From Thermoproteota archaeon (GTDB lineage Archaea; Korarchaeota; JAOZGF01; JAOZFZ01), in NCBI GenBank assembly GCA_027492035.1, contig JAOZFT010000001.1, positions 32,001-96,000 on the forward strand: 64,000 nt of DNA, in the 5' to 3' direction. This document shows, in pieces, positions 1 to 64,000 of this stretch. Within the stretch, counting starts at the first letter, position 1. Each line of letters starts with the position of its first letter. The translations under genes and the position numbers were made by a program. The notes under the pieces were generated by a model. That model did not search any database. It was not told the DNA's origin and saw only the letters and a list, made by a program, of their open reading frames with translations.

Positions 1-616
1 CCTCATGATCTTTTTCAAGTTTGTTTAAAGCATCAGATACTTTCCTGTGTTCCTTAACTAATTTAACCACTTCACTCCTAACTTCAGGAGCCTCCATCCC
101 CCTAACTCTCCACCTAACCCTTGCAGCCTTAATTTTTAAGTAGAAACCTAGAATTATCAGCAACAAAATAACAAGTGCAAGTAAATAGTAAAAGTCACCA
201 ACCTCTACCTCAAGCTGCAACTCATTTGAAACTTTCTGTTGATTAGAAATAACAGATAATTTAACAGTGTACTCACCTGGAGGAGTGTAAAAAGGAACAA
301 CTATTCTTTTCCTGTGAACATCAGTGTCACCAGGTGAAATAACTTGTTTCCAAACATCTTTATAGGAATAAATTGAGAACTTGTAGTTAATTAAGGGGAT
401 GAGGAGGTAAATTTCAATGTCTATGTAATCGGTACGAAGGTCTTCGTCACCGTGGTTGGAGATATACAGTTTAGCTTCAACATAATCTCCAGGTTTAATT
501 TTCTTTTCACTTAACACTAGAACTGTGGTTACAGGTTGACATGCACTATGTTGCAGGAAAACAGAGAAAAGTAAAACAAGAAAAATACTTAAAGTTAAAA
601 TTTTGTTTTGAAACAC
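1..616 (-). CDS. Type I membrane protein (signal peptide, Ig-like/CARDB-type domain, TM helix, cytoplasmic coiled coil); runs off the window edge
   Basis: Not in ORF track. Manual translation from GTG 616 (GAGGAG upstream): MFQNKILTLSIFLVLLFSVFLQHSACQPV...IKPGDYVEAKLYISNHGDEDL...TPPGEYTVKLSV...YYLLALVILLLIILGFYLKIK...KVSDALNKLEKDHE, open to position 1. Confidence 0.75.
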   Translation of the reverse strand, partial: MFQNKILTLSIFLVLLFSVFLQHSACQPVTTVLVLSEKKIKPGDYVEAKLYISNHGDEDLRTDYIDIEIYLLIPLINYKFSIYSYKDVWKQVISPGDTDVHRKRIVVPFYTPPGEYTVKLSVISNQQKVSNELQLEVEVGDFYYLLALVILLLIILGFYLKIKAARVRWRVRGMEAPEVRSEVVKLVKEHRKVSDALNKLEKDHE

Positions 617-1132
617 TCATATTCTCCTCAATAAAAAGGTTTAATGCATCCTTAAAAATAAAACAAGAAAAAAGGCATATTTCTAACAATTTAAAAATTT
701 GTTGGTTAAACATACCCATCTGAAACACTTTTGGTTTTTATTTGTTAGGAACTGTCTTGAACCGTAAAAATCAGTGTTTCAAGTCATAAGTGTTATTTCA
801 AGCTAGGTAAGTAATTCAGCAACTTCATCGCTTCTTATCCGGGACAATGAAAAACAAAAAACAAATTCATTTAACAACAAACCTTCCTATAAGCTGCTGA
901 GCCAAAAAACTTATTTAATCCTTTGATAAATTACTTGTTTCAACTTTTTTCAAGAATCCAAAAAAGGTTTCCTACACCTTTTTTAGCCCCCCTCTCTTCT
1001 TTTTACCTCAAGACCTTTTGAAACCAGCAAAAAATTTTTCTATTCTTGAATACATTACTTTAAAATTTTTTAAAAGAATTAAAAAGGCAGTTTATTAAGA
1101 AAGGATAAGTTAAGCATGTGCAGGAGTAAGAT

Positions 1133-1906
1133 ATGAGCGCCGAAATAATTTCAACAGGTAATGAACTTTTAATGGGGTTAATTGAAAACTCAAACGCTAA
1201 ATGGCTTGCTAGAAAACTGACGGAACTAGGTTTTGAAGTAAAGAGGATAACGGTGGTAAGTGACAAGAAAAGAGATATTTCACAGGCTTTTAAAGAAGCA
1301 ATTGAAAGAGAAACAAACGTAGTAATTTCAACAGGAGGTTTAGGGCCCACGCTTGATGATAAAACATTGGAGGCATTAGCTGAAACCTTGAATTTAAAGA
1401 TTGCAACAAACAAGGAGGCTTTAGAGATGATCAAGTTGAAATGTAAGGTTCACGGTTTAGAATTAAATCAAGCAAGGCTCAAAATGGCTTTGCTTCCTGT
1501 AAACGCTGAACCAATTGAAAACCCTTCAGGTTTAGCTCCTGCAGTGAAAATAAAAACAGGCAAGACCATTATTTACTGTTTACCAGGAGTACCCGTGGAA
1601 ATGAAGAAAATTTTTAGGAAGAAAATCCTGCCTGAGTTAACGCAAAAAAATAAACAATTGCTTTTTAAGGAAAGGAAAGCGAAGCTTGAAGGAGTTTTTG
1701 AATCTGAATTGGTTCCCGTGCTTAAGAAAGTAAGAGAGGAATTCCCTGATGTCTACGTTAAAACAAGGGTGGTTCCAACCAAAGGAATAATTCTTTATTG
1801 CTCAACCAAGGGATTGAAGAAGGAGGCACAAGAAAAACTGAATAAAGTAATAAAAATAGTAGATAGTTACGTCAACTGGTTAAGCAAGGAAAGGGGAAGG
1901 AGGTAA
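1133..1906 (+). CDS. cinA: CinA-like molybdopterin-binding-domain protein (competence/damage-inducible family)
   Basis: AEIISTGNELLMG, N..WLA, STGGLGPTLDDKT and LPGVPVEM motifs; no PncC C-terminal domain. Confidence 0.85.
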   Translation: MSAEIISTGNELLMGLIENSNAKWLARKLTELGFEVKRITVVSDKKRDISQAFKEAIERETNVVISTGGLGPTLDDKTLEALAETLNLKIATNKEALEMIKLKCKVHGLELNQARLKMALLPVNAEPIENPSGLAPAVKIKTGKTIIYCLPGVPVEMKKIFRKKILPELTQKNKQLLFKERKAKLEGVFESELVPVLKKVREEFPDVYVKTRVVPTKGIILYCSTKGLKKEAQEKLNKVIKIVDSYVNWLSKERGRR

Positions 1907-1908
1907 AG

Positions 1909-3057
1909 GTGAAAATTAAACCTGGAAAATATTTCCTTCAAGGAAACATAGCCTTAGCTGAAGCAGCTATAAAAGCAGGTTGCCTGTTCTATGCAGGTTA
2001 CCCAATAACTCCCGCAAGTGAAATAATGGAACATATGGCTAAAAGGTTACCAGAGGAGAAAGGAGTGTTCATTCAAATGGAGGATGAAATAGCTTCAATA
2101 GCCGCTTGCATAGGGGCAAGCTGGGCTGGGGTTAAAGCAATGACAGCGACTTCAGGTCCAGGTTTTAGTTTAATGCAAGAAAACATAGGGTTAGCTGTGA
2201 TGACAGAAACTCCCTTAGTAATTGTGGATGTGCAAAGAACAGGGCCTAGCACAGGACAAGCAACAAAAGCGGCACAGGGAGATATTATGCAAACTAGGTG
2301 GGGGAGACATGGAGACCAGGAAGTGATTGTTTTAGCTCCAAACTCTGTTCAAGAAATGTTTAACTTAACAATTAAAGCTTTTAATTTAACTGAAAAATAT
2401 AGAACCCCGGTTATTGTGTTAGCTGACGAAGCAATTGCACATTTACATGAAAACTTGACAGTGAAGGAGGGTATAGAAGTATTTAATCGTGAGAAACCTA
2501 GAAAAAAAGAAAAAAGGTTTTTTGGGTGTGAAAAAAAGGATTGTGTCCCGCCGATGCCTTCAGTAGGCGAAGGATTTGATGTTTTAGTTACTGGTTCAAG
2601 CCATGACGAATACGGCGTAAGGTTTACAGCAAACCCTCAAGTTCATGAAAAACTCGTGAATAGACTTGTGAACAAAATAAGGTTGAGAAGGAAAGAAATA
2701 ATTGAAGCTGAAACATATATGGTTGATGAGTGTGAAATAGGGGTTGTAAGTATAGGTTGCGTCTCAAGAGCTGTTTATGAAGCTGTTGAATTAGCTGAAA
2801 AAGAAGGGTTTAGAGTAGGTTTCGTAAGACCTAAAACTGTTTGGCCTTTCCCTGAAGAACAAGTGGAGAAACTAGCCTCCAATGCAAACTTCATCTTGGT
2901 GCCTGAATTAAACACGGGGCAATTGATTAAAGAAGTTGAAAGGGTAACCGTAACCAAGAAAAAGGAGAAAGTGATACCTTTCAACAAAATAGGTGGGGGA
3001 AGAATGATTTCACCCACTGAAATATTGAAAGAAATAAAGAGGTTAAGCAGAAACTGA
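1909..3057 (+). CDS. korA: 2-oxoacid:ferredoxin oxidoreductase alpha subunit (cluster 1)
   Basis: YAGYPITPASE, QMEDEIAS, TATSGPGFSLMQE, QRTGPSTG. Confidence 0.93.
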   Translation: MKIKPGKYFLQGNIALAEAAIKAGCLFYAGYPITPASEIMEHMAKRLPEEKGVFIQMEDEIASIAACIGASWAGVKAMTATSGPGFSLMQENIGLAVMTETPLVIVDVQRTGPSTGQATKAAQGDIMQTRWGRHGDQEVIVLAPNSVQEMFNLTIKAFNLTEKYRTPVIVLADEAIAHLHENLTVKEGIEVFNREKPRKKEKRFFGCEKKDCVPPMPSVGEGFDVLVTGSSHDEYGVRFTANPQVHEKLVNRLVNKIRLRRKEIIEAETYMVDECEIGVVSIGCVSRAVYEAVELAEKEGFRVGFVRPKTVWPFPEEQVEKLASNANFILVPELNTGQLIKEVERVTVTKKKEKVIPFNKIGGGRMISPTEILKEIKRLSRN

Positions 3058-3186
3058 AAAAGAAAAGTGAAGAGAACCCTTAACAACCTTATAAACTAAG
3101 TTAAAGCAGCATCTATAACAACTCCTTGAATTAAATAGTAACTTTAAATACTGTAAATATTGTTTTGTTATATAGGCTGAAGTACT

Positions 3187-3413
3187 ATGTCATTAACTAA
3201 AGTAACTCGAAACTATCAGGTGACTCTTCCTGCAGAAGTTAGGAGGACACTTGGCATCAAAGAAGGGGATTGCTTAGAGGTAAAAGTAGAAGATGGAAAC
3301 ATCGTTACGAGTAAATTGGAGAGAAAAAGGAAAAGGATTAAACTTGGAAAAAACTTACGTTAGAGGAGATTGAAAAAGAAATTGAAAGAGGGTTTACTGA
3401 ATGTATGCAGTGA
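3187..3413 (+). pseudogene. vapB: AbrB/MazE/SpoVT-family antitoxin (VapB-like), frameshifted
   Basis: ATG 3187 gives MSLTKVTRNYQVTLPAEVRRTLGIKEGDCLEV (AbrB motif) and stops at TAG 3361-3363. One extra A in the A6 run at 3348-3353 restores GKKLTLEEIEKEIERGFTECMQ* ending at 3413, overlapping the vapC start. Confidence 0.8.
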
Positions 3414-3820
3414 TAGACACCAACATTTTAATCTATGACACCTTTGAAAACTCAGAAAAACATGAACCCGCTGAAAAACTACTGAATTCTTTGAGTAAGT
3501 GGCTGATTCCAGTTATGCCACTTTGCGAGTATATTTGGTTCTTTAAAAGGCAGAAGCTTGACACTTACGAAGTTAAAGGCCTTGTTGAAGGCTACATATT
3601 AGATCCTCACTGCAAAATTCATGTAGACAACGGAACTCGCTTAAAAAACGCTTTCGAAACTGTAGCATCTCAAAAACTCCCCTTAACACAGATCAAGGAC
3701 ATGGTGATACTTTCACATGCGAAACTTAGCAAAGCACCCTGGCAATCTTTGATTGGAAACTTAGGAGAAAAGCCATGGAACATAGGGTTAGAACAATACT
3801 TTAAGATGAAGCAAAACTAA
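3401..3820 (+). pseudogene. vapC: PIN-domain toxin VapC with frameshifted C-terminus
   Basis: AVIDTNILIY, LCEY and KDMVIL acidic PIN residues. One extra C at CCC 3737-3739 restores KAPLAIFDWKLRRKAMEHRVRTIL* (TAA 3802-3804), which contains the last PIN aspartate. Confidence 0.8.
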
Positions 3821-3852
3821 GGTTTTTGACAACTGGAAAAGGAAATGTGGAG

Positions 3853-4686
3853 ATGAAGGGGAGATATTACTTAAGGAAGTTTTTAAGGGAGGAGCATTTA
3901 CCCACAAAATTCTGTCCAGGCTGCGGATTAGGCATTGTAATGAACCTATTCCTTAAAGCAGTTGATGAATCAGGGTATAAAGAGTTAAGTGGAAAGTTTG
4001 TTTTTGTTTCAGGAATTGGGTGTTCAGCCTGGATTCCGTCTCCATATTTTAAAGCGGACTCAATCCATGTTACACATGGACGAAGCATCCCTGTTGCAAC
4101 AGGTATAAAACTTGCTAAACCTGAATTGAAAGTTGTTGTTTTCGGTGGAGACGGAGACTTAGCTGGGATAGGTTTACATCACTTAATTTTTGCAGCACAT
4201 AGAAATGTTGAATTAACTGTTATAATGTGTAACAACATGACTTACGCCATGACAGGTGGACAAGCTGCACCCACAACTCCTTATGGAGTAAAAACGGTTA
4301 CCACCCCTTACGGAAAAATATCGAAAGAACTGGATATTTCAAAAATATTGGTGGATGCAGGTTCATCCTATGTTGCCAGGTGGACAACAGCCCACCCTAT
4401 CCAGTTAAAGAAATCCTTCAAAAAGGCTTTAGAAATAAACGGTTTCTCATTTGTAGAAGTTTATTCACAGTGTCCTACCCGTTTTGGGAAAGAACTAAAC
4501 ATGTTTAAACCTGTAGAAATGATGGAGTGGTTTAAAAGAAACAGTAAAGTTTTGAAGAAGGGGGAGACAATTGAAAATGGAGAAATGAAACTTGTTTTGG
4601 GTGAATTTGTCGAAAGAAAAAGACATGGATACTGTGAACTTTACTACAGAAATATTTTAGGGGAGGAGTTGGAAAAATGGAGATAA
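3853..4686 (+). CDS. korB: 2-oxoacid:ferredoxin oxidoreductase beta subunit (cluster 1)
   Basis: FCPGCG, SGIGCS, THGRS, TPP-binding GGDGDL...NN, SQCP; ORF-track start 3826. Confidence 0.93.
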   Translation: MKGRYYLRKFLREEHLPTKFCPGCGLGIVMNLFLKAVDESGYKELSGKFVFVSGIGCSAWIPSPYFKADSIHVTHGRSIPVATGIKLAKPELKVVVFGGDGDLAGIGLHHLIFAAHRNVELTVIMCNNMTYAMTGGQAAPTTPYGVKTVTTPYGKISKELDISKILVDAGSSYVARWTTAHPIQLKKSFKKALEINGFSFVEVYSQCPTRFGKELNMFKPVEMMEWFKRNSKVLKKGETIENGEMKLVLGEFVERKRHGYCELYYRNILGEELEKWR

Positions 4687-5249
4687 AGGATAAAATCCAA
4701 ATTGTAATTGAAGGAGTTGGAGGGCAAGGGATAATTTTTGCAGGTTATGTTTTAGCTTATTCAGCCTTCAAGTCAGGCTACTTTGTTGCCCAGTCAAAGG
4801 AATACGGTTCAGAATCGAGGGGCACAAGAGTAAAAAGTAAAGTAGTTGTTTCTAAAAAGGAAGTAAAGCATCCCTTCGTTGAACAATGCAACGTGTTAGC
4901 GGCGTTAACGGATCCCTCCATCGAAACCCTTAAAACTTTAACTCCAGAATCAAAAATCTTCTTAAACTCTTCCTTGATAAAGAAACAGTTACTTACAAAA
5001 TTTTCTGAAAAGACGGAAATTTATTTGATTCCAGCCACTGAACTTTCAAACAAAAAATTCTTAACCCCCCTATTTGCAAACATTATTTTGCTAGGTTACC
5101 TAATTAAAGGAACTGGTTTTTTAAGGTTTGAAACAGTGAAAAATGTTTTAAGAGAGGAGATAGGTGGGACTAGAAGTGAAGAAAACATTTCAGCCCTTGA
5201 AACCGGTTACTTTTATGAAGAAGAAAAGTTTGAGAGAGTTAAGGAATGA
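4677..5249 (+). CDS. korC: 2-oxoacid:ferredoxin oxidoreductase gamma subunit (cluster 1)
   Basis: GVGGQG, YGSESRG, ANIILLG. Confidence 0.9.
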   Translation: MEIKDKIQIVIEGVGGQGIIFAGYVLAYSAFKSGYFVAQSKEYGSESRGTRVKSKVVVSKKEVKHPFVEQCNVLAALTDPSIETLKTLTPESKIFLNSSLIKKQLLTKFSEKTEIYLIPATELSNKKFLTPLFANIILLGYLIKGTGFLRFETVKNVLREEIGGTRSEENISALETGYFYEEEKFERVKE

Positions 5250-5491
5250 TTAAGAATTACAGGGTTAATTCAGGGAAGGGGAAAAGAACTATTTCCATCG
5301 ATGAAACCCTTTGCAAAGGATGCGGGATCTGTGTTTGGGTTTGCCCAAAAAAAGTTTTCACTTTCTCAAATAACCTCACTTCTCAAGGCTTCTATGTTGC
5401 TAAGGTACTTAACAAAAGGGAATGTTTAGGGTGCAGACTTTGTGAAATACAATGTCCAGACTTTTGCATAAATGTTTCTGAGTTATCATAA
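5246..5491 (+). CDS. korD: 2x[4Fe-4S] ferredoxin, oxidoreductase delta subunit
   Basis: CKGCGICVWVCP and CLGCRLCEIQCPD. Confidence 0.9.
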   Translation: MIKNYRVNSGKGKRTISIDETLCKGCGICVWVCPKKVFTFSNNLTSQGFYVAKVLNKRECLGCRLCEIQCPDFCINVSELS

Positions 5492-5583
5492 AAAGGGTTT
5501 TTCAGTAAGGAACTTTTCCTAAACCCTCAAAAAGTTTTTGTAGGGGTAATTTTTGCGACGCAACCTTCCTTTTAATGAAAAAA

Positions 5584-6201
5584 TCAAAACCCTTTATTTT
5601 CCAGCTTAAAAACATTTCTCCTAAGTAGTTCCTTATAAATTTTTAGGAAGAGTTTTTTCATTTTCTTGGCTGAAACCTTTATTTTCTTTTTTCCTTTTAA
5701 AGTTTTTGGGATGTTCCTTTCTTGTAGAAAGTTTACCAAGATTTTTTTGTTTTTGTTTTCCAAGTTAAGATGCTTTAATGCTTCTTCAGCTAATTGTTCC
5801 TCTGAGTAACCGCAGTACTGAAGCTCTTTCTCTGAATGTGTCAAGGTATAGTTTTCAACAAGTTCAAAAAAGATTTGTGTAAATACTTGGTTCGGTTCTA
5901 TTTTTCCGTAATAGTTTTTTAAGGCTGTAAATAAATCTTTTTTCGTTTTAAACCCATCTATTTTAGCGTCTTCATCCGTTATTTCATGTAAAGTTTTTGT
6001 CTTAACCTTTTTAATCTTTACTTTACCGATGAGTTTTCCATTGCAGTGAATATAGAGCACAGATCCCCTTTCCACTTTGATTTTTCCAAGTCTTAAGGTT
6101 GATTTCTTCTCCCCCGAAAGGATTTGCTGTTCGAAAACTTTGTCAAAGAATAAATGTTTAATTCTTTTCTTTTTATTCATCCCTTTCCTCCGTTTTTCCA
6201 T
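5584..6201 (-). CDS. ASCH-domain protein (PUA-like; YqfB-related) with helical C-terminal extension
   Basis: ILSGEKKSTLRLG (GxKxxTxR signature), EITDEDAKIDGF, LKNYY; start overlaps the tmcA stop. Confidence 0.85.
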   Translation of the reverse strand: MEKRRKGMNKKKRIKHLFFDKVFEQQILSGEKKSTLRLGKIKVERGSVLYIHCNGKLIGKVKIKKVKTKTLHEITDEDAKIDGFKTKKDLFTALKNYYGKIEPNQVFTQIFFELVENYTLTHSEKELQYCGYSEEQLAEEALKHLNLENKNKKILVNFLQERNIPKTLKGKKKIKVSAKKMKKLFLKIYKELLRRNVFKLENKGF

Positions 6202-8548
6202 AGTAATAAGTGAACAATTTATTCAAAGATTCTTTTGAAATGTTTATTGTTTGCTTCTTGTTTAAACCAAGTGTTTTACTTGCTTTAATCCATCCTCTGC
6301 ATTGGAGAAACTTCACAATTAATGTTTTCTCTTCTAAACTTGTCAATCTAGGTTTTTCAGGTTCAAGGAAGTACTTAACAGCTAATGTTCTAGCTACATC
6401 GCTTACATACTCAAAAAAGATTACGTCACTTAAGTAGTTTCTTAACCTTAAAATTTCTTCTTCCGTTAAATTGATTGAGTAAGTTTGATTTTTTATTTTA
6501 AGTGTTGAGTGTAAGAGGTGCTGAGCCACGTCAGGGTTCATGTCGTAAAGTATTCCTGCAAGCCAACCCATGAACCTTTTCTTAAAATCTACACTTGAAA
6601 CCTGTATTATTTCTTTCATTTCATCCGTTAAGGGTTTAATTAGGCAAACTGAGTATTCCCCACTTATTGGGTTCTTTACAAGGGTTACATGTACAGGTTC
6701 GAATTTATTTTTCATCCAAAACTTCATCAACTCAGCTGACGCCCCGAATACTGAACCAATCCAGGACAACCCTTTCTCTTTAGCATGCTCCGTTATTTTT
6801 TTAAGTGCAAAACTCCCTATTCCTTTGTTCATTACTGCAGGGTGTGTAGCTATCCTGATTACCCTTAACCCTTTCTTAAAGGGGAAGATATAGCTTCTAT
6901 GATATTTCACCATTAAAGTAGGGATTATATGGCCTTGAGGGTCTTTCCCTCTCTTTATTTCTTCAATCATTCCATTGTTGAACTCTCCTTCGTAAGCAAC
7001 CTGTAAAGCGTTCACTATTTTATTGGTTTTCGTTTTAACGTACCATGCTTCATGGTGTGGAGCATCTGCCAAGAGAGCCGCATCACTTGGCCTGTTCCTG
7101 TAGTGGGCATAAACGTATATACCTATAAATTTTCTCAATTCCTTTTCTTTCACCAGAAACCATTTTTCTAGGTCTGCCTTTTCAAAAATTAATTCCCCTT
7201 TTTCTATACATTCTAAGTCCTTTTTTGTTATTTCGTCAGGTTCAGCATCTAAAAGGAGGGTGTCATAGAGCCATTTCTCAACCGGGTCGTTTCCACTGTA
7301 CCTTACAGGTTCCTTTAATTTAATTTCCTTCAAAGTTAAGTTCTTCGATTCCTTCAGTTTTTTTAGCAGCCTTATCGAGAATCCTCTACCTGCTCCTTCA
7401 TAGCCGTGAGTGGTGGAGGCTAAAACTACAAACTCACCCTTCCCTATTAATTCGTAAAGGATTGGTAAAGGAATCCCTGCAGCCTCGTCCACGACCAAAA
7501 TATCTGTTTTTGTTTTTATTTTTGGTGGAGGCAGGAAAGTTGCTTGTAAATTGCAACAGGAAATTTCCGTGATGCCTTCAGCCTCAGCACTTTTATTTAC
7601 TTCTTTGTACAGCCTCTTTAAACCAACTTCTAAAAATTTCATCAATATACTTGCATTTGATAATTCAGGAGCAGTTACAACTATTTCTCTCCTTTTTTTG
7701 TTTTTTATCAAGTAATCAATTAAACCGGCTAAGCTTAAACCTACAGCTGCGGATTTACCTCTTCCCCTGTCCGCTATAACAACTAATATTTTTTTGTTTC
7801 TGCTTTTACTCCTGAAAAGTTTATCTATGCTTTCAACAACTTTAACTTGGTCTTGGGTTAGACACAAAGTATAAATTCTCCTTGCAAAAACTATGTCGGT
7901 TGGAACCTTCACCCTCTTTTTTTCCCTTTTTTTTGAAAAACCCAATTCAAAGTCTTTAATTATTACTCCCCTATCAACGTCAACAATCATCACCCCCTTG
8001 TGTTCATGTAGTTTATTTATTACCCTTTTTTCGAACAAGGTTTTTACTTGTTCTAAAGTGTAGGGGTAGGTTACAAGTTTTTTATGGAATTTGTTTCTGT
8101 GGTTTTCCCATTTCTTGTAAGGTGGAGCCAAGAAAATAATTAATCCACCACCTCTTACAGTGCCTATTATCCTTCCTAAGTCGTCAGGGTTTGAGTTATG
8201 TACCAAGTTAATTATCAGTATATCTATTGTTTTACCCATGATTTTGAAGGTTTCAGGGAATGTTACAGGTTCAAAGTCGATTTTTTTAGTTGAAACAAGT
8301 TCTTTGAGAAACAGTTTGCAGTCTAGGTTTTCCGCTGGTTTTCCGGTTGAGGAGGTTACATAGAAAATTTTAACCTTTTTCTCTTCCCCCATTATTTTAA
8401 CAGCTTCAGCTGTTACTTTTCCAGCTAATTCTGCATTGACCCAGTTTTTACCGCATAAAACAATAAGTCTCCTATGGTTTGCTTCCTTTCCCGACTTAGA
8501 AGTTTTACGGATTCTTGAAAGCACAGTTTCAACCAGCTCCTCCTCCAA
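6173..8548 (-). CDS. tmcA: tRNA/rRNA cytidine N4-acetyltransferase TmcA/Nat10
   Basis: HRRLIVL, TVRGGGLI, helicase Walker A ADRGRGKS, DEAAGIP, STTHGYEGAGRGF, EPVRY..DPVE.WL, AHYRNRPSD, GNAT RIATHP...GIGS. Confidence 0.95.
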   Translation of the reverse strand: MEEELVETVLSRIRKTSKSGKEANHRRLIVLCGKNWVNAELAGKVTAEAVKIMGEEKKVKIFYVTSSTGKPAENLDCKLFLKELVSTKKIDFEPVTFPETFKIMGKTIDILIINLVHNSNPDDLGRIIGTVRGGGLIIFLAPPYKKWENHRNKFHKKLVTYPYTLEQVKTLFEKRVINKLHEHKGVMIVDVDRGVIIKDFELGFSKKREKKRVKVPTDIVFARRIYTLCLTQDQVKVVESIDKLFRSKSRNKKILVVIADRGRGKSAAVGLSLAGLIDYLIKNKKRREIVVTAPELSNASILMKFLEVGLKRLYKEVNKSAEAEGITEISCCNLQATFLPPPKIKTKTDILVVDEAAGIPLPILYELIGKGEFVVLASTTHGYEGAGRGFSIRLLKKLKESKNLTLKEIKLKEPVRYSGNDPVEKWLYDTLLLDAEPDEITKKDLECIEKGELIFEKADLEKWFLVKEKELRKFIGIYVYAHYRNRPSDAALLADAPHHEAWYVKTKTNKIVNALQVAYEGEFNNGMIEEIKRGKDPQGHIIPTLMVKYHRSYIFPFKKGLRVIRIATHPAVMNKGIGSFALKKITEHAKEKGLSWIGSVFGASAELMKFWMKNKFEPVHVTLVKNPISGEYSVCLIKPLTDEMKEIIQVSSVDFKKRFMGWLAGILYDMNPDVAQHLLHSTLKIKNQTYSINLTEEEILRLRNYLSDVIFFEYVSDVARTLAVKYFLEPEKPRLTSLEEKTLIVKFLQCRGWIKASKTLGLNKKQTINISKESLNKLFTYYYGKTEERDE

Positions 8549-8623
8549 AAAAGGTTCACCTTTTCCTTGAGAAGAAAAATTGAAGAATTAAAGGTTTTAA
8601 GAATTTTAAAAGGCTTTAAGAGC

Positions 8624-9502
8624 TTAGGGGAGGTATAAATAAGCTGCGTTTTCACCTACGTTGATTTTTAACGATTCAGCCACAGGTTTACATTTAGCTT
8701 TTAGAAGATAAAGGATTGGTTTGTTTATTTTCAGTTCAGGTAGGGTTTCGTAGTTAGCCATCCCTTTCGAAATTACCAGGTCTGATTCGTTAATTTCTTT
8801 CTTTAACTCGTTTAACTCGTTAAGGTTCATTATGCTGGAGAAGTCTTTATTTACTGGAAGAACCTTATTAACCACTTCCCCAAACCCCAACTTTCTTAAT
8901 TCATTAACTGTTACGTCGTTTTGGTAGGGGTTGAATTTAGCCACAGCCACTGTCTCCACATCAAAAATTTTCTTTATCTCCTTTAAAACTAATTTGTCAA
9001 ACACAGCCTCCCCTGCGTTATCAAGTAAATAAACAATTTTTTTGGATTTACTTAAAAGGTTGAAGGCTTTGTTTAAATCATTGATTCCGAAATTTTCCTT
9101 TTCCAGCTCCTTTTCAAGTTTCTTGAAACTGAAAGAGTAACCGGCGACGCCTGGATCTAAAGAATTGGCGTTTACAGAGTAAATAATTAATTTCTTCAGT
9201 TTTTCAATTGGTTTTTCATTTTCTAATTCGCTTTCTACTTTTCCAGCCAGGATTGAAGCTGCCTTATTTACTTCTTCTTTCATTTCACGGTAGGGGTCAC
9301 TGTCACCAAGCAACTCCTTAACCCTTTTAAAAACTATGCTTGCTACGTAAGTAACGGTTGTTTCTGTGTTTGAAAGTTCCAAAACCATACGGGAAATTTC
9401 TTTAACAGCAACGAACTTCTCTTTTTCCGGCAAATTTGAATTTAAAATTTCTTTTGTCCTAACTGAAATTAAACAAGGGATGCACCATGGCTTCAGTTTC
9501 AT
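8624..9502 (-). CDS. DUF89/ARMT1-like damage-control phosphatase (PH1575-type)
   Basis: N-terminal CIPC, DPYREMK, LLDNAGEAVFD, NDVT, SKGMANYETL, LKAKCKPVA. Confidence 0.9.
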   Translation of the reverse strand: MKLKPWCIPCLISVRTKEILNSNLPEKEKFVAVKEISRMVLELSNTETTVTYVASIVFKRVKELLGDSDPYREMKEEVNKAASILAGKVESELENEKPIEKLKKLIIYSVNANSLDPGVAGYSFSFKKLEKELEKENFGINDLNKAFNLLSKSKKIVYLLDNAGEAVFDKLVLKEIKKIFDVETVAVAKFNPYQNDVTVNELRKLGFGEVVNKVLPVNKDFSSIMNLNELNELKKEINESDLVISKGMANYETLPELKINKPILYLLKAKCKPVAESLKINVGENAAYLYLP

Positions 9503-9622
9503 TTTTCAATCAACCTACACGTATCAATTCTAAAAACTTTCCCCTTTCCCCAAACAATTAAAAAAGATATAAAAAATGAAAAACTTAAGAAAGATTTTTT
9601 TAATGCATCGGAGGAAGTTAAG

Positions 9623-9775
9623 ATGGATTTCAAAAGTAAGTGTCCACGCTGCGGAGCTAAAGCGGCTAAGCTTGGAAACCCAATCATTGCGGTGGGTAAG
9701 ACAAGAGGGTTAAGAATTAATGTTTTCAGATGTCCAGAGTGTAATCTAGTGTTTTATGAAGGTTTTGAAGAATAA
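9623..9775 (+). CDS. 50-aa CPxCG zinc-ribbon protein, possibly Cren7-like
   Basis: Below ORF-track cutoff. GGAGG SD, then MDFKSKCPRCGAKAAKLGNPIIAVGKTRGLRINVFRCPECNLVFYEGFEE*, followed by a pyrimidine-rich tract. Confidence 0.75.
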   Translation: MDFKSKCPRCGAKAAKLGNPIIAVGKTRGLRINVFRCPECNLVFYEGFEE

Positions 9776-9866
9776 CTGAACCCCCTTTCCAACACCCCTT
9801 TTCTTTTTATTTCACATTTTTAATTTTTTATCCCCCTCTACTTTCCCTGTCTTTCTTCCGAAGAAC

Positions 9867-12773
9867 TTATATTTTAGTGAAGGAAAATTCCACTTTATCA
9901 TTCTCAAACTTTATGTTACCTGTTATTTCCCCTTTTAGTATGCCAAACTCTATTTTTTCAGCACTTACGTCACGTTTAAAGTCTTCAATGAGTTTCTTTA
10001 ACCCCTTCTCTAAGTCACTGGTTGTTTTAATCGTTAAGAGTATTTTGTCAAGCACTTTGAAACCATGTTTCTTTCTTGTAAGCTGGATTCTGCGTGTGAG
10101 TTCCCTATAAACCCTCTCACTTAAAATTTTATCGTCAACCGTTAAGTCAATAAACACCTCACCAAAAGAGAATTTCTCAGAAACAAAGCTTCCTTTAATT
10201 CTTTCTTTTCTAAACTCCACATCTTTTGCGTTGCTCATTTTGAGAAACACTTGCTTAAACCTGTTCAATGTTTTTTCCACTTGTTTTGACTCAGAAACCA
10301 CCACTACCTTTTTGACAGGCCACCTAAGTTTAACCTTTGCTTTCTGTCTAGCTGAGGAAACAGCTTCAATTATTTCCCTTAAAACCTCCATTTCCTCCTC
10401 TAATTCCTTATTTATGTGTTCTTTCTCCGGTTCAGGAATTAAGAGGAAATGAATCGACTCTTCTTCACAAACTTTACCTCTGAGTAGTTTTTGGTAGAGT
10501 TCTTCAGCCGTGAAGGGAGCAAATGGAGCCAGCAGCTTCAGTGTTTCTTCTGTTGTTTTGAGTAAGGTGTAGAAGGCTGCTTTTTTATCTTTTCCTTGAT
10601 AAAGAGGCCAAACTCTGTCTCTGACAGCTTTGATGTACCATCGAGATAAGTCGTTTAGGATGAAGTCCATGAGGAGTTTTGCTGCTTTAAAGTGGTTATA
10701 TTTTAAACAAGCTTCTCTGTATTCTTTAATTGTTGAATAAAGTTTAGAAAGCAACCATTTATCTTCAGGGAGCAAATCAACTTTTTCAGGAGGCTTCTCT
10801 GTTACATACATTTCTATAAAGTGGAAAGTATTCTTTAAAACATTAAATTGTCTACTGACTTCTTTAACTTCATCCATGTTGAAAAAGAAATTGTTCCAAG
10901 GGGCACTGGATAAAAGATAAAACCTTAAAATGTCTCTACCATATTTTTGAGTTACGTCTTCAGGTAAGATGACATTCCCCCTTTTCTTAGCCATTTTTAC
11001 TCCGTGTGCATCCAAAATGAAACCGTGAAACATTATTGTTCCAAAGGGGCTTCTTCCAAACGTTAACACACTGGTTATTAACTGAGAATTCCACCACCCC
11101 CTTATTTGGTCAGGGCCTTCAGTTTCGAAATCTGTAGGCCAAAGTTTCTTCCACAAGTCTTTCCTTTTAGGGTAACCTAGTGAGGCCCATGAAGCCACTC
11201 CTGAATCAAACCACACATCCAATACGTCAGGTATCCTGTACATAGTTCCTCCACATTTTGGACATTTCAGTTTCACCTGGTCGATGTAAGGCCTGTGAAG
11301 GTCTTTAAGCTCAACTCCCAATTCATCTGCAGACCCTACAACTTTTACTTCACCGCATTTTTCACAGATCCAAATGGGTAAAGGGATACCCCAATATCTT
11401 TGTCTTGAAATAGGCCAATCTCCTAGGTTTTCAATCCAGTTAAGGAATCTTTCTCCAGCCCATTTAGGAACCCAATTAACTTTTTTGCTTTCTTCAATTA
11501 ATTTATCCTTTATTTCTGTTACTTTAAAGAACCATTGAGGCATAGAAATTAAGAGGAGAGGGGATTCGCATCTCCAACAGTGAGGATACTCATGTTCAAT
11601 TTCCTCTTCTAAAAGCAAAAGCTTCCTTGACTTCAATTCATTAATTATTAACTTATCAGCTTCTTTAACGTACATGCCTGCAAATTTACCGCAAGATTCA
11701 TCGAAAACCCCGCTTATTTTAACAGGGGAAACAACTGGTAAACCTGTTTCTAAACCTACCTTGTAGTCTTCTTGGCCGTGTCCAGGTGCACTATGAACTA
11801 AGCCTGTACCTTCAGTTAAGGTAACGAATTGTTCAGATAAAACAACTCTATGAGCGTTTTTCAGTTTCTTTTGGAAAGGGAATAGGTCAGCTAAGGGGTG
11901 TTCATACCTTAACCCCCCTAAATCCCAGCCTTTAACTGTCCCTAACACTTCATAATTGTTGAAACCAAGTTTATCCAAAACAAAGCCAGCTAAAGCCTTG
12001 GCTAGAATAAAAACTTCACCTGTGGGAACTTTTACTTTAACGTATTCAGCACTTGGCTTCACCATTACGCCGGTGTTCCCAGGCAGAGTCCATGGAGTAG
12101 TTGTCCAAATGACTAAGAAAACATTTTTCTCTCCCTCAACTTTAAATTTGACATAAATAGCTGGATCTTTAACTGTTTTGTATTCTATTTCGTTGTAAGC
12201 GACAGCTGTTTCACAGCGGGGGCAAACATGAACTGGGTAGCTTCCTTTGAAAAGGTATCCTTTCTCATATGCAGCCTTAAAAGTTGTCCAGGCTCCTTCA
12301 ATGTAGTTATTGGTTAAAGTCAGGTAAGGATTATCCCAATCCATCCAAACCCCTAAGTTTTTGAACTGCTGCGTCATAACGTCAATGTATTGAGTTGCAA
12401 ATTTTCTGCATTCCTGAATAAAATTTTCAACACCGAATTTTTCAATGTCGCTTTTTACTTTGAAGTTAAGTTTCTTTTCAACTTTGTTCTCAATAGGTAA
12501 ACCGTGGCAATCATATCCTGGTTGATCCCAGACGTCGTAGTCCAGCATTCTGTGGAAGCGAATATAAAAATCTTTCAGGATCTTGTTTAAGGCTGTTCCT
12601 AAATGTATGGCTCCTGTTGCGTATGGAGGCCCGTCCATGAAAAACCATTTCTTTTTTCCTTTACGTAACTTTCTTGCTTTACTTAGGATGCTGTTCTCCT
12701 CCCAGAAATTCAGTATTCTTTCCTCCATTTTAGGTTGAGGCTCAAATTCCATGTAACCCGCCTTTCTTCCCAA
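9867..12773 (-). CDS. ileS: Isoleucyl-tRNA synthetase (archaeal type)
   Basis: DGPPYATGAIHLGT, PGYDCHGLPIE, WTTTPWTLP editing domain, GTGLVHSAPGHG, ISRQRYWGIPLP, EGPDQIRGW, KMAKK. Confidence 0.96.
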   Translation of the reverse strand: MGRKAGYMEFEPQPKMEERILNFWEENSILSKARKLRKGKKKWFFMDGPPYATGAIHLGTALNKILKDFYIRFHRMLDYDVWDQPGYDCHGLPIENKVEKKLNFKVKSDIEKFGVENFIQECRKFATQYIDVMTQQFKNLGVWMDWDNPYLTLTNNYIEGAWTTFKAAYEKGYLFKGSYPVHVCPRCETAVAYNEIEYKTVKDPAIYVKFKVEGEKNVFLVIWTTTPWTLPGNTGVMVKPSAEYVKVKVPTGEVFILAKALAGFVLDKLGFNNYEVLGTVKGWDLGGLRYEHPLADLFPFQKKLKNAHRVVLSEQFVTLTEGTGLVHSAPGHGQEDYKVGLETGLPVVSPVKISGVFDESCGKFAGMYVKEADKLIINELKSRKLLLLEEEIEHEYPHCWRCESPLLLISMPQWFFKVTEIKDKLIEESKKVNWVPKWAGERFLNWIENLGDWPISRQRYWGIPLPIWICEKCGEVKVVGSADELGVELKDLHRPYIDQVKLKCPKCGGTMYRIPDVLDVWFDSGVASWASLGYPKRKDLWKKLWPTDFETEGPDQIRGWWNSQLITSVLTFGRSPFGTIMFHGFILDAHGVKMAKKRGNVILPEDVTQKYGRDILRFYLLSSAPWNNFFFNMDEVKEVSRQFNVLKNTFHFIEMYVTEKPPEKVDLLPEDKWLLSKLYSTIKEYREACLKYNHFKAAKLLMDFILNDLSRWYIKAVRDRVWPLYQGKDKKAAFYTLLKTTEETLKLLAPFAPFTAEELYQKLLRGKVCEEESIHFLLIPEPEKEHINKELEEEMEVLREIIEAVSSARQKAKVKLRWPVKKVVVVSESKQVEKTLNRFKQVFLKMSNAKDVEFRKERIKGSFVSEKFSFGEVFIDLTVDDKILSERVYRELTRRIQLTRKKHGFKVLDKILLTIKTTSDLEKGLKKLIEDFKRDVSAEKIEFGILKGEITGNIKFENDKVEFSFTKI

Positions 12774-13403
12774 CTGTTGGTTTCCTTAAAAGATGTAGGA
12801 AGGGTGTAAAAGGAACCTTTCCCTTATTTTAAGAAATTTTTAAAGAATTTTTTAATGCAAAGATGTTTTGGATGGTTTCTTTATGTCCTGACTCTTTATT
12901 AAAAATTTAACTTTTTCGATAGGAGAAGATGCGAAGTTCTTTTGCAGAGGAAGTCTACAAGAGTTTAACAACTCATTAACAGCAAAGTTGTTTAAGAGTT
13001 AAGGAAAGAAAGTTAATTCCTTAATTGAAGGCCTCAAATAGAGCCTTTTGCTTAACGTTCAATAACCTTTTTAGCAAAAATATGAAACTTAGTTTTCTTT
13101 GCCATCGAGTTCTTCCTTGTCTCTATAACACTCCAAACAAGCGCAAGCAAGTTTTTACGCTTAAAAATTCATCAGTCTTTTTTATCAATAACTCTTAAAC
13201 CTAAAAAATGGTGAAACCTTTATTGAAGAGTTAAACTGAGGGAGATCCGGTCTAAAGAAAAACTGAGAGGATAGTAGTACAAAACTTTTCTTGTTTCTAT
13301 TTCTAATAAAGTTTTCTTACTTCTAAAAAACTTTATAGGGTGCTGAATTAGGAAAACAATAAATTTTCTAAGCTACAAAAATAAAGGTTTAGAGATGAAT
13401 TTT

Positions 13404-13991
13404 TCAGTGCTTCTTTATTTTTTCGCCTATTTTATAACCTACATTGAAAGCTTTAAGGTTTAACTCTTTGAAATCAACGGGGGTATTCTTTATTATTGCC
13501 TTTTCAACTGCTTCTTTATTTATTAAAGGGAAGAGTTTTGTGAAGACACCTAGAAGTAAAGTGTTAGCTACAAGTTTGTTTCCGAGTTCTTCAGCCAATT
13601 TAGTTGCATGAACAGGAACTTTTTCCACGTCACTCCTTTCTCCTTGATTAATTTGGACAAGGTCAGGGTCGTAAATTAGCACTCCGCCTTTCTTCAGTTT
13701 TGGCAAATACTTTTCATAGGCGAGTTTAGATAGAGCAATTAAAACATCTGACTCTGCTACTTTGACGAAATTTATTTCTTTCTCTGAAATGATTACTTCT
13801 GAGCTGGTGACTCCTCCACGTGAAGCTGGGCCGTATGATTGAGTTTGAACAGCTTCCTTCCCTCCATAAAGTGATGCAGCCATTCCTAGGATGATTCCCA
13901 TTTTCACTATTCCTTGACCGCCTAAGCCTGCAATTCTTATTCTAAATTCACTGACCCCCTTAGTGGTTCCTCCACTGTTTCGTTTATTCAT
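13404..13991 (-). CDS. korC: 2-oxoacid:ferredoxin oxidoreductase gamma subunit (cluster 2)
   Basis: IAGLGGQG, QSYGPASRGG, VANTLLLG; ORF-track start 14027. Confidence 0.9.
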   Translation of the reverse strand: MNKRNSGGTTKGVSEFRIRIAGLGGQGIVKMGIILGMAASLYGGKEAVQTQSYGPASRGGVTSSEVIISEKEINFVKVAESDVLIALSKLAYEKYLPKLKKGGVLIYDPDLVQINQGERSDVEKVPVHATKLAEELGNKLVANTLLLGVFTKLFPLINKEAVEKAIIKNTPVDFKELNLKAFNVGYKIGEKIKKH

Positions 13992-14097
13992 TTTTAACAG
14001 TCCCCGAACAACTATACCTCTCTTCAACTTTCTTTACCATTTTTCAAAATAGGGAAAAATTTAACATTTCTCACGGAATAAACAGTATAACCAAGTT

Positions 14098-14961
14098 TTA
14101 TTCTTTGTGATAGGTCCGTTCCACTTTACCAATCTTTCCCCAAATTAGGTCAGTGTATTCAGGCTTCTCTTTATCCACAAACTCCCCCACAACTATTATG
14201 TTTTGAGTAATTTCAGCCTTTATGGGGTCTATCTTATTTTGGATTATTGACGCTTGTTTCAGCCACTTCATCATCTCAACAGCGTTCATGTGTTTAGTAT
14301 GTCTTCCATAGATTTCTGGACAGGGGGAAATGACCTCAATGAAACTGAACCCCTTTTTTAAAAGGGCCTTCTTTATGGAGTCAACTAAGTTTCTGACATG
14401 GTAGGCTGTCCACCGGGCAACATAAGTTGCTCCTGAACCTGCAGCTAAATAAACAGCATTAAACGGGTGTTCAACGTTTCCGTAGGGAGAAGTTGTTGTT
14501 ACAGCGTTTAAAGGAGTTGTGGGGCCACATTGACCCCCAGTCATTCCATAATTGAAATTGTTTGAGAGTATAACTGTTAATTCAATGTTTCTTCTCGCCG
14601 CCTGAATTAAATGGTTTGCACCTATGGCTAAAAGGTCTCCGTCTCCACCGAAAACAACAACTTTCAATTCAGGTTTAGCAAGTTTAACACCTAAAGCAAA
14701 AGGTATTGCCCTTCCGTGGGTGGTGTGGAACGCGTCAGCGTTTATGTAGCCTGAAATCCTACCCATGCAACCTATACCCGAAACAACGACTAAGTTGTCC
14801 AAGTTAAAGTGCAGTTCCTTCAATGCCTGAAGGAAGCAGTTAAGGATTACTCCGTTTCCGCACCCTGGGCACCAGATGTGGGGAATCATCCCTTTTCTTA
14901 AGTAACTGTCCAAAGGATGTTTCCTTTCATGGTTAGTTAAATGTTTAATTGATTCTTTCAT
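14098..14961 (-). CDS. korB: 2-oxoacid:ferredoxin oxidoreductase beta subunit (cluster 2)
   Basis: WCPGCGNG, SGIGC, HTTHGRA, GGDGDL, NNFNYGMTGGQ. Confidence 0.94.
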   Translation of the reverse strand: MKESIKHLTNHERKHPLDSYLRKGMIPHIWCPGCGNGVILNCFLQALKELHFNLDNLVVVSGIGCMGRISGYINADAFHTTHGRAIPFALGVKLAKPELKVVVFGGDGDLLAIGANHLIQAARRNIELTVILSNNFNYGMTGGQCGPTTPLNAVTTTSPYGNVEHPFNAVYLAAGSGATYVARWTAYHVRNLVDSIKKALLKKGFSFIEVISPCPEIYGRHTKHMNAVEMMKWLKQASIIQNKIDPIKAEITQNIIVVGEFVDKEKPEYTDLIWGKIGKVERTYHKE

Positions 14962-14971
14962 TTTTTCCCCC

Positions 14972-16120
14972 TTAACTGGTGTTTTTCTCTATTATTTTCA
15001 GTATTTCGTTAGGGGTAGGTGGCTCTTCACCAACTTTAGGGAATGAAATTATTGGTGCGGTTGAAGAAGCTGCCTTCACCTCCCTAATTATTTGTCCTTG
15101 ATTCATTTCTGGTACAATTATCAGTTTTGCTTCAGAAACAATTTTCGCCACCTCCTCCTCTGGAAAAGGCCAAACTGTTATTAATCTTAACAGTCCCACT
15201 TTTAATCCTTTTTCACGGCCTATTTTAACTGTTTCTTTGGCAGCTCTTGCAGGTGTACCGAAAGCTATTATTACAGTTTCAGCGTCGTCTAAAAAGTATT
15301 TTTCAACTGTTATTATTTCTTTTTTATTTTTCCTTATTTTTTCACAGAGTCTACTGGTTAATTCCCTTTGTGTTTTGGCTGACATGTCTGGGTGACCTGA
15401 TTCATCGTGTGTTAAGCCTGTGGCGTAGAATCTGTACCCTTCACCAAAACAAGACATTGGTGGAACAAGATCTTCATCCGGTTTAAAAGGTAAGTACTCT
15501 TCCGGCGGAACTTTCGGCTTCTTCCTATCCACTGTTTTTATTTTTTCAGGTTCCGGAATGACTAGTTTTTCTCTTGTGTGCGCAATTATTTCATCGGCTA
15601 AAATGAAACATGGAACCCTGAATTTCTCCGCTAGGTTGAATGCTTTAATTGTTAAATCAAACATTTCCTGAACAGAGTAAGGAGCTAAAGTTATTATTTC
15701 GTAGTCTCCATGAGCAGCCCACCTGACCTGCAAAACATCTTGTTGACTTGGTTTCGTAGGTTGCCCTGTACTTGGGCCTCCTCTCATCATGTCAGCTATT
15801 ACACAAGGGGTTTCTGTCATTATAGCTAACCCTATGCTTTCAACCATTAAGCTTAATCCTGGACCTGAAGTCGCTGTCATTGCTTTAACCCCAGCCCAGC
15901 TTGCCCCTATGACTGACATCAGGGACGAAATTTCATCTTCAAGCTGAATAAATATTCCCCCAACTTGAGGCATTCTCAAAGCCATCCTTTCAGCTATGCT
16001 GCTTGCAGGGGTTATGGGGTAAGCGGAGTAGAACCTACAACCTGCAGCTATTGCCCCTTCAGCTAAAGCGAAGTTTCCTTGGACAAAGTATTCCCCTGTT
16101 AAAACATCTGGTTTTTTCAA
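14972..16120 (-). CDS. korA: 2-oxoacid:ferredoxin oxidoreductase alpha subunit (cluster 2)
   Basis: [30 protein letters not shown]. Confidence 0.94.
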
Positions 16121-16359
16121 GACACCTCAACCTTTTCAGTTTCTTCTAAATAAATTGCGAAATCTGGACAGATGTTTTGACAGAATTTACAACCTATACA
16201 GTTATTTATGTATTTAGGTATGGGGTAATGGTTTCCGCGTTCATTAAAGTTCTCAGAAAAAACTAAAACTTTTCTTGGACAAAATTCTATGCAGTAACCG
16301 CATCCCTTACACCTTTCAGGAATAACGATAACGTTTCTAATTATTTTTAAGCGGCTCAT
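16117..16359 (-). CDS. korD: 2x[4Fe-4S] ferredoxin, oxidoreductase delta subunit (cluster 2)
   Basis: [12 protein letters not shown] and [13 protein letters not shown]. Confidence 0.92.
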
Positions 16360-16495
16360 ATTTTAAACTCCTTGTTTTTGTTTTCACCCTTTAAAGAGTG
16401 CACGGAGCTAAAAACAACTTCTTCCTTTAAGAAAAAATATTATTTAAAAGATTATCTTTACCTTCTTTTTCAGTGGTTTTTGGAGGAGAAGAGCA

Positions 16496-17053
16496 GTGGC
16501 GCTGCCAAGTAGAGATGAAGCTTTTGATTTTTTGAGACGGTACGTGAAGAGTGACAAGTTAATAAAGCATTGTTTAGCTGTGGAAGCTATAATGAAAGAA
16601 TTAGCAAAGTATTTAGGTGAAAATGTTGAAGTTTGGGGTTTAACAGGCTTACTTCATGACATAGATTACGAAACAGTTAGGGATATGAGTAGACATGGGT
16701 TAGTTGGGGCTGGGATACTGGAAAAGGAGAACTACCCTAGTGAAATGATTGAAGCCGTTAAAAGGCACAATTACTTGGTTTCAGGACCTCCAACTAACAA
16801 GTTAGAGAGATGTTTAGTTGCTGCTGATTCAGTTTCAGGCTTAATAATTGCCGCCGGTTTAATGATGCCTGACAAAAGACTGAAAACAGTGACTGTGAAA
16901 ACAATTAAGAAGAAGTTTAAGGATAAGTCATTTGCTAGAGGCTGTAACCGGGAAGAAATAAAAGAGATATTAAAAGTGGGCCTTACTTTGGATGAATTCT
17001 TCGGAATAAGTCTAAAGGCTTTACAGAAAATTTCTTCCGAACTAGAGCTTTAA
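16496..17053 (+). CDS. HDIG-domain metal-dependent hydrolase (COG2316-like)
   Basis: KHCLAVE, GLLHDIDYE, HGLVG, ADSVSGL, KFKDKSFARG. Confidence 0.85.
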   Translation: MALPSRDEAFDFLRRYVKSDKLIKHCLAVEAIMKELAKYLGENVEVWGLTGLLHDIDYETVRDMSRHGLVGAGILEKENYPSEMIEAVKRHNYLVSGPPTNKLERCLVAADSVSGLIIAAGLMMPDKRLKTVTVKTIKKKFKDKSFARGCNREEIKEILKVGLTLDEFFGISLKALQKISSELEL

Positions 17054-17088
17054 CATGTTTCTATGTTAAACAGGATCAAAATAAATGA

Positions 17089-17223
17089 TTAGGGACCGTG
17101 CTGTTCTCCCCAGCATGGAGATAAATTGTAGTATTTATCACAAAAATCTTCAAAGATGCACTTTTTACCGTTAGCAATTGGACATTTCCCTTTAGTTTCT
17201 TCTTCAATTTCTTTTTCAAACAT
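17089..17223 (-). CDS. 44-aa cysteine-rich small protein
   Basis: GAGGTGA SD before ATG 17223; MFEKEIEEETKGKCPIANGKKCIFEDFCDKYYNLSPCWGEQHGP. Confidence 0.5.
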   Translation of the reverse strand: MFEKEIEEETKGKCPIANGKKCIFEDFCDKYYNLSPCWGEQHGP

Positions 17224-17686
17224 CAATAAAATCACCTCTTCCCTTTTAAAATGAGGAGAGAAATAAGCAAATGTCTGAAGGAAATACACTTTATTTTTTG
17301 GAAAATAGATGAAGGAAAGAACATGCCCTTATGTAGTTTTAGGGATGGAGAGGTTGAGGTAGAGGTTACACAAGATGAAGAGATAAACTGAGATATGACC
17401 CCCCTGAAACAATTCATTATTGTGTTACAGGTAAACGAGGCTGTGGATGATTCTGTTTTTTTGCCTATATGTGTATTATGGCAATGGCAAAACTTTAACA
17501 CCTTTCATGCAGAGAACCTCTACTTTTTTCATTTTTTCAATCATTTTATTGGATGAAGCCCAATAAAGTATGTTTTCCTTTAAAAATTTTACGTTTTTGT
17601 ATTTTTTGAGCAGTTTAGTATTAATGTTGAAAAATTTAAAGAGGATCTCTCTTTTCCCATTCGCTAAAAAGGAAGGAAAATAAATT

Positions 17687-18433
17687 TTATTTCTTTTTAA
17701 TAAATGCTTCAGTTCTTTCTCTGTATTCTTTGGTTTGCGAAAGGAGAACTAAGTCTTTAATTGCTTCTTTAAACCTCTTATTTTTCCTTTTCCTGTTCAA
17801 CCAAATTTTTATTAGTTTTAGGGAGTATTCGGGCAAGTTAGCTATTTCTTCAGCTATTTTTTTGGTTTCTTGAAAGAATTTATTTTCCGGAAAGAAGTCA
17901 TTAATTAACCCTATTTCTTTAGCTTCTTTAGCTGAGATTCTTTCCCCTGTAAAAATTAAGTAAGCTGCTCTTTTGTAACCTATTAAATCTGGGAGCAGGG
18001 AAGTAGCTATCGGGGGAAAAGCGCCTATTTTGATTTCAGGCACTGCAAAAAAAGCTTTTTCAGAAGCGAAAGCTAAATCACAAAGTAAAGTTATTTCACA
18101 ACCTCCCCCTACAGCTAAGCCGTTAACCGCTGCTATACTTATTTTTTCAAGCTTTAAGAAGGCTTCTAAGGAGGGATAAACAATTTGAAGAAAGAAATCC
18201 CAGGATTGACGGAAAGTCTCAGCTTTAAACATTTCATATATATCATCACCTGCTGAGAAAGCTCTCCCTTCCCCTGTCAAAACAACAACTTTAACTTCCT
18301 CGTCTAAATTGACTTCTTCCAGCTTCTTTTTAATTCCAATCCACATTTCCTTGTTTAAAGCATTCAGTTTTTCAGGCCTTTTCAACGTAACAAAGGCTAC
18401 TTTACCCTTCATTTCAAGTTCTACAGAACCCAA
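17687..18433 (-). CDS. Enoyl-CoA hydratase/isomerase (crotonase) family protein
   Basis: LKRPEKLNALN, AFSAGDD, AAVNGLAVGGGCE, PEIKIG; likely TTG start 18433 (track 18499). Confidence 0.92.
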   Translation of the reverse strand: MGSVELEMKGKVAFVTLKRPEKLNALNKEMWIGIKKKLEEVNLDEEVKVVVLTGEGRAFSAGDDIYEMFKAETFRQSWDFFLQIVYPSLEAFLKLEKISIAAVNGLAVGGGCEITLLCDLAFASEKAFFAVPEIKIGAFPPIATSLLPDLIGYKRAAYLIFTGERISAKEAKEIGLINDFFPENKFFQETKKIAEEIANLPEYSLKLIKIWLNRKRKNKRFKEAIKDLVLLSQTKEYRERTEAFIKKK

Positions 18434-18576
18434 TAAACCACCCCCCTTTCTTCCCCCAAAAAAATCAGGTGAGAATTTAAAAAATATTTTTAGAATCAAT
18501 GAAAAAAAGGAAGTTTTAAAAGTTGCCCTTTATCGAGAGACAGAAAAACATAAAGCTTTTTTAGAGGGGATTTTGT

Positions 18577-19527
18577 TTGCAGCAATTAGTAAGTTACGAC
18601 AGGGGCTTATTTTTTCATCCTTTAAAGATATGGCTGGATGCAAGAGGCAAAAAGCCCTTTTCTTTTGTTTCTCATGCTCACATTGACCATTTAGGAAACC
18701 ATAGGAAAGTTTTCCTCAACATGGAAACCGCCCCCTTCTACCTTAGAAGAACAGGAAAAAGGAACTTCTTGGTCAGAGAATTTAATAAACCTTTTTACAT
18801 AAATGATTACAAAGTCGAGTTGTTTCCTTCAGGCCACATGCTTGGGTCAGCTCAAATAATTTTTGAGAAGGATTTAAAAATTGTTTACACAGGTGATTTT
18901 AAGCTTAAAAAGGGGTTAACTTCAGAAAAAATTCAAATAAAGAAATGCGACGTATTAATAATGGAAGCTACCTATGGAAACCAGGAATTTTGCTTTCCTA
19001 AGAGGGAAGAAGTTATAGGGGAGTTAGTTGATTATGTAGATGAAGTTTTGGTGAATGAAGAAGTACCTGTTATTTACGCCTACCCCCTAGGTAAAGCTCA
19101 AGAGGTAATAAAGATACTTACCTCTAAAGGGTTCCAGGTGAGGGTCCATAAATCCATTTTCTTCAACTCAAAAATCTATGAAAAATTAAGTGTTAACTTG
19201 GGACATTACACAATTTTTGATGGAGGAGAAACAAGGAGTGAGGTAATTATTTTGCCTACTTCCACAAGAGGGAGGAGAAACATTAAAATTAAGAAAAAAA
19301 GAGAGATAATTGTTACTGGATGGGTTGCATCAGAAAAAATGAAGAAGAAGTTTAGAGAAGTGAAAGGTTTCCCTTTAAGTGATCATGCTGATTTCCCTGA
19401 CTTACTCAATTACGTAAAGAAGGCAGATCCAGAAATTGTTTACGTAATAAAAAGTTACAGCCCCTTCACAATAGATAATTTTCTGAAACAACTTTCAAAA
19501 CAGGGATTTAATGCTTTACCGCTTTAA
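18577..19527 (+). CDS. Metallo-beta-lactamase/beta-CASP nuclease (ligase-associated DNA-damage exonuclease/RNA-processing-like)
   Basis: SHAHIDH, SGHMLGS, YTGDF, MEATYG, YPLGKAQE, LSDHADF. Confidence 0.88.
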   Translation: MQQLVSYDRGLFFHPLKIWLDARGKKPFSFVSHAHIDHLGNHRKVFLNMETAPFYLRRTGKRNFLVREFNKPFYINDYKVELFPSGHMLGSAQIIFEKDLKIVYTGDFKLKKGLTSEKIQIKKCDVLIMEATYGNQEFCFPKREEVIGELVDYVDEVLVNEEVPVIYAYPLGKAQEVIKILTSKGFQVRVHKSIFFNSKIYEKLSVNLGHYTIFDGGETRSEVIILPTSTRGRRNIKIKKKREIIVTGWVASEKMKKKFREVKGFPLSDHADFPDLLNYVKKADPEIVYVIKSYSPFTIDNFLKQLSKQGFNALPL

Positions 19528-19777
19528 CCTTTCCCCCCCAGTTCTTTAAACCTTAAAAACACTTAACGTAAATGCTGGATTTCTTGGATATGAAGTGAAG
19601 GAAACTTGTAACTGAAAATATAATGTCAACGCTATGTGTCGCAAATTTAAGTTTTTCGTTGCAAAAATACGTTGCAGATAATACTGAAAAACTTCAAGAG
19701 AATGCAGTGACTTGGTGTAAGTTACTTGTCACCAGCACCAAAATTTTTTTAAGAAGAATTTAGCGGTTAAAAAAATT

Positions 19778-20434
19778 TCACTCTAAACTTTTCATTAATT
19801 TCTTAGCTTGAAAATGGGCAAGTCTCAGCGGTTCAGGTGTCCTGTGCTTTATTAGAGAAGTAACTATTTTTAGTGAAGTTTCAAGTGAAACCTTGTGGCC
19901 TGGACTCACATAAATTGGTTTCCTTTTTCCTCCAAGAGTTATTTCGTAACCCACTAGTTCACCCTTGTAGATTACTCCTTTAACGTTTCTGATGCCTAAA
20001 TCACGAAGGTTTCCGCATAAAAGATTTTTTGCTACGCCTATGGTTGGAATGTTAAAGTAAACCCCAATCAATGTTGCTTCTCCTGCCTTAAATGGATGCA
20101 ATAAGCCGTTGCCATCTATTAATAATAGGTCAGGCTTGTTTTCTAATTTTTTAATTACAGAGATTATGGGTGAAGCTTCCCTGAAGAAAAGAAAGGTTGG
20201 GACATACGGAAATTTAACGTTGGTTATTGATTTTTGAACTTCTAAAATTTCCAGATGGGGAAATTTAATCGATACAGCAGCTGAGAAAGCCTTGTCCCCT
20301 TTATAGGACACATCGACACCAGTTACTACATTTATTGTTGAAGGTAAGTTGTTTTTGAAAACAGCTTTATTTGCAAGTAATTTCTGGGCTTTACGTGCTT
20401 TTTCGAAGTTGAATTTTTCAATTGTGGTTTTCAA
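19778..20434 (-). CDS. nfi: Endonuclease V
   Basis: GVDVSY, FPYVP...FRE, IDGNGLLHP, TIGVAK, YVSPGH, PEPLRLAH; likely TTG start 20434 (track 20482). Confidence 0.93.
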   Translation of the reverse strand: MKTTIEKFNFEKARKAQKLLANKAVFKNNLPSTINVVTGVDVSYKGDKAFSAAVSIKFPHLEILEVQKSITNVKFPYVPTFLFFREASPIISVIKKLENKPDLLLIDGNGLLHPFKAGEATLIGVYFNIPTIGVAKNLLCGNLRDLGIRNVKGVIYKGELVGYEITLGGKRKPIYVSPGHKVSLETSLKIVTSLIKHRTPEPLRLAHFQAKKLMKSLE

Positions 20435-20648
20435 AAAGAAACCCCTCATCGAAAAAAACATGTTTTCTCTTTGCCTTTCCAAAAGGTCTTTACTTTATTA
20501 AAACTTCTTTTCTTTTCTTCCCTTCTCTCCTTTCACCATTCTTCTTTTTTCCTGATTTAAAAATGAAATAGAAAAAGCTTAAAAAAGGTTACTTGTTAAA
20601 AAATTAGGGAAAAAAGAAAAAGCAGTTTAAAGGATAGGAGAGAGTGAA

Positions 20649-20918
20649 ATGTCAGCAATTAAAGTTGTTAAGGAATTAGGTGCAAGAATAATAGCTATGA
20701 AAGACGATGGCACACCTAGGCAGATACTGAAAGGGTACATAAAAGAGGGAAGGTATGGAAAATTTATTTCTATAGAGAAACATTGGGTGCAGACTGACTT
20801 AGAGGAATTTACTGATTCAAAATGGGCTAGATGGTCCATCTCAATACCTTACGACAGAGATAAAGCCATAGCTCTAATTGAAAATATGAAGGAACTGGTT
20901 GAGGAAGCTTTCAAATAA
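20649..20918 (+). CDS. Small hypothetical protein, possible PC4/Whirly-like ssDNA-binding fold
   Basis: GGAGAG SD; several predicted beta strands with W/Y/F residues followed by one C-terminal amphipathic helix. Confidence 0.6.
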   Translation: MSAIKVVKELGARIIAMKDDGTPRQILKGYIKEGRYGKFISIEKHWVQTDLEEFTDSKWARWSISIPYDRDKAIALIENMKELVEEAFK

Positions 20919-21123
20919 AATTGTTAATTTTCAAGAATTTGAAGTGTTTAAGGGAGAAATACCGGGAAACATACTTAATAACTTGAATCAATCACAGCTT
21001 GAAGAGGAAATTCTTTAAGGAATCTGTAAGTGAAGGCAAAAACTCAATAAGGTAGACATTGCCCCAATCTTTTATTAATTTTCCTTTAATAAGGTTTTTC
21101 AACTGTTAAGGAAAGGGGTACAA

Positions 21124-22392
21124 ATGAAAATGAGCAAAGAAGAAGTCAGTGACAGGGAAATTGAAAAAGTAAGCCTTAAACTTTCTAAGAGTCTTTTTTT
21201 AGTTGCTGGTTTCTCTTCTTTTTCAGTCAGCTTATTTAACCCTTTCCTAAATTTTTACGCTGTTTTCATTGGAGCCTCATTTACTGAACTTGGTTGGTTA
21301 ACTTCTGCGAAAAACTTGTTTCTAAACGTTTTCCAACTTTTTTGGGGTTATTTAAGTGACTTAAAGGGTAAAAGAATTTTTTTGGGGGTTGGTTATTTAT
21401 TTACGGGTTTATTGGTTTTAACTGTTTGTTGGGTTAACTCAAGCTTGGTCTTAATAGGTTTAGTTACACTTCTTTATTTTCTTTACTCAATGACTTTGCC
21501 TTCATGGACTTCTTTACTTGGCGATTACAGTGAAGAATCTACTAGAGGGAAAGTTTTAGGCATTGTTGGTTTTGTCTCCCAATTTGCAAGTGTAACAGCT
21601 TACTTAGTTGTTGTCACACTCACTTTCAACTCAAAGTTAAGTAATGAGTTCCTGATAAAGATACCTTTCATATTGGCGGGTTTTACGTCTTTAACAGCAT
21701 CTTTTTTCGTTCTCCCATTGAAAGAAAAGAGAAACAACCAAATTAGAAAAATAGCTGAAAGTTTCACTGGAAGTTTTAAAGTGGGAAATTATAGACGTTT
21801 CCTTTACCTATCAAGCTTTAATGCTTTCTCAATGTCTCTTGTTTGGCCTATTTTTTCATATTTAACCGTCTTATTAACAAATAATACTGTTTGGGAAATG
21901 GCTTTGATTTGGGGGGCTTGGAGCATTTCTAATTCATTAGGTCAAAGATTTCTAGGTAAACTCATTGATTTATATGGCAGGAAACCTTTTCTCATAATCA
22001 GTAAGTTTTCTTTATTCGTGGTTCCCTTAGGTTACATCCTTTCCAACCTTTCCAGTTCATGGGTTGAATTGTTTGTTGTTATGTTAACTGCTGGGGTTTT
22101 TATGTCCCTTTCAATAGTTTCAGAAACAGCTTATATTTTGGATTGTGCAGAGGAAGGAGAAAGAGCTTCCTTCACAGCAATGTTTAACTTTCTTACAGGT
22201 ATTTTCTCATTTACGGGTTCAATGGTAGGAGGCTTTCTTACAGATTTGTTTAAATTCTCATTCACAACTTCAACCTCCCTTAATTTGGTGTTGCTTGTTT
22301 CTTTAGTACTAAGGGTAGTTTCAGGTCTCTCCTATAAAACTTTGAAAGAAGTACATGTTCCAATAAGGCAGCAATCCAGCTTTTCTTCGTAA
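21124..22392 (+). CDS. Major facilitator superfamily transporter
   Basis: About 12 hydrophobic segments; WGYLSDLKGKR and LGKLIDLYGRKP motif-A repeats. Confidence 0.92.
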   Translation: MKMSKEEVSDREIEKVSLKLSKSLFLVAGFSSFSVSLFNPFLNFYAVFIGASFTELGWLTSAKNLFLNVFQLFWGYLSDLKGKRIFLGVGYLFTGLLVLTVCWVNSSLVLIGLVTLLYFLYSMTLPSWTSLLGDYSEESTRGKVLGIVGFVSQFASVTAYLVVVTLTFNSKLSNEFLIKIPFILAGFTSLTASFFVLPLKEKRNNQIRKIAESFTGSFKVGNYRRFLYLSSFNAFSMSLVWPIFSYLTVLLTNNTVWEMALIWGAWSISNSLGQRFLGKLIDLYGRKPFLIISKFSLFVVPLGYILSNLSSSWVELFVVMLTAGVFMSLSIVSETAYILDCAEEGERASFTAMFNFLTGIFSFTGSMVGGFLTDLFKFSFTTSTSLNLVLLVSLVLRVVSGLSYKTLKEVHVPIRQQSSFSS

Positions 22393-22509
22393 AGGGGACT
22401 TCATTTTGAACTTTAAAGTATTTCTGAACAAGGCAAGATCCCAGTTGGAAATTCAGAGAAGGTTTATTTCAGTTTTCTTCCGCAATTAGTGCAATAAATG
22501 CCATCTGGG

Positions 22510-24588
22510 TTAACAAGTGCACTGCAGAAGGGACAGTAACCCTGCTGCTTTCTTTTGAGCAGGTGGTGGGTAAGTGGAGGAAATAGGTGTTTGAGGCTTA
22601 AAACCTCTCTTACGCAAAAGATATACAGCAATAATAACAGCTACTACCCCAACTATAAGAATTAATGTGAATGAAGGTGCTTCGTAAGGGGATGGTGAAG
22701 GTGAAGCAGTAAAGGAGGGTTTTGGGCTTTGATAAGTGGGGGTTGAAGTTGGCGTGGGAAATGATGGTGGAGAGGGGGAAGGGACTGAAGGGGATGGAGT
22801 TAAAGTTGGGGTAGGAGAGGGAGTTGGTGAAGGAGATGAAACCGGTACTGCAGTTTCTGGGTAAGTGTATACTTCCGTTAACTGGTCGTTAGATGATACT
22901 TCATCATCTCCATCAACATCTTCCCATTCAACCACCAAATACTGGGCTGGTTTAGGATTTTGGGCAAGTTTCCAAAAGTTATTCCTTAGATATTGGAGGG
23001 CTGCATCTGTACCTTGTTTAGTTATCCCCTCGATTAAAATAGAGGGGCTGTCGGATTTAACTTGAGCAGTGAATGCAATTATGCCATAATCCCTTTTTCC
23101 AACTTGGGAAGGATTTATTGAACCTCGAAATTCACCAATTTTAATTGTGTCACTTGTTAGGGTGATATTAAATATTTTGTTCAGTTTTGCTGTGGCAGGG
23201 TTATTTGAGGGGTTACCGATCACGTAACTATTAGGTTCCGGTTTATCCGTATATTTAACAGTTCCCTTAATTTTGTTTGCGAAGTCTAAAGCTTGTTTTT
23301 TGTTTGGGGAATTTACACCTATGATTATCGTGGGTTGTGGTTTAAGGTTTCCTAATGATTTAGAGTCAACAGAGTGCCATTTATTCAATGTTTTTTCTGC
23401 CTCGCTTAAGCATTCACTCCATTTACCGTTCAGGTAAAGGTTTTCAACTGAGGAAACAGCGCTTGAAACCCAGTTCAAATTCAACTTATTACTTCTTTCC
23501 TTAAGTAAGTCTAGAGCTGAAAGAGCTTCACCTCTTTCAGGGTCTATTTTACTAAGCATTTCTTTCCAGTTTGAAGATGATAAGGCAAGATTCCTTAATT
23601 CATCAAAGGCTTGGTAAATGTCAAACCCCTTTTCCTGTCTCAGTTCTTCATAGATTTCGTAGATGGTTTTTTGCGGAGGAGCCTCTAAAATAAGTTTCCA
23701 AAAGGTTTGAAGGATGCCTCTACCATATTTCTTGTCAATATAGTAAAGGAGGGTGTAACCGACAGAGTAAATGTCTAAAGCTGCGCCTTTGTAGTAAAAG
23801 TTGTGAAGGTAATGTTTGGGATATGTCTCAAACCAGTACTGTGAATTGTAGTCTACATTTATTGTTTCACCACTTGCTTTCTTGTAGTAAGAGTTGGGGT
23901 TTCGGAACATTTGGTAAGCCAGTTTAAAGTGTTCTTCTTCAGGGTTGATGCCGCATTTAACTTGTACCTCATCATCCTGAAAGAAAAGGTCGCATCTTAT
24001 CGCTTTCTCAAATTGATTTGTTTCCCTTAAAAGGTTTAGTGAGACATACTCCGCAGAGGCTTCATCAACCCATAAACCAGTCCAGAAATTCTGCTGACTC
24101 CAAAGGGTAGTATCATAAAAATAGGAGTGAACTGCTTCATGAAGAACAGTTTGCTGATGATCAAGGAAAAGTTCATAGTTATGTAAAACGATGTTTTTCT
24201 CTGCGGAGCGGATAGTATAAGCACCGCCTACAAGCCAATAAGTGCCAATTGATTCGAAAACAACCTGAACTTCACCTCTGTACCTAGGAGGAGTACCGAT
24301 AAAGTCTTTCATGTAAGGAAACAATTGATTCAAGAAATTAGTGTAGTTTTCGCCTTGAGCCCGCATATTCACAGGAAAGTGTAGATATGGTTCAAGTTCA
24401 GGATGATATTTCTTAATCCATTCCCTACATGCAACAATAGACGAGGCAGTTTGAGGGAATTTATTAACAAAGATGATTTCAGGATTTTGGGCATGTATTG
24501 AGGGAACAGGAGTAATTAACAGGATCAACAATATTGTAAATGTATAGGGAAAAATTTTTCTTCTTTCCATTTTTTTTCCATCTTTCAA
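22510..24588 (-). CDS. Secreted, membrane-anchored gluzincin (clan MA) metallopeptidase with Pro/Ser/Thr linker; out-of-frame C-terminal zinc ribbon to 22464
   Basis: Signal peptide, VLHEAVHS...WVDEASAEY (HExxH plus downstream E), S-layer-like GNPSNNP segment, PSPTPSPT linker, TM LILIVGVVAVIIAVYLL followed by RKR. Confidence 0.8.
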   Translation of the reverse strand: MKDGKKMERRKIFPYTFTILLILLITPVPSIHAQNPEIIFVNKFPQTASSIVACREWIKKYHPELEPYLHFPVNMRAQGENYTNFLNQLFPYMKDFIGTPPRYRGEVQVVFESIGTYWLVGGAYTIRSAEKNIVLHNYELFLDHQQTVLHEAVHSYFYDTTLWSQQNFWTGLWVDEASAEYVSLNLLRETNQFEKAIRCDLFFQDDEVQVKCGINPEEEHFKLAYQMFRNPNSYYKKASGETINVDYNSQYWFETYPKHYLHNFYYKGAALDIYSVGYTLLYYIDKKYGRGILQTFWKLILEAPPQKTIYEIYEELRQEKGFDIYQAFDELRNLALSSSNWKEMLSKIDPERGEALSALDLLKERSNKLNLNWVSSAVSSVENLYLNGKWSECLSEAEKTLNKWHSVDSKSLGNLKPQPTIIIGVNSPNKKQALDFANKIKGTVKYTDKPEPNSYVIGNPSNNPATAKLNKIFNITLTSDTIKIGEFRGSINPSQVGKRDYGIIAFTAQVKSDSPSILIEGITKQGTDAALQYLRNNFWKLAQNPKPAQYLVVEWEDVDGDDEVSSNDQLTEVYTYPETAVPVSSPSPTPSPTPTLTPSPSVPSPSPPSFPTPTSTPTYQSPKPSFTASPSPSPYEAPSFTLILIVGVVAVIIAVYLLRKRGFKPQTPISSTYPPPAQKKAAGLLSLLQCTC
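22681..22845 (-). repeat. Pro/Ser/Thr low-complexity coding linker
   Basis: Encodes SSPSPTPSPTPTLTPSPSVPSPSPPSFPTPTSTPT...SPSPSP. Confidence 0.7.
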
Positions 24589-24869
24589 AACAAGTACATA
24601 GACTGCAAAAATTTAGGGAAGATTTTGTAATTTTTAAACTTTTTGTTAAAAATTTTTCTTGAAATTGTAAATGAAGTTGAGGTTTAAATAATGGAAAGGC
24701 TAGTTTTTAAAACATGAAATATAAAGGTGAAAGTATGTTACAGTTCCCCTATAACATCCTCTCGTTTTTCCTTTAAAAATACGTTTTGTACAGGTTGAAT
24801 TTATTCCCTTTTTTACTCCTTCCCAAATAAGAAACTGCCTCCTCAAAAAAAACCTTTTTTTAGAGTTTT

Positions 24870-26048
24870 TCAAATAACGGTTTCCATCACTTTGTTTATT
24901 TTCATGATTAACCCGTTAAGGAAAGCGTTTAGCTCTGCTGTTTCAACTCCACTTACCCCTATTTTTGTTAATCCCTTGATTTCTATTAATCCCTTATCGG
25001 CTAGGTTTTGAAGTTGTTCATCTATCTCTTTCCTTTTCCTTTGTTTTAATTCTTCACAAACAACTTTGTAAACTTCCTTTATTTTATTGTAGGGTACATA
25101 AGGTTCTTCTTTCCGTTGCAGTGCACGGGCTACACTTAAAAGAACAACTTTTTCTTGGAAAGGTAGATTTAATATTTCGTCTGTGGTGATTAAGTAGGAT
25201 TTTTCTTTGAAAACGCTCCTAACGTGTTCGGGCATTATTTTCCTAAAACCTTGCGCTTCAGCCAGTGTCCCTGCATAGAGTAAAAGATCTAAAGCTGCCC
25301 TTGCGTCACCATTTATTGGAGGTTTAGAACAGAGGTCTGAAATAAATTCAACAAGGTCTTCACTCACCACTCCAGGTTTGAAAGATTCGTTAACTCGAAG
25401 CAATAAGATGTCTTTCAGCTGTTTGTGATTGTATGATTGAAATCTTATGTAGTTCCTTCCTAGAGTGCTTAATTCAGCTGGTTCAAGTTTTTCATGAAAC
25501 TTCTTAGACCTAGCAATGAATATTTCTCCTAGGAAGTTTAAAGGTTCACCTGGGCTTAATTCGCTGAGCCTGGTCAACTCATAAACTAATTTTTCCCTGC
25601 TATAATTTACGAAGTAGTCTATCTCATCAAAAACAGCTATTAAGTAGGTTTTTTTCTTTTTTAAATAATTTATTAATTCATTAAGCATTTCAAGAGCACT
25701 TAAGTTTTGAGAAAAAATTTCAGGTGCTGCCTTTAAAACCATTGTGCGGTAAAGAACTACTTTGCTTGTACCCAGCAGCCTTAAATTCAAATAAACTGAC
25801 TTAATCCTTAATTTTTTCTTTAAAGCTTCTTTTTCAAATTCTTTAGTGAAAAGGATAGCTGTACATGTTTTCCCTGAACCTGTTACGCCGATTAATTGAG
25901 CTATTTTCAAAAATTTTTCAGAGGGTTTTTCCAATGAATCAAAAAACAAAAGTTTAAGCTGATTTAACTGCTTCCCTCTATGGGGGAGAGAGTTAGGTAT
26001 GTAAGTGGGTAGGAGTTTATTTTTATCTTTAAAAATTAGACTTCGCAA
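24870..26048 (-). CDS. cdc6: Orc1/Cdc6 replication initiator
   Basis: LPHR, Walker A GVTGSGKT, Walker B VFDEID, IL..R, GDAR.ALDLL, C-terminal winged helix. Confidence 0.92.
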   Translation of the reverse strand: MRSLIFKDKNKLLPTYIPNSLPHRGKQLNQLKLLFFDSLEKPSEKFLKIAQLIGVTGSGKTCTAILFTKEFEKEALKKKLRIKSVYLNLRLLGTSKVVLYRTMVLKAAPEIFSQNLSALEMLNELINYLKKKKTYLIAVFDEIDYFVNYSREKLVYELTRLSELSPGEPLNFLGEIFIARSKKFHEKLEPAELSTLGRNYIRFQSYNHKQLKDILLLRVNESFKPGVVSEDLVEFISDLCSKPPINGDARAALDLLLYAGTLAEAQGFRKIMPEHVRSVFKEKSYLITTDEILNLPFQEKVVLLSVARALQRKEEPYVPYNKIKEVYKVVCEELKQRKRKEIDEQLQNLADKGLIEIKGLTKIGVSGVETAELNAFLNGLIMKINKVMETVI

Positions 26049-26095
26049 GGAAAACCTCTCAACACATTAAAAGGTCTTTCTTCATAGAAATCTTC

Positions 26096-26608
26096 TTAAG
26101 TAAAAGATTGAGAAATTTTAATCAATACATCATCTTGGTTGACGAATGCACCTTCCCTCACCATTACTTCGGTAATCACTCCCTCAACCGGGGAACGAAT
26201 TTCATTTTCCATTTTCATTGATTCAATAATCAAAAGCAGTTCACCCCGAGCTACTTTTCCTCTATTCTTCACTTTTAAAGAAACAACTTTACCAGCCATT
26301 GGAGCCTTAACAATCACTTCCCCCTTTTCTCCCCTCTTCCCAATCTTTAATTCCTTAACTGAAACAAGATGTTTAACCCCGTACTCTTCTACTAAATACA
26401 CTCCTTCCTCTATTTCTTTAACGTTTACATAAAAGGGTTTGTTCTTTTGAGCAGTCTTAACTTGGACGTAGTTTCTGTTTTGCGGAGAAATTTGAAACCT
26501 TTCTTCTTTTTCGTTAATTACCAGCTTCACCGAATCTTCTAGGCTTAAATTTTCCTTTTTCACCCTGAACTTTTTCCCATCCACTGTGACTTCGAATTCC
26601 TTAACCAT
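26096..26608 (-). CDS. accB: Biotin carboxyl carrier protein
   Basis: KAPMAGKV, IESMKMENEI biotinylation motif. Confidence 0.93.
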   Translation of the reverse strand: MVKEFEVTVDGKKFRVKKENLSLEDSVKLVINEKEERFQISPQNRNYVQVKTAQKNKPFYVNVKEIEEGVYLVEEYGVKHLVSVKELKIGKRGEKGEVIVKAPMAGKVVSLKVKNRGKVARGELLLIIESMKMENEIRSPVEGVITEVMVREGAFVNQDDVLIKISQSFT

Positions 26609-28143
26609 TTAATCACCGAAAAGTGTTGATTAGCGTTAATTAATTCCCTCCTTCCCTGAATCAACCATCCATTGGAAGCCTTCGTTTCTCCTATCAAGTA
26701 TTCGGTTTTAGTTTTTCTACCTGTTCTTAAATGGTAGTTTAGTGCTGCCGCTATTAATGGGGAGCATTCGTCAATTCTTTTTTTAAAGAGGCTGCTTTTG
26801 TTTTCGTTTATGAATTGAGTATGGGTTTCTCCCTTGATAAATTTTTTATTTCTGACTAGGTTTCTAAAGAAAGGAATATTGGTTTTGACACCCGTGATTT
26901 CGAATTCTTCCAAGGCGTTACGCATTCTTTTAATTGTTTCCTCCCTGTTTCTTCCCCAAGTGATCAATTTAACTAATAAAGCGTCATAAAATGGAGAAAC
27001 TGTGAAGCCTGGGTAAACTGCACTCTCAATTCTCAACCATCCCCCGCATGGAAACCTTAAACTTTCAATTTTTCCAGATGAAGGAGCAAAATCCCTTTCA
27101 GGATCTTCGGCGTAGATTCTGCATTCCATAGCATGCCCATTTAGTATCAATTTTTCTTGTTTTAAGTTTATTTCCTCTCCATAAGCTATTTTTATTTGTT
27201 CCTTAACTATATCTACGCCTGTAACCATTTCAGTGATAGGGTGTTCAACTTGTATACGGGTATTTGCTTCTAAAAAATAGAAGCTGCCCTCTTCATCTCT
27301 TAAAAACTCTATCGTGCAGACGTTATCATAATTTGCCTCTTTAACAAGTTTCACAGCATCTGAACAGATTTTTCTCCTCACTTCATCATCAACAACTGGT
27401 GAGGGGGTTTCCTCCAATAGTTTCTGATGCCTTCTTTGAATAGAACACTCCCTTTCAAACAAATGAATAACGTTACCGTGTTTATCGCTTAAAATCTGAA
27501 CTTCGACGTGTCTGGGCCTACTTAGTTTTTTTTCAAGGTATAAGGTGGAGTTTCCAAAGGCTTTCAAAGCTTCCATTTTAGCTGATTCAAAAACATTAGC
27601 CAGTTCCCTTTTGTTTTTAATTAACCTCATACCTCTCCCGCCTCCTCCTCCTGAAGCTTTAAGGAGCACTGGATACCCTATTTTATCTGCCTCCTCCACT
27701 GCCTCGCTTAATTCCTTCACTGGTTTAAGGCTTCCAGGAATAATTGACCCCCCAATTTTTTCCATCATTTGTCTGGCGTTTATTTTATCCCCTAACTTTT
27801 CTAAGGCTTCAGGGTTTGAACCAATAAACGTTATCCCTTCTTCTTCACATCTTTTTGCAAAGAAGGCGTTTTCAGCCAAGAAGCCGTAACCGGGGTGAAT
27901 AGCTTCTGAACCTGTCTCTTTACAAACTTTAATTATTTTTTCAATGTTGAGGTAGCTTTCGCTGGGTTTAGCTTCCCCAATTAAGTACGCTTCATCTGCA
28001 AATTTCACATGTAGAGAGTTCAGGTCCACTGTAGAGTAAATGGCAACTGTTTTTATTCCTAATTCTTTACAGGCTCTAATCACTCTTAGAGCTATTTCCC
28101 CTCTATTAGCAACTAAAACTTTCTTAAACAAGGAGCAACACAC
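26560..28143 (-). CDS. accC: Biotin carboxylase subunit of acyl-CoA carboxylase
   Basis: VANRGEIA, HPGYGFLAEN, GGGGRGMR, ERECSIQRRHQK, NTRIQVEHP. Confidence 0.95.
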   Translation of the reverse strand: MCCSLFKKVLVANRGEIALRVIRACKELGIKTVAIYSTVDLNSLHVKFADEAYLIGEAKPSESYLNIEKIIKVCKETGSEAIHPGYGFLAENAFFAKRCEEEGITFIGSNPEALEKLGDKINARQMMEKIGGSIIPGSLKPVKELSEAVEEADKIGYPVLLKASGGGGGRGMRLIKNKRELANVFESAKMEALKAFGNSTLYLEKKLSRPRHVEVQILSDKHGNVIHLFERECSIQRRHQKLLEETPSPVVDDEVRRKICSDAVKLVKEANYDNVCTIEFLRDEEGSFYFLEANTRIQVEHPITEMVTGVDIVKEQIKIAYGEEINLKQEKLILNGHAMECRIYAEDPERDFAPSSGKIESLRFPCGGWLRIESAVYPGFTVSPFYDALLVKLITWGRNREETIKRMRNALEEFEITGVKTNIPFFRNLVRNKKFIKGETHTQFINENKSSLFKKRIDECSPLIAAALNYHLRTGRKTKTEYLIGETKASNGWLIQGRRELINANQHFSVIKWLRNSKSQWMGKSSG

Positions 28144-28154
28144 CTTGAAACAGT

Positions 28155-29702
28155 TTAAAGGGGAATATTACAGTGTTTTTTAGGGGGCCTTCTCTCCCTT
28201 TTATTCCTTAAAATTTCGAGGAATTTGATCAAAGCAGGCCTTGTTTCAGCTGGGTCTATTACGTCATCAATATACCCTAACCTGGCTGCCACGTAAGGGT
28301 TAGCGAATTCTTTCCTGTACTCTGAAAGAAGTTTCTCCCTGTATGTTTCAGGGTCAGAAGCTTTAGCTAATTCTTTTCTGAAAATAATGTTTATAGCTCC
28401 ACTTGGACCCATTACTGCTATTTCTGCACTTGGCCAAGCCAGGTTAATATCTGCACCTACATGTTTACTGTTTAAGACATCGTAAGCTCCGCCATATGCC
28501 TTTCTCACAATAACAGTCATTCGAGGCACTGTTGCTTCGCAGAAAGCAAATAAAAGCTTTGAACCATGTTTAATTATTCCTCCATGTTCCTGCGCCGTAC
28601 CTGGAAGGAAACCTGGAACATCAACAAACACAATGAGAGGGATATTAAATGCGTCACAGAACCTTACAAACCTAGCTCCCTTTATTGAAGCATTTATGTC
28701 CAATGCACCAGCCAGGTGGTTAGGTTGATTTGCAACTATCCCTACAGAGTAACCGTTTAACCGAGCAAACCCTGTAATTATGTTTTTAGCCCAGTGTTTA
28801 TGAACTTCCAAAAACTTGCCTTCATCAATTACCCTCCTAATTATTTCTTTCATGTCATAAGGTTTATAAGGGTCTTCAGGCACAATCACTCTTAATTCTT
28901 CGTCTCTTCTAGCAGGGTTATCTTTAGGTTTAGCCCTTGGCGGGTCTTCCATGTTGTTGTTGGGAATGTAACTTAGTAACTCCCTCACTATTCTAAAAGC
29001 CTCTTCTTCATTTTCGGCCAAGAAATGGGCAACACCACTTTTCACATTATGAACTTCAGCTCCCCCTAATTCTTCAAAAGTTATTTCTTCACCTGTTACT
29101 GCTTTAATAACGTTAGGGCCTGTTATAAACATATAACTTGTTCCTTTCACCATTATGATGAAATCTGTAAGTGCAGGTGAATAAACAGCTCCACCGGCAC
29201 ATGGTCCAAGCACAACAGATATTTGAGGAATAACCCCGGAAGCCAAGGTATTCCTGAAGAAAATATAAGCATAACCAGCTAAACTTAAAACCCCCTCCTG
29301 TATCCTCGCACCCCCTGAATCATTTAGACCAATAAAGGGTGCACCCACCTTCATAGCTAAATCCATAACTTTACAGATTTTCTTAGCATGCATTTCACCC
29401 AGTGACCCACCGAAAACGGTGAAGTCTTGGGAAAAAAGAAAAACAAGTCTTCCACTTATTTTACCGTAACCTGTAACTACACCGTCTCCAAAAATTTTCT
29501 TCTCTCCCATCCCAAATTCTGATATTCTGTGCGTAACGAAAGGGTCAATCTCTGTAAATGTCCCTTCATCAACTAAAAGGTTTATTCTTTCACGTGCAGT
29601 TAACTTCCCCCTTTTATGTTGCTCTTCAATTTTCTTTTTCCCTCCTCCAAGTTTTGCCTTCTCTTTCAGCTGTTTTAATTCTTCAATTTTGTCCTTTTCC
29701 AT
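28155..29702 (-). CDS. pccB: Acyl-CoA (acetyl/propionyl-CoA) carboxylase carboxyltransferase subunit
   Basis: [53 protein letters not shown]; ATG 29702 (track 29741). Confidence 0.95.
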
Positions 29703-30495
29703 TAACAATCGACCCCTCAAATACTTCAACAACTTCTCCATTCAATTTTTTAATCAATAAACCACCTTTTGGACTTAAAGTTAAAGCTAAGCCTTCAATT
29801 ACTTCCCTGTTACGAATTTTTACTTTTCTCCCAAAGACAGGAGAGAGTTCTCTATAAAGCTTTAATAATTTATCCTTCCCCCCCTTTTCTAGACTAAAGT
29901 AAAGAGAATCGATCTTTTCTAAGAGTTTTTTACATAGATTAAAAAAATCAATTTCGTGTTTTAATTCACTATAAAGAGTTGTTGCGGTTTTTCTTAAAAT
30001 ATGAGGGAAAGACTCGACAGGAAAGTTTATGTTTAAACCTATTCCTCCAATTGCAGCTTCCAAAATGTTTCCTGAGAATTTATTTTCAACTAGGACACCA
30101 CAAACCTTCTTTTCTTCAATTAGGACGTCATTAGGCCATTTAATGGCTGTTTTTACGCCTAAAAACTCCTTTAAAACCAGGGATACAGCAATGCAAAGTA
30201 GATATTGGATAAAGTAAATTGTTTCAGGGTTACGGGGGGAGAAGATAATGGAAAGCCATAACCCCCCCTTCGGAGAAAAAAAATTTTTTCCTTTCCTCCC
30301 CCTCCCTTGGGTTTGAGTATCAGCCAAAACAACTAGCCCCTCCTTAAACCCTTTCTTTAATAGAAAGTAGGCCACGTCATTGGTTGAAGAAACTTTTTCA
30401 AACCAAAAAATATTTGACCCTACAAATTTTGTTTTCAACAATTTTTTCAACTTACTTCCTCTAACAAAGGCTTCATTAAATGAAGGCTTAAACAT
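29683..30495 (-). CDS. birA: Biotin-protein ligase (no N-terminal HTH)
   Basis: [31 protein letters not shown]. Confidence 0.94.
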
Positions 30496-30540
30496 TCCTA
30501 ATTAAACCCTCCAAAAGTGAAATTACTTGATAAAATTGGT

Positions 30541-31368
30541 TTAAGAGAAGAATATAAGTGGAATGAATAAAATCAGCCAAAACAAAGTAGGTAATGGGAG
30601 GCCAGGCATTACTCCTTTCTTTTCAGCTTCTTTCCTTAAAAGAGCAAGCCCTACATAAAAAGATATTAACGGAAGCGGAGCGAGTGGAAGCTGCAGATAT
30701 CTAAATGGAAGGGAAGCCATTAAAGAGTACGAAATAATGTCACCCATCCCTATTTGAACCTCACCTAGATTTACAAGGAACAAATTAAGATACCCCCTTT
30801 CACTCCTCTCGGATTCCTCACCCAATTTTCCTGCACTTAAAAACTTCTTTAATGGACCTTTATAGACAGACCACAAATCATAAACAGCAAGTAAAACAAC
30901 GAAGATTAAGGGAAAGAAGCTGCCGAAAGTTATAATTAAAGCCGCTGAAAAACCTCCCCCACAAATTATTTTCAAAAGATTAGAATAGAAACCTTTAACC
31001 ATCAAGAAAGTAATAAAAGCAGCCGCTGAAAACATAGGAAGGAGAAGATTTAAGGAAAAAACTATATCGCTGTAGATTAGAAGGGAGAGGGTAGCGAAAT
31101 TCATAAAGAAGAGACCGAGCACCCCCATTGCTTTTATTAGAAGTGCCAGTTTCCACTTTGCAAGAAAAAGAATTAAATAAGTGACTAAGGTTATTCCAAT
31201 GATTAAGGTAATGGAGTAAGAAAAGGATTCAGTTGTAGATAAAGGCAGAATGTATTCTTCTCTGTATCTTAACAGGGAAAAAATGGAGACAAGCTGCGAA
31301 ATAGCTATTAAAAAGGATTCTTTCAAGAAATTTTTCAAAGAAAAACACCTTCCAATATTTCTCACCAA
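30541..31368 (-). CDS. Presenilin-like (A22A-type) GxGD intramembrane aspartyl protease
   Basis: LAVYDLWSVYKGPLK, IGMGDIISYS, MPGLPLP; multiple TM segments. Confidence 0.85.
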   Translation of the reverse strand: MVRNIGRCFSLKNFLKESFLIAISQLVSIFSLLRYREEYILPLSTTESFSYSITLIIGITLVTYLILFLAKWKLALLIKAMGVLGLFFMNFATLSLLIYSDIVFSLNLLLPMFSAAAFITFLMVKGFYSNLLKIICGGGFSAALIITFGSFFPLIFVVLLAVYDLWSVYKGPLKKFLSAGKLGEESERSERGYLNLFLVNLGEVQIGMGDIISYSLMASLPFRYLQLPLAPLPLISFYVGLALLRKEAEKKGVMPGLPLPTLFWLILFIPLIFFS

Positions 31369-31461
31369 CTTTTTAAAGTTAACTTGTGGAAAAGGGAAAA
31401 AGTTTGGGAAGAAAGTTGAAGAGAGACTATTTTCACGAAAATAATTTCACACATATAATTT

Positions 31462-32115
31462 TCACTGCATCCACTTTTTAACAATTGCGACAGTTTCTCT
31501 AAACACTTCATCTATTGATTTGTTGCCATCTACAATTTCTAGAATGCCCTTTTCTCGGTAGTAGTTAATTAGAGGCTCTGTTTTTTTCCTGTACTCCATA
31601 ATTCTTTTTTTAACTATCTCCTCTTTATCATCTTCCCTTTGAAAAAGTTTACTCCCGCACTTGTTGCAGATTTCATCCTTTTTAGGTGGATTAAAAAGTA
31701 AATGATAAACCATTCCACATTTAGGACATTGTCTTCGATAACTTATCCTTTTAATTATTTCTTTTTCGTCAACGTTCAAGTAAATAGCCAAATCAAGTTT
31801 TTCAGGTTTAAGAATTTCCTCTAAAGCCTCAGCTTGAACAGTTGTCCTTGGATACCCATCTAAAATGAACCCTTCACAATCCCTTCTCCTCAATTTCTTT
31901 TTTAGAAGTTCAATAACTATTTTATTTGGCACAAGCAAGCCTTTGTTAAGGTAACTTTTAACTTTATTGCCTAGTTCACTTTCTTCTCTTGAAACCTCCC
32001 TTATTATGTCACCCATAACTATGTGAGGCACACCAAGTAAGGCACTCAATTTTTCTCCCTGAGTTCCTTTACCTGAACCAGGAGGGCCGAGTAAAACAAT
32101 TTTCATCTTTAACAC
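31462..32115 (-). CDS. adk: Adenylate kinase, long bacterial-type with zinc LID
   Basis: GPPGSGKGTQ, GFILDGYPRT, CPKCG...CNKCG, QREDD. Confidence 0.95.
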   Translation of the reverse strand: MLKMKIVLLGPPGSGKGTQGEKLSALLGVPHIVMGDIIREVSREESELGNKVKSYLNKGLLVPNKIVIELLKKKLRRRDCEGFILDGYPRTTVQAEALEEILKPEKLDLAIYLNVDEKEIIKRISYRRQCPKCGMVYHLLFNPPKKDEICNKCGSKLFQREDDKEEIVKKRIMEYRKKTEPLINYYREKGILEIVDGNKSIDEVFRETVAIVKKWMQ

Positions 32116-32148
32116 CCTCTAAAGTGTTTAGGTTTAAACTTTTTAAAG

Positions 32149-32493
32149 TTACCTTCCCTTTCCGGTTAAGGTTATACCCAGTGGAACCAGGGCCAAAACA
32201 AAAAAGAGAACATGCAACATTTCGTAATATATAGGGTACTTAGCAACTACATAAGCTGTGAAAGCCACCACATTCAGCAACGAATAAAGGATAAGTATAG
32301 CTTCTGAAAAGAAGCGGCTCTTGATTTTTAATGTGAAGGAGAGAAGTAAAGCAATAAAGAAAGTGAAGACACAGTAAATGTTAATAAGGAAATGGTGGAA
32401 GTTCAAGATGTAAAAAGGGGTTGGGGAATAAAGTATAGCTGAAATAAATGCAGAAACAACATTTAATGAAACAGATAAACTGTATTTATCCAT
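32149..32493 (-). CDS. Small integral membrane protein (about 4 TM)
   Basis: 114 aa, highly hydrophobic, GGAGGT SD upstream. Confidence 0.65.
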   Translation of the reverse strand: MDKYSLSVSLNVVSAFISAILYSPTPFYILNFHHFLINIYCVFTFFIALLLSFTLKIKSRFFSEAILILYSLLNVVAFTAYVVAKYPIYYEMLHVLFFVLALVPLGITLTGKGR

Positions 32494-32669
32494 TTCCTAA
32501 ATATTACCTCCACAACAAAAAACAATTTATTTTAAAAGATAGAGCCTACCTCTTCAAACGGTACCAATGCTCTTATATATAAAGTACCTCCCTTTAAAAG
32601 TGAATTGGAAGTCTGGTTTTTAAAGGGATGCAACTTCTTAGTAGGGAGGTGAAGAAGGGGGGTAAAAAC

Positions 32670-33470
32670 ATGTTTTTTGATTTAACCATCCCAATTGTTA
32701 TCTTCATTTTCTCTGTTACAATATCCTACATTTATCCTTCATTCGAAAAAAGGGTGGAGAAATTATTTGCTGGAGAAAGGGAACTATCCTGCAAAGAAAT
32801 TGCTTTGGTGCTGCTAATAATTTCAATAAATTTAGTTGTTATGTTTTTTCTACCTGAAAATTTTTTACCTTACTTAATTCTTTTTGCAACATGTGTATTT
32901 CTTTTTTCGGCGTTCTATATCCTCACAAACAAGGAGGCAATCTCTGTTGCACTTGTAATCTTCTTTTTAGCCTCTTATTTCTTCCTGAAGGGGAACATTA
33001 TAACCTTTAACATGTTCAGCTTTATAATAGCTTTTTCAGCTTCACTAATGTTTAACACTCTCTTTACTTGGCGGACTGTTTGGTTATTTTTAACCGTATT
33101 AACAAGTTTAGATGTTTTTTTTGTATTCTGCACAAACATAATGGTTACTGTAGCTGAAAGAGCGTTAGAGTTATCTCTTCCACTACTTATAAAATTACCT
33201 TCCTTCCCCCTTTTCCTGAACCGAACAATAGGTTTAGGTTTAGGAGATTTACTTGTGGCTTCTTTGATTGCAGTCCAAACAGCTAAAGAGATAAACAAGA
33301 AAGCTGGGTTAATGAGCAGTATAGGTATGTCTTTAAGCACTGTAGTTATGGGGATTGTGTTGTTAAACTTTAAATCCGCTTTACCAGCAACAGTGTTTCT
33401 TTACAGTGGAGGAGCGCTGGTTGCTGTAATTTATTATTTAAAAGGGAAAATGGAGGAAGGGAGAGTTTAA
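32670..33470 (+). CDS. Signal-peptide-peptidase-like (A22B-type) GxGD intramembrane aspartyl protease
   Basis: LDVFFVFCTNIMVTVA, LPLLIKLP, GLGLGDL, LPATVFL; ATG 32670 (track 32628). Confidence 0.85.
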   Translation: MFFDLTIPIVIFIFSVTISYIYPSFEKRVEKLFAGERELSCKEIALVLLIISINLVVMFFLPENFLPYLILFATCVFLFSAFYILTNKEAISVALVIFFLASYFFLKGNIITFNMFSFIIAFSASLMFNTLFTWRTVWLFLTVLTSLDVFFVFCTNIMVTVAERALELSLPLLIKLPSFPLFLNRTIGLGLGDLLVASLIAVQTAKEINKKAGLMSSIGMSLSTVVMGIVLLNFKSALPATVFLYSGGALVAVIYYLKGKMEEGRV

Positions 33471-34195
33471 ACTTTAACTCCTTTGACAAGAAAGAAGAGA
33501 AAAAGCCTCGACTTCACAATCTCCGGCTTAAAATAGACTGTAAAAAATTTGAGAAAAGTTTTAAAGTTCCACATTTCTTGAAAAGTAGCATAAAATAAAC
33601 TCCATGGAGAAACATCTCTAAAATTCATCGAAATAAATTTGCTTATCGCCGGTACTAAATATCGAATGTATAAGGAGGAAAGTGGGGTTATGCATTCATT
33701 AAGAGGCTTAAAAACATCCAAAATAACTACGGTTCCGTTTTCTTTCAGAACTCTATGTATTGCTTGCAGTACACGTAGCTTATTCAATGAATCCCTGAAA
33801 CTGTAAGAAGCGAAGACAACATCGAAAGAACTGTTTGGGAAAGGAAGTTCCTCAAAGAAACCCTTAATAAACTTTTTATTCACACCTTTATAGGGTAAAA
33901 GCTTATTCTTAGCTTCTTTAAGCATTCTATCTGAAGCGTCTAAACAGAAAAGTTCCCCTCTCCCCAGTTTCTTTGCAATAATTACTGATGAAACGCCTGG
34001 GCCGCAACCTAAGTCTAAAACTTTGAAACCAGGTTGAATACCGGCTAGTTCAACTGCTTGTTTACGCATTCGAGGGCCTAAACCAAAAGAAATAACTTTG
34101 TTAACTTTTTCATAGTGAGGAATCGCTTTTTCAAGACAACCAATTACTTCTTCAATGCTGAAACCGTGTTTTTCATGTTTTCTCTGCAACTGCAA
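33467..34195 (-). CDS. UbiE/MenG-family SAM-dependent methyltransferase
   Basis: YEKVNKVISFG, VLDLGCGPG, LPFPNSSFD, RVLKENG. Confidence 0.85.
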   Translation of the reverse strand: MQLQRKHEKHGFSIEEVIGCLEKAIPHYEKVNKVISFGLGPRMRKQAVELAGIQPGFKVLDLGCGPGVSSVIIAKKLGRGELFCLDASDRMLKEAKNKLLPYKGVNKKFIKGFFEELPFPNSSFDVVFASYSFRDSLNKLRVLQAIHRVLKENGTVVILDVFKPLNECITPLSSLYIRYLVPAISKFISMNFRDVSPWSLFYATFQEMWNFKTFLKFFTVYFKPEIVKSRLFLFFLVKGVKV

Positions 34196-34535
34196 ACGTT
34201 CCCCCCTTAGTTAAGCCTTCAACTAAAAAGTAAACACCTAAAGCTGAAATAATGAAACTGAGAATAATTGTGATTTTCCAGAGGTAAATAAAAAGAGTGA
34301 GAATCAAGGAAAAGGCTCCACCTGATAAAAGAATTAGGATCTTACCTCTCAAAAAGTTTTTCTCTTTACTGCCAAAGTTAAGAAATGAAACAGTTAAAGC
34401 TGAAAGTAGACCTGTTAAAACATAAACCGGTTTATCTTCGTTACTTATCCAAAGAAAAAGGGAGGAAACCCAGAAAACAAGGAAAAATCCTCCAAGCCAA
34501 GTTTCAAACCATTCCTCTTCACTTAACCCGCCCAT
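34173..34535 (-). CDS. Small membrane protein (about 4 TM)
   Basis: Hydrophobic 120-aa ORF coupled between larB and the methyltransferase. Confidence 0.65.
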   Translation of the reverse strand: MGGLSEEEWFETWLGGFFLVFWVSSLFLWISNEDKPVYVLTGLLSALTVSFLNFGSKEKNFLRGKILILLSGGAFSLILTLFIYLWKITIILSFIISALGVYFLVEGLTKGGTFAVAEKT

Positions 34536-34567
34536 TTCTGAAACACCAATTCAATAGGTAAAGTAAC

Positions 34568-35326
34568 TTATTTTCTGGCGATTAAAGCAGCTATAACTCC
34601 TGCATTCACTCCATTATCGATGTTAACCACAGCTACGCCTAAAGAACATGACTGAAGCATTGTAGATAAAGCTGCTTCACCTTTCCCTCTGAAACCGTAA
34701 CCAACACTTGTAGGTAAACCTATCACAGGTACATCAACCAAACTAGCTACAACAGACGGCAGAGCCCCTTCCATTCCCGCTGCAGCAACTATTACATGAA
34801 CTCCCTCCTTCACCATTTCCTTCAATGCTGAGAGCAACCTGAAAAAACTAGAGAGCCCTACATCATACTTTTTAATTGTTTCACATCCCATTTCTTCTGC
34901 AACCACTCTTGCTTCTTCAGCGGCTTTTATGTCAGCTGTTCCAGCAGCTAAAACACCAACTTTCCCCCTCTTTTCAACTTTAAAGTCTCCATGTTTAATA
35001 ACTAGGATTTCTGCTTCTTCAAAAAAGGAGGAGAGATAAGGTTTATGTATCTCTTTCATTATTTCTTCAGCTTTATCTCTGCCTAAACCCGAGACAATCA
35101 AGTGTTTTTTCACTTTAATTGTTTCAAGAATTATTTTTTTTAAATGACGCCACTTTTTAGGTTTAGCAAAAATCACTTCCGGTTTGTTCACCCTTTTCTC
35201 TCTTGAAACGTCAATTACAGCTAATTCCTCTATTTCCTTGACAGCGTTTAGTTTTAGTAATTTCTCGGCTTCATGAACTCCTATTTCTCCATTCTTAAAT
35301 TTCTTCAAAATTTCTCGCAGATACAT
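34568..35326 (-). CDS. larB: Nickel-pincer cofactor biosynthesis protein LarB
   Basis: PEVIFA, AAGTADI..AEEA, DVG, AGMEGALPSVV, PTSVGYG, VVNIDNG. Confidence 0.92.
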   Translation of the reverse strand: MYLREILKKFKNGEIGVHEAEKLLKLNAVKEIEELAVIDVSREKRVNKPEVIFAKPKKWRHLKKIILETIKVKKHLIVSGLGRDKAEEIMKEIHKPYLSSFFEEAEILVIKHGDFKVEKRGKVGVLAAGTADIKAAEEARVVAEEMGCETIKKYDVGLSSFFRLLSALKEMVKEGVHVIVAAAGMEGALPSVVASLVDVPVIGLPTSVGYGFRGKGEAALSTMLQSCSLGVAVVNIDNGVNAGVIAALIARK

Positions 35327-35345
35327 CCCCCTAAGTTCCCCTGAT

Positions 35346-36623
35346 TCATTTCTTACCTTTAAAGAGACTTAATTCTCCATTAAACTCCTCCACTAATTTT
35401 TTGTAAACTAAAATTTTTATGTTGAGGATTGAAGTGTTCATTTTTTCAGCTAACCTTTTCAGATCTTCGAATTCAGGTTTAACTCTAACTACTTCCCCCC
35501 TTTCATTCCTTGCAACTTTCACCCTTACTTCAGCTTCAACCCCTTTAAAATTTATTTTTAATTTTAAAGTGTCCCTCCTTAATACAAACCTTTCACAGGA
35601 TGAAACTCTTACACCTAGGGTACCTGTTTCCCGCATTATCAGTTCAGAGAAATAAGCAGCTTTATCCTCTTCAACAACAGCCTTTAAAACGTAGCCAGGC
35701 CTGTTTTTCTTGGTTAACATCGGAAGTAAACAAAGATCAAGCAACCCCTCCCTCGAAACCTTCCTAAACAAGTTACCAAGCACTTCACCAGAAACATCAT
35801 CTATGTTAGTTTCCAATAGCACCTTTCTGTCAACAAATAAAGACCTTATTTCCTCCCCAAAAATAATCCTTAAAACATTCGGCACCTCCTCAAAGTCCAT
35901 TTGTCCAGCTCCATACCCCACCTTAAAGGGTTTAATTAATGGATAAGAAGGTGAAACCTTTTCAACTAAATTGACAAGGATAGATGCACCTGTCGGGGTG
36001 GCTAATTCACGTTGAACAAATCCACCATGAAAAGGGTAATTCCTACTTGTCAATATTTCAACTGTTGCAGGGGCTGGGACAGGGTAGATCCCATGATGAA
36101 CCTTTACTGAGCCTCTGCCGACAGCTACAGGTGTACCGAACACCTTACCTTCTAAAATATTTAAGTCATCTAAAGCTGTGAAAGTTCCTACAATATCTAA
36201 AACCGTGTCAACGCCTCCCATTTCATGCAGCTCAACTTCACCCATTTTTTTGCCATGAACAATTGACTCAGCCTCAAGTAAGGTTTTTAAGGTTTCAACA
36301 GCTAAAACTTTCGCTTTACCAGATAAATTTGCTTCATCCAATGCTTCTTTAACCTTTCCAACCATTTCAATTCCTTTACTTCCCTCCCCTTCCTCTTCCA
36401 GGATTTTGATACTTAATTTCTTAGCCTTGATCCCCTTCTTATCTGTTTTTTCAACATTAATCTTTACTTTTTGACACTCTTTAAACAAGGAAGCTGTGTT
36501 CTTCATAGCTTCAATAACCTTTCCTTCATCAGCTCCAAGGTCTAGTAAAGCTGAAATAAACATATCTCCTGACACACCGGCTAAGCTGCAGTCTACAATT
36601 GTTAAATATTTTTTAGTCAGCAA
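35346..36623 (-). CDS. larC: Nickel-pincer nickel insertase LarC
   Basis: AGVSGDM, HEMGGVD, HGIYPVPAPAT, ELATPTGA, GYGAG, PNVLR, ETNIDD, KKNRPG, ETGTLGVR, KPEFED. Confidence 0.93.
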   Translation of the reverse strand: MLTKKYLTIVDCSLAGVSGDMFISALLDLGADEGKVIEAMKNTASLFKECQKVKINVEKTDKKGIKAKKLSIKILEEEGEGSKGIEMVGKVKEALDEANLSGKAKVLAVETLKTLLEAESIVHGKKMGEVELHEMGGVDTVLDIVGTFTALDDLNILEGKVFGTPVAVGRGSVKVHHGIYPVPAPATVEILTSRNYPFHGGFVQRELATPTGASILVNLVEKVSPSYPLIKPFKVGYGAGQMDFEEVPNVLRIIFGEEIRSLFVDRKVLLETNIDDVSGEVLGNLFRKVSREGLLDLCLLPMLTKKNRPGYVLKAVVEEDKAAYFSELIMRETGTLGVRVSSCERFVLRRDTLKLKINFKGVEAEVRVKVARNERGEVVRVKPEFEDLKRLAEKMNTSILNIKILVYKKLVEEFNGELSLFKGKK

Positions 36624-36653
36624 TTTCCCGTTTATCCCCCTACATATTATATT

Positions 36654-36842
36654 TCATAAAGGTTTTAGGTATATTTTATGGTTTAAGAAGTTTATATGAC
36701 TTATTTCAGCCTTCAAAACCTTTTTGTTGTTTAAAATATCTTGAATATATACTTTCCCATTTTCTACTTTCAAAAAAACACAGTCATCCATTAATTTTTT
36801 TTCTACACCGTTCTCTTCTAAGAAAACCTTCGATTGACACAT
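36654..36842 (-). CDS. cooT: CooT-family nickel-binding protein
   Basis: N-terminal MCQSKV (Cys2), DIL..K, C-terminal NHKI; GGGTGA SD before ATG 36842. Confidence 0.8.
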   Translation of the reverse strand: MCQSKVFLEENGVEKKLMDDCVFLKVENGKVYIQDILNNKKVLKAEISHINFLNHKIYLKPL

Positions 36843-37031
36843 TTCAATCACCCGTAAAAGATAATGAAAAGACATTTCCCTTCTTTATCAACCCTTATTT
36901 TAATTTTATTTATTGAAGATTTAAAGGGTACCGGAACAATGCTGAAATTTTCCTTTTCAAAACTCCATAAAAGTGTTTGCAGCTACTAAGTAAGGAGTCT
37001 TCCTCCCAAAAAACACAAAAAGGTTCCCTAA

Positions 37032-38105
37032 TTAATGAAACAAAAACTTATTTGATACGTATTTCCCAGTTATGGGGACCCTTTCCCCACATCTCGGGCA
37101 TTTATTTCCTTTACTTAAATTATACCTCAAAATTTTGACGTTCCACCTTTTTATTAACAATTCCCCACAGTTTGGGCAGTAGGTGCTTTCATATTTATGT
37201 CCAGGAACGTTTCCAAGGTAAGGAAATTTCACCCCCTCCCTTTTAGCTATTTTGTAAGCTTTCTCTAAAAACTTGATAGAAGTCGGTGGCTGCTTAAACT
37301 TGTAAGCTGGGAAATAACGGGTGAAGTGAAGAGGAGTTTCAGACCCTGCAAACCTTAAATGTTTCTCAACCAAACCAATTATCTTTTCTTCTTTATCGTT
37401 CAAGCCTGTCACAACTAAATGTACAACCTCTACATGTAACCCTTTCCTTTTAGCTTCCTTAATGTTTCTCCACACAAAATCAACATTCACCCCTCCACAG
37501 TATTTTCTATACACCTCCTCATCCCCCTTTACATCTATCTTTATTCCATTTAGGCCGGAGTCAGCTAACATGTTTAACGCTTCTAAACTCATGTAACCAT
37601 TTGACACAAACGTGTTATAAAGTTTATTTTCTCTAGCTAGTTTAAATGTTTCAATAGAGGCCTCAAAAAACAAAGTTGGTTCCTGGAAACTGACACACAA
37701 ACCTTGATCCCCCCTCAACAATGCTTCCTTCACTATTTCACGTGGAGGCAGGAAAAAGGCTTTCAGGGGATTAGGAAGTGTAGCTGATAACTGAAAGTTT
37801 TGGCACCAAGGACATTTGAAATTGCAGCTCCAAGTGGAAACAGTTAAAGCTTTTGAACCAGGCCAAAAGTGAAAGAAAGGTTTTATTTCTATGGGTCTAC
37901 TTTCAATTACACTTAAGTCTCCGTAAACTAAAGTGTAAAGTTTACCTTCAACGTTTACTCTTGTTCCACAAAAACCTGTTTGTTTTTCTTCCAGAACACA
38001 TTTCCTTTCGCAAAGTAAACATTGAACCTTACTGCTTCTAAGCCTTCTATAAAGCAAAGCCTCCCTTACTGTAGAGGATTTTCGGAACTGTTCAGGAGTG
38101 AACAA
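37032..38105 (-). CDS. AmmeMemoRadiSam-type radical SAM enzyme (PFL-activase-like)
   Basis: CLLCERKC..GFC, PIEIKPFFHF, CNFKCPWCQN, LHFTRYFP, YLGNVPG, TYCPNCG, CPRCG. Confidence 0.88.
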   Translation of the reverse strand: MFTPEQFRKSSTVREALLYRRLRSSKVQCLLCERKCVLEEKQTGFCGTRVNVEGKLYTLVYGDLSVIESRPIEIKPFFHFWPGSKALTVSTWSCNFKCPWCQNFQLSATLPNPLKAFFLPPREIVKEALLRGDQGLCVSFQEPTLFFEASIETFKLARENKLYNTFVSNGYMSLEALNMLADSGLNGIKIDVKGDEEVYRKYCGGVNVDFVWRNIKEAKRKGLHVEVVHLVVTGLNDKEEKIIGLVEKHLRFAGSETPLHFTRYFPAYKFKQPPTSIKFLEKAYKIAKREGVKFPYLGNVPGHKYESTYCPNCGELLIKRWNVKILRYNLSKGNKCPRCGERVPITGKYVSNKFLFH

Positions 38106-38240
38106 ACACAGTAACCCCCTTTAAAACCTGAAAGGATTTGTAGTGAAGAAATTGAAGCCTCCTAAAAAGGTTGAAAGTATCTCTCACTTATATTTTTCTA
38201 AACGAACCCTTTCTAAAAATTTTAAAAGAGGAAACATAGT

Positions 38241-39395
38241 TTAAAAAGTTGTTCCCTGTTTTTTAGCAGCTTTCTCAAATTCTGACATGTCCCTTAACCC
38301 TAAAAGATGCAAATTACCCACATTAACCCTGCTTAAATGTTTTTTAGCGGCTAAATAACATTCCACAGCTTGTTCCAAGGGGGTAACGGGTAAATCTCTC
38401 ATTAAGTACTCTGGATAGAAAATCAGTAAGCTGTAAGGGATGTCTTCATCTATATCCGCAATAAATTGAGCTATTTTTTCAACCTCTAATTCATCTACAT
38501 AACCTGGGACAAGCAAGGTAGTTGCGTTTAAAACAGGGTTTCCCTTTCTTTCAAAATAAAACTTTTCACCTACCAATTTAAAGTTGGAGTAAGCTTTACT
38601 GTTAGAGACGCCACTTAAAGCTAAGCTTAAGTTTGAATCAAAAACCTTCAAATCAAATTTAATATTCCCACCACTAACTAACGAAAGTTCAGCAGCTTCT
38701 TCAACCAACTTACTATTTCCGCAGCCGTTCCATTCAAAACATACTCTTAAAACTCTGTCCCTGATTTGTTTCAAAACTTTCCTTGAAACATTTAAGGCGA
38801 AAGGAAGCTGAGGCTCAGGTGATCCACCAAAGAAACAAATACAAGTGACTTTACGGTTTCTGTTCACCACCTCCAGAAATTTTTCAGCTGTAACAAGTCC
38901 CCCCCGGCTTAAAATTTTATGTGTCCAGTTTTGACAGAATAAACAATCGAAATTGCAGCCGTAAAAGAAAACAGCTAAGTTGTAGTACCCGTATTCAGGT
39001 CCCTCCTTTACTGCATACTTCGGGAACCCTAAACCCGTAGCTGCTGGACAGTAATAAGCTGCGCAGCAGTTTGTTACGTGTGGATCTAGATACCAATCCA
39101 GTAATCCCTTCTCAGAACTCACCATACTTTCTAACTTGTTTCTTTTATTCTTCCTTAAACCGCAGAACCCACTTTCTCCATTTGCAATGGAGCAGTAGTT
39201 TGAACAAATTGAACATTTAACTCCTTCCCCAAACTTAGGTGGTTTAACCGGTAAACCATACTTTACTCTTTCTTTATGAGCTTCCTCAACAAATTTAGAG
39301 GCTTCACTCCAGTTGTTTCTGATACAATCTATACAAACTTTCAGTGTTTCCGAAATAAGGGGGGATTCTCTTCCGCAAATAACGCATCTTTTCAA
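38241..39395 (-). CDS. Radical SAM protein (PFL-activase-like) with Cys-rich N-terminus
   Basis: CVIC..CIDC, CSICSNYC..GFCG, TNCC, GCNFDCLFCQN, GGNIKFDLK. Confidence 0.88.
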   Translation of the reverse strand: MKRCVICGRESPLISETLKVCIDCIRNNWSEASKFVEEAHKERVKYGLPVKPPKFGEGVKCSICSNYCSIANGESGFCGLRKNKRNKLESMVSSEKGLLDWYLDPHVTNCCAAYYCPAATGLGFPKYAVKEGPEYGYYNLAVFFYGCNFDCLFCQNWTHKILSRGGLVTAEKFLEVVNRNRKVTCICFFGGSPEPQLPFALNVSRKVLKQIRDRVLRVCFEWNGCGNSKLVEEAAELSLVSGGNIKFDLKVFDSNLSLALSGVSNSKAYSNFKLVGEKFYFERKGNPVLNATTLLVPGYVDELEVEKIAQFIADIDEDIPYSLLIFYPEYLMRDLPVTPLEQAVECYLAAKKHLSRVNVGNLHLLGLRDMSEFEKAAKKQGTTF

Positions 39396-39761
39396 GACAC
39401 CTTCCTCTCTTATCCCTTCTTTACTTTTTCCCCGAAAAATTCATTTTTCCAGTTTATACTTGTAAGGGGGAGGTATAAGGTTTAACATGATCGGTGGCAT
39501 AGAAGCTATTTTTAAGTAACTATGGATTCTGATAGTTTATAAGAAAGGAGTAATAAAACATTTTTATTCTCAGTTAAAGCTTTCTACTTAGTACTTAGCA
39601 GTCATTTCCATGGAAAGCATAAACCTTATTTCCTGACCCCCTCCAAATGCTTTATCTTCCTTAAATTTTCTCTTTCACCCTTAAAATTTTATCAAAAAAT
39701 TTATCTACCACGCAGGAAAAGGAAAACACTGCTGGAGGGAAATTGTTTCTTGTATTTTTAG

Positions 39762-41000
39762 TTAATTTATTAAACGTTTTTGTGGAGGGCCCCAGTTAGC
39801 TACTATCTCTTCTACTTTAGCCAGAAACTCCTCCTTTTTTTCTGAAGGTATTAAGGCGCTTGCAGCGTAGTCATGGCCATCAGCTATTCCGTAGCCTTTA
39901 ACAGCCAAGTTAAGCAGTTCAATAGCTGAAGGCTTAGTCCTTTCCATTATTTCCTTTTTAAGTTTTGCAGGGATTCTTACTGAAATTTTAAGGTATTCTG
40001 TATTTAATTTACCGAAACCTGGTATCTCAGGCTTGAGGGGCATTGTCCCAAAGAGATATTTCCCTTCATTAATTAGTCTTTTCTGGAATGTTAAATATGA
40101 ACAAAACGTTCCTACCACTTTTGTTCCCATTCCCTCATATACATTCTCGGAGTCGAACCATTGAATATGTTTTGTTTGGTTTAACCCTTTTGTGTAAAGT
40201 ATTGCAAGCATTTTTTTGTTAGCTTCCTTCCTTTCTTGCTCTAATTCCTTTAAAAGTTCTTTTGTTTCCGAGTTTAAACCTGTTAAGCATGTTTTAACCC
40301 CTATTAAGGGCCCGTTTCTATAGTAAGCAACTGGTCCTAGAATTTGAAGGAGAGAAAAGAGTCTTTTAGCTGTTAAGCCTATTTTTTTAATTTTTATTTT
40401 CCCTTTCTCATGCGAAACTACTCCTTTCTCAACAGCTTCCTTTAAAACTTCCAAATTTACACTTTTTAACCCATTGGGCAGCTCTTGGCTTCCCACCAGC
40501 GCTAAATAAGATAAATCAATATTTTCTTTATTCAATGTTTTAGAGAAAAGATACGCGGAAGTTGCTCCTGAAAAATCTGTTTCACCTTTTAAACCCTTAA
40601 ATTCTAGGTTTAAGTTATAAACTAGAGGATCTTCACTCTTGACTGGGTTGTGGTGGTCAAGTATCAAAACTAAGTTTTTAGACTTGTTAAAACGGGATAT
40701 CATGTCAGCATGAGGGGAACCTATGTCGCAATAGAAAAACACTGCTCCTTTTTTCCTGTGCAGTTTCTCAACTATTTCAGGTAAAATTTTTTCTATGCAG
40801 AGGAGACTTGGTTTAACTCTTTCCCTCTCAAGGGTTTTAAGCATTATGGCGGCTGAACATAAGCCATCAGCGTCGTCGTGGTGGATAACAAATACTTCAG
40901 GTTTCTTGTTTCCTACTTCCTTGAACTTTTCAGCTGCGTCAGAAAAGAAGGGTTTAAGATTTCTCAAGCCCATAAACCGCATCTCACTTAAGGAATGCAA
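39762..41000 (-). CDS. DHH-family phosphoesterase (RecJ/GAN/HAN-like nuclease)
   Basis: HHDDADGL, CDIGS, LDHH, SGATSAY, DHHA1-like ADGHDYAAS. Confidence 0.85.
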   Translation of the reverse strand: MHSLSEMRFMGLRNLKPFFSDAAEKFKEVGNKKPEVFVIHHDDADGLCSAAIMLKTLERERVKPSLLCIEKILPEIVEKLHRKKGAVFFYCDIGSPHADMISRFNKSKNLVLILDHHNPVKSEDPLVYNLNLEFKGLKGETDFSGATSAYLFSKTLNKENIDLSYLALVGSQELPNGLKSVNLEVLKEAVEKGVVSHEKGKIKIKKIGLTAKRLFSLLQILGPVAYYRNGPLIGVKTCLTGLNSETKELLKELEQERKEANKKMLAILYTKGLNQTKHIQWFDSENVYEGMGTKVVGTFCSYLTFQKRLINEGKYLFGTMPLKPEIPGFGKLNTEYLKISVRIPAKLKKEIMERTKPSAIELLNLAVKGYGIADGHDYAASALIPSEKKEEFLAKVEEIVANWGPPQKRLIN

Positions 41001-41128
41001 TTTAAAAAGTGTAAATTTTAAATTTAAAAATAAATGTTCATAAAAAGGTGTTTCCTTTAATTACTCCATGGTTAAGGAGGAATGGAAACACTTAAAGAAA
41101 GGATTGTTTCTCCGGTATATAAAGGAGA

Positions 41129-41434
41129 GTGTGGAAAATGTTACATGTTTACCTGACTGCTTCATGTTACTCATTACTTCAGCAACCCCCAGATTGGTAT
41201 ATGCAGTTGGCCGTTTTCTTTTGGAAATTTGTTGTTTTTATGGGTAGTTTTGTACAACATATTCTTGAAACTGTTGGTGTGCCTATACCTGAAGCTTACA
41301 CTGGAGTAATAGGGTTTTTAGTGACTTTAGCCATTATTTTAGGAGTTTTAAAGGCGGCTGAAAATACTTTGAAATATATAGTTCTAGTGATTGTGATTAT
41401 AATTATTTTGAACGTAATCACTTATTTCATTTAA
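41129..41434 (+). CDS. Small membrane protein
   Basis: AAGGAG SD; hydrophobic C-terminal helices. Confidence 0.6.
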   Translation: MWKMLHVYLTASCYSLLQQPPDWYMQLAVFFWKFVVFMGSFVQHILETVGVPIPEAYTGVIGFLVTLAIILGVLKAAENTLKYIVLVIVIIIILNVITYFI

Positions 41435-41462
41435 ATTCAGAAACCTATTAAATTTTCTCCTT

Positions 41463-42014
41463 CTACCTTATAAGGTTTAATAAATCAGATTTTGTAACTA
41501 TCCCTGTAATTTCACCCTTTCTCACAGTTAACACTGCCGGGAATTTTTCAAGTAAAGCCTTTAAGATTTTAACGGGAGTGTCTTCAGGAATTAGAGGGAA
41601 AGGGTCTCCCATTACTTCCTCCACTTTAAGATCTCTCCTTGAAAGAGTTTCAAATTTACTTATTAAGTTTGATTCAGAAATCCCACCCACTACTCTGCCC
41701 TCCTCAATTACAGGGAGTTGAGAAATAGCGTAAGCATTCATTAATTTAACAGCTTTTTTAACGCTGTCTTCAGGAGTTACAGAAATGATTTTTTTGGTGC
41801 TAATTTCATTTGCAACCTTATTTTTCTCTTTCTTGGCTCTTTCCTTCTCTAAAGCTAAAAAAATTTTTTTAGTTATTGTGTAGGAGGGCTCCATTAACCC
41901 ATTTTCAATTTTTGCTATTGTTGATTGGCTTACGTTTGCAATTCTAGCTAGATCAGATTGAGTTAGCCCTAATTTCTTCCTTACCTTGCCTATTTCATCT
42001 AACTCGGGAAACAT
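41463..42014 (-). CDS. Cro/C1 HTH plus tandem CBS-domain transcriptional regulator
   Basis: RKKLGLTQSDLA...SQSTIAKIE, ISQLPV, GIVTKSDL. Confidence 0.92.
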   Translation of the reverse strand: MFPELDEIGKVRKKLGLTQSDLARIANVSQSTIAKIENGLMEPSYTITKKIFLALEKERAKKEKNKVANEISTKKIISVTPEDSVKKAVKLMNAYAISQLPVIEEGRVVGGISESNLISKFETLSRRDLKVEEVMGDPFPLIPEDTPVKILKALLEKFPAVLTVRKGEITGIVTKSDLLNLIR

Positions 42015-42076
42015 CTTTTCAACATCCCCCCTATACCTAAAAATTAAAAATGAGTCTCCCCAAGTTTATGAAAAAT

Positions 42077-42137
42077 AGCTATGATGAAACCGCTCCAGAA
42101 TGAGTGGGGGCATGATTAAACCTGAGGTAGCTGAGCT
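42077..42137 (+). ncRNA. Box C/D 2'-O-methylation guide sRNA
   Basis: C ATGATGA 42081-87; 12-nt guide; D' ATGA 42100-03; C' ATGATTA 42112-18; 12-nt guide; D CTGA 42131-34; AGC/GCT terminal stem; intergenic. Confidence 0.85.
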
Positions 42138-42148
42138 CTTATTTAATT

Positions 42149-42469
42149 TTAACTTACTTTTGACCCGGGGGAAACAGGTTTATCCGTTGTTAAAAGTACA
42201 GGTTTACCTTTTTCTATAGCTGCCAGAAGCATTCCCTTTGACTCTATTCCTCTTATTTTTTTTGGCTGTAAATTAGCCACTACAATTATGGTTTTACCTG
42301 TTAATTCTTCCAGTTTGTACACGTCGGCTATTCCAGCAACTAATTGTCTCTTTTCTTTTCCAAGGTCAACTTCCAGCTTCACAAGTTTAGTTGTACCTGG
42401 AACTTTTTCAGCTTTCAAAATAACCCCGGTTTTTAACTCTATTTTTTGGAAATCAGCTATAGTGATCAA
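42149..42469 (-). CDS. OB-fold tRNA-binding protein (Trbp111/CsaA/MetRS C-terminal-like)
   Basis: DFQKIELKTG, VDLG..RQLVAG, NLQPKKIRGIESKGMLLAA. Confidence 0.92.
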   Translation of the reverse strand: MITIADFQKIELKTGVILKAEKVPGTTKLVKLEVDLGKEKRQLVAGIADVYKLEELTGKTIIVVANLQPKKIRGIESKGMLLAAIEKGKPVLLTTDKPVSPGSKVS

Positions 42470-42754
42470 ATATTTTCACCTCCCACGGAAGAAAATGTAC
42501 ACAAGTTTTCGTTTAAACCCTTTTTTAAAAATGATTCCCTTGTTTTATTCTGAATTTTTGTTTCACAAAAGAAAGTAATCAGTTTCTTTTCTCCTAAATT
42601 TTCCTTAAATTTTAGGAGGGATCTTCCTTAATTTCTTTACCTAACTTTAGAAAAGAGTTAAAATTTGCTGTTCCAGAAAATTGTAAAAAAATTAAAATTG
42701 AATGGACGTCTTAGTTGGAGTTTAGGTGAAGTAAATTGAGAAGAGGCTGAAGGG

Positions 42755-44047
42755 ATGAAGGAATACTTGGAAGTAACTGTTCCTGGAGGAGATACTGTCC
42801 TGGTTGAGGGTGAAGCCCTATTTGAACTTGTAAAAGGGAAAGGTGAAATTTTTGGTGTGGAAATCCCATTAAATTCAAAAATAAAGGTTGAACTGTTTAA
42901 AGCAGTCCCCTTCCATGCTTTAACAAAAAGCGAATTGAAAGTTTTTTCAGGGAAGATATTGCCAATTAAAGGGGAAACTATTCCAAAGGATTGGAAAAAC
43001 GTTTTTATCCGTTGTAAAGAAAGGAGGAAACCGTTGAAAGTATTGGTGATTGGGGACGCTGATGTGGGTAAAACAGGGTTTGTTACCTTCTTAGCAAACA
43101 AATTTTTTAATGAGGGATTTAGAGTAGCTGTGGTCGATTCGGACGTAGGCCAAAGCGATATAGGTCCACCTACTACTATTGGTTTAGGTTTGATGACTAA
43201 ACAAGTAGTTATGCTTAGTGAAATACCTTTAATTGATGCCTTGTTTATAGGTTCAACTTCACCCTCAAATTTATTCCACCGTGTAATTTCTTCTGTTTCT
43301 TATTTAGTAAACAAAGCTTTAAAGGAGTTGAAAAGTGAAGTAGTGATTATTGACACTACAGGTTGGGTTCATGGTGAAAACGGGCGTGAATTAAAGTTTT
43401 CAAAAGCACTAGCAGTAAACCCTGACGTAATAGTTGGTATACAGAGAAAGACTGAACTAGAACCGATACTTACCTACCTAGAAAAATTTTTTCACATTGA
43501 GAGAATTAACCCAGCTGAGTATTTAAGGTATAGAAAGAGAGAAGAAAGGAGAAAAATCAGAGCTGAACAATTTAAAAAATGGTTTAATGGAAGTAAAGTA
43601 AAGGAAATTGATTTCAAGAAAATACCCATAAATTACTGTTTCCTTTTCACAGGTCAACCTCTAAACAAAGAAGAAAAGAAATGTATACCGATAAGTTTCC
43701 TTGATAAAGTTGTTTATGGTGAAGTTTTGGAAGATAGAGTTTTACTTGTTCTGAAAGGAGGCTTTGAAGTGGACATGAACGTTTTAACTACAGTAAGCCG
43801 GTGTTTAAACAAGGAAAAAGTAACATTTACTAACGAGGACAAACTAAAAAATTTGCTTTTAGCTTTCCAAAGTAAAAGGAAAATGTTTGAGGGATTAGGT
43901 ATACTTCTTTCAATTGACTTTGAAGGAAGGAGAGGTAAAGTTTTCACTTCTGTTGAAGTTAGGGAGGATTCTATTATCCAATTCGGTTGCTTAAAAATTG
44001 ATCCCTTCTCTTTTGAAGAGAAATACGTTGGTAAATGGGTTATTTAG
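42755..44047 (+). CDS. clp1: Clp1/Grc3/Nol9-family polynucleotide 5'-OH kinase
   Basis: GDADVGKT, DSDVGQSDIGPP, IDTTGWV, lid R..RR..R; N-terminal GKGEIFG domain. Confidence 0.88.
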   Translation: MKEYLEVTVPGGDTVLVEGEALFELVKGKGEIFGVEIPLNSKIKVELFKAVPFHALTKSELKVFSGKILPIKGETIPKDWKNVFIRCKERRKPLKVLVIGDADVGKTGFVTFLANKFFNEGFRVAVVDSDVGQSDIGPPTTIGLGLMTKQVVMLSEIPLIDALFIGSTSPSNLFHRVISSVSYLVNKALKELKSEVVIIDTTGWVHGENGRELKFSKALAVNPDVIVGIQRKTELEPILTYLEKFFHIERINPAEYLRYRKREERRKIRAEQFKKWFNGSKVKEIDFKKIPINYCFLFTGQPLNKEEKKCIPISFLDKVVYGEVLEDRVLLVLKGGFEVDMNVLTTVSRCLNKEKVTFTNEDKLKNLLLAFQSKRKMFEGLGILLSIDFEGRRGKVFTSVEVREDSIIQFGCLKIDPFSFEEKYVGKWVI

Positions 44048-44565
44048 TCTAATATTTTTATTTTTTTGCCCTCCTTTTCCTTTCTTTTCAATGTAACAGT
44101 CAAAACGCCGTTGTTCATTTTAGCTATGACATCTTCACTTGAAACTTCACTTGGCAAACGTATTACAGTGTTATATTTCTTGTACTTGGTTTTTGCTTTA
44201 ACCTCTAAATCGTTCCCCTTTATTGAAAGCTCCACATCTTTTTTTTCAGCACCAGGAAGTTCAATTATAACTTCGTAAACGTCATCTTTTTCATAAATGT
44301 CATAAAAAGGCGTTACTTCGTCGTCAACTTTTATTCCTATGGGTCTTTCAGGTTTAATGTTCCCGAAGTACCTTATTTGAGGGGTAGGCATCCCTGTCCT
44401 CCATGAGTAAGTGAAACCGAAAGTCAAGGGTTCCCCTCTCTTTATCCTTTCATTTATTTGGTCCTCAGGAATGTTGCTGATCGCCGTTAAAAACTTTCTC
44501 ATCCTCCTTATTTCTTCTCTAAATAATTCATCGAATTCCTTAAAGAAGTCGTCGAAATCTTTCAT
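44044..44565 (-). CDS. hsp20: Small heat-shock protein Hsp20
   Basis: Archaeal Hsp20 pattern: P..FGF, P.IRYFGN, IELPGAEK, AKMNNGVLTV; GGAGGTGA SD. Confidence 0.92.
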   Translation of the reverse strand: MKDFDDFFKEFDELFREEIRRMRKFLTAISNIPEDQINERIKRGEPLTFGFTYSWRTGMPTPQIRYFGNIKPERPIGIKVDDEVTPFYDIYEKDDVYEVIIELPGAEKKDVELSIKGNDLEVKAKTKYKKYNTVIRLPSEVSSEDVIAKMNNGVLTVTLKRKEKEGKKIKILD

Positions 44566-44740
44566 GGGCATCACCTCCAAAAAAATCTCAATTTCTAAAA
44601 AAATGAAAAATTTTTATTTAAATTTTATTTTAAAATTTTTTAAAAAAATAAAAAGGAATTTTTTAAAAAAATCCAACAAAAACTCCTTTCTATGCAATCC
44701 CTTCTCTCAGAAACAAAGGAGAAATGAAAAACAGGCTAAA

Positions 44741-45274
44741 CTAAAGAAACTTAGCTACAGGGAAGGGGATGAAGAAAGACTCGTTATTGTTAAGTTTTTT
44801 TATGTAATTCCAAAGTGAACGATAAGTAAAAGGATAAATTTTTTCGTTAAAATTTCTCTTTATAAGGAACCTAGCCGGGTCAGTTATGAACCTGGAAAAA
44901 CCAATGAAAGAAATAAGGAAATACCTTTGAGGGGAGTCTATATAAATAGGGGTTGGATGGCCTACAAGAACATTTTCAAGCTTCAAATGAAGGAGATAAT
45001 TAAGTTTTTCAATGAATAAGATGCCTTCAATTTTAGTTTTTGAAGAAATATTCCAACCATAAACTATTATATCAAGATCTGATTTCCCAGAGATCCATCT
45101 AAAGCTTTCTTTAGTCGAACCAAAAAACTCAACATCTGTAACTCCTTGTCTATTCACCATAAACTTTTTATAACGCTTTTTGAAAGCTTCTATCTTTTCG
45201 GCATCCAGCAATATACTCCCCCAGGGAAAGGAATTAACGGTAAATATAAGAGTTAAAAAGGTAGCGAAATACAT
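44741..45274 (-). CDS. Minimal nucleotidyltransferase (Pol-beta superfamily) domain protein
   Basis: VEFFGS...SDLDIIV (GS + DxD); start uncertain. Confidence 0.65.
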   Translation of the reverse strand: MYFATFLTLIFTVNSFPWGSILLDAEKIEAFKKRYKKFMVNRQGVTDVEFFGSTKESFRWISGKSDLDIIVYGWNISSKTKIEGILFIEKLNYLLHLKLENVLVGHPTPIYIDSPQRYFLISFIGFSRFITDPARFLIKRNFNEKIYPFTYRSLWNYIKKLNNNESFFIPFPVAKFL

Positions 45275-45374
45275 TCTTTTTAAAAGAAGCTAAGAAATAG
45301 AGAGTTAAATAATGGAATAAAAATTTTGCGAAGAAATTCTTAAAAAGTGGTTTAAAAGAACATTAAGAGTAAAG

Positions 45375-46319
45375 GTGCTTCTCTTGACTGTTTATTCATT
45401 AGAAATCAAAGATAATTGGTTAGATATATTAAATGCTTTAAGGGAGGAAGTAACCTATAGGCAAGTAAAGATGAAAATTGATTTTTCGAAAACAATAATG
45501 GAGGTAAGAGGTTCAGCATTGAGCGGTTTGTTTCAGATAGTAGATGAAAACATCCTCAAACCGATAGGTTTCATTCTTTTAGACGTAGGAACAGATAAAA
45601 GCTTTATTTTTGAAACTTATCATTACCCTACCAAAAAACATAAAAGAGCGGTTTTAAAGTTTGAGAACAGTGTCCTTTCAAAACTAAAAAGTGGACAGGA
45701 ATTCCTCATCCCCTTTTCAGACATGAACAAAACCAGGTCGCACATGAAAATTAAATATAGATCCATAAATGTTAAACCGTTGTTCTTAACTAAGAAAATG
45801 GATGATGTTTTTGAGGTTGTTGATTTGCTTGATTCCATGCTTAATAGGGAATTTGAAAGGGAAATAGAAACAAAGACAAGTGTAAAGAAAAGGGGGAATA
45901 ATGAAACCTTGAAAACAGTACATAGCTTTTCTCCTGTGGGGATTCTCACGGAAGACAATGGAGAAACAGTGAATTATGCAATAGTGGACACTGTTTCAAT
46001 AGAGAAAAACAAAATGAACATAGCAATTATAAACACAAAAATTTCGAAAAAGGAAAAACTTATTTCAACTTTATTTAAAGGTAAAAGACGCTTCAGAAAA
46101 CCTGCAGCAGCTATCTTAACAACTTACTTCCTGAACACACAAACCTTTTTTGGTGAAGAAGTAACAAAAGCTCTCGCTAAAGATTCAAGTGAATTGATTT
46201 CGGAAACACTAAACTTGATGGAAAGAAACCTTCTAAGCAACAAATTTACTCAACAAATACCGCTTCCAGGGAAAACCAACTTAAAAAACCTTGAAGAAAT
46301 GGATAAAGCCCTCATTTAA
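45375..46319 (+). CDS. Hypothetical protein
   Basis: 314-aa ORF with protein-like composition; no motif recognised. Confidence 0.7.
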   Translation: MLLLTVYSLEIKDNWLDILNALREEVTYRQVKMKIDFSKTIMEVRGSALSGLFQIVDENILKPIGFILLDVGTDKSFIFETYHYPTKKHKRAVLKFENSVLSKLKSGQEFLIPFSDMNKTRSHMKIKYRSINVKPLFLTKKMDDVFEVVDLLDSMLNREFEREIETKTSVKKRGNNETLKTVHSFSPVGILTEDNGETVNYAIVDTVSIEKNKMNIAIINTKISKKEKLISTLFKGKRRFRKPAAAILTTYFLNTQTFFGEEVTKALAKDSSELISETLNLMERNLLSNKFTQQIPLPGKTNLKNLEEMDKALI

Positions 46320-46362
46320 ACTAACTAAATAAGGAAGAAAAGAATAGGTTAAAGGGACATTT

Positions 46363-47091
46363 TTATGTTAACCATTTGCAGCTGTCCCTCTTCCACTTCT
46401 GGTATGCCTCATCAAAACTCCTAGATTCCAAAACGTAATCAATGAATTTTAGATGTAACGAAACAAGCTTTTTCACTTCTTCATCATTTATTTCTTTCCC
46501 AAAAAAAATCTCCTCCTTAATTTTCCATTCTAATAAATCTAAAGGCTTCAAAGATTCCTCAACTACCTCATTTTTAACTTTAAACCCTTCATTTTTCAAT
46601 TTTTCAACCCCTGACTCCCCCAGATCTACACAGATCACTCTACCATCAATATGGTCCTTAACAAAATCAGCTTCTTCACGTCCACAATAGTAATCAACCA
46701 AAACCTTTTTAGAAATCACTTTCCTCCATTTATCTACCTGTATCCCTCCAACCCTGGAACGGAAAGTCAGTAAAAAAATCTCTTCTAATACTTTTTTCAG
46801 AGAATGGAAATGCTGCTTGTTCATGAAACATTGTACATTTAAGTAAAGGCGTTTTAAGGTTCTTAGAATTGGTTTATAAGGCTCCAAGAAAGGCTTCTCC
46901 AGAGTTGATTCCTCCTTCGCTTCAAAATTTTCAAGTGAGAAATCCTCTTTCTCAATTAACATATTCCCAAGCTCAGGGGGCAGAGGAAGAAATACAGAAG
47001 TAGTGAAAAACCTTTCCTCAAAAATTCTTTTGGCAACCTTGGTTTTAGCTTCAGTAGTACCCACAGAAGATAAAACAAGTATTTCCGACAT
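46363..47091 (-). CDS. Hypothetical protein
   Basis: 242-aa ORF with thermophile-like E/K-rich composition; no motif recognised. Confidence 0.7.
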   Translation of the reverse strand: MSEILVLSSVGTTEAKTKVAKRIFEERFFTTSVFLPLPPELGNMLIEKEDFSLENFEAKEESTLEKPFLEPYKPILRTLKRLYLNVQCFMNKQHFHSLKKVLEEIFLLTFRSRVGGIQVDKWRKVISKKVLVDYYCGREEADFVKDHIDGRVICVDLGESGVEKLKNEGFKVKNEVVEESLKPLDLLEWKIKEEIFFGKEINDEEVKKLVSLHLKFIDYVLESRSFDEAYQKWKRDSCKWLT

Positions 47092-47195
47092 CAAAGAAAA
47101 AAAGACAAACAAAACTTTAAAAGTTTAACGTTGCACTCCTAAAAACTGGAGGAAGAAGATGTAAGGTAATGAAGCGAATAAAATTGCTAAGGAGT

Positions 47196-48068
47196 TTAAG
47201 GCCGCGAAATTTTGTTGAGGTACTCATCAATTATTTCATTAAGTTCCTGCGGCTTTTCATAAAGCACCAAATGACCCGCCCCTTTTATTATTTTTATTTC
47301 ACTGCCTGGTATTTGTTGATGGATTTGTTTGCTCCATTCTGGTGGTGTAACTCGATCATGTTCCCCTACCACTATAAGAGTGGGGGTTCTTATTTCTTTT
47401 AACCAAGAACTTGCATTGTAGTGCTTGAAGTATTTAAAATACCTGTGTACATGCACAGGGAGATTTGAGATGTATTCCTCGTTGTCTTCCATGAATTCAT
47501 GAAACACTTCCTCAGGCGTTGTTGGGCTGAAAAACATTTTTTTATACAAGCTAACTGTGAGAGGATTCTTTGTAAATAATAGTTTTCTCCAAAAAAGGGA
47601 GGGAAGCTTCTCTATTAATTTATCTGAAAGAGTCACAACCCATTTAGGAAGAGACCCAATTAAAACTAAACCTTTAACTTCCACGTTTCTAGCATAAGTT
47701 TGAGCAACTACAGACCCGAAACTATGCCCTATAAGCACTACTTCCTCAGGTTTTAAGTTGTAATGCTTCAAAACCTCCTCTAAATCCTGAAGATAGTCGT
47801 CGATTGATACTTTAGAGGGTTTATCAGAAGCCCCGTACCCTCTTTGATCATAAACTATACACCTACATTTGTCACAGAAGTATTTCAACTGTTTCTTCCA
47901 GTTGCTGATTTGGCCAGGCATTCCGTGCAGAAACACTAGAGTTAAACCCTTCTTGCTTGGGTTACAGACACAAAGTTTCAAAACAACATCTCTAATCTTT
48001 GTTTTTGTACAGATTAAAAGAGGAGCTTCAGGCCCCGAACCCTTAGCCTCACTTGGAGATAAATTCAC
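47196..48068 (-). CDS. Alpha/beta hydrolase
   Basis: LHGMPG, DQRGYGAS, nucleophile elbow GHSFG, GEHD, GAGH. Confidence 0.92.
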   Translation of the reverse strand: MNLSPSEAKGSGPEAPLLICTKTKIRDVVLKLCVCNPSKKGLTLVFLHGMPGQISNWKKQLKYFCDKCRCIVYDQRGYGASDKPSKVSIDDYLQDLEEVLKHYNLKPEEVVLIGHSFGSVVAQTYARNVEVKGLVLIGSLPKWVVTLSDKLIEKLPSLFWRKLLFTKNPLTVSLYKKMFFSPTTPEEVFHEFMEDNEEYISNLPVHVHRYFKYFKHYNASSWLKEIRTPTLIVVGEHDRVTPPEWSKQIHQQIPGSEIKIIKGAGHLVLYEKPQELNEIIDEYLNKISRP

Positions 48069-48452
48069 CCCTTTTCATCTCCACAAAATTTCGAAACTTC
48101 CCAAAAGGACTTTTATTAGTTAACTTAAATAATACTTAAAAACTTATTTTAATAAGTGAATTTAAAGAATTGAAAAAAAGTTAAGACCTTTGTTTAAGAA
48201 CCTAAAAATTATTTAATAACTTCCGAGTTTCAACTGAACTTCCCTTATAGGTTCATCTTTTCAACAAGGGTAAGTCTCAACCAGAGACAGTGCTTAGAAC
48301 CATTAAAGCTATTTTAAGTTATTTGTTTCAATAAAAATGAGAACCAAGAAATCGCAATAAGTACGAACACTTGCTGAAATATATCAACATCTATCTGGTA
48401 TCTAACAGTTTTAGGGTTTATTCTGAAAATTTTAGATACTAAAATCGATAAA

Positions 48453-48490
48453 TTTATAAATAAGTGTCACTTTTTCTTTTTTTGTGTTAC
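48453..48490 (+). promoter_or_regulatory. TATA box plus candidate NikR-type operator upstream of nikM
   Basis: TTTATAAATA 48453-62, then imperfect palindrome GTGTCA-N15-TGTTAC 48464-90 across the expected transcription start. Confidence 0.45.
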
Positions 48491-48514
48491 TAGCTTAGGA
48501 GAAAGGTGGCAAAA

Positions 48515-49183
48515 ATGCATATTCCAGATGGATACCTTGGACCCTTAACATGCGCAGTTATGTTTTTAGTGATGGTACCGATTTGGTACTTTGCTTTAAA
48601 AAACACGTCAAAGAGACTAGGTCCAAAAGAAGTTCCAATGATAGCTGTTCTTTCAGCAGTATCTTTTCTAGTAATGATGTTTAACTGGCCTGTACCTGAT
48701 GGCACCACTGCCCACATGGTGGGTGGAACCCTTTTTGCAATCATCCTCGGTCCTTGGGCGTCAGTTATTGGAATCACTGTCGCATTAGTTATTCAAGCAT
48801 TCTTTTTCGGTGACGGAGGAGTAACAGCTTTAGGAGCTAACTGTTTCAACATGGCATTTGTGATCCCTTTTGTGGGTTACTTCATTTATAAAGCATTAAA
48901 AGAAAGGATCGGCAAGGTTGCATCTGCAGGAGTTGCTGCTTACATAGCAATAAACATTGCAGCTGTGGTTGCAGCTATTGAATTCGGTGTTCAACCATAC
49001 ATTGCACCTGGGTACTGTCCTTACGGTTTAAATTTATCCATACCTGCAATGGCTTTCGCTCACTTGACAACTGCTGGACCTGTAGCTGCTGTTGTCACTG
49101 CGGTAGTGGTTGGTTACTTAGAAAGAAGCAGACCTGACTTACTTGCACTAAAGGAGACTTCTCCAAATATTAGAGGTGAATGA
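48515..49183 (+). CDS. nikM: ECF nickel/cobalt transporter S component
   Basis: N-terminal MHIPDG (metal ligand motif, so ATG 48515), GTTAH, DGGVTALGAN. Confidence 0.93.
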   Translation: MHIPDGYLGPLTCAVMFLVMVPIWYFALKNTSKRLGPKEVPMIAVLSAVSFLVMMFNWPVPDGTTAHMVGGTLFAIILGPWASVIGITVALVIQAFFFGDGGVTALGANCFNMAFVIPFVGYFIYKALKERIGKVASAGVAAYIAINIAAVVAAIEFGVQPYIAPGYCPYGLNLSIPAMAFAHLTTAGPVAAVVTAVVVGYLERSRPDLLALKETSPNIRGE

Positions 49184-49186
49184 GGA

Positions 49187-49507
49187 ATGGAGCCTTGGTT
49201 AAAAAGGACTTTAGTTGCACTTGCTGTGTTCATTGTTTTATCTCCGTTAGGTATACTTTTTACCTGGGACTACGGGGACGCATGGGGAGAGTGGGGTGAA
49301 GTTAAGTTACCAAATGGGAAAGTGTGGACGCCGAAATCCTATTTTAACGCACCTCTCCCAGACTATAACGTTGAAGGATGGGAAGATAAACTGATGGCTT
49401 CCATTGGGTACTGGATCTCGGCAGTAATTGGAGTTGCAGCCACTATGCTTATGTCTCTTGGAGTTGTGAAAACGATTGAACTCTGGAGAAGTGAAGAAGG
49501 CAAATAA
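49187..49507 (+). CDS. nikN: PDGLE-type accessory subunit
   Basis: LSPLG, AWGEW, APLPDY, two TM helices. Confidence 0.82.
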   Translation: MEPWLKRTLVALAVFIVLSPLGILFTWDYGDAWGEWGEVKLPNGKVWTPKSYFNAPLPDYNVEGWEDKLMASIGYWISAVIGVAATMLMSLGVVKTIELWRSEEGK

Positions 49508-49567
49508 CTGATAAAATACTTTTCTCCTTTTTTTGTTAAAAGAGAACGTAGGGGTTGGTTAAAGAAA

Positions 49568-50455
49568 ATGAGTTTCACGGAAAGAACACTTTACGAAATC
49601 ATAAATTGGGTGAGGGATTCTGTTTTTTCTGAAATCTACGCGGATAAGAAAGGGTTCCTACAATCCTTGAACCCAAGAATAAAATTTATTGCATTTCTAT
49701 GTCTATTGGTCAGTGTAGTGTGTGTCCGTAGCCTACAAGTCATTTTATTCTTTCTCCTATTTTCCCTTTTACTAGTTTATTTCTCAAAAATACCTTTCAA
49801 GTTTTACTTGACCAGAGTGTTAATTTTTATTCCCATATTTACGGGGATAGTGGCTTTTCCCTCCATTTTCAATATTTTCCAACAAAATAAGGGTAGACCC
49901 CTTATTGTACTTTACAATTTCGGTTACACCGTCAATTTTCCCTTCTTAAAACCTTTTTCAACAATTGAAATAACTGAGGAGGGTGTTTATTGGGCTTTAA
50001 CTTTTGTTTTACGCGTCACAGTTTCTGTTTCTTTAACAGTATTACTTATACTTACAACTAAATGGCCTAGCCTTCTTTCCTCCTTAAGTTCAATAAGGAC
50101 TCCGGAAACCTTCATCTTTATTTTACACATGACCTACCGCTACATTTTCCTTTTAGCTACACTAGTTTCTAACATGCTTTTTTCAAGGAAAAGCAGAATA
50201 GTTGGGAAAGAAACTGCAATTAAAAGTTGGAAATTGAATGCAAACATAATTGGCGCCCTTTTTTTAAAATCTCATGATATGAGTGAAAATATTTACTTAG
50301 CGATGCTTTCAAGAGGTTTCAATGGACAAGTAAGTAGATCAATGATTAACGTGAAAGAAAGACAAATGAAGGAAGGGAACATAAAGAGCTATTTATTCCT
50401 TATTGCCACAGTAATTTTTTGTGCAACTATTTTGTTGAAGGAGGCATTGATGTGA
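49568..50455 (+). CDS. nikQ: ECF transporter T component
   Basis: LNPRIK, TYRYI, SR, AMLSRGF. Confidence 0.9.
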   Translation: MSFTERTLYEIINWVRDSVFSEIYADKKGFLQSLNPRIKFIAFLCLLVSVVCVRSLQVILFFLLFSLLLVYFSKIPFKFYLTRVLIFIPIFTGIVAFPSIFNIFQQNKGRPLIVLYNFGYTVNFPFLKPFSTIEITEEGVYWALTFVLRVTVSVSLTVLLILTTKWPSLLSSLSSIRTPETFIFILHMTYRYIFLLATLVSNMLFSRKSRIVGKETAIKSWKLNANIIGALFLKSHDMSENIYLAMLSRGFNGQVSRSMINVKERQMKEGNIKSYLFLIATVIFCATILLKEALM

Positions 50456-51408
50456 AAAAGGCAAGTAATTTATGGAAGGAAAAAACTGCTTTACTTGAAT
50501 TAAAGGGGGTTTGTTACAGTTACCCTGATGGAACAGAGGCACTGAATAACATAGACTTAACTATTTATAGAGGAGAGAAAGTGGCTGTTATAGGTCCTAA
50601 TGGAGCCGGGAAAACAACCCTGCTTAAAATTTTAGATGGGCTAGTGCTCCCAACTAAAGGTGTGGCGAAAATTTTTGGCATGCCACTTAACAAAAAAATT
50701 TTAAACAGCAAAAAAATGTACAATGTCAGGAAAAGACTGGGTTTTGTTTTCCAAGACCCAGATGTTGAACTTTTCTCAGCCACTGTATGGGATGACATAG
50801 CTTTTGGACCTTTACACCTAAACCTTTCACATAAGGAAATAGATAAGAGAGTGGAAGAGACTTTAAAACTTTTAAATATAGAAAATTTGAAGGATAAACA
50901 TCCTTACAACCTCAGCGGTGGAGAGAAGAGAAAAGCAGCTATTGCAGCTGTTCTCAGTGTAGATCCGGAGGTATTGCTTCTAGATGAACCTACAGCAGAT
51001 CTAGACCCAAGAAGCAAGGCTGAAGTTATTGATATAATAAATGAATTAAACAAGACAGGTAAAACAATTGTTACAGCAACTCAGGACATGGACATTGTCC
51101 CTGAACTTGCAGACAGGGTATATGTTTTAAATAAGGAGTTGATGGCTGAAGGAACACCTAAAGAAATATTTTCAGATATTGAAATGTTAAAAAGAAACAA
51201 TTTGGAAGTTCCTGAAGTGATGAAGCTCTTCGAAGTTTTGAAATGTTTCGGGTACGACTACACAAGGTTACCTCTCTCAATTAATGAAGCAATAAAGGTG
51301 CTTACTGAAACAATTGAAACTGAGGGGGGACATATTCATTTACACATCCACGAACATACACATGAAGAAATAAAGAAACTGAAGGGAAAATATAACCATC
51401 ACAGTTAA
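50452..51408 (+). CDS. nikO: ECF transporter ATPase with His-rich C-terminal tail
   Basis: GPNGAGKT, VFQDPD, LSGGE, LLDEPT, tail HIHLHIHEHTHEE...HHS; GTG 50452 overlaps the nikQ stop. Confidence 0.92.
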   Translation: MKKASNLWKEKTALLELKGVCYSYPDGTEALNNIDLTIYRGEKVAVIGPNGAGKTTLLKILDGLVLPTKGVAKIFGMPLNKKILNSKKMYNVRKRLGFVFQDPDVELFSATVWDDIAFGPLHLNLSHKEIDKRVEETLKLLNIENLKDKHPYNLSGGEKRKAAIAAVLSVDPEVLLLDEPTADLDPRSKAEVIDIINELNKTGKTIVTATQDMDIVPELADRVYVLNKELMAEGTPKEIFSDIEMLKRNNLEVPEVMKLFEVLKCFGYDYTRLPLSINEAIKVLTETIETEGGHIHLHIHEHTHEEIKKLKGKYNHHS

Positions 51409-51684
51409 GTTTTCTTCATTCCTTTAAATGTTCTGTTTTATTTATTTTTATGAAGTGTTTGAACTCTACTGCTCGAAAAATTTCTTCGTAAACCAGCTTA
51501 TTCATTATAAATAAAAGGCTTCAGAGATTTTTCTTTATTAAAGTGTAAAATTCTTGAAGGCGGCAAAAGTTTAGGGATGATAATTTATGATAAGAAGTTG
51601 AAGAACCGAGAAATTTACAAAGGTTGTAGATAAGAGAGATTATTAAACTTTTGTAAGAGGGGAGAGGGTGTAGAGGGTAAAAAA

Positions 51685-52374
51685 ATGGTTACCGAATCAG
51701 TAAATGAAGAATCATTGATAGATAAGTTAAGAGGAATAATTAGAGAAGGGAAACAGGTAAGTAAGTTGATTTTTAAGATTTTAAGCTGTGGAAAAAGGTC
51801 GTTAACATTTGCAGAAATAATTGGTTTAGCTAGTGAAATAGTTACTTCTAATTTGGATGAATTAATTGAAGAAAGTTTGTTAGTGATGGAGAAACTTAGA
51901 CTCCTTCTACCAGTGCTTTCAAGGAACAGATTGTGTTTATCTTGGGAAAGCAGGAAAATACTTTTCAGGTTGGACACAAAATTTGAGATACCAAACGTTA
52001 TTGTTCATATTTTTAACGAGTTTCTTTCAACTGGAGAATGGAACTGGCGGAAAGCAGTTAAAAAATATTTTGAAGAAATAAGAAGCCCACGGAGAGAAGT
52101 CGTTCTTAGAATAATTGAGGAATTGATTGATGCAGCGTACAGTGGAGTTTATATAAATGCAGGGATGATAGAGGAGAATTGTTCTAAATTCAAGATAGGC
52201 AAAGAAAGTGTTTCTGCTCTAATAGCTGAACTTAAGGGAGGAGGAATCATCAGCCCCTACATTGTCCCAGGTTTAACGAAACCCTTAAATGAGGCAGAGA
52301 AGAAACTTTTCCGTGAAGCACCTATTTACGAATTAAACAGGGCTCTTTTCCTGAAGGAAAAAGCCAATGAATAA
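51685..52374 (+). CDS. Hypothetical protein, possibly tandem winged-helix
   Basis: Two segments ending in L..ME..RLL.P and LIAELKGGGIISP...YELN, typical of wHTH helix-wing junctions. Confidence 0.65.
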   Translation: MVTESVNEESLIDKLRGIIREGKQVSKLIFKILSCGKRSLTFAEIIGLASEIVTSNLDELIEESLLVMEKLRLLLPVLSRNRLCLSWESRKILFRLDTKFEIPNVIVHIFNEFLSTGEWNWRKAVKKYFEEIRSPRREVVLRIIEELIDAAYSGVYINAGMIEENCSKFKIGKESVSALIAELKGGGIISPYIVPGLTKPLNEAEKKLFREAPIYELNRALFLKEKANE

Positions 52375-52404
52375 GGGGAAAGCTGTAAAAAGAAATTTGA
52401 TAAT

Positions 52405-53403
52405 TTAATAAAGTTTGATAGTAGAGGAGAGAATGTCCAAAACTTCTTTCCTTTCCTGGGAAGTCAATTCTCGAGGGAAATTGAATAAGGGGCCGCTTGG
52501 TTTTTCATTATAGAAAGGTCTGTTACAGTGGGGGCAGCCCGATGTTTTAAAAGGCTCACCAACCATTATTTCCTTTAACACTTCCTGTTCAGCAACTAAA
52601 ATTTCATCTATGGCACCGTTTTTGTTCCATTTAATACTGAACTTTTCTCCATACCCTTTATTTAGTAAATAGTTTACTACTTGAAGTTTTCGGTAAGAGT
52701 ACAGGTTTGGTGGATAGTTGAGGCCCATTTTTGTCCCTTTCACCGGTGTGAAAGCGAAAAGCCCCACTTTAACTCTTAAATTATTCATTTTACGGAGGAA
52801 AGAAACAACATCTTTCTCTCTCTCACCTAAACCTACAATTAAATGTGTATATACTTTCCCTTCACCGAAAACGTTCACGGCGTCTTTTAAAGCGTGGAAG
52901 TACGATTCCCAGGTGTATCCAGGCTTGATTTTATTAAAAATTTCTTTCTTCGCAGCATCTAAAGGAAAACAAATGATATCTACTCCTAAATCTCTATATA
53001 AGCCAATTTCTTTTCTTCTAAGTGGAAAAACACTTAAAGAAATAGGTTTAAACTTAGGTAAGGCAGAAACCAGTCCCTTTAAGTATTCTTTAACCCCTTT
53101 AAAAACAGTTGTTTGGACACATACCCTCTTATATTTTGCTTTTCTTGTTTTTAGGGCTGAAACAAGTTTTTTTAAGGTGAAAACTGGCCACTTAATTCTT
53201 GACAAGCGACTTAAGTCACAGGAACTTGTTCTAGCTTGAGCACAGAAAGCACAATCCATCAAACACTTACTGCCACTGTAACTCATTAAATAAATAGTTG
53301 TTGGGTAAACATCCATTTTCACATTTAAGAGACCTAACAAACCAGCTGAACCAATAGAAACCCTTACTCTAAAATTATCCAGGCCACTCAAATCTCCTAC
53401 CAT
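52405..53403 (-). CDS. lipS2: Archaeal-type lipoyl synthase subunit LipS2 (radical SAM)
   Basis: CLMDCAFC; LipS2 signature TSGCPHCNRP; ATG 53403 after GAGGTG. Confidence 0.88.
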   Translation of the reverse strand: MVGDLSGLDNFRVRVSIGSAGLLGLLNVKMDVYPTTIYLMSYSGSKCLMDCAFCAQARTSSCDLSRLSRIKWPVFTLKKLVSALKTRKAKYKRVCVQTTVFKGVKEYLKGLVSALPKFKPISLSVFPLRRKEIGLYRDLGVDIICFPLDAAKKEIFNKIKPGYTWESYFHALKDAVNVFGEGKVYTHLIVGLGEREKDVVSFLRKMNNLRVKVGLFAFTPVKGTKMGLNYPPNLYSYRKLQVVNYLLNKGYGEKFSIKWNKNGAIDEILVAEQEVLKEIMVGEPFKTSGCPHCNRPFYNEKPSGPLFNFPRELTSQERKEVLDILSSTIKLY

Positions 53404-53445
53404 CACACCTCCCCTCTTCCTGAAACTGGGTAGGGAAAAAAGCAA

Positions 53446-54357
53446 TTAGAGGGCACAACATTTCTTTTCAATCCTTAACTGCAACCCCTTCTTCCTAACG
53501 AAATCAAGAGTTTCTTTCTTTGGAAGAACAATTCCGTCTACACCACTTTTAATGGCTAAAACGTCAAACTTGTTCCTTTCAAACCAGGGGCGCATACATC
53601 CCAAATTTATTATTTTATCTGGGAACATTAACCTAGCCTTAGCTACAATGTAAGCCACCTCCGTAGGTTCGGGAGGTTTAAGGTTCTGGTAAAATGTTCC
53701 TTTTGTAGGAACAAAAACTGTGATCACTATTTTTTGAGGATCCGCTTTTTTAAGAATGTTTAAGGCTTTAACTTCGCCCCTTAATTTTCCTTTATAAAGG
53801 CCGACACATACGTGTGGAACAACCTCTTTCACACCAGCCCTCTTTAGGTTCTTAATTACTTCTAAATAATCCTGTGGGGATTTGTTTAACCCATAAACCT
53901 CCTTTATTGTCTCTTCATCCCCTACAAAGTCGATAGAGACGGTATCAATTCCTGCTTCAACTATTTTTTCAGCATCTTTTTCGTTTACAAACCCGCAGTG
54001 TGCATTATAAACTAAATTAAATTTCTTTTTAGCTTTGAACAAAACCTTGCTAAATTTGTCGATAGGAACAATAAATCTCTGATCCAGTCCCCCACTTATA
54101 AGGAAACCTTCAGCTCCTTTGCTGTGAAGATGTTTCAACTTTTTGTAGAGTTCATTTTGGGAACGTACCTTAGTCATACCCTTCAAATAAATCCTTCCAC
54201 AATGTTTGCAGTTAAGTGAACAGTTGGTTCCAGTTAAGGAAATAGAGGGAAAAAACCTACCCAGGTAGTAAATTGTTAAATTAGTGTTCCTACTCCTTTT
54301 CACCTTAAAAGCTTTCTCCAGTAACTTGTCTAAATTTTCAACCGGTGACATATACAT
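53446..54357 (-). CDS. lipS1: Archaeal-type lipoyl synthase subunit LipS1 (radical SAM)
   Basis: CSLNCKHC; LipS1 signatures GCMR and C-terminal CC. Confidence 0.88.
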   Translation of the reverse strand: MYMSPVENLDKLLEKAFKVKRSRNTNLTIYYLGRFFPSISLTGTNCSLNCKHCGRIYLKGMTKVRSQNELYKKLKHLHSKGAEGFLISGGLDQRFIVPIDKFSKVLFKAKKKFNLVYNAHCGFVNEKDAEKIVEAGIDTVSIDFVGDEETIKEVYGLNKSPQDYLEVIKNLKRAGVKEVVPHVCVGLYKGKLRGEVKALNILKKADPQKIVITVFVPTKGTFYQNLKPPEPTEVAYIVAKARLMFPDKIINLGCMRPWFERNKFDVLAIKSGVDGIVLPKKETLDFVRKKGLQLRIEKKCCAL

Positions 54358-54517
54358 TCACAAGTAAAGAGAAACTAAACTCATGGAAAAATCTGGGAAA
54401 AATGAAAGAATTCCTAAAAGAAAAGTTATTTTCACTTTTTTAAATTGTTTTTAAATAGGGAGAAGATAGAGAGGAGAAATGAATAGTTCCTTAATTTGAA
54501 GGGGAGAGGTAGCTTAA

Positions 54518-55765
54518 ATGCCTATAAACTTTGACAATAAAGTTAAGTACAGGGAAGTAAAGGAGGTATACGCGGACATAAAAAGAATTTCTGAGTTTAA
54601 AAGGAAAGTAGAAACAGTAGATTTATATGAATCTTTAGGAAGAGTTTTAGCTGAGGAACTGAAGTCTAAAATTGACTTTCCGCAAAAAAGCTTTTCCCAT
54701 TTCGACGGATACGCAATTAACTCAAGAGATACAGAGGATGCTTCACCCGCAAACCCTGTTATTTTCAATGTTAAAGGCAAAGTTTTTCCAGGTGAAGAAG
54801 TAACCGTGAAACTTAAGGAGAAGGAGGCTTTTTACGTTGCAACAGGCGCTTATTTACCAGAGAATGCTGACGCAGTCATTCCAGTAGAAAAAATAAAAGA
54901 AATTAAGGAAGGAGTAATTAAAATTTACCATAAAATAAAACGTTTTGAAAACGTGGTTTTGAAGGGTTCAGATTTCAGGAAAGGCCAAACAATTTTTAAG
55001 GCGGGGCATGAAGTAAAGCCTCTAGACTTAATGGCTTTAGCAGTTACAGAAAATTTTGAAGTAAGGGTTTTCAAAAAGGTAAAGGTTGCATTTTTTTCAG
55101 TTGGTAATGAACTTACAGACTCATTAAACCGGTTGAAGAGTGGAAAAAGATTTAGCTACAACCTTACATTGTTAAATTTACTTAAGGAGAGGAAATGTGA
55201 AGCTGTAGATCTAGGCATTGTAGAAGATGAATTAAGAAAAGTAGAAATGAAAATTTCTGAAGCATTAAAAATCGGAGATATAGTTATAGTTGCAGGAGGA
55301 TGCTCAGTAGGTGAGAAAGATTATGTCTTAAGAGCAGCTAAACAATTCAGAAGTTTCAAATTAATAACGAGAGGAATAAAAGTTCAACCAGGAAGAATGA
55401 CAAGTGCAGCTTTTGTCCAAGGCAAACCTTTAATTATGCTTCCTGGCCATATCCAATCGATGGTTACTGGCTTCTACTTAATAGCCAAACCATTAATAAA
55501 CTATTTTTCGGGGCAGAAACTTGAAATAAGCAATAACGTAATTGAAGCATTAATTAAGGAAGAGGTAGAAATAAAAGGGTACTCCCCATTTTGGAGAGTT
55601 AGGTTTGTAGAATTGAAAAAGGAGAAAGGGAGATATGTCGCTAAACCTTTACTGGGTGATTCATCCCTATTTACCCCTCTTGTTAAGTCACAGGGCTTCA
55701 CAATAATACCGCCCAAGAAAACAGTGTTAAGGAAAGGTGAAACAATAAAAATTTATATCTATTAA
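54518..55765 (+). CDS. moeA: Molybdopterin molybdenum/tungsten transferase MoeA
   Basis: GRVLAE, DGYA, ATGAYLP.ADAV, SVGNEL, GG.SVGEKD, QPG. Confidence 0.92.
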   Translation: MPINFDNKVKYREVKEVYADIKRISEFKRKVETVDLYESLGRVLAEELKSKIDFPQKSFSHFDGYAINSRDTEDASPANPVIFNVKGKVFPGEEVTVKLKEKEAFYVATGAYLPENADAVIPVEKIKEIKEGVIKIYHKIKRFENVVLKGSDFRKGQTIFKAGHEVKPLDLMALAVTENFEVRVFKKVKVAFFSVGNELTDSLNRLKSGKRFSYNLTLLNLLKERKCEAVDLGIVEDELRKVEMKISEALKIGDIVIVAGGCSVGEKDYVLRAAKQFRSFKLITRGIKVQPGRMTSAAFVQGKPLIMLPGHIQSMVTGFYLIAKPLINYFSGQKLEISNNVIEALIKEEVEIKGYSPFWRVRFVELKKEKGRYVAKPLLGDSSLFTPLVKSQGFTIIPPKKTVLRKGETIKIYIY

Positions 55766-55885
55766 GGGGAGGCAGGAAGATTTTTAAAAGGGAAACATAG
55801 AGAAGATACTTTTGCAAAATAAAAATTTTTAAATAGATGTATCAAGAAAATATTCAATCCTTTTCAAAAAAGTGAGGATGTAAAA

Positions 55886-57715
55886 ATGAATTTCGAGAAA
55901 AGAATGTGGGAAATCTTTGCAATAAGTGCATTAATAGGCATGATGCTGTTTGCGGGATGTGTCGGGCAACCACCTACACCAACACCAACCCCAACACCTA
56001 CAGCAACCCCAACACCAACCCCCACAGCAACACCAACCCCAACAGTTGTTAAACACCCTGACACAGTAACAGTAGCTACGATAGGTGAACCGGAGACACT
56101 GGACCCTGCTTGGGCATATGATACTGCAAGCGGGGAAGTAATTTTCAACGTTTACGAAACACTAATTTTCTTTGACGGTGAACATACCGACAAATTTGTG
56201 CCAAGAATAGCCACCAAAGTTCCCAGCGTTGAAAACGGTTTAATAAAGAAAAATGGCACTGAAATATGGTTCCCTATTAGGGAAGGAATTTATTTCCACA
56301 ATGGCGACCCCTTAACAGCAGAGGATGTTGAGTACTCCTTTGAAAGAGCAATGGTTCAAGACAGGGATGGTGGACCTGTTTGGATGCTTCTTGAGCCGTT
56401 ACTCGGGGTAGACTCTACCCGTGACTCAGAAGGGAATATAGTAGTATCTTTTGAAGACATAGATAAAGCAGTAGAAGTCAGGGGAGGTTTCGTTGTTTTC
56501 CACTTAAAGCAGCAATTCCCCATCACAACGTTCTTCCAAATCCTTTCACAAACTTGGTCATCAATAGTGGATAAAAAGTTCTGCATTGAACATGGAGACT
56601 GGCCTGGAACCGCTGAAACATGGAAACAATATAACAACCCTGAAGTTCCTCCACTGCAGGAGATTATGTGTGGTACAGGACCTTTCAAACTGTTAAGGTG
56701 GGAGAAGGGATCTCAAGTAATACTTGAGAGAAATGATAAGTACTGGAGAGGACCTGCAAAGATAAAGTGGGCTGTAATAAAGAAAGTTGATGAATGGTCT
56801 GACAGAAAACTTATGTTCATTAATGGTGACGCAGACATTGTCTATGTTCCCACTGCACACATAAAGGAGCTAGAGGGAGTGGAGGGTATAAGAGTTGTAA
56901 AAGATCTTCCAGAGTTGGTGGTAGCTGCATTATTCTTCACTTTCGACATAGATCCAGAAAGCCCTTACATAGGAAGTGGAAAACTAGATGGGCAAGGAGT
57001 ACCTCCCAACTTCTTCAATGACAAAAACATAAGATTGGCGTTTGCTTATTCCTTCGATTACGACACCTACCTTAAGGAAGCTTGGTTAGGAGAAGCTGAA
57101 CAACCTGCTTCACCAGTTATTAAGGGATTACCTTATAGAAATCCTGAGCAGGAGAAATTCACTTTCGATTTAGACAAAGCAAAAAGCTACTTCAAAGTAG
57201 CATTTAACGGTGAAGTATGGAAAAAAGGATTCACAATGGATTTGCTCTATAACACAGGGAACGAACAAAGAAAGATAGCAGCGGAAGTTCTAAAAGAGAA
57301 CATTGAGAGCCTAAATCCAAAGTTCCACATAAACGTAAGGGCTGTTGAGTGGCCTATTTACCTAAGGGCAATGGTTAGAGGACAGCTACCCTGCTTCATA
57401 ATAGGATGGCTAGCTGACTACCCTGATCCTCACAACTTTGTACACCCATTCATGCATTCTCAAGGAGCATTTGCAGCATGGCAACACTACAGCAACCCTG
57501 AAGTGGACAAGTTAATCGATGAAGGAATAAGGACAATTAATCCCGACGCTAGGAAACAAATATACTATAAATTACAGGAGATATATCATGAGGATGTCCC
57601 AAGTGTTCCTCTATATCAACCGTTAGGAAGACACTGGGAAAGAACATGGCTTCACGGATGGTACTACAACCCAATATATCCAGGTGTCTACTTCTATCCG
57701 TTGTGGAAAGGCTAA
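55886..57715 (+). CDS. dppA: ABC peptide/nickel transporter substrate-binding lipoprotein (family 5)
   Basis: Lipobox FAGC, PT linker, ETLDPA, YETL, GTGPF, GWLADYPDP. Confidence 0.93.
   Translation: MNFEKRMWEIFAISALIGMMLFAGCVGQPPTPTPTPTPTATPTPTPTATPTPTVVKHPDTVTVATIGEPETLDPAWAYDTASGEVIFNVYETLIFFDGEHTDKFVPRIATKVPSVENGLIKKNGTEIWFPIREGIYFHNGDPLTAEDVEYSFERAMVQDRDGGPVWMLLEPLLGVDSTRDSEGNIVVSFEDIDKAVEVRGGFVVFHLKQQFPITTFFQILSQTWSSIVDKKFCIEHGDWPGTAETWKQYNNPEVPPLQEIMCGTGPFKLLRWEKGSQVILERNDKYWRGPAKIKWAVIKKVDEWSDRKLMFINGDADIVYVPTAHIKELEGVEGIRVVKDLPELVVAALFFTFDIDPESPYIGSGKLDGQGVPPNFFNDKNIRLAFAYSFDYDTYLKEAWLGEAEQPASPVIKGLPYRNPEQEKFTFDLDKAKSYFKVAFNGEVWKKGFTMDLLYNTGNEQRKIAAEVLKENIESLNPKFHINVRAVEWPIYLRAMVRGQLPCFIIGWLADYPDPHNFVHPFMHSQGAFAAWQHYSNPEVDKLIDEGIRTINPDARKQIYYKLQEIYHEDVPSVPLYQPLGRHWERTWLHGWYYNPIYPGVYFYPLWKG
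55970..56044 (+). repeat. Degenerate hexamer repeat encoding a (PT)n/TATP linker
   Basis: CCAACA/CCAACC-type units encoding PPTPTPTPTPTATPTPTPTATPTPT. Confidence 0.8.
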
Positions 57716-57721
57716 AACCCC

Positions 57722-57740
57722 TCTTCTTTTTCTTTTTTAT
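57722..57740 (+). terminator. Oligo-T archaeal terminator/attenuator after dppA
   Basis: TCTTCTTTTTCTTTTTTAT immediately after the stop codon. Confidence 0.5.
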
Positions 57741-57826
57741 TAAACAAACTTTTATAAATTTTTGTAAGGTTTTGTGATGAAAAGCATATTGAAGAGAAAA
57801 TTCCTCTTACCTGGTGACTGAAAGAG

Positions 57827-58858
57827 ATGGGCATGAGGGCTTATATTGCGCGGAGACTTCTACTTTTAGTCCCTACCTTAATTGGTTTAAGTATTTTGAT
57901 TTTTGCAGTTTTACAAGTTTTCAGCCCCGTGGAAAGGGCAGCTTTATACATTAGAGACCCTAAAGCTGCTAAGAATATAGGGGCTATAATAAGGAAGTAT
58001 CATTTGGATGCTCCTCTCTACGTCCAATACTTCACTTGGTTAAGTGAAGTATTGCATGGGAATTTAGGATGGTCCAAAAGTGTAAACATGCCTGTTAGTG
58101 AGGCCATCAAAACCTTTTTACCTGCTACGGTGGAGCTTGTTGCATTCTCTATACCCTTAACGGTTATTGTAGGCATTTATCTCGGTGTTATTTCAGCAAC
58201 TCATAAAGATAAAGCCTTGGACCATGCCACTAGAGCTCTTGCCATAGCTGGTTGGTCTCTTCCTTCTTTCTGGCTTGGCTTAGTTTTAATATCAATTTTC
58301 TATGGAGGATTAAAAATATTCCCACCCGGAAGACTTTCAACTGAACATTCCATAGTGGTTAACAGCCCAGGGTTTATACGTTACACAGGAATGAATACAA
58401 TTGACGCTCTTTTAAACGGTAACTTAGAAATTTTTCTAGATGCATTGCAACACTTAATTCTGCCAACTATTACTTTAACTACTATTAATATAGCTTTGAT
58501 TGTGAGAATAATGCGTTCAGGCATGTTAGAGTCTCTTAGTAAAAATTATGTTTTGGCAGCTCGAGCTAAAGGACTGCCTGAGAAAGTTGTTATTAATAAA
58601 CATGCTAGAAGAAATGCTTTAATTCCTGTAATTACAGTCTCAGGCTTATTAACTGCAGGGATGTTATCTGGAGTAGTTATAACAGAAACCGTTTTTAATT
58701 ACCACGGTATTGGTTATTGGGCTGCTAATGCTGCTACTCAACTTGATATACCTGCTGTTTTAGGTTTTGCCATTTTTACCGGTCTCCTCTTTATTTTTGC
58801 AAATCTCATCGTAGATTTACTTTATGCTTATATTGACCCGAGAATTAGGTTAGAGTGA
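57827..58858 (+). CDS. dppB: ABC peptide transporter permease
   Basis: YIARRLL, QYF.WL, PSFWLG, EAA-like ARAKGL, HARRNALIP, IDPRIR. Confidence 0.94.
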   Translation: MGMRAYIARRLLLLVPTLIGLSILIFAVLQVFSPVERAALYIRDPKAAKNIGAIIRKYHLDAPLYVQYFTWLSEVLHGNLGWSKSVNMPVSEAIKTFLPATVELVAFSIPLTVIVGIYLGVISATHKDKALDHATRALAIAGWSLPSFWLGLVLISIFYGGLKIFPPGRLSTEHSIVVNSPGFIRYTGMNTIDALLNGNLEIFLDALQHLILPTITLTTINIALIVRIMRSGMLESLSKNYVLAARAKGLPEKVVINKHARRNALIPVITVSGLLTAGMLSGVVITETVFNYHGIGYWAANAATQLDIPAVLGFAIFTGLLFIFANLIVDLLYAYIDPRIRLE

Positions 58859-58865
58859 TGAAGCG

Positions 58866-59792
58866 ATGAGTGGAAAAGAAGCTTCTGGTGGAGGGGGGAG
58901 GGAAGCATTCCTAAAGGAGTTAAAATTTACAGTTAAAAGGATAAGAGAAAGTCCTCTATCGATTTTAGGCCTCGCCATAATTACTTTCTTTGTGTTAATA
59001 GCTGTTTTAGCACCTGTTATAGCTCCACCTAAAAAGGCAGACCCTTACATGATACCTAGGTATGGGTATACTCAGGAACCTAAACCTCCAAGCCCAGAGC
59101 ATATTTTCGGAACTGCTCAAGGCCAGTACGACGTTTTTTATGGAGTTATTTGGGGAACTAGGTCAGCTTTCAGAGTAGGTGTAATAGTGATTGGAATAAC
59201 TATTTTAATAGGTGTCGCTATAGGTAGTGTCTCCGGTTACTATGGAGGCATAGTTGATGAAGCGATGATGAGAATTACAGATATTATCCTTGCTTTTCCA
59301 GCTTTAATACTTGCAATGGCCTTGGTTGTAGCCTTCGGCCCTGGGCTTAACAGTGTAATGCAAGCATTCATCTTAATTTGGTGGGCTAGTTACGCCAGAG
59401 TTACCCGAGGAGAAGTTTTAAAAATAAAGCAAGAGGATTTCGTTGAAGCTGCGAAAGCTATTGGCTGCAGCGACTTCCGCGTCATAACTAGACATATTCT
59501 GCCCAACATTATTTTTCCAGTTCTTATTATGGGGTCACTTGATATAGGGAGTGTGGTTTTAGTTGCTGCCGCCCTAAGTTTCTTGGGGTTAGGTGCACCT
59601 TTAGGTTACGCTGACTGGGGACAAATGATAAGTATATCAAGGAATTGGATACTTGGAAAGGCAGGAAACCCTTTTGCTTACTGGCACACTTTCATTATAC
59701 CTGGTTTATTTATTTTCTTCTTTGTAATGGGCTGGAATTTGCTTGGAGACGCCTTCAGAGACATACTTGACCCTATGATGAGGAGAAGATAA
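58866..59792 (+). CDS. dppC: ABC peptide transporter permease
   Basis: H.FGT, FVEAAKAIG, HILPN, LSFLGLG, DWG, GDAFRD.LDP. Confidence 0.94.
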   Translation: MSGKEASGGGGREAFLKELKFTVKRIRESPLSILGLAIITFFVLIAVLAPVIAPPKKADPYMIPRYGYTQEPKPPSPEHIFGTAQGQYDVFYGVIWGTRSAFRVGVIVIGITILIGVAIGSVSGYYGGIVDEAMMRITDIILAFPALILAMALVVAFGPGLNSVMQAFILIWWASYARVTRGEVLKIKQEDFVEAAKAIGCSDFRVITRHILPNIIFPVLIMGSLDIGSVVLVAAALSFLGLGAPLGYADWGQMISISRNWILGKAGNPFAYWHTFIIPGLFIFFFVMGWNLLGDAFRDILDPMMRRR

Positions 59793-59793
59793 A

Positions 59794-60939
59794 TTGGGAG
59801 AAATACTGAAAGTTGAAGATTTAAAAGTTAGGTTTTACACTTACGAAGGAATAGTTAAAGCTCTAGAGGGAGTAAATTTAGATGTTTTAGAAGGTGAAAC
59901 CTTAGGAATAGTTGGAGAAACAGGATCCGGAAAAACAGTTACAAGTTTATCTATTCTTGTCCTGATTCCACCACCCGGAAGAATAGAAGAAGGAAAAATT
60001 CTTTTTAGGAGAGGTAAAGAATTTCTGGATTTCTTAAGAAATACACAGGTTATGTATCAAATAAGAGGTAAAGAGATTTCAATGGTTTTTCAAGAACCTA
60101 ACGCCGCTTTAAACCCGGTTTACACCGTAGGCGACCAAGTTTCCGAGGTTCTAGTTCTCCATAGGAGGAAAGAGTTTTTGAAAAAGACAGTTGAGGAAAT
60201 AGAGGAAGAACTTGAAAGGGGGACGGGTTTCAAAAAGTTTCTGTTAAGGATTGAAAAGAAAATTTACTCGGGAATGTTAAAGGAACAACTTCCTCTGGCT
60301 TTACGGTTTCTTTTAAAGGTTCCAATCCTTAACAGGTTAGGTAAATCAAGGTTCAATAAGGAAGTAAGGAATGAAGTAGTGAATATTCTTAGAGAGATGG
60401 GTATAGGGGATCCTGAAAGAGTTGTTGACATGTACCCTCACGAACTAAGTGGAGGCATGCAGCAAAGGGTTGTAATAGCGATGGCTTTAGCCTGCAACCC
60501 AAAACTTTTAATTGCAGACGAACCCACTACTTCACTGGATGTTACAGTGCAGGCACAGATTCTAGACCTTATTAGGGAACTTAAAGAGAAATTTAAATCA
60601 TCAATAATCTACGTCACTCACGACATGGGGGTAATAGCTGAACTCTGCGATCGAGTGGCAGTAATGTATGCAGGAACGATATGTGAAGTTGCAAATGTTT
60701 TAGAGTTGTTCAAAAACCCTCTACACCCCTACACAAAAGCATTACTTGAGTCAATACCTAAACCAGGAAAAGAATTGAAAGCTATAAGAGGAACAGTTCC
60801 CAATTTAGTTGATCCTCCTTCAGGATGCCGATTCCACCCTAGATGTGATTACAATATGCCTATTTGTTCAAAAGAGAAACCTGAATTGAGAGAAATAAAG
60901 AAGGGACATTATGTAGCTTGCCACTTATATAAGCGGTGA
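59794..60939 (+). CDS. dppD: ABC peptide transporter ATPase
   Basis: [26 protein letters not shown]-terminal GCRFHPRC...VACH; about 60-aa internal insertion. Confidence 0.94.
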
Positions 60940-60945
60940 ATACAT

Positions 60946-61998
60946 GTGGAAGCCTTTCTTGAAACAGTAAATTTAAAGAAGTATTACCCAGTTAAGGGAG
61001 GAGTGTTTAAAAGAAAGAAAGCAGACGTTAAAGCAGTAGACGGAATAAGTATAAACATTAAGAAGGGGGAATGCTTCGGTTTAGTTGGGGAATCAGGATG
61101 TGGAAAAACAACTTTCGGCAAAACAATAATAAGGTTACTAAAACCAACTTTCGGTCACATATATTTCAAAATTCCAGAAAAAGTAAGGAGCGATATAAAG
61201 GAATTAGAGAAGAATTCAAACAATTCACCGGAACTTAATAGGCTTTATGAAGAATATGATTTAGGCACTTTCAAAGGGGGGAGATTGAAACAATTAAGAA
61301 GAAAAATGCAGATAGTTTACCAGAATCCTTCCACTTCACTTAATCCACGAATGCTTGTTAAAGACATCGTTGCTGAACCCTTAATTGTTCAAGGAATAGC
61401 TAAAGGCAGAGAAGCGAATGAAAAAGTTCTAGGTATCCTTAGTAAGGTTGGATTGACTGAAAAACATCTTTACAGGTATCCTCATGAATTCAGTGGGGGG
61501 CAAAGGCAAAGAATAGCTATTGCACGCGCACTTATTACAAACCCAGAATTCGTGGTGCTAGACGAACCAACTTCCTCGGTTGACGTATCTGTCAGAGCCC
61601 AGCTTCTAAATTTATTCCAAACATTAAGGAAAGAGTTTAACCTAACCTATTTATTTGTAAGCCATGACTTAAGCGTGGTTGAATGCATTAGTGACAGGGT
61701 TGCAGTTATGTATTTAGGAAAAATAGTGGAATTAGCTAAAACTGAAGAACTGTTCAAAAACCCTTTACACCCTTATTCACAAGCCCTTTTCTCTGCTATA
61801 CCAATACCAGACCCTACAGTAAAAAAAGAAAGAATAATTTTGAAAGGGGATGTACCTAGTCCCGTCAACCCCCCTTCAGGATGCCGTTTCCATCCAAGAT
61901 GTAAATATGCCACTGAAGTATGTGGAAAAAGGGAACCTCAACTGGAAGAAATAAAGGATGGACATTATATAGCATGCCACAACTGGGAAAGAATCTAG
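60946..61998 (+). CDS. dppF: ABC peptide transporter ATPase
   Basis: [29 protein letters not shown]...IACH. Confidence 0.94.
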   Translation: MEAFLETVNLKKYYPVKGGVFKRKKADVKAVDGISINIKKGECFGLVGESGCGKTTFGKTIIRLLKPTFGHIYFKIPEKVRSDIKELEKNSNNSPELNRLYEEYDLGTFKGGRLKQLRRKMQIVYQNPSTSLNPRMLVKDIVAEPLIVQGIAKGREANEKVLGILSKVGLTEKHLYRYPHEFSGGQRQRIAIARALITNPEFVVLDEPTSSVDVSVRAQLLNLFQTLRKEFNLTYLFVSHDLSVVECISDRVAVMYLGKIVELAKTEELFKNPLHPYSQALFSAIPIPDPTVKKERIILKGDVPSPVNPPSGCRFHPRCKYATEVCGKREPQLEEIKDGHYIACHNWERI

Positions 61999-62061
61999 AA
62001 GAATAAAATTCTCTACTTCTCATTGTTAAGAAAAAGTTTAGTTGATATTCTCCACCTCTTT

Positions 62062-63846
62062 TTAAAAAAGCTCTTTTGGGATCTGAAGAGGCAGAAGATT
62101 TATTTGTAAAATAAAACCTAGGATTAAGAAGAACACGTAAATGAAGACGACATTAATTAATACGGGAATAACGAGGGAGAGGGACACCTGAGAACTTTTT
62201 AAGTTACGAATTTTTTTCTCTGCCAGAAAAACAACCCTGAATTTCAACACAAGAAGAATTACTGCTAAAGTTAAGATACTTACTTGGATTACGAATGTAA
62301 TTAAGGGAGTCAAAGCCACTAAGAATTGAATTGCAACCAAAGGAATAATGAAAAGTATAACGAAGAGGAGGTTAGCAAAGTCTGAAGCAAGGTAGATTTT
62401 AGTTGTTTCAGTAGCAGGCACCATGTTTTTAGAAAAGAACTTGGATAAATAACCCACAAGGGAACCTAATGCAATTGATTGCATAACAAAAAGAACTAAA
62501 CCAATTACTCCCACCACAAAAATAATAATGGTGGATGTAGCTTGTAAACTGGATAAATTTACAGGTAAAATTACACCGAATCCTTTAAGGAATGAATGGA
62601 AAGATTTAACAGCTGGTTTCAGCCTTGAGAAATCAAACCCTGGAATCCAAGGAGAAAGGGTTGCAGGCAATATTAATAGGAGGAAAAGAAAGAAACTTGT
62701 TTTAAAAACTAATTCGCCTAAAGTACTGCCTGTAAAAAGGCTTCCAGCAAAATTCCAAATTTTATCTTTCCCTGAAAAGAAAAGGGGAAAAATGTGGAAA
62801 GTATTTGGAGATTTTCCGGATATATAGGGCTTAGTTTCGGTTTTCACGGTTTTCTCCGAAACAGCAAACCTAATTTTTTGAATTTCAGCTTCCACAGGCT
62901 TTAAGTTCTTCTTAACTATTTTCTCTGTTTTTTTCGGGAAATCACGTTCAAATTTTTCAAGAGATGAAACCCTGTTACTTAATTCAGTGGATATCTCTCC
63001 CAATTTAAGTAATTTTGTGTTTAAATCCGTTAAATATTTTTCTGACCTTGATACTGCCTCTCTTAAGCTGACAAGTTTGTTAATTTTATCCTCAAAAGTA
63101 CTTAACTGCCTAGAAACTTCTTTCGAAACAAGTTTAGAGATATCGGGTAACTCCTTCAGTTTTTTCGGCACCGGACCCTTGGCAATTTTACTAAAGGATT
63201 CATTCAACAAGGAAATTTGTTCAGTGAGTCCACTTCTTAACTCTGAAATTTTGTTGCTTAAGTCTGTTTTAAGGGTGGAGAGTTCCTCCTCAAGATTCTT
63301 TATTTTGGAATCAACCTCACCAGCAAAGGTTTCTAATTGAGCAGAAGGAACCCCTCCCCCACCCAACCTCTCACTCAAAGAACCAAAATCCTTCTCTAGA
63401 CTTAAAACTTTTTCATTTAGGGATTTCACTCTGTTAATTACTTGGTTACCGAATTTTTCCAATTGTTCATTCACTTTGTTAACAATTAAAGTAATCAACT
63501 CATCTCGGGAAGTCTCTCCTCCAGAAGCTTCTTCAACTTTACTTTTCAAAGAATTAAGTTCAAGAAGAGTTTTTTCAGTTCTCTTATTAACTTCTTGAAT
63601 CATCTTCCTTAATTGTTTAATTTCAGTCGAAACAGGGCCTATAGGAGCCGGTGCAGCCTTTAATTTCTGGAACTCAGAACTTATTTTTTCAATTTGAGCT
63701 TGTAAGTTATTAATTTTGGCTGATAACTCTCCAATATCATATTTCTTTTTAACAAAACCTAAATAGATTTTAATTAGTTCTAGTTCGGATGAAAATATTT
63801 CTTTGAGCACCTTTACCGTTTCACTTAAATTTTTTTCATTTTCCAA
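62062..63846 (-). CDS. Long coiled-coil protein with C-terminal multi-pass (Yip1-like) membrane domain
   Basis: About 330 aa of heptad-rich L/E/K/S segments broken by P/G linkers, then about 5 TM helices; TTG 63846 after AGGTG (track 63858). Confidence 0.75.
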   Translation of the reverse strand: MENEKNLSETVKVLKEIFSSELELIKIYLGFVKKKYDIGELSAKINNLQAQIEKISSEFQKLKAAPAPIGPVSTEIKQLRKMIQEVNKRTEKTLLELNSLKSKVEEASGGETSRDELITLIVNKVNEQLEKFGNQVINRVKSLNEKVLSLEKDFGSLSERLGGGGVPSAQLETFAGEVDSKIKNLEEELSTLKTDLSNKISELRSGLTEQISLLNESFSKIAKGPVPKKLKELPDISKLVSKEVSRQLSTFEDKINKLVSLREAVSRSEKYLTDLNTKLLKLGEISTELSNRVSSLEKFERDFPKKTEKIVKKNLKPVEAEIQKIRFAVSEKTVKTETKPYISGKSPNTFHIFPLFFSGKDKIWNFAGSLFTGSTLGELVFKTSFFLFLLLILPATLSPWIPGFDFSRLKPAVKSFHSFLKGFGVILPVNLSSLQATSTIIIFVVGVIGLVLFVMQSIALGSLVGYLSKFFSKNMVPATETTKIYLASDFANLLFVILFIIPLVAIQFLVALTPLITFVIQVSILTLAVILLVLKFRVVFLAEKKIRNLKSSQVSLSLVIPVLINVVFIYVFFLILGFILQINLLPLQIPKELF

Positions 63847-64000
63847 AATTAAAAACACCTACACACGAAAACTTTATTTTAGATAAGTTGTAAAATAAGT
63901 TTTCGAACATTTTTAACTTTAATAATTAATTCTTTCTCATCTAGGAAATGGGGAAGAGAGAGGGTTTTGGCAAGCTTTAAAAATGAAACCTTTAAGTTAC

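Follow-up and report, generated by a model that had tools for sequence, protein, structure and literature searches.

Do three adjacent genes in a Korarchaeota genome encode a complete pathway for N4-acetylcytidine (ac4C), or does only part of the locus form a functional unit? The preliminary description of this locus had read a DUF89 phosphatase gene, tmcA and an ASCH-domain gene as one module that writes, erases and salvages ac4C. Within the window, the 64,000-nucleotide stretch of DNA that we analyzed, open reading frames and Pfam matches place all three genes co-directionally on the minus strand: a DUF89/ARMT1-like subfamily I phosphatase gene (8624..9502, 292 aa), tmcA, encoding an RNA cytidine N4-acetyltransferase of the TmcA/Nat10 type (6173..8548, 791 aa, TTG start), and a gene for an ASCH domain with a C-terminal tail (5584..6201 with 205 aa if translated from the ATG at 6201, or 198 aa from the ATG at 6180). 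The ASCH reading frame overlaps the tmcA stop codon (TAA, 6175-6173) by 29 nt from ATG 6201 and by 8 nt from ATG 6180. The latter is the likelier start, because a GGAGG (6191-6187) lies 6 nt upstream of it and because the one database protein found for this gene is the 198-aa form. Directly 3' of the ASCH stop, a run of six T residues (5578..5583, minus strand), read from the sequence, is a possible archaeal oligo-T terminator. At the other end of tmcA, 75 nt (8549..8623) separate the DUF89 stop (TAA, 8626-8624) from the TTG at 8548. The preliminary description had the orientation, the overlap and the length of this gap right.

The product of the middle gene has the domains of an ac4C writer. 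It contains TmcA_N, helicase-like ATPase and GNAT acetyltransferase domains in the expected order (PF08351, aa 12-190, E 2.3e-39; PF05127, aa 256-434, E 1.5e-52; PF13718, aa 474-592, E 2.6e-36), and a GRGKS motif is visible in the translation. The tRNA-binding domain PF13725 scores 21.9 bits at the C-terminus, under the 27-bit cut-off, and the NCBIfam TmcA model gives 471 bits, under its cut-off of 700. We predict that this protein acetylates the N4 of cytidine in RNA.

The ASCH protein has its best structural match in Escherichia coli YqfB. PF04266 matches it with E 8.5e-14 over aa 18-116 of the 205-aa form, and no second ASCH match was found in the window's genome, making the tailed gene the sole one there. 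In the PDB, the best match of the family profile is YqfB (9KYF, E 9.8e-9; other entries 9KYH and 1TE7; PMC6972931). The AF2 model of the full-length protein (pLDDT 91.2) has 9kyf_A as its top Foldseek match (E 1.6e-7, TM(target) 0.86, rmsd 1.5), and YqfB 9KYF also ranks first in VIA (Z 14.9, rmsd 1.9, 99 aligned). Both GEKKSTLR and DAKIDGF occur in the sequence. The family profile puts the K, T and R of the first motif, and the aspartate of DGF in the second, in register with YqfB K21, T24, R26 and E74, as numbered by counting along that alignment. K25, T28, R30 and D75 of the 198-aa form accordingly occupy the columns of the YqfB catalytic triad plus arginine, residues whose roles in YqfB were established by mutagenesis (PMC6972931). 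The acidic residue lies where the preliminary description had placed it. These columns are nearly invariant among 59 family members (K in 58/59, T in 58/59, R in 59/59 and D or E in 59/59).

The resemblance to YqfB has its limits. Identity is 22%, an aspartate replaces Glu74, and the window protein carries an extra C-terminal domain that YqfB lacks. The NCBIfam YqfB equivalog model NF003443 yields 19.1 bits where its cut-off is 93, so the protein is not a close orthologue or equivalog of the enterobacterial YqfB but a member of the broader GK[T/S]R group. If catalysis works as in YqfB, the YqfB-like domain (5854..6150, minus strand, aa 11-109 of the 198-aa form) would use Thr28 as nucleophile, Lys25 as base and Asp75 as acid, with Arg30 forming the oxyanion hole. 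We predict a YqfB-type N4-acetylcytidine amidohydrolase, an enzyme that very probably removes the acetyl group of ac4C.

Pfam finds the ASCH domain alone in this protein, leaving a tail of about 80-90 residues that belongs to no Pfam family. In the model of the whole protein, this Lys-rich region (5587..5832, minus strand, aa 117-198) has helices at aa 117-121, 127-137, 142-154, 157-162 and 171-187; folded alone, it reached a pLDDT of 68.9 and had no Foldseek match at E<=0.001. Eighteen further tails, from two-domain ASCH proteins, could be aligned with it. Searching by profile gave 31 representatives at E<=1e-30, and many of the best 150 matches listed are 175-255 aa long and align with it end to end. 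Full-length tailed relatives occur in two Archaeoglobaceae and three Thermococcus genomes (E 1e-48 to 1e-70). Unlike the window gene, those of Thermococcus have no tmcA within 6 kb; in genome G041 a full-length relative and tmcA are on different contigs. Signals of a helix-turn-helix (HTH) fold were weak throughout: Pfam detected Sigma70_r4 in 2/59 and HTH_1 in 2/59 family members, the profile matched DesR in the PDB with E 0.013, and VIA paired the tail with the sigma-region-4-like domains 1xsv, 3hyi and 6ono at Z 4.8-5.4.

These features recall a group of archaeal proteins described in a 2026 preprint (bioRxiv 10.64898/2026.02.27.708502). According to its available text, tRNA is bound by archaeal GKTR ASCH proteins that end in an HTH, and ac4C was lost from tRNA in vitro with every one of the 19 ASCH proteins tested. 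For two of them, Afu3ASCH and Pku4ASCH, tRNA binding required the C-terminal domain, which also sufficed for it and showed no detectable DNA binding; both proteins lowered tRNA ac4C. The window protein shares the GK..T.R octapeptide type with Afu3ASCH, Pku4ASCH and Pku2ASCH. The length of the Pfam-less segment also agrees with that of the AAAD_HTH ASCH proteins, and its faint HTH signals, of the sigma-factor and LysR types, point the same way. On this comparison of descriptions, the protein would be orthologous to Afu3ASCH and Pku4ASCH. Taken together, the likenesses suggest that the tail is probably the tRNA-binding AAAD_HTH of archaeal ASCH proteins.

Is the pairing of tmcA with ASCH a property of one genome? 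The preliminary description had envisaged an ac4C writer coupled to a YqfB-like ASCH protein with catalytic residues and a basic C-terminal domain, and gene neighborhoods bear out that linkage. Among 29 ASCH loci of relatives, 13 have tmcA directly upstream, and these represent 6 of the 7 genera with ASCH loci (9 genera were searched); the 16 loci lacking an adjoining tmcA all fall in a single genus (g4). Across archaea, 17/76 evaluable TmcA loci have a same-strand ASCH gene as the next one downstream, the spacing ranging from -46 to +77 nt, on contigs labelled Aenigmatarchaeota, Micrarchaeota, Bathyarchaeia, Nezhaarchaeota, Methanomethylicota, Archaeoglobaceae and Geothermarchaeota, among others. 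The profile detected no adjoining ASCH in 59/76. Because the arrangement recurs in this many loci, on the same strand and mostly with overlapping genes, we conclude that the adjacency is far beyond chance and is conserved across archaeal groups. The partners in the 17 linked loci are stand-alone ASCH proteins of roughly 105-125 aa, whereas the window partner is longer and ends in a helical domain. Such long tailed forms normally do not adjoin tmcA: outside the window's order, none of 20 evaluable ones did. The sole unusual point of the locus is that the genome's single ASCH is this long tailed form at the tmcA-coupled position.

The pairing is already reported in 2026 preprints, to which the window adds one more example. 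The preliminary description's statement that no such operon had been described is outdated: the available text of bioRxiv 10.64898/2026.08.01.741249 states a conserved operon joining YqfB-clade ASCH genes to TmcA/Nat10 orthologues, referring to Fig. S1a, and the window shows the same gene pair in the same order and on the same strand, with a stop/start overlap. It is also superseded by the ASCH tRNA ac4C deacetylases, archaeal C-terminal HTH forms among them, of bioRxiv 10.64898/2026.02.27.708502, a preprint whose available text does not mention the gene neighborhood or genomic context of ASCH.

The same kind of survey gave the opposite result for the phosphatase gene. Its product matches PF01937 (E 1.4e-52) and, in the PDB, 2FFJ (E 8e-37) and 2G8L (E 1.5e-25), the structures of the subfamily I phosphatases AF1104 and PH1575, to which it is similar over its full length; a conserved link of that subfamily to tmcA or ASCH was not found in the surveyed loci. 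DUF89 adjoins tmcA in 1/41 genomes searched, the window's own. It was found within 6 kb of TmcA in 0/80 TmcA loci, and likewise 0/40 metagenome ASCH loci had it near ASCH. Where the two genes share a contig they are 88-150 kb apart (G005, G007 and G019), and most genomes in which both were found have them on different contigs. In a relative of the same order (G002), what comes after the DUF89 orthologue (40% identity) is a JAB-domain gene and then further genes rather than tmcA, and no DUF89 was found in a genome of the same family (G001, 94% complete). Given 1/41 genomes and 0/80 loci, the DUF89-tmcA adjacency is at chance level, so that of the neighborhood linkage that the preliminary description had put forward, the ASCH part stands and the DUF89 part does not.

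A three-gene module, in which DUF89 converts ac4CMP to ac4C and ASCH then yields cytidine plus acetate, is nevertheless tempting. The genes are co-directional, the DUF89-tmcA spacer is just 75 nt, and DUF89 proteins are metal-dependent phosphatases that were screened on panels including nucleotides and have been proposed as scavengers of damaged phosphometabolites (PMC9062747). No strong terminator was found in the spacer, and read-through from DUF89 into tmcA could therefore occur. However, the spacer also contains a TATA-like TTTTAAAA (8611-8604), a T5 run (8579-8575) and tmcA's own GGTGA (8560-8556), 7 nt upstream of its TTG; it may thus hold an internal promoter or terminator, a consensus-level reading in a region of 35% G+C. 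Nor did we find a nucleotide preference for DUF89 subfamily I in the literature, and the available text of PMC9062747 gives no physiological substrate for this subfamily. With the genomic distribution against it as well, we regard the three-gene module as very unlikely: DUF89 as a third member is not supported, and we read it as a probably unrelated neighbor, adjoining tmcA only in the window's own of the 41 genomes searched. A version confined to this genus, with DUF89 recruited before tmcA-ASCH into a single read-through transcript, the same route from ac4CMP through ac4C to cytidine and acetate, and a tail that lets ASCH also remove acetyl groups misplaced on RNA, would be a write, proofread and salvage unit to which we give a slightly slimmer chance still.

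We favor, as the probable reading, a two-gene unit of tmcA and an overlapping, tailed YqfB-type ASCH gene, with DUF89 as a bystander. The overlap would probably couple ASCH translationally to tmcA, and the two may be co-transcribed. With its putative tRNA-binding tail, the ASCH protein would deacetylate both free ac4C and the ac4C of tRNA or other RNA, trimming or resetting the marks written by TmcA and recycling the nucleoside after RNA turnover. Alternatively, ASCH might be confined to free ac4C, as the nucleoside or base that RNA turnover releases, in the kind of pyrimidine salvage proposed for YqfB and EOLA1, the tail having some other role. Fold and triad match YqfB, which is highly specific for free N4-acylcytidines (PMC6972931), and the EOLA1 preprint (bioRxiv 10.64898/2026.08.01.741249) favors free-nucleoside salvage. 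Deleting yqfB in E. coli left tRNA ac4C unchanged (bioRxiv 10.64898/2026.02.27.708502), so an in vivo eraser role is unproven even for YqfB. Yet the window protein has an additional Lys-rich helical domain, probably the one reported to bind tRNA in Afu3ASCH and Pku4ASCH, proteins that lowered tRNA ac4C, and an RNA-level partner would account for translational coupling to the writer no less well than salvage does. We consider salvage alone unlikely, though worth keeping in mind. Least probable of all, and barely credible to us, is that the protein reads ac4C without catalysis, or regulates tmcA by binding DNA through its HTH-like tail. The tail weakly resembles HTH domains of the sigma-70 region 4, LuxR and LysR types, and ASCH/PUA-like folds include modified-base readers, with YTH and THYN1 among the VIA matches. 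Still, the window protein has lost none of the four catalytic positions of YqfB, which persist across the 59 family members, and the full Afu3ASCH and Pku4ASCH proteins are reported to be catalytic, their tails showing no detectable DNA binding.

With the negative result for DUF89, a three-step pathway that was tempting but lacked support drops out. What is left is one more well-supported example of the pairing behind the case that two 2026 preprints make, in their available text, for ASCH proteins acting on the ac4C that TmcA writes. Since the genome's sole ASCH is tailed, presumably tRNA-binding and coupled to the writer, this archaeon offers a convenient natural system in which to ask whether archaea actively erase ac4C from their RNA or only salvage it as the nucleoside.

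The three genes lie on the minus strand in the order DUF89, tmcA, ASCH. The DUF89/ARMT1-like gene (9502..8624; 292 aa) is followed after a 75-nt spacer by tmcA (8548..6173; 791 aa, with TTG as its start), and the ASCH gene (6201..5584) overlaps the end of tmcA. In extent, shared direction, overlap and spacer, this layout is what the preliminary description had reported, in every particular. The isoleucyl-tRNA synthetase gene ileS (12773..9867, minus strand) ends 364 nt before the DUF89 gene, and the next genes downstream, a plus-strand 2-oxoacid:ferredoxin oxidoreductase cluster ending at 5491, are convergent to ASCH. Between ileS and the DUF89 gene there is also a plus-strand ORF of 50 aa (9623..9775), zinc-ribbon-like with two Cys-x2-Cys pairs and sub-threshold Pfam matches only; if real, it would separate the DUF89 gene from ileS transcription. 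A toxin-antitoxin pair is inserted within a metabolic operon. It consists of a MazE/AbrB-type antitoxin ORF (3187..3363, plus strand; PF04014, E 4.5e-14) followed by a PIN-domain toxin ORF (3401..3820, plus strand; PF01850, E 1.1e-10), and it separates the alpha subunit gene (1909..3057) from the beta subunit gene (3826..4686) in a 2-oxoacid:ferredoxin oxidoreductase cluster.

Two ATG codons could start the ASCH protein. The one at 6201 gives a 29-nt overlap with tmcA, and the one at 6180 has GGAGG 6 nt before it and overlaps the tmcA TAA by 8 nt (ATGAATAA). Because of this GGAGG and the agreement with a 198-aa database protein, the sole match of a word-indexed protein search with the ASCH protein, ATG 6180 is more likely to be the start. 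GGTGA lies 7 nt 5' of the tmcA TTG, the DUF89-tmcA spacer contains TTTTAAAA and a T5 run, and a T6 run directly follows the ASCH stop; with a local G+C content near 35%, the spacer motifs and the T6 run hint only weakly at an internal promoter or terminator and are no evidence for one. A terminator-like scan found 10 sites against 7.4 expected, with none in the DUF89-tmcA spacer and none 3' of ASCH, and a sigma-70 promoter scan, which is uninformative for an archaeon, gave 13 sites against 16.4 expected. No Rfam family reached its gathering score within the window.

The preliminary description had read these genes as a candidate module for writing, erasing and salvaging N4-acetylcytidine (ac4C), and we surveyed tmcA neighborhoods across archaea. 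In the window genome and 40 relatives, which include one other genome of its family and one of its order, TmcA was found in 38 of 41 genomes and an ASCH match in 32. TmcA lies directly upstream of ASCH in 13 of the 29 relatives' loci that were fetched, and these 13 come from the window genome's own family, its own order and four other genera. Every one of the 16 unlinked loci is from a single genus (g4), in which ASCH is distant from TmcA or on a different contig. Several g4 ASCH matches (loci L014, L019, L020, L022, L025, L029 and others) contain a single in-frame TGA, as does the DUF89 match of G027, a genome of genus g9; such a codon could reflect a match running on beyond a stop, a broken gene or recoding.

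A scan centered on TmcA in species-representative genomes retained 80 archaeal loci, and in 76 of them the sequence downstream of tmcA was 350 nt or longer. A same-strand ASCH gene immediately follows tmcA in 17 of these 76, counted with a jackhmmer profile grown from the window protein that may miss distant ASCH subfamilies adjoining tmcA. Measured from the end of the tmcA frame, the ASCH domain in the linked loci begins at -46 to +77 nt, and the labels of these loci include DPANN groups, Bathyarchaeia, Nezhaarchaeota, Methanomethylicota, Archaeoglobaceae and others. One further locus holds the start of a downstream ASCH gene at the contig end, and in one labeled Undinarchaeota a two-domain ASCH gene of full length lies 2 kb downstream of tmcA. 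Linkage is absent from all TmcA loci titled Thermococcus, Thermococcaceae or Thermococci, and from those labeled Desulfurococcales, Desulfurococcaceae, Thermofilaceae or Pyrodictiaceae. Since an ASCH gene is present about once per genome, this recurrence is far beyond chance, and the tmcA-ASCH part of the proposed module holds.

The same survey removes DUF89 from the module. DUF89 is present in 37 of the 41 genomes but adjoins tmcA solely in the window genome; where the two share a contig elsewhere (G005, G007 and G019), they are 88-150 kb apart. In G002, the same-order relative, tmcA does not follow the DUF89 orthologue (40% identical); a JAB-domain gene comes next, then a 401-aa ORF and further genes. 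This JAB gene, of prokaryotic type (PF14464, E 2.5e-7), begins 20 nt after DUF89 (locus L162, G002:C22, 41-1355). In G001, a 94% complete genome of the same family, the window DUF89 query found no DUF89. Jackhmmer placed DUF89 in 0 of the 80 TmcA loci, a set without a positive control, although the same query found archaeal DUF89 proteins at 27-40% identity in genomes; it was likewise in 0 of 40 metagenome loci centered on ASCH. Because the adjacency is absent from relatives, TmcA loci and metagenome ASCH loci alike, we conclude that DUF89 is a neighbor in this genome only, where chance alone would be expected to place one gene or another. The protein is of the subfamily I type, nearest to AF1104 (2FFJ, E 8e-37) and PH1575 (2G8L, E 1.5e-25), and the available passages of PMC9062747 state no nucleotide preference for this subfamily.

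TmcA itself has the complete TmcA_N, helicase-like and GNAT architecture. Its ASCH partner carries the domain at residues 11-109 of the 198-aa form. A word-indexed search with the 205-aa protein returned itself only, a limit of that search's sensitivity, and an HMM scan retrieved 1175 representatives at E<=0.001. With a profile built from 59 two-domain relatives, the best solved relative was the E. coli ac4C amidohydrolase YqfB (PDB 9KYF; E 9.8e-9), aligned over the whole domain. This match needed the profile: single-sequence phmmer against the PDB retrieved nothing beyond viral nucleoproteins at chance level (E 0.3-0.9). An AlphaFold2 model (pLDDT 91.2) had 9kyf_A as its first Foldseek match (E 1.6e-7, TM(target) 0.86, rmsd 1.5 Å), and a scan independent of Foldseek (VIA) again ranked it first (Z 14.9, rmsd 1.9, 99 residues aligned). 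In the profile alignment, K25, T28, R30 and D75 occupy the columns of YqfB K21, T24, R26 and E74, which according to mutagenesis serve as the base, the nucleophile, the oxyanion hole and the acid, respectively (PMC6972931). At these columns, K and T are each kept in 58 of the 59 relatives, R in all 59, and an acidic residue (D or E) likewise in all 59. The window protein scores 19.1 bits against the NCBI YqfB equivalog, whose cut-off is 93, and is not an equivalog. A YqfB-like ASCH domain also ends the 556-aa database protein P0134 (residues 456-554), which may be a fusion protein or stem from a gene call that reads through.

In the TmcA-centered set, all 17 linked ASCH genes lack a tail and have short stop-to-stop frames (105-165 aa), whereas the window protein has a C-terminal helical domain. 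We pooled 40 loci from a metagenome scan centered on ASCH (with a three-row alignment) with the earlier loci and compared form with position in 92 rows, each 80 aa or longer with E<=1e-15. The short form is adjacent to tmcA in 35 rows, not adjacent in 28 and not evaluable in two, and never has tmcA about 2 kb upstream; its count includes the G002 copy, whose gene is cut by a contig end. The long form is adjacent in two (the window and its family mate G001), not adjacent in 20 and not evaluable in three, and has tmcA about 2 kb upstream in two identical rows from one organism. Full-length two-domain matches occur once or twice each in two Archaeoglobaceae and three Thermococcus genomes (E 1e-45 to 1e-70); in the three Thermococcus genomes, no tmcA lies within 6 kb of these long forms, and G041 has, besides its full-length match, a short copy adjoining tmcA. 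Because the single ASCH gene of the window genome is the tailed one, the tmcA-coupled slot in this order is held by the tailed form. In an ASCH-domain tree (92 rows, 109 columns), the window groups with G001 and G002 (SH-aLRT 95); locus L004 is labeled short there for the sole reason that its contig stops within the gene. With 32 of 80 inner branches open, the tree is too poorly resolved to say whether the long form arose from the short linked clade or moved in. Six metagenome loci (L132, L133, L134, L136, L139 and L140) have two ASCH rows each, one short and a second with a shorter, distinct C-terminal tail (printed segments of 75-82 aa), on the opposite strand in those listed with segments.

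The tail spans 80-90 residues, is Lys-rich and helical, belongs to no Pfam family and can be aligned with the tails of other two-domain proteins. Helix-turn-helix (HTH) signals among the 59 members are weak (Sigma70_r4 in two, HTH_1 in two, GerE in one), as are the profile match to DesR (E 0.013) and the VIA hits to sigma-region-4-like domains (Z 4.8-5.4). Modeled alone, the tail reached a mediocre pLDDT of 68.9 and had no Foldseek match at E<=0.001, so the HTH fold is not confirmed by this route. The tmcA-ASCH pair is already in print, as an operon of YqfB-clade ASCH genes with TmcA (bioRxiv 10.64898/2026.08.01.741249), and the tailed partner is a described protein type. According to the available parts of bioRxiv 10.64898/2026.02.27.708502, all 19 ASCH proteins assayed removed ac4C from tRNA in vitro. 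The archaeal GKTR-type members Afu3ASCH, Pku4ASCH and Pku2ASCH have a C-terminal domain that lacks a Pfam family and resembles sigma-factor and LysR HTH domains, and in Afu3ASCH and Pku4ASCH this domain is necessary and sufficient for tRNA binding. Common terms for gene neighborhood are absent from that text.

We propose that TmcA would write ac4C and that the coupled ASCH enzyme would hydrolyze the N4-acetyl group through a YqfB-like Thr/Lys/acid triad. An ASCH protein devoted purely to nucleoside salvage is improbable here, since the tail would most likely tether the enzyme to tRNA. We instead favor, with belief and doubt roughly in balance, an RNA-level deacetylase role for the tailed ASCH protein, built on predicted activity, predicted RNA binding and presumed co-transcription with tmcA.
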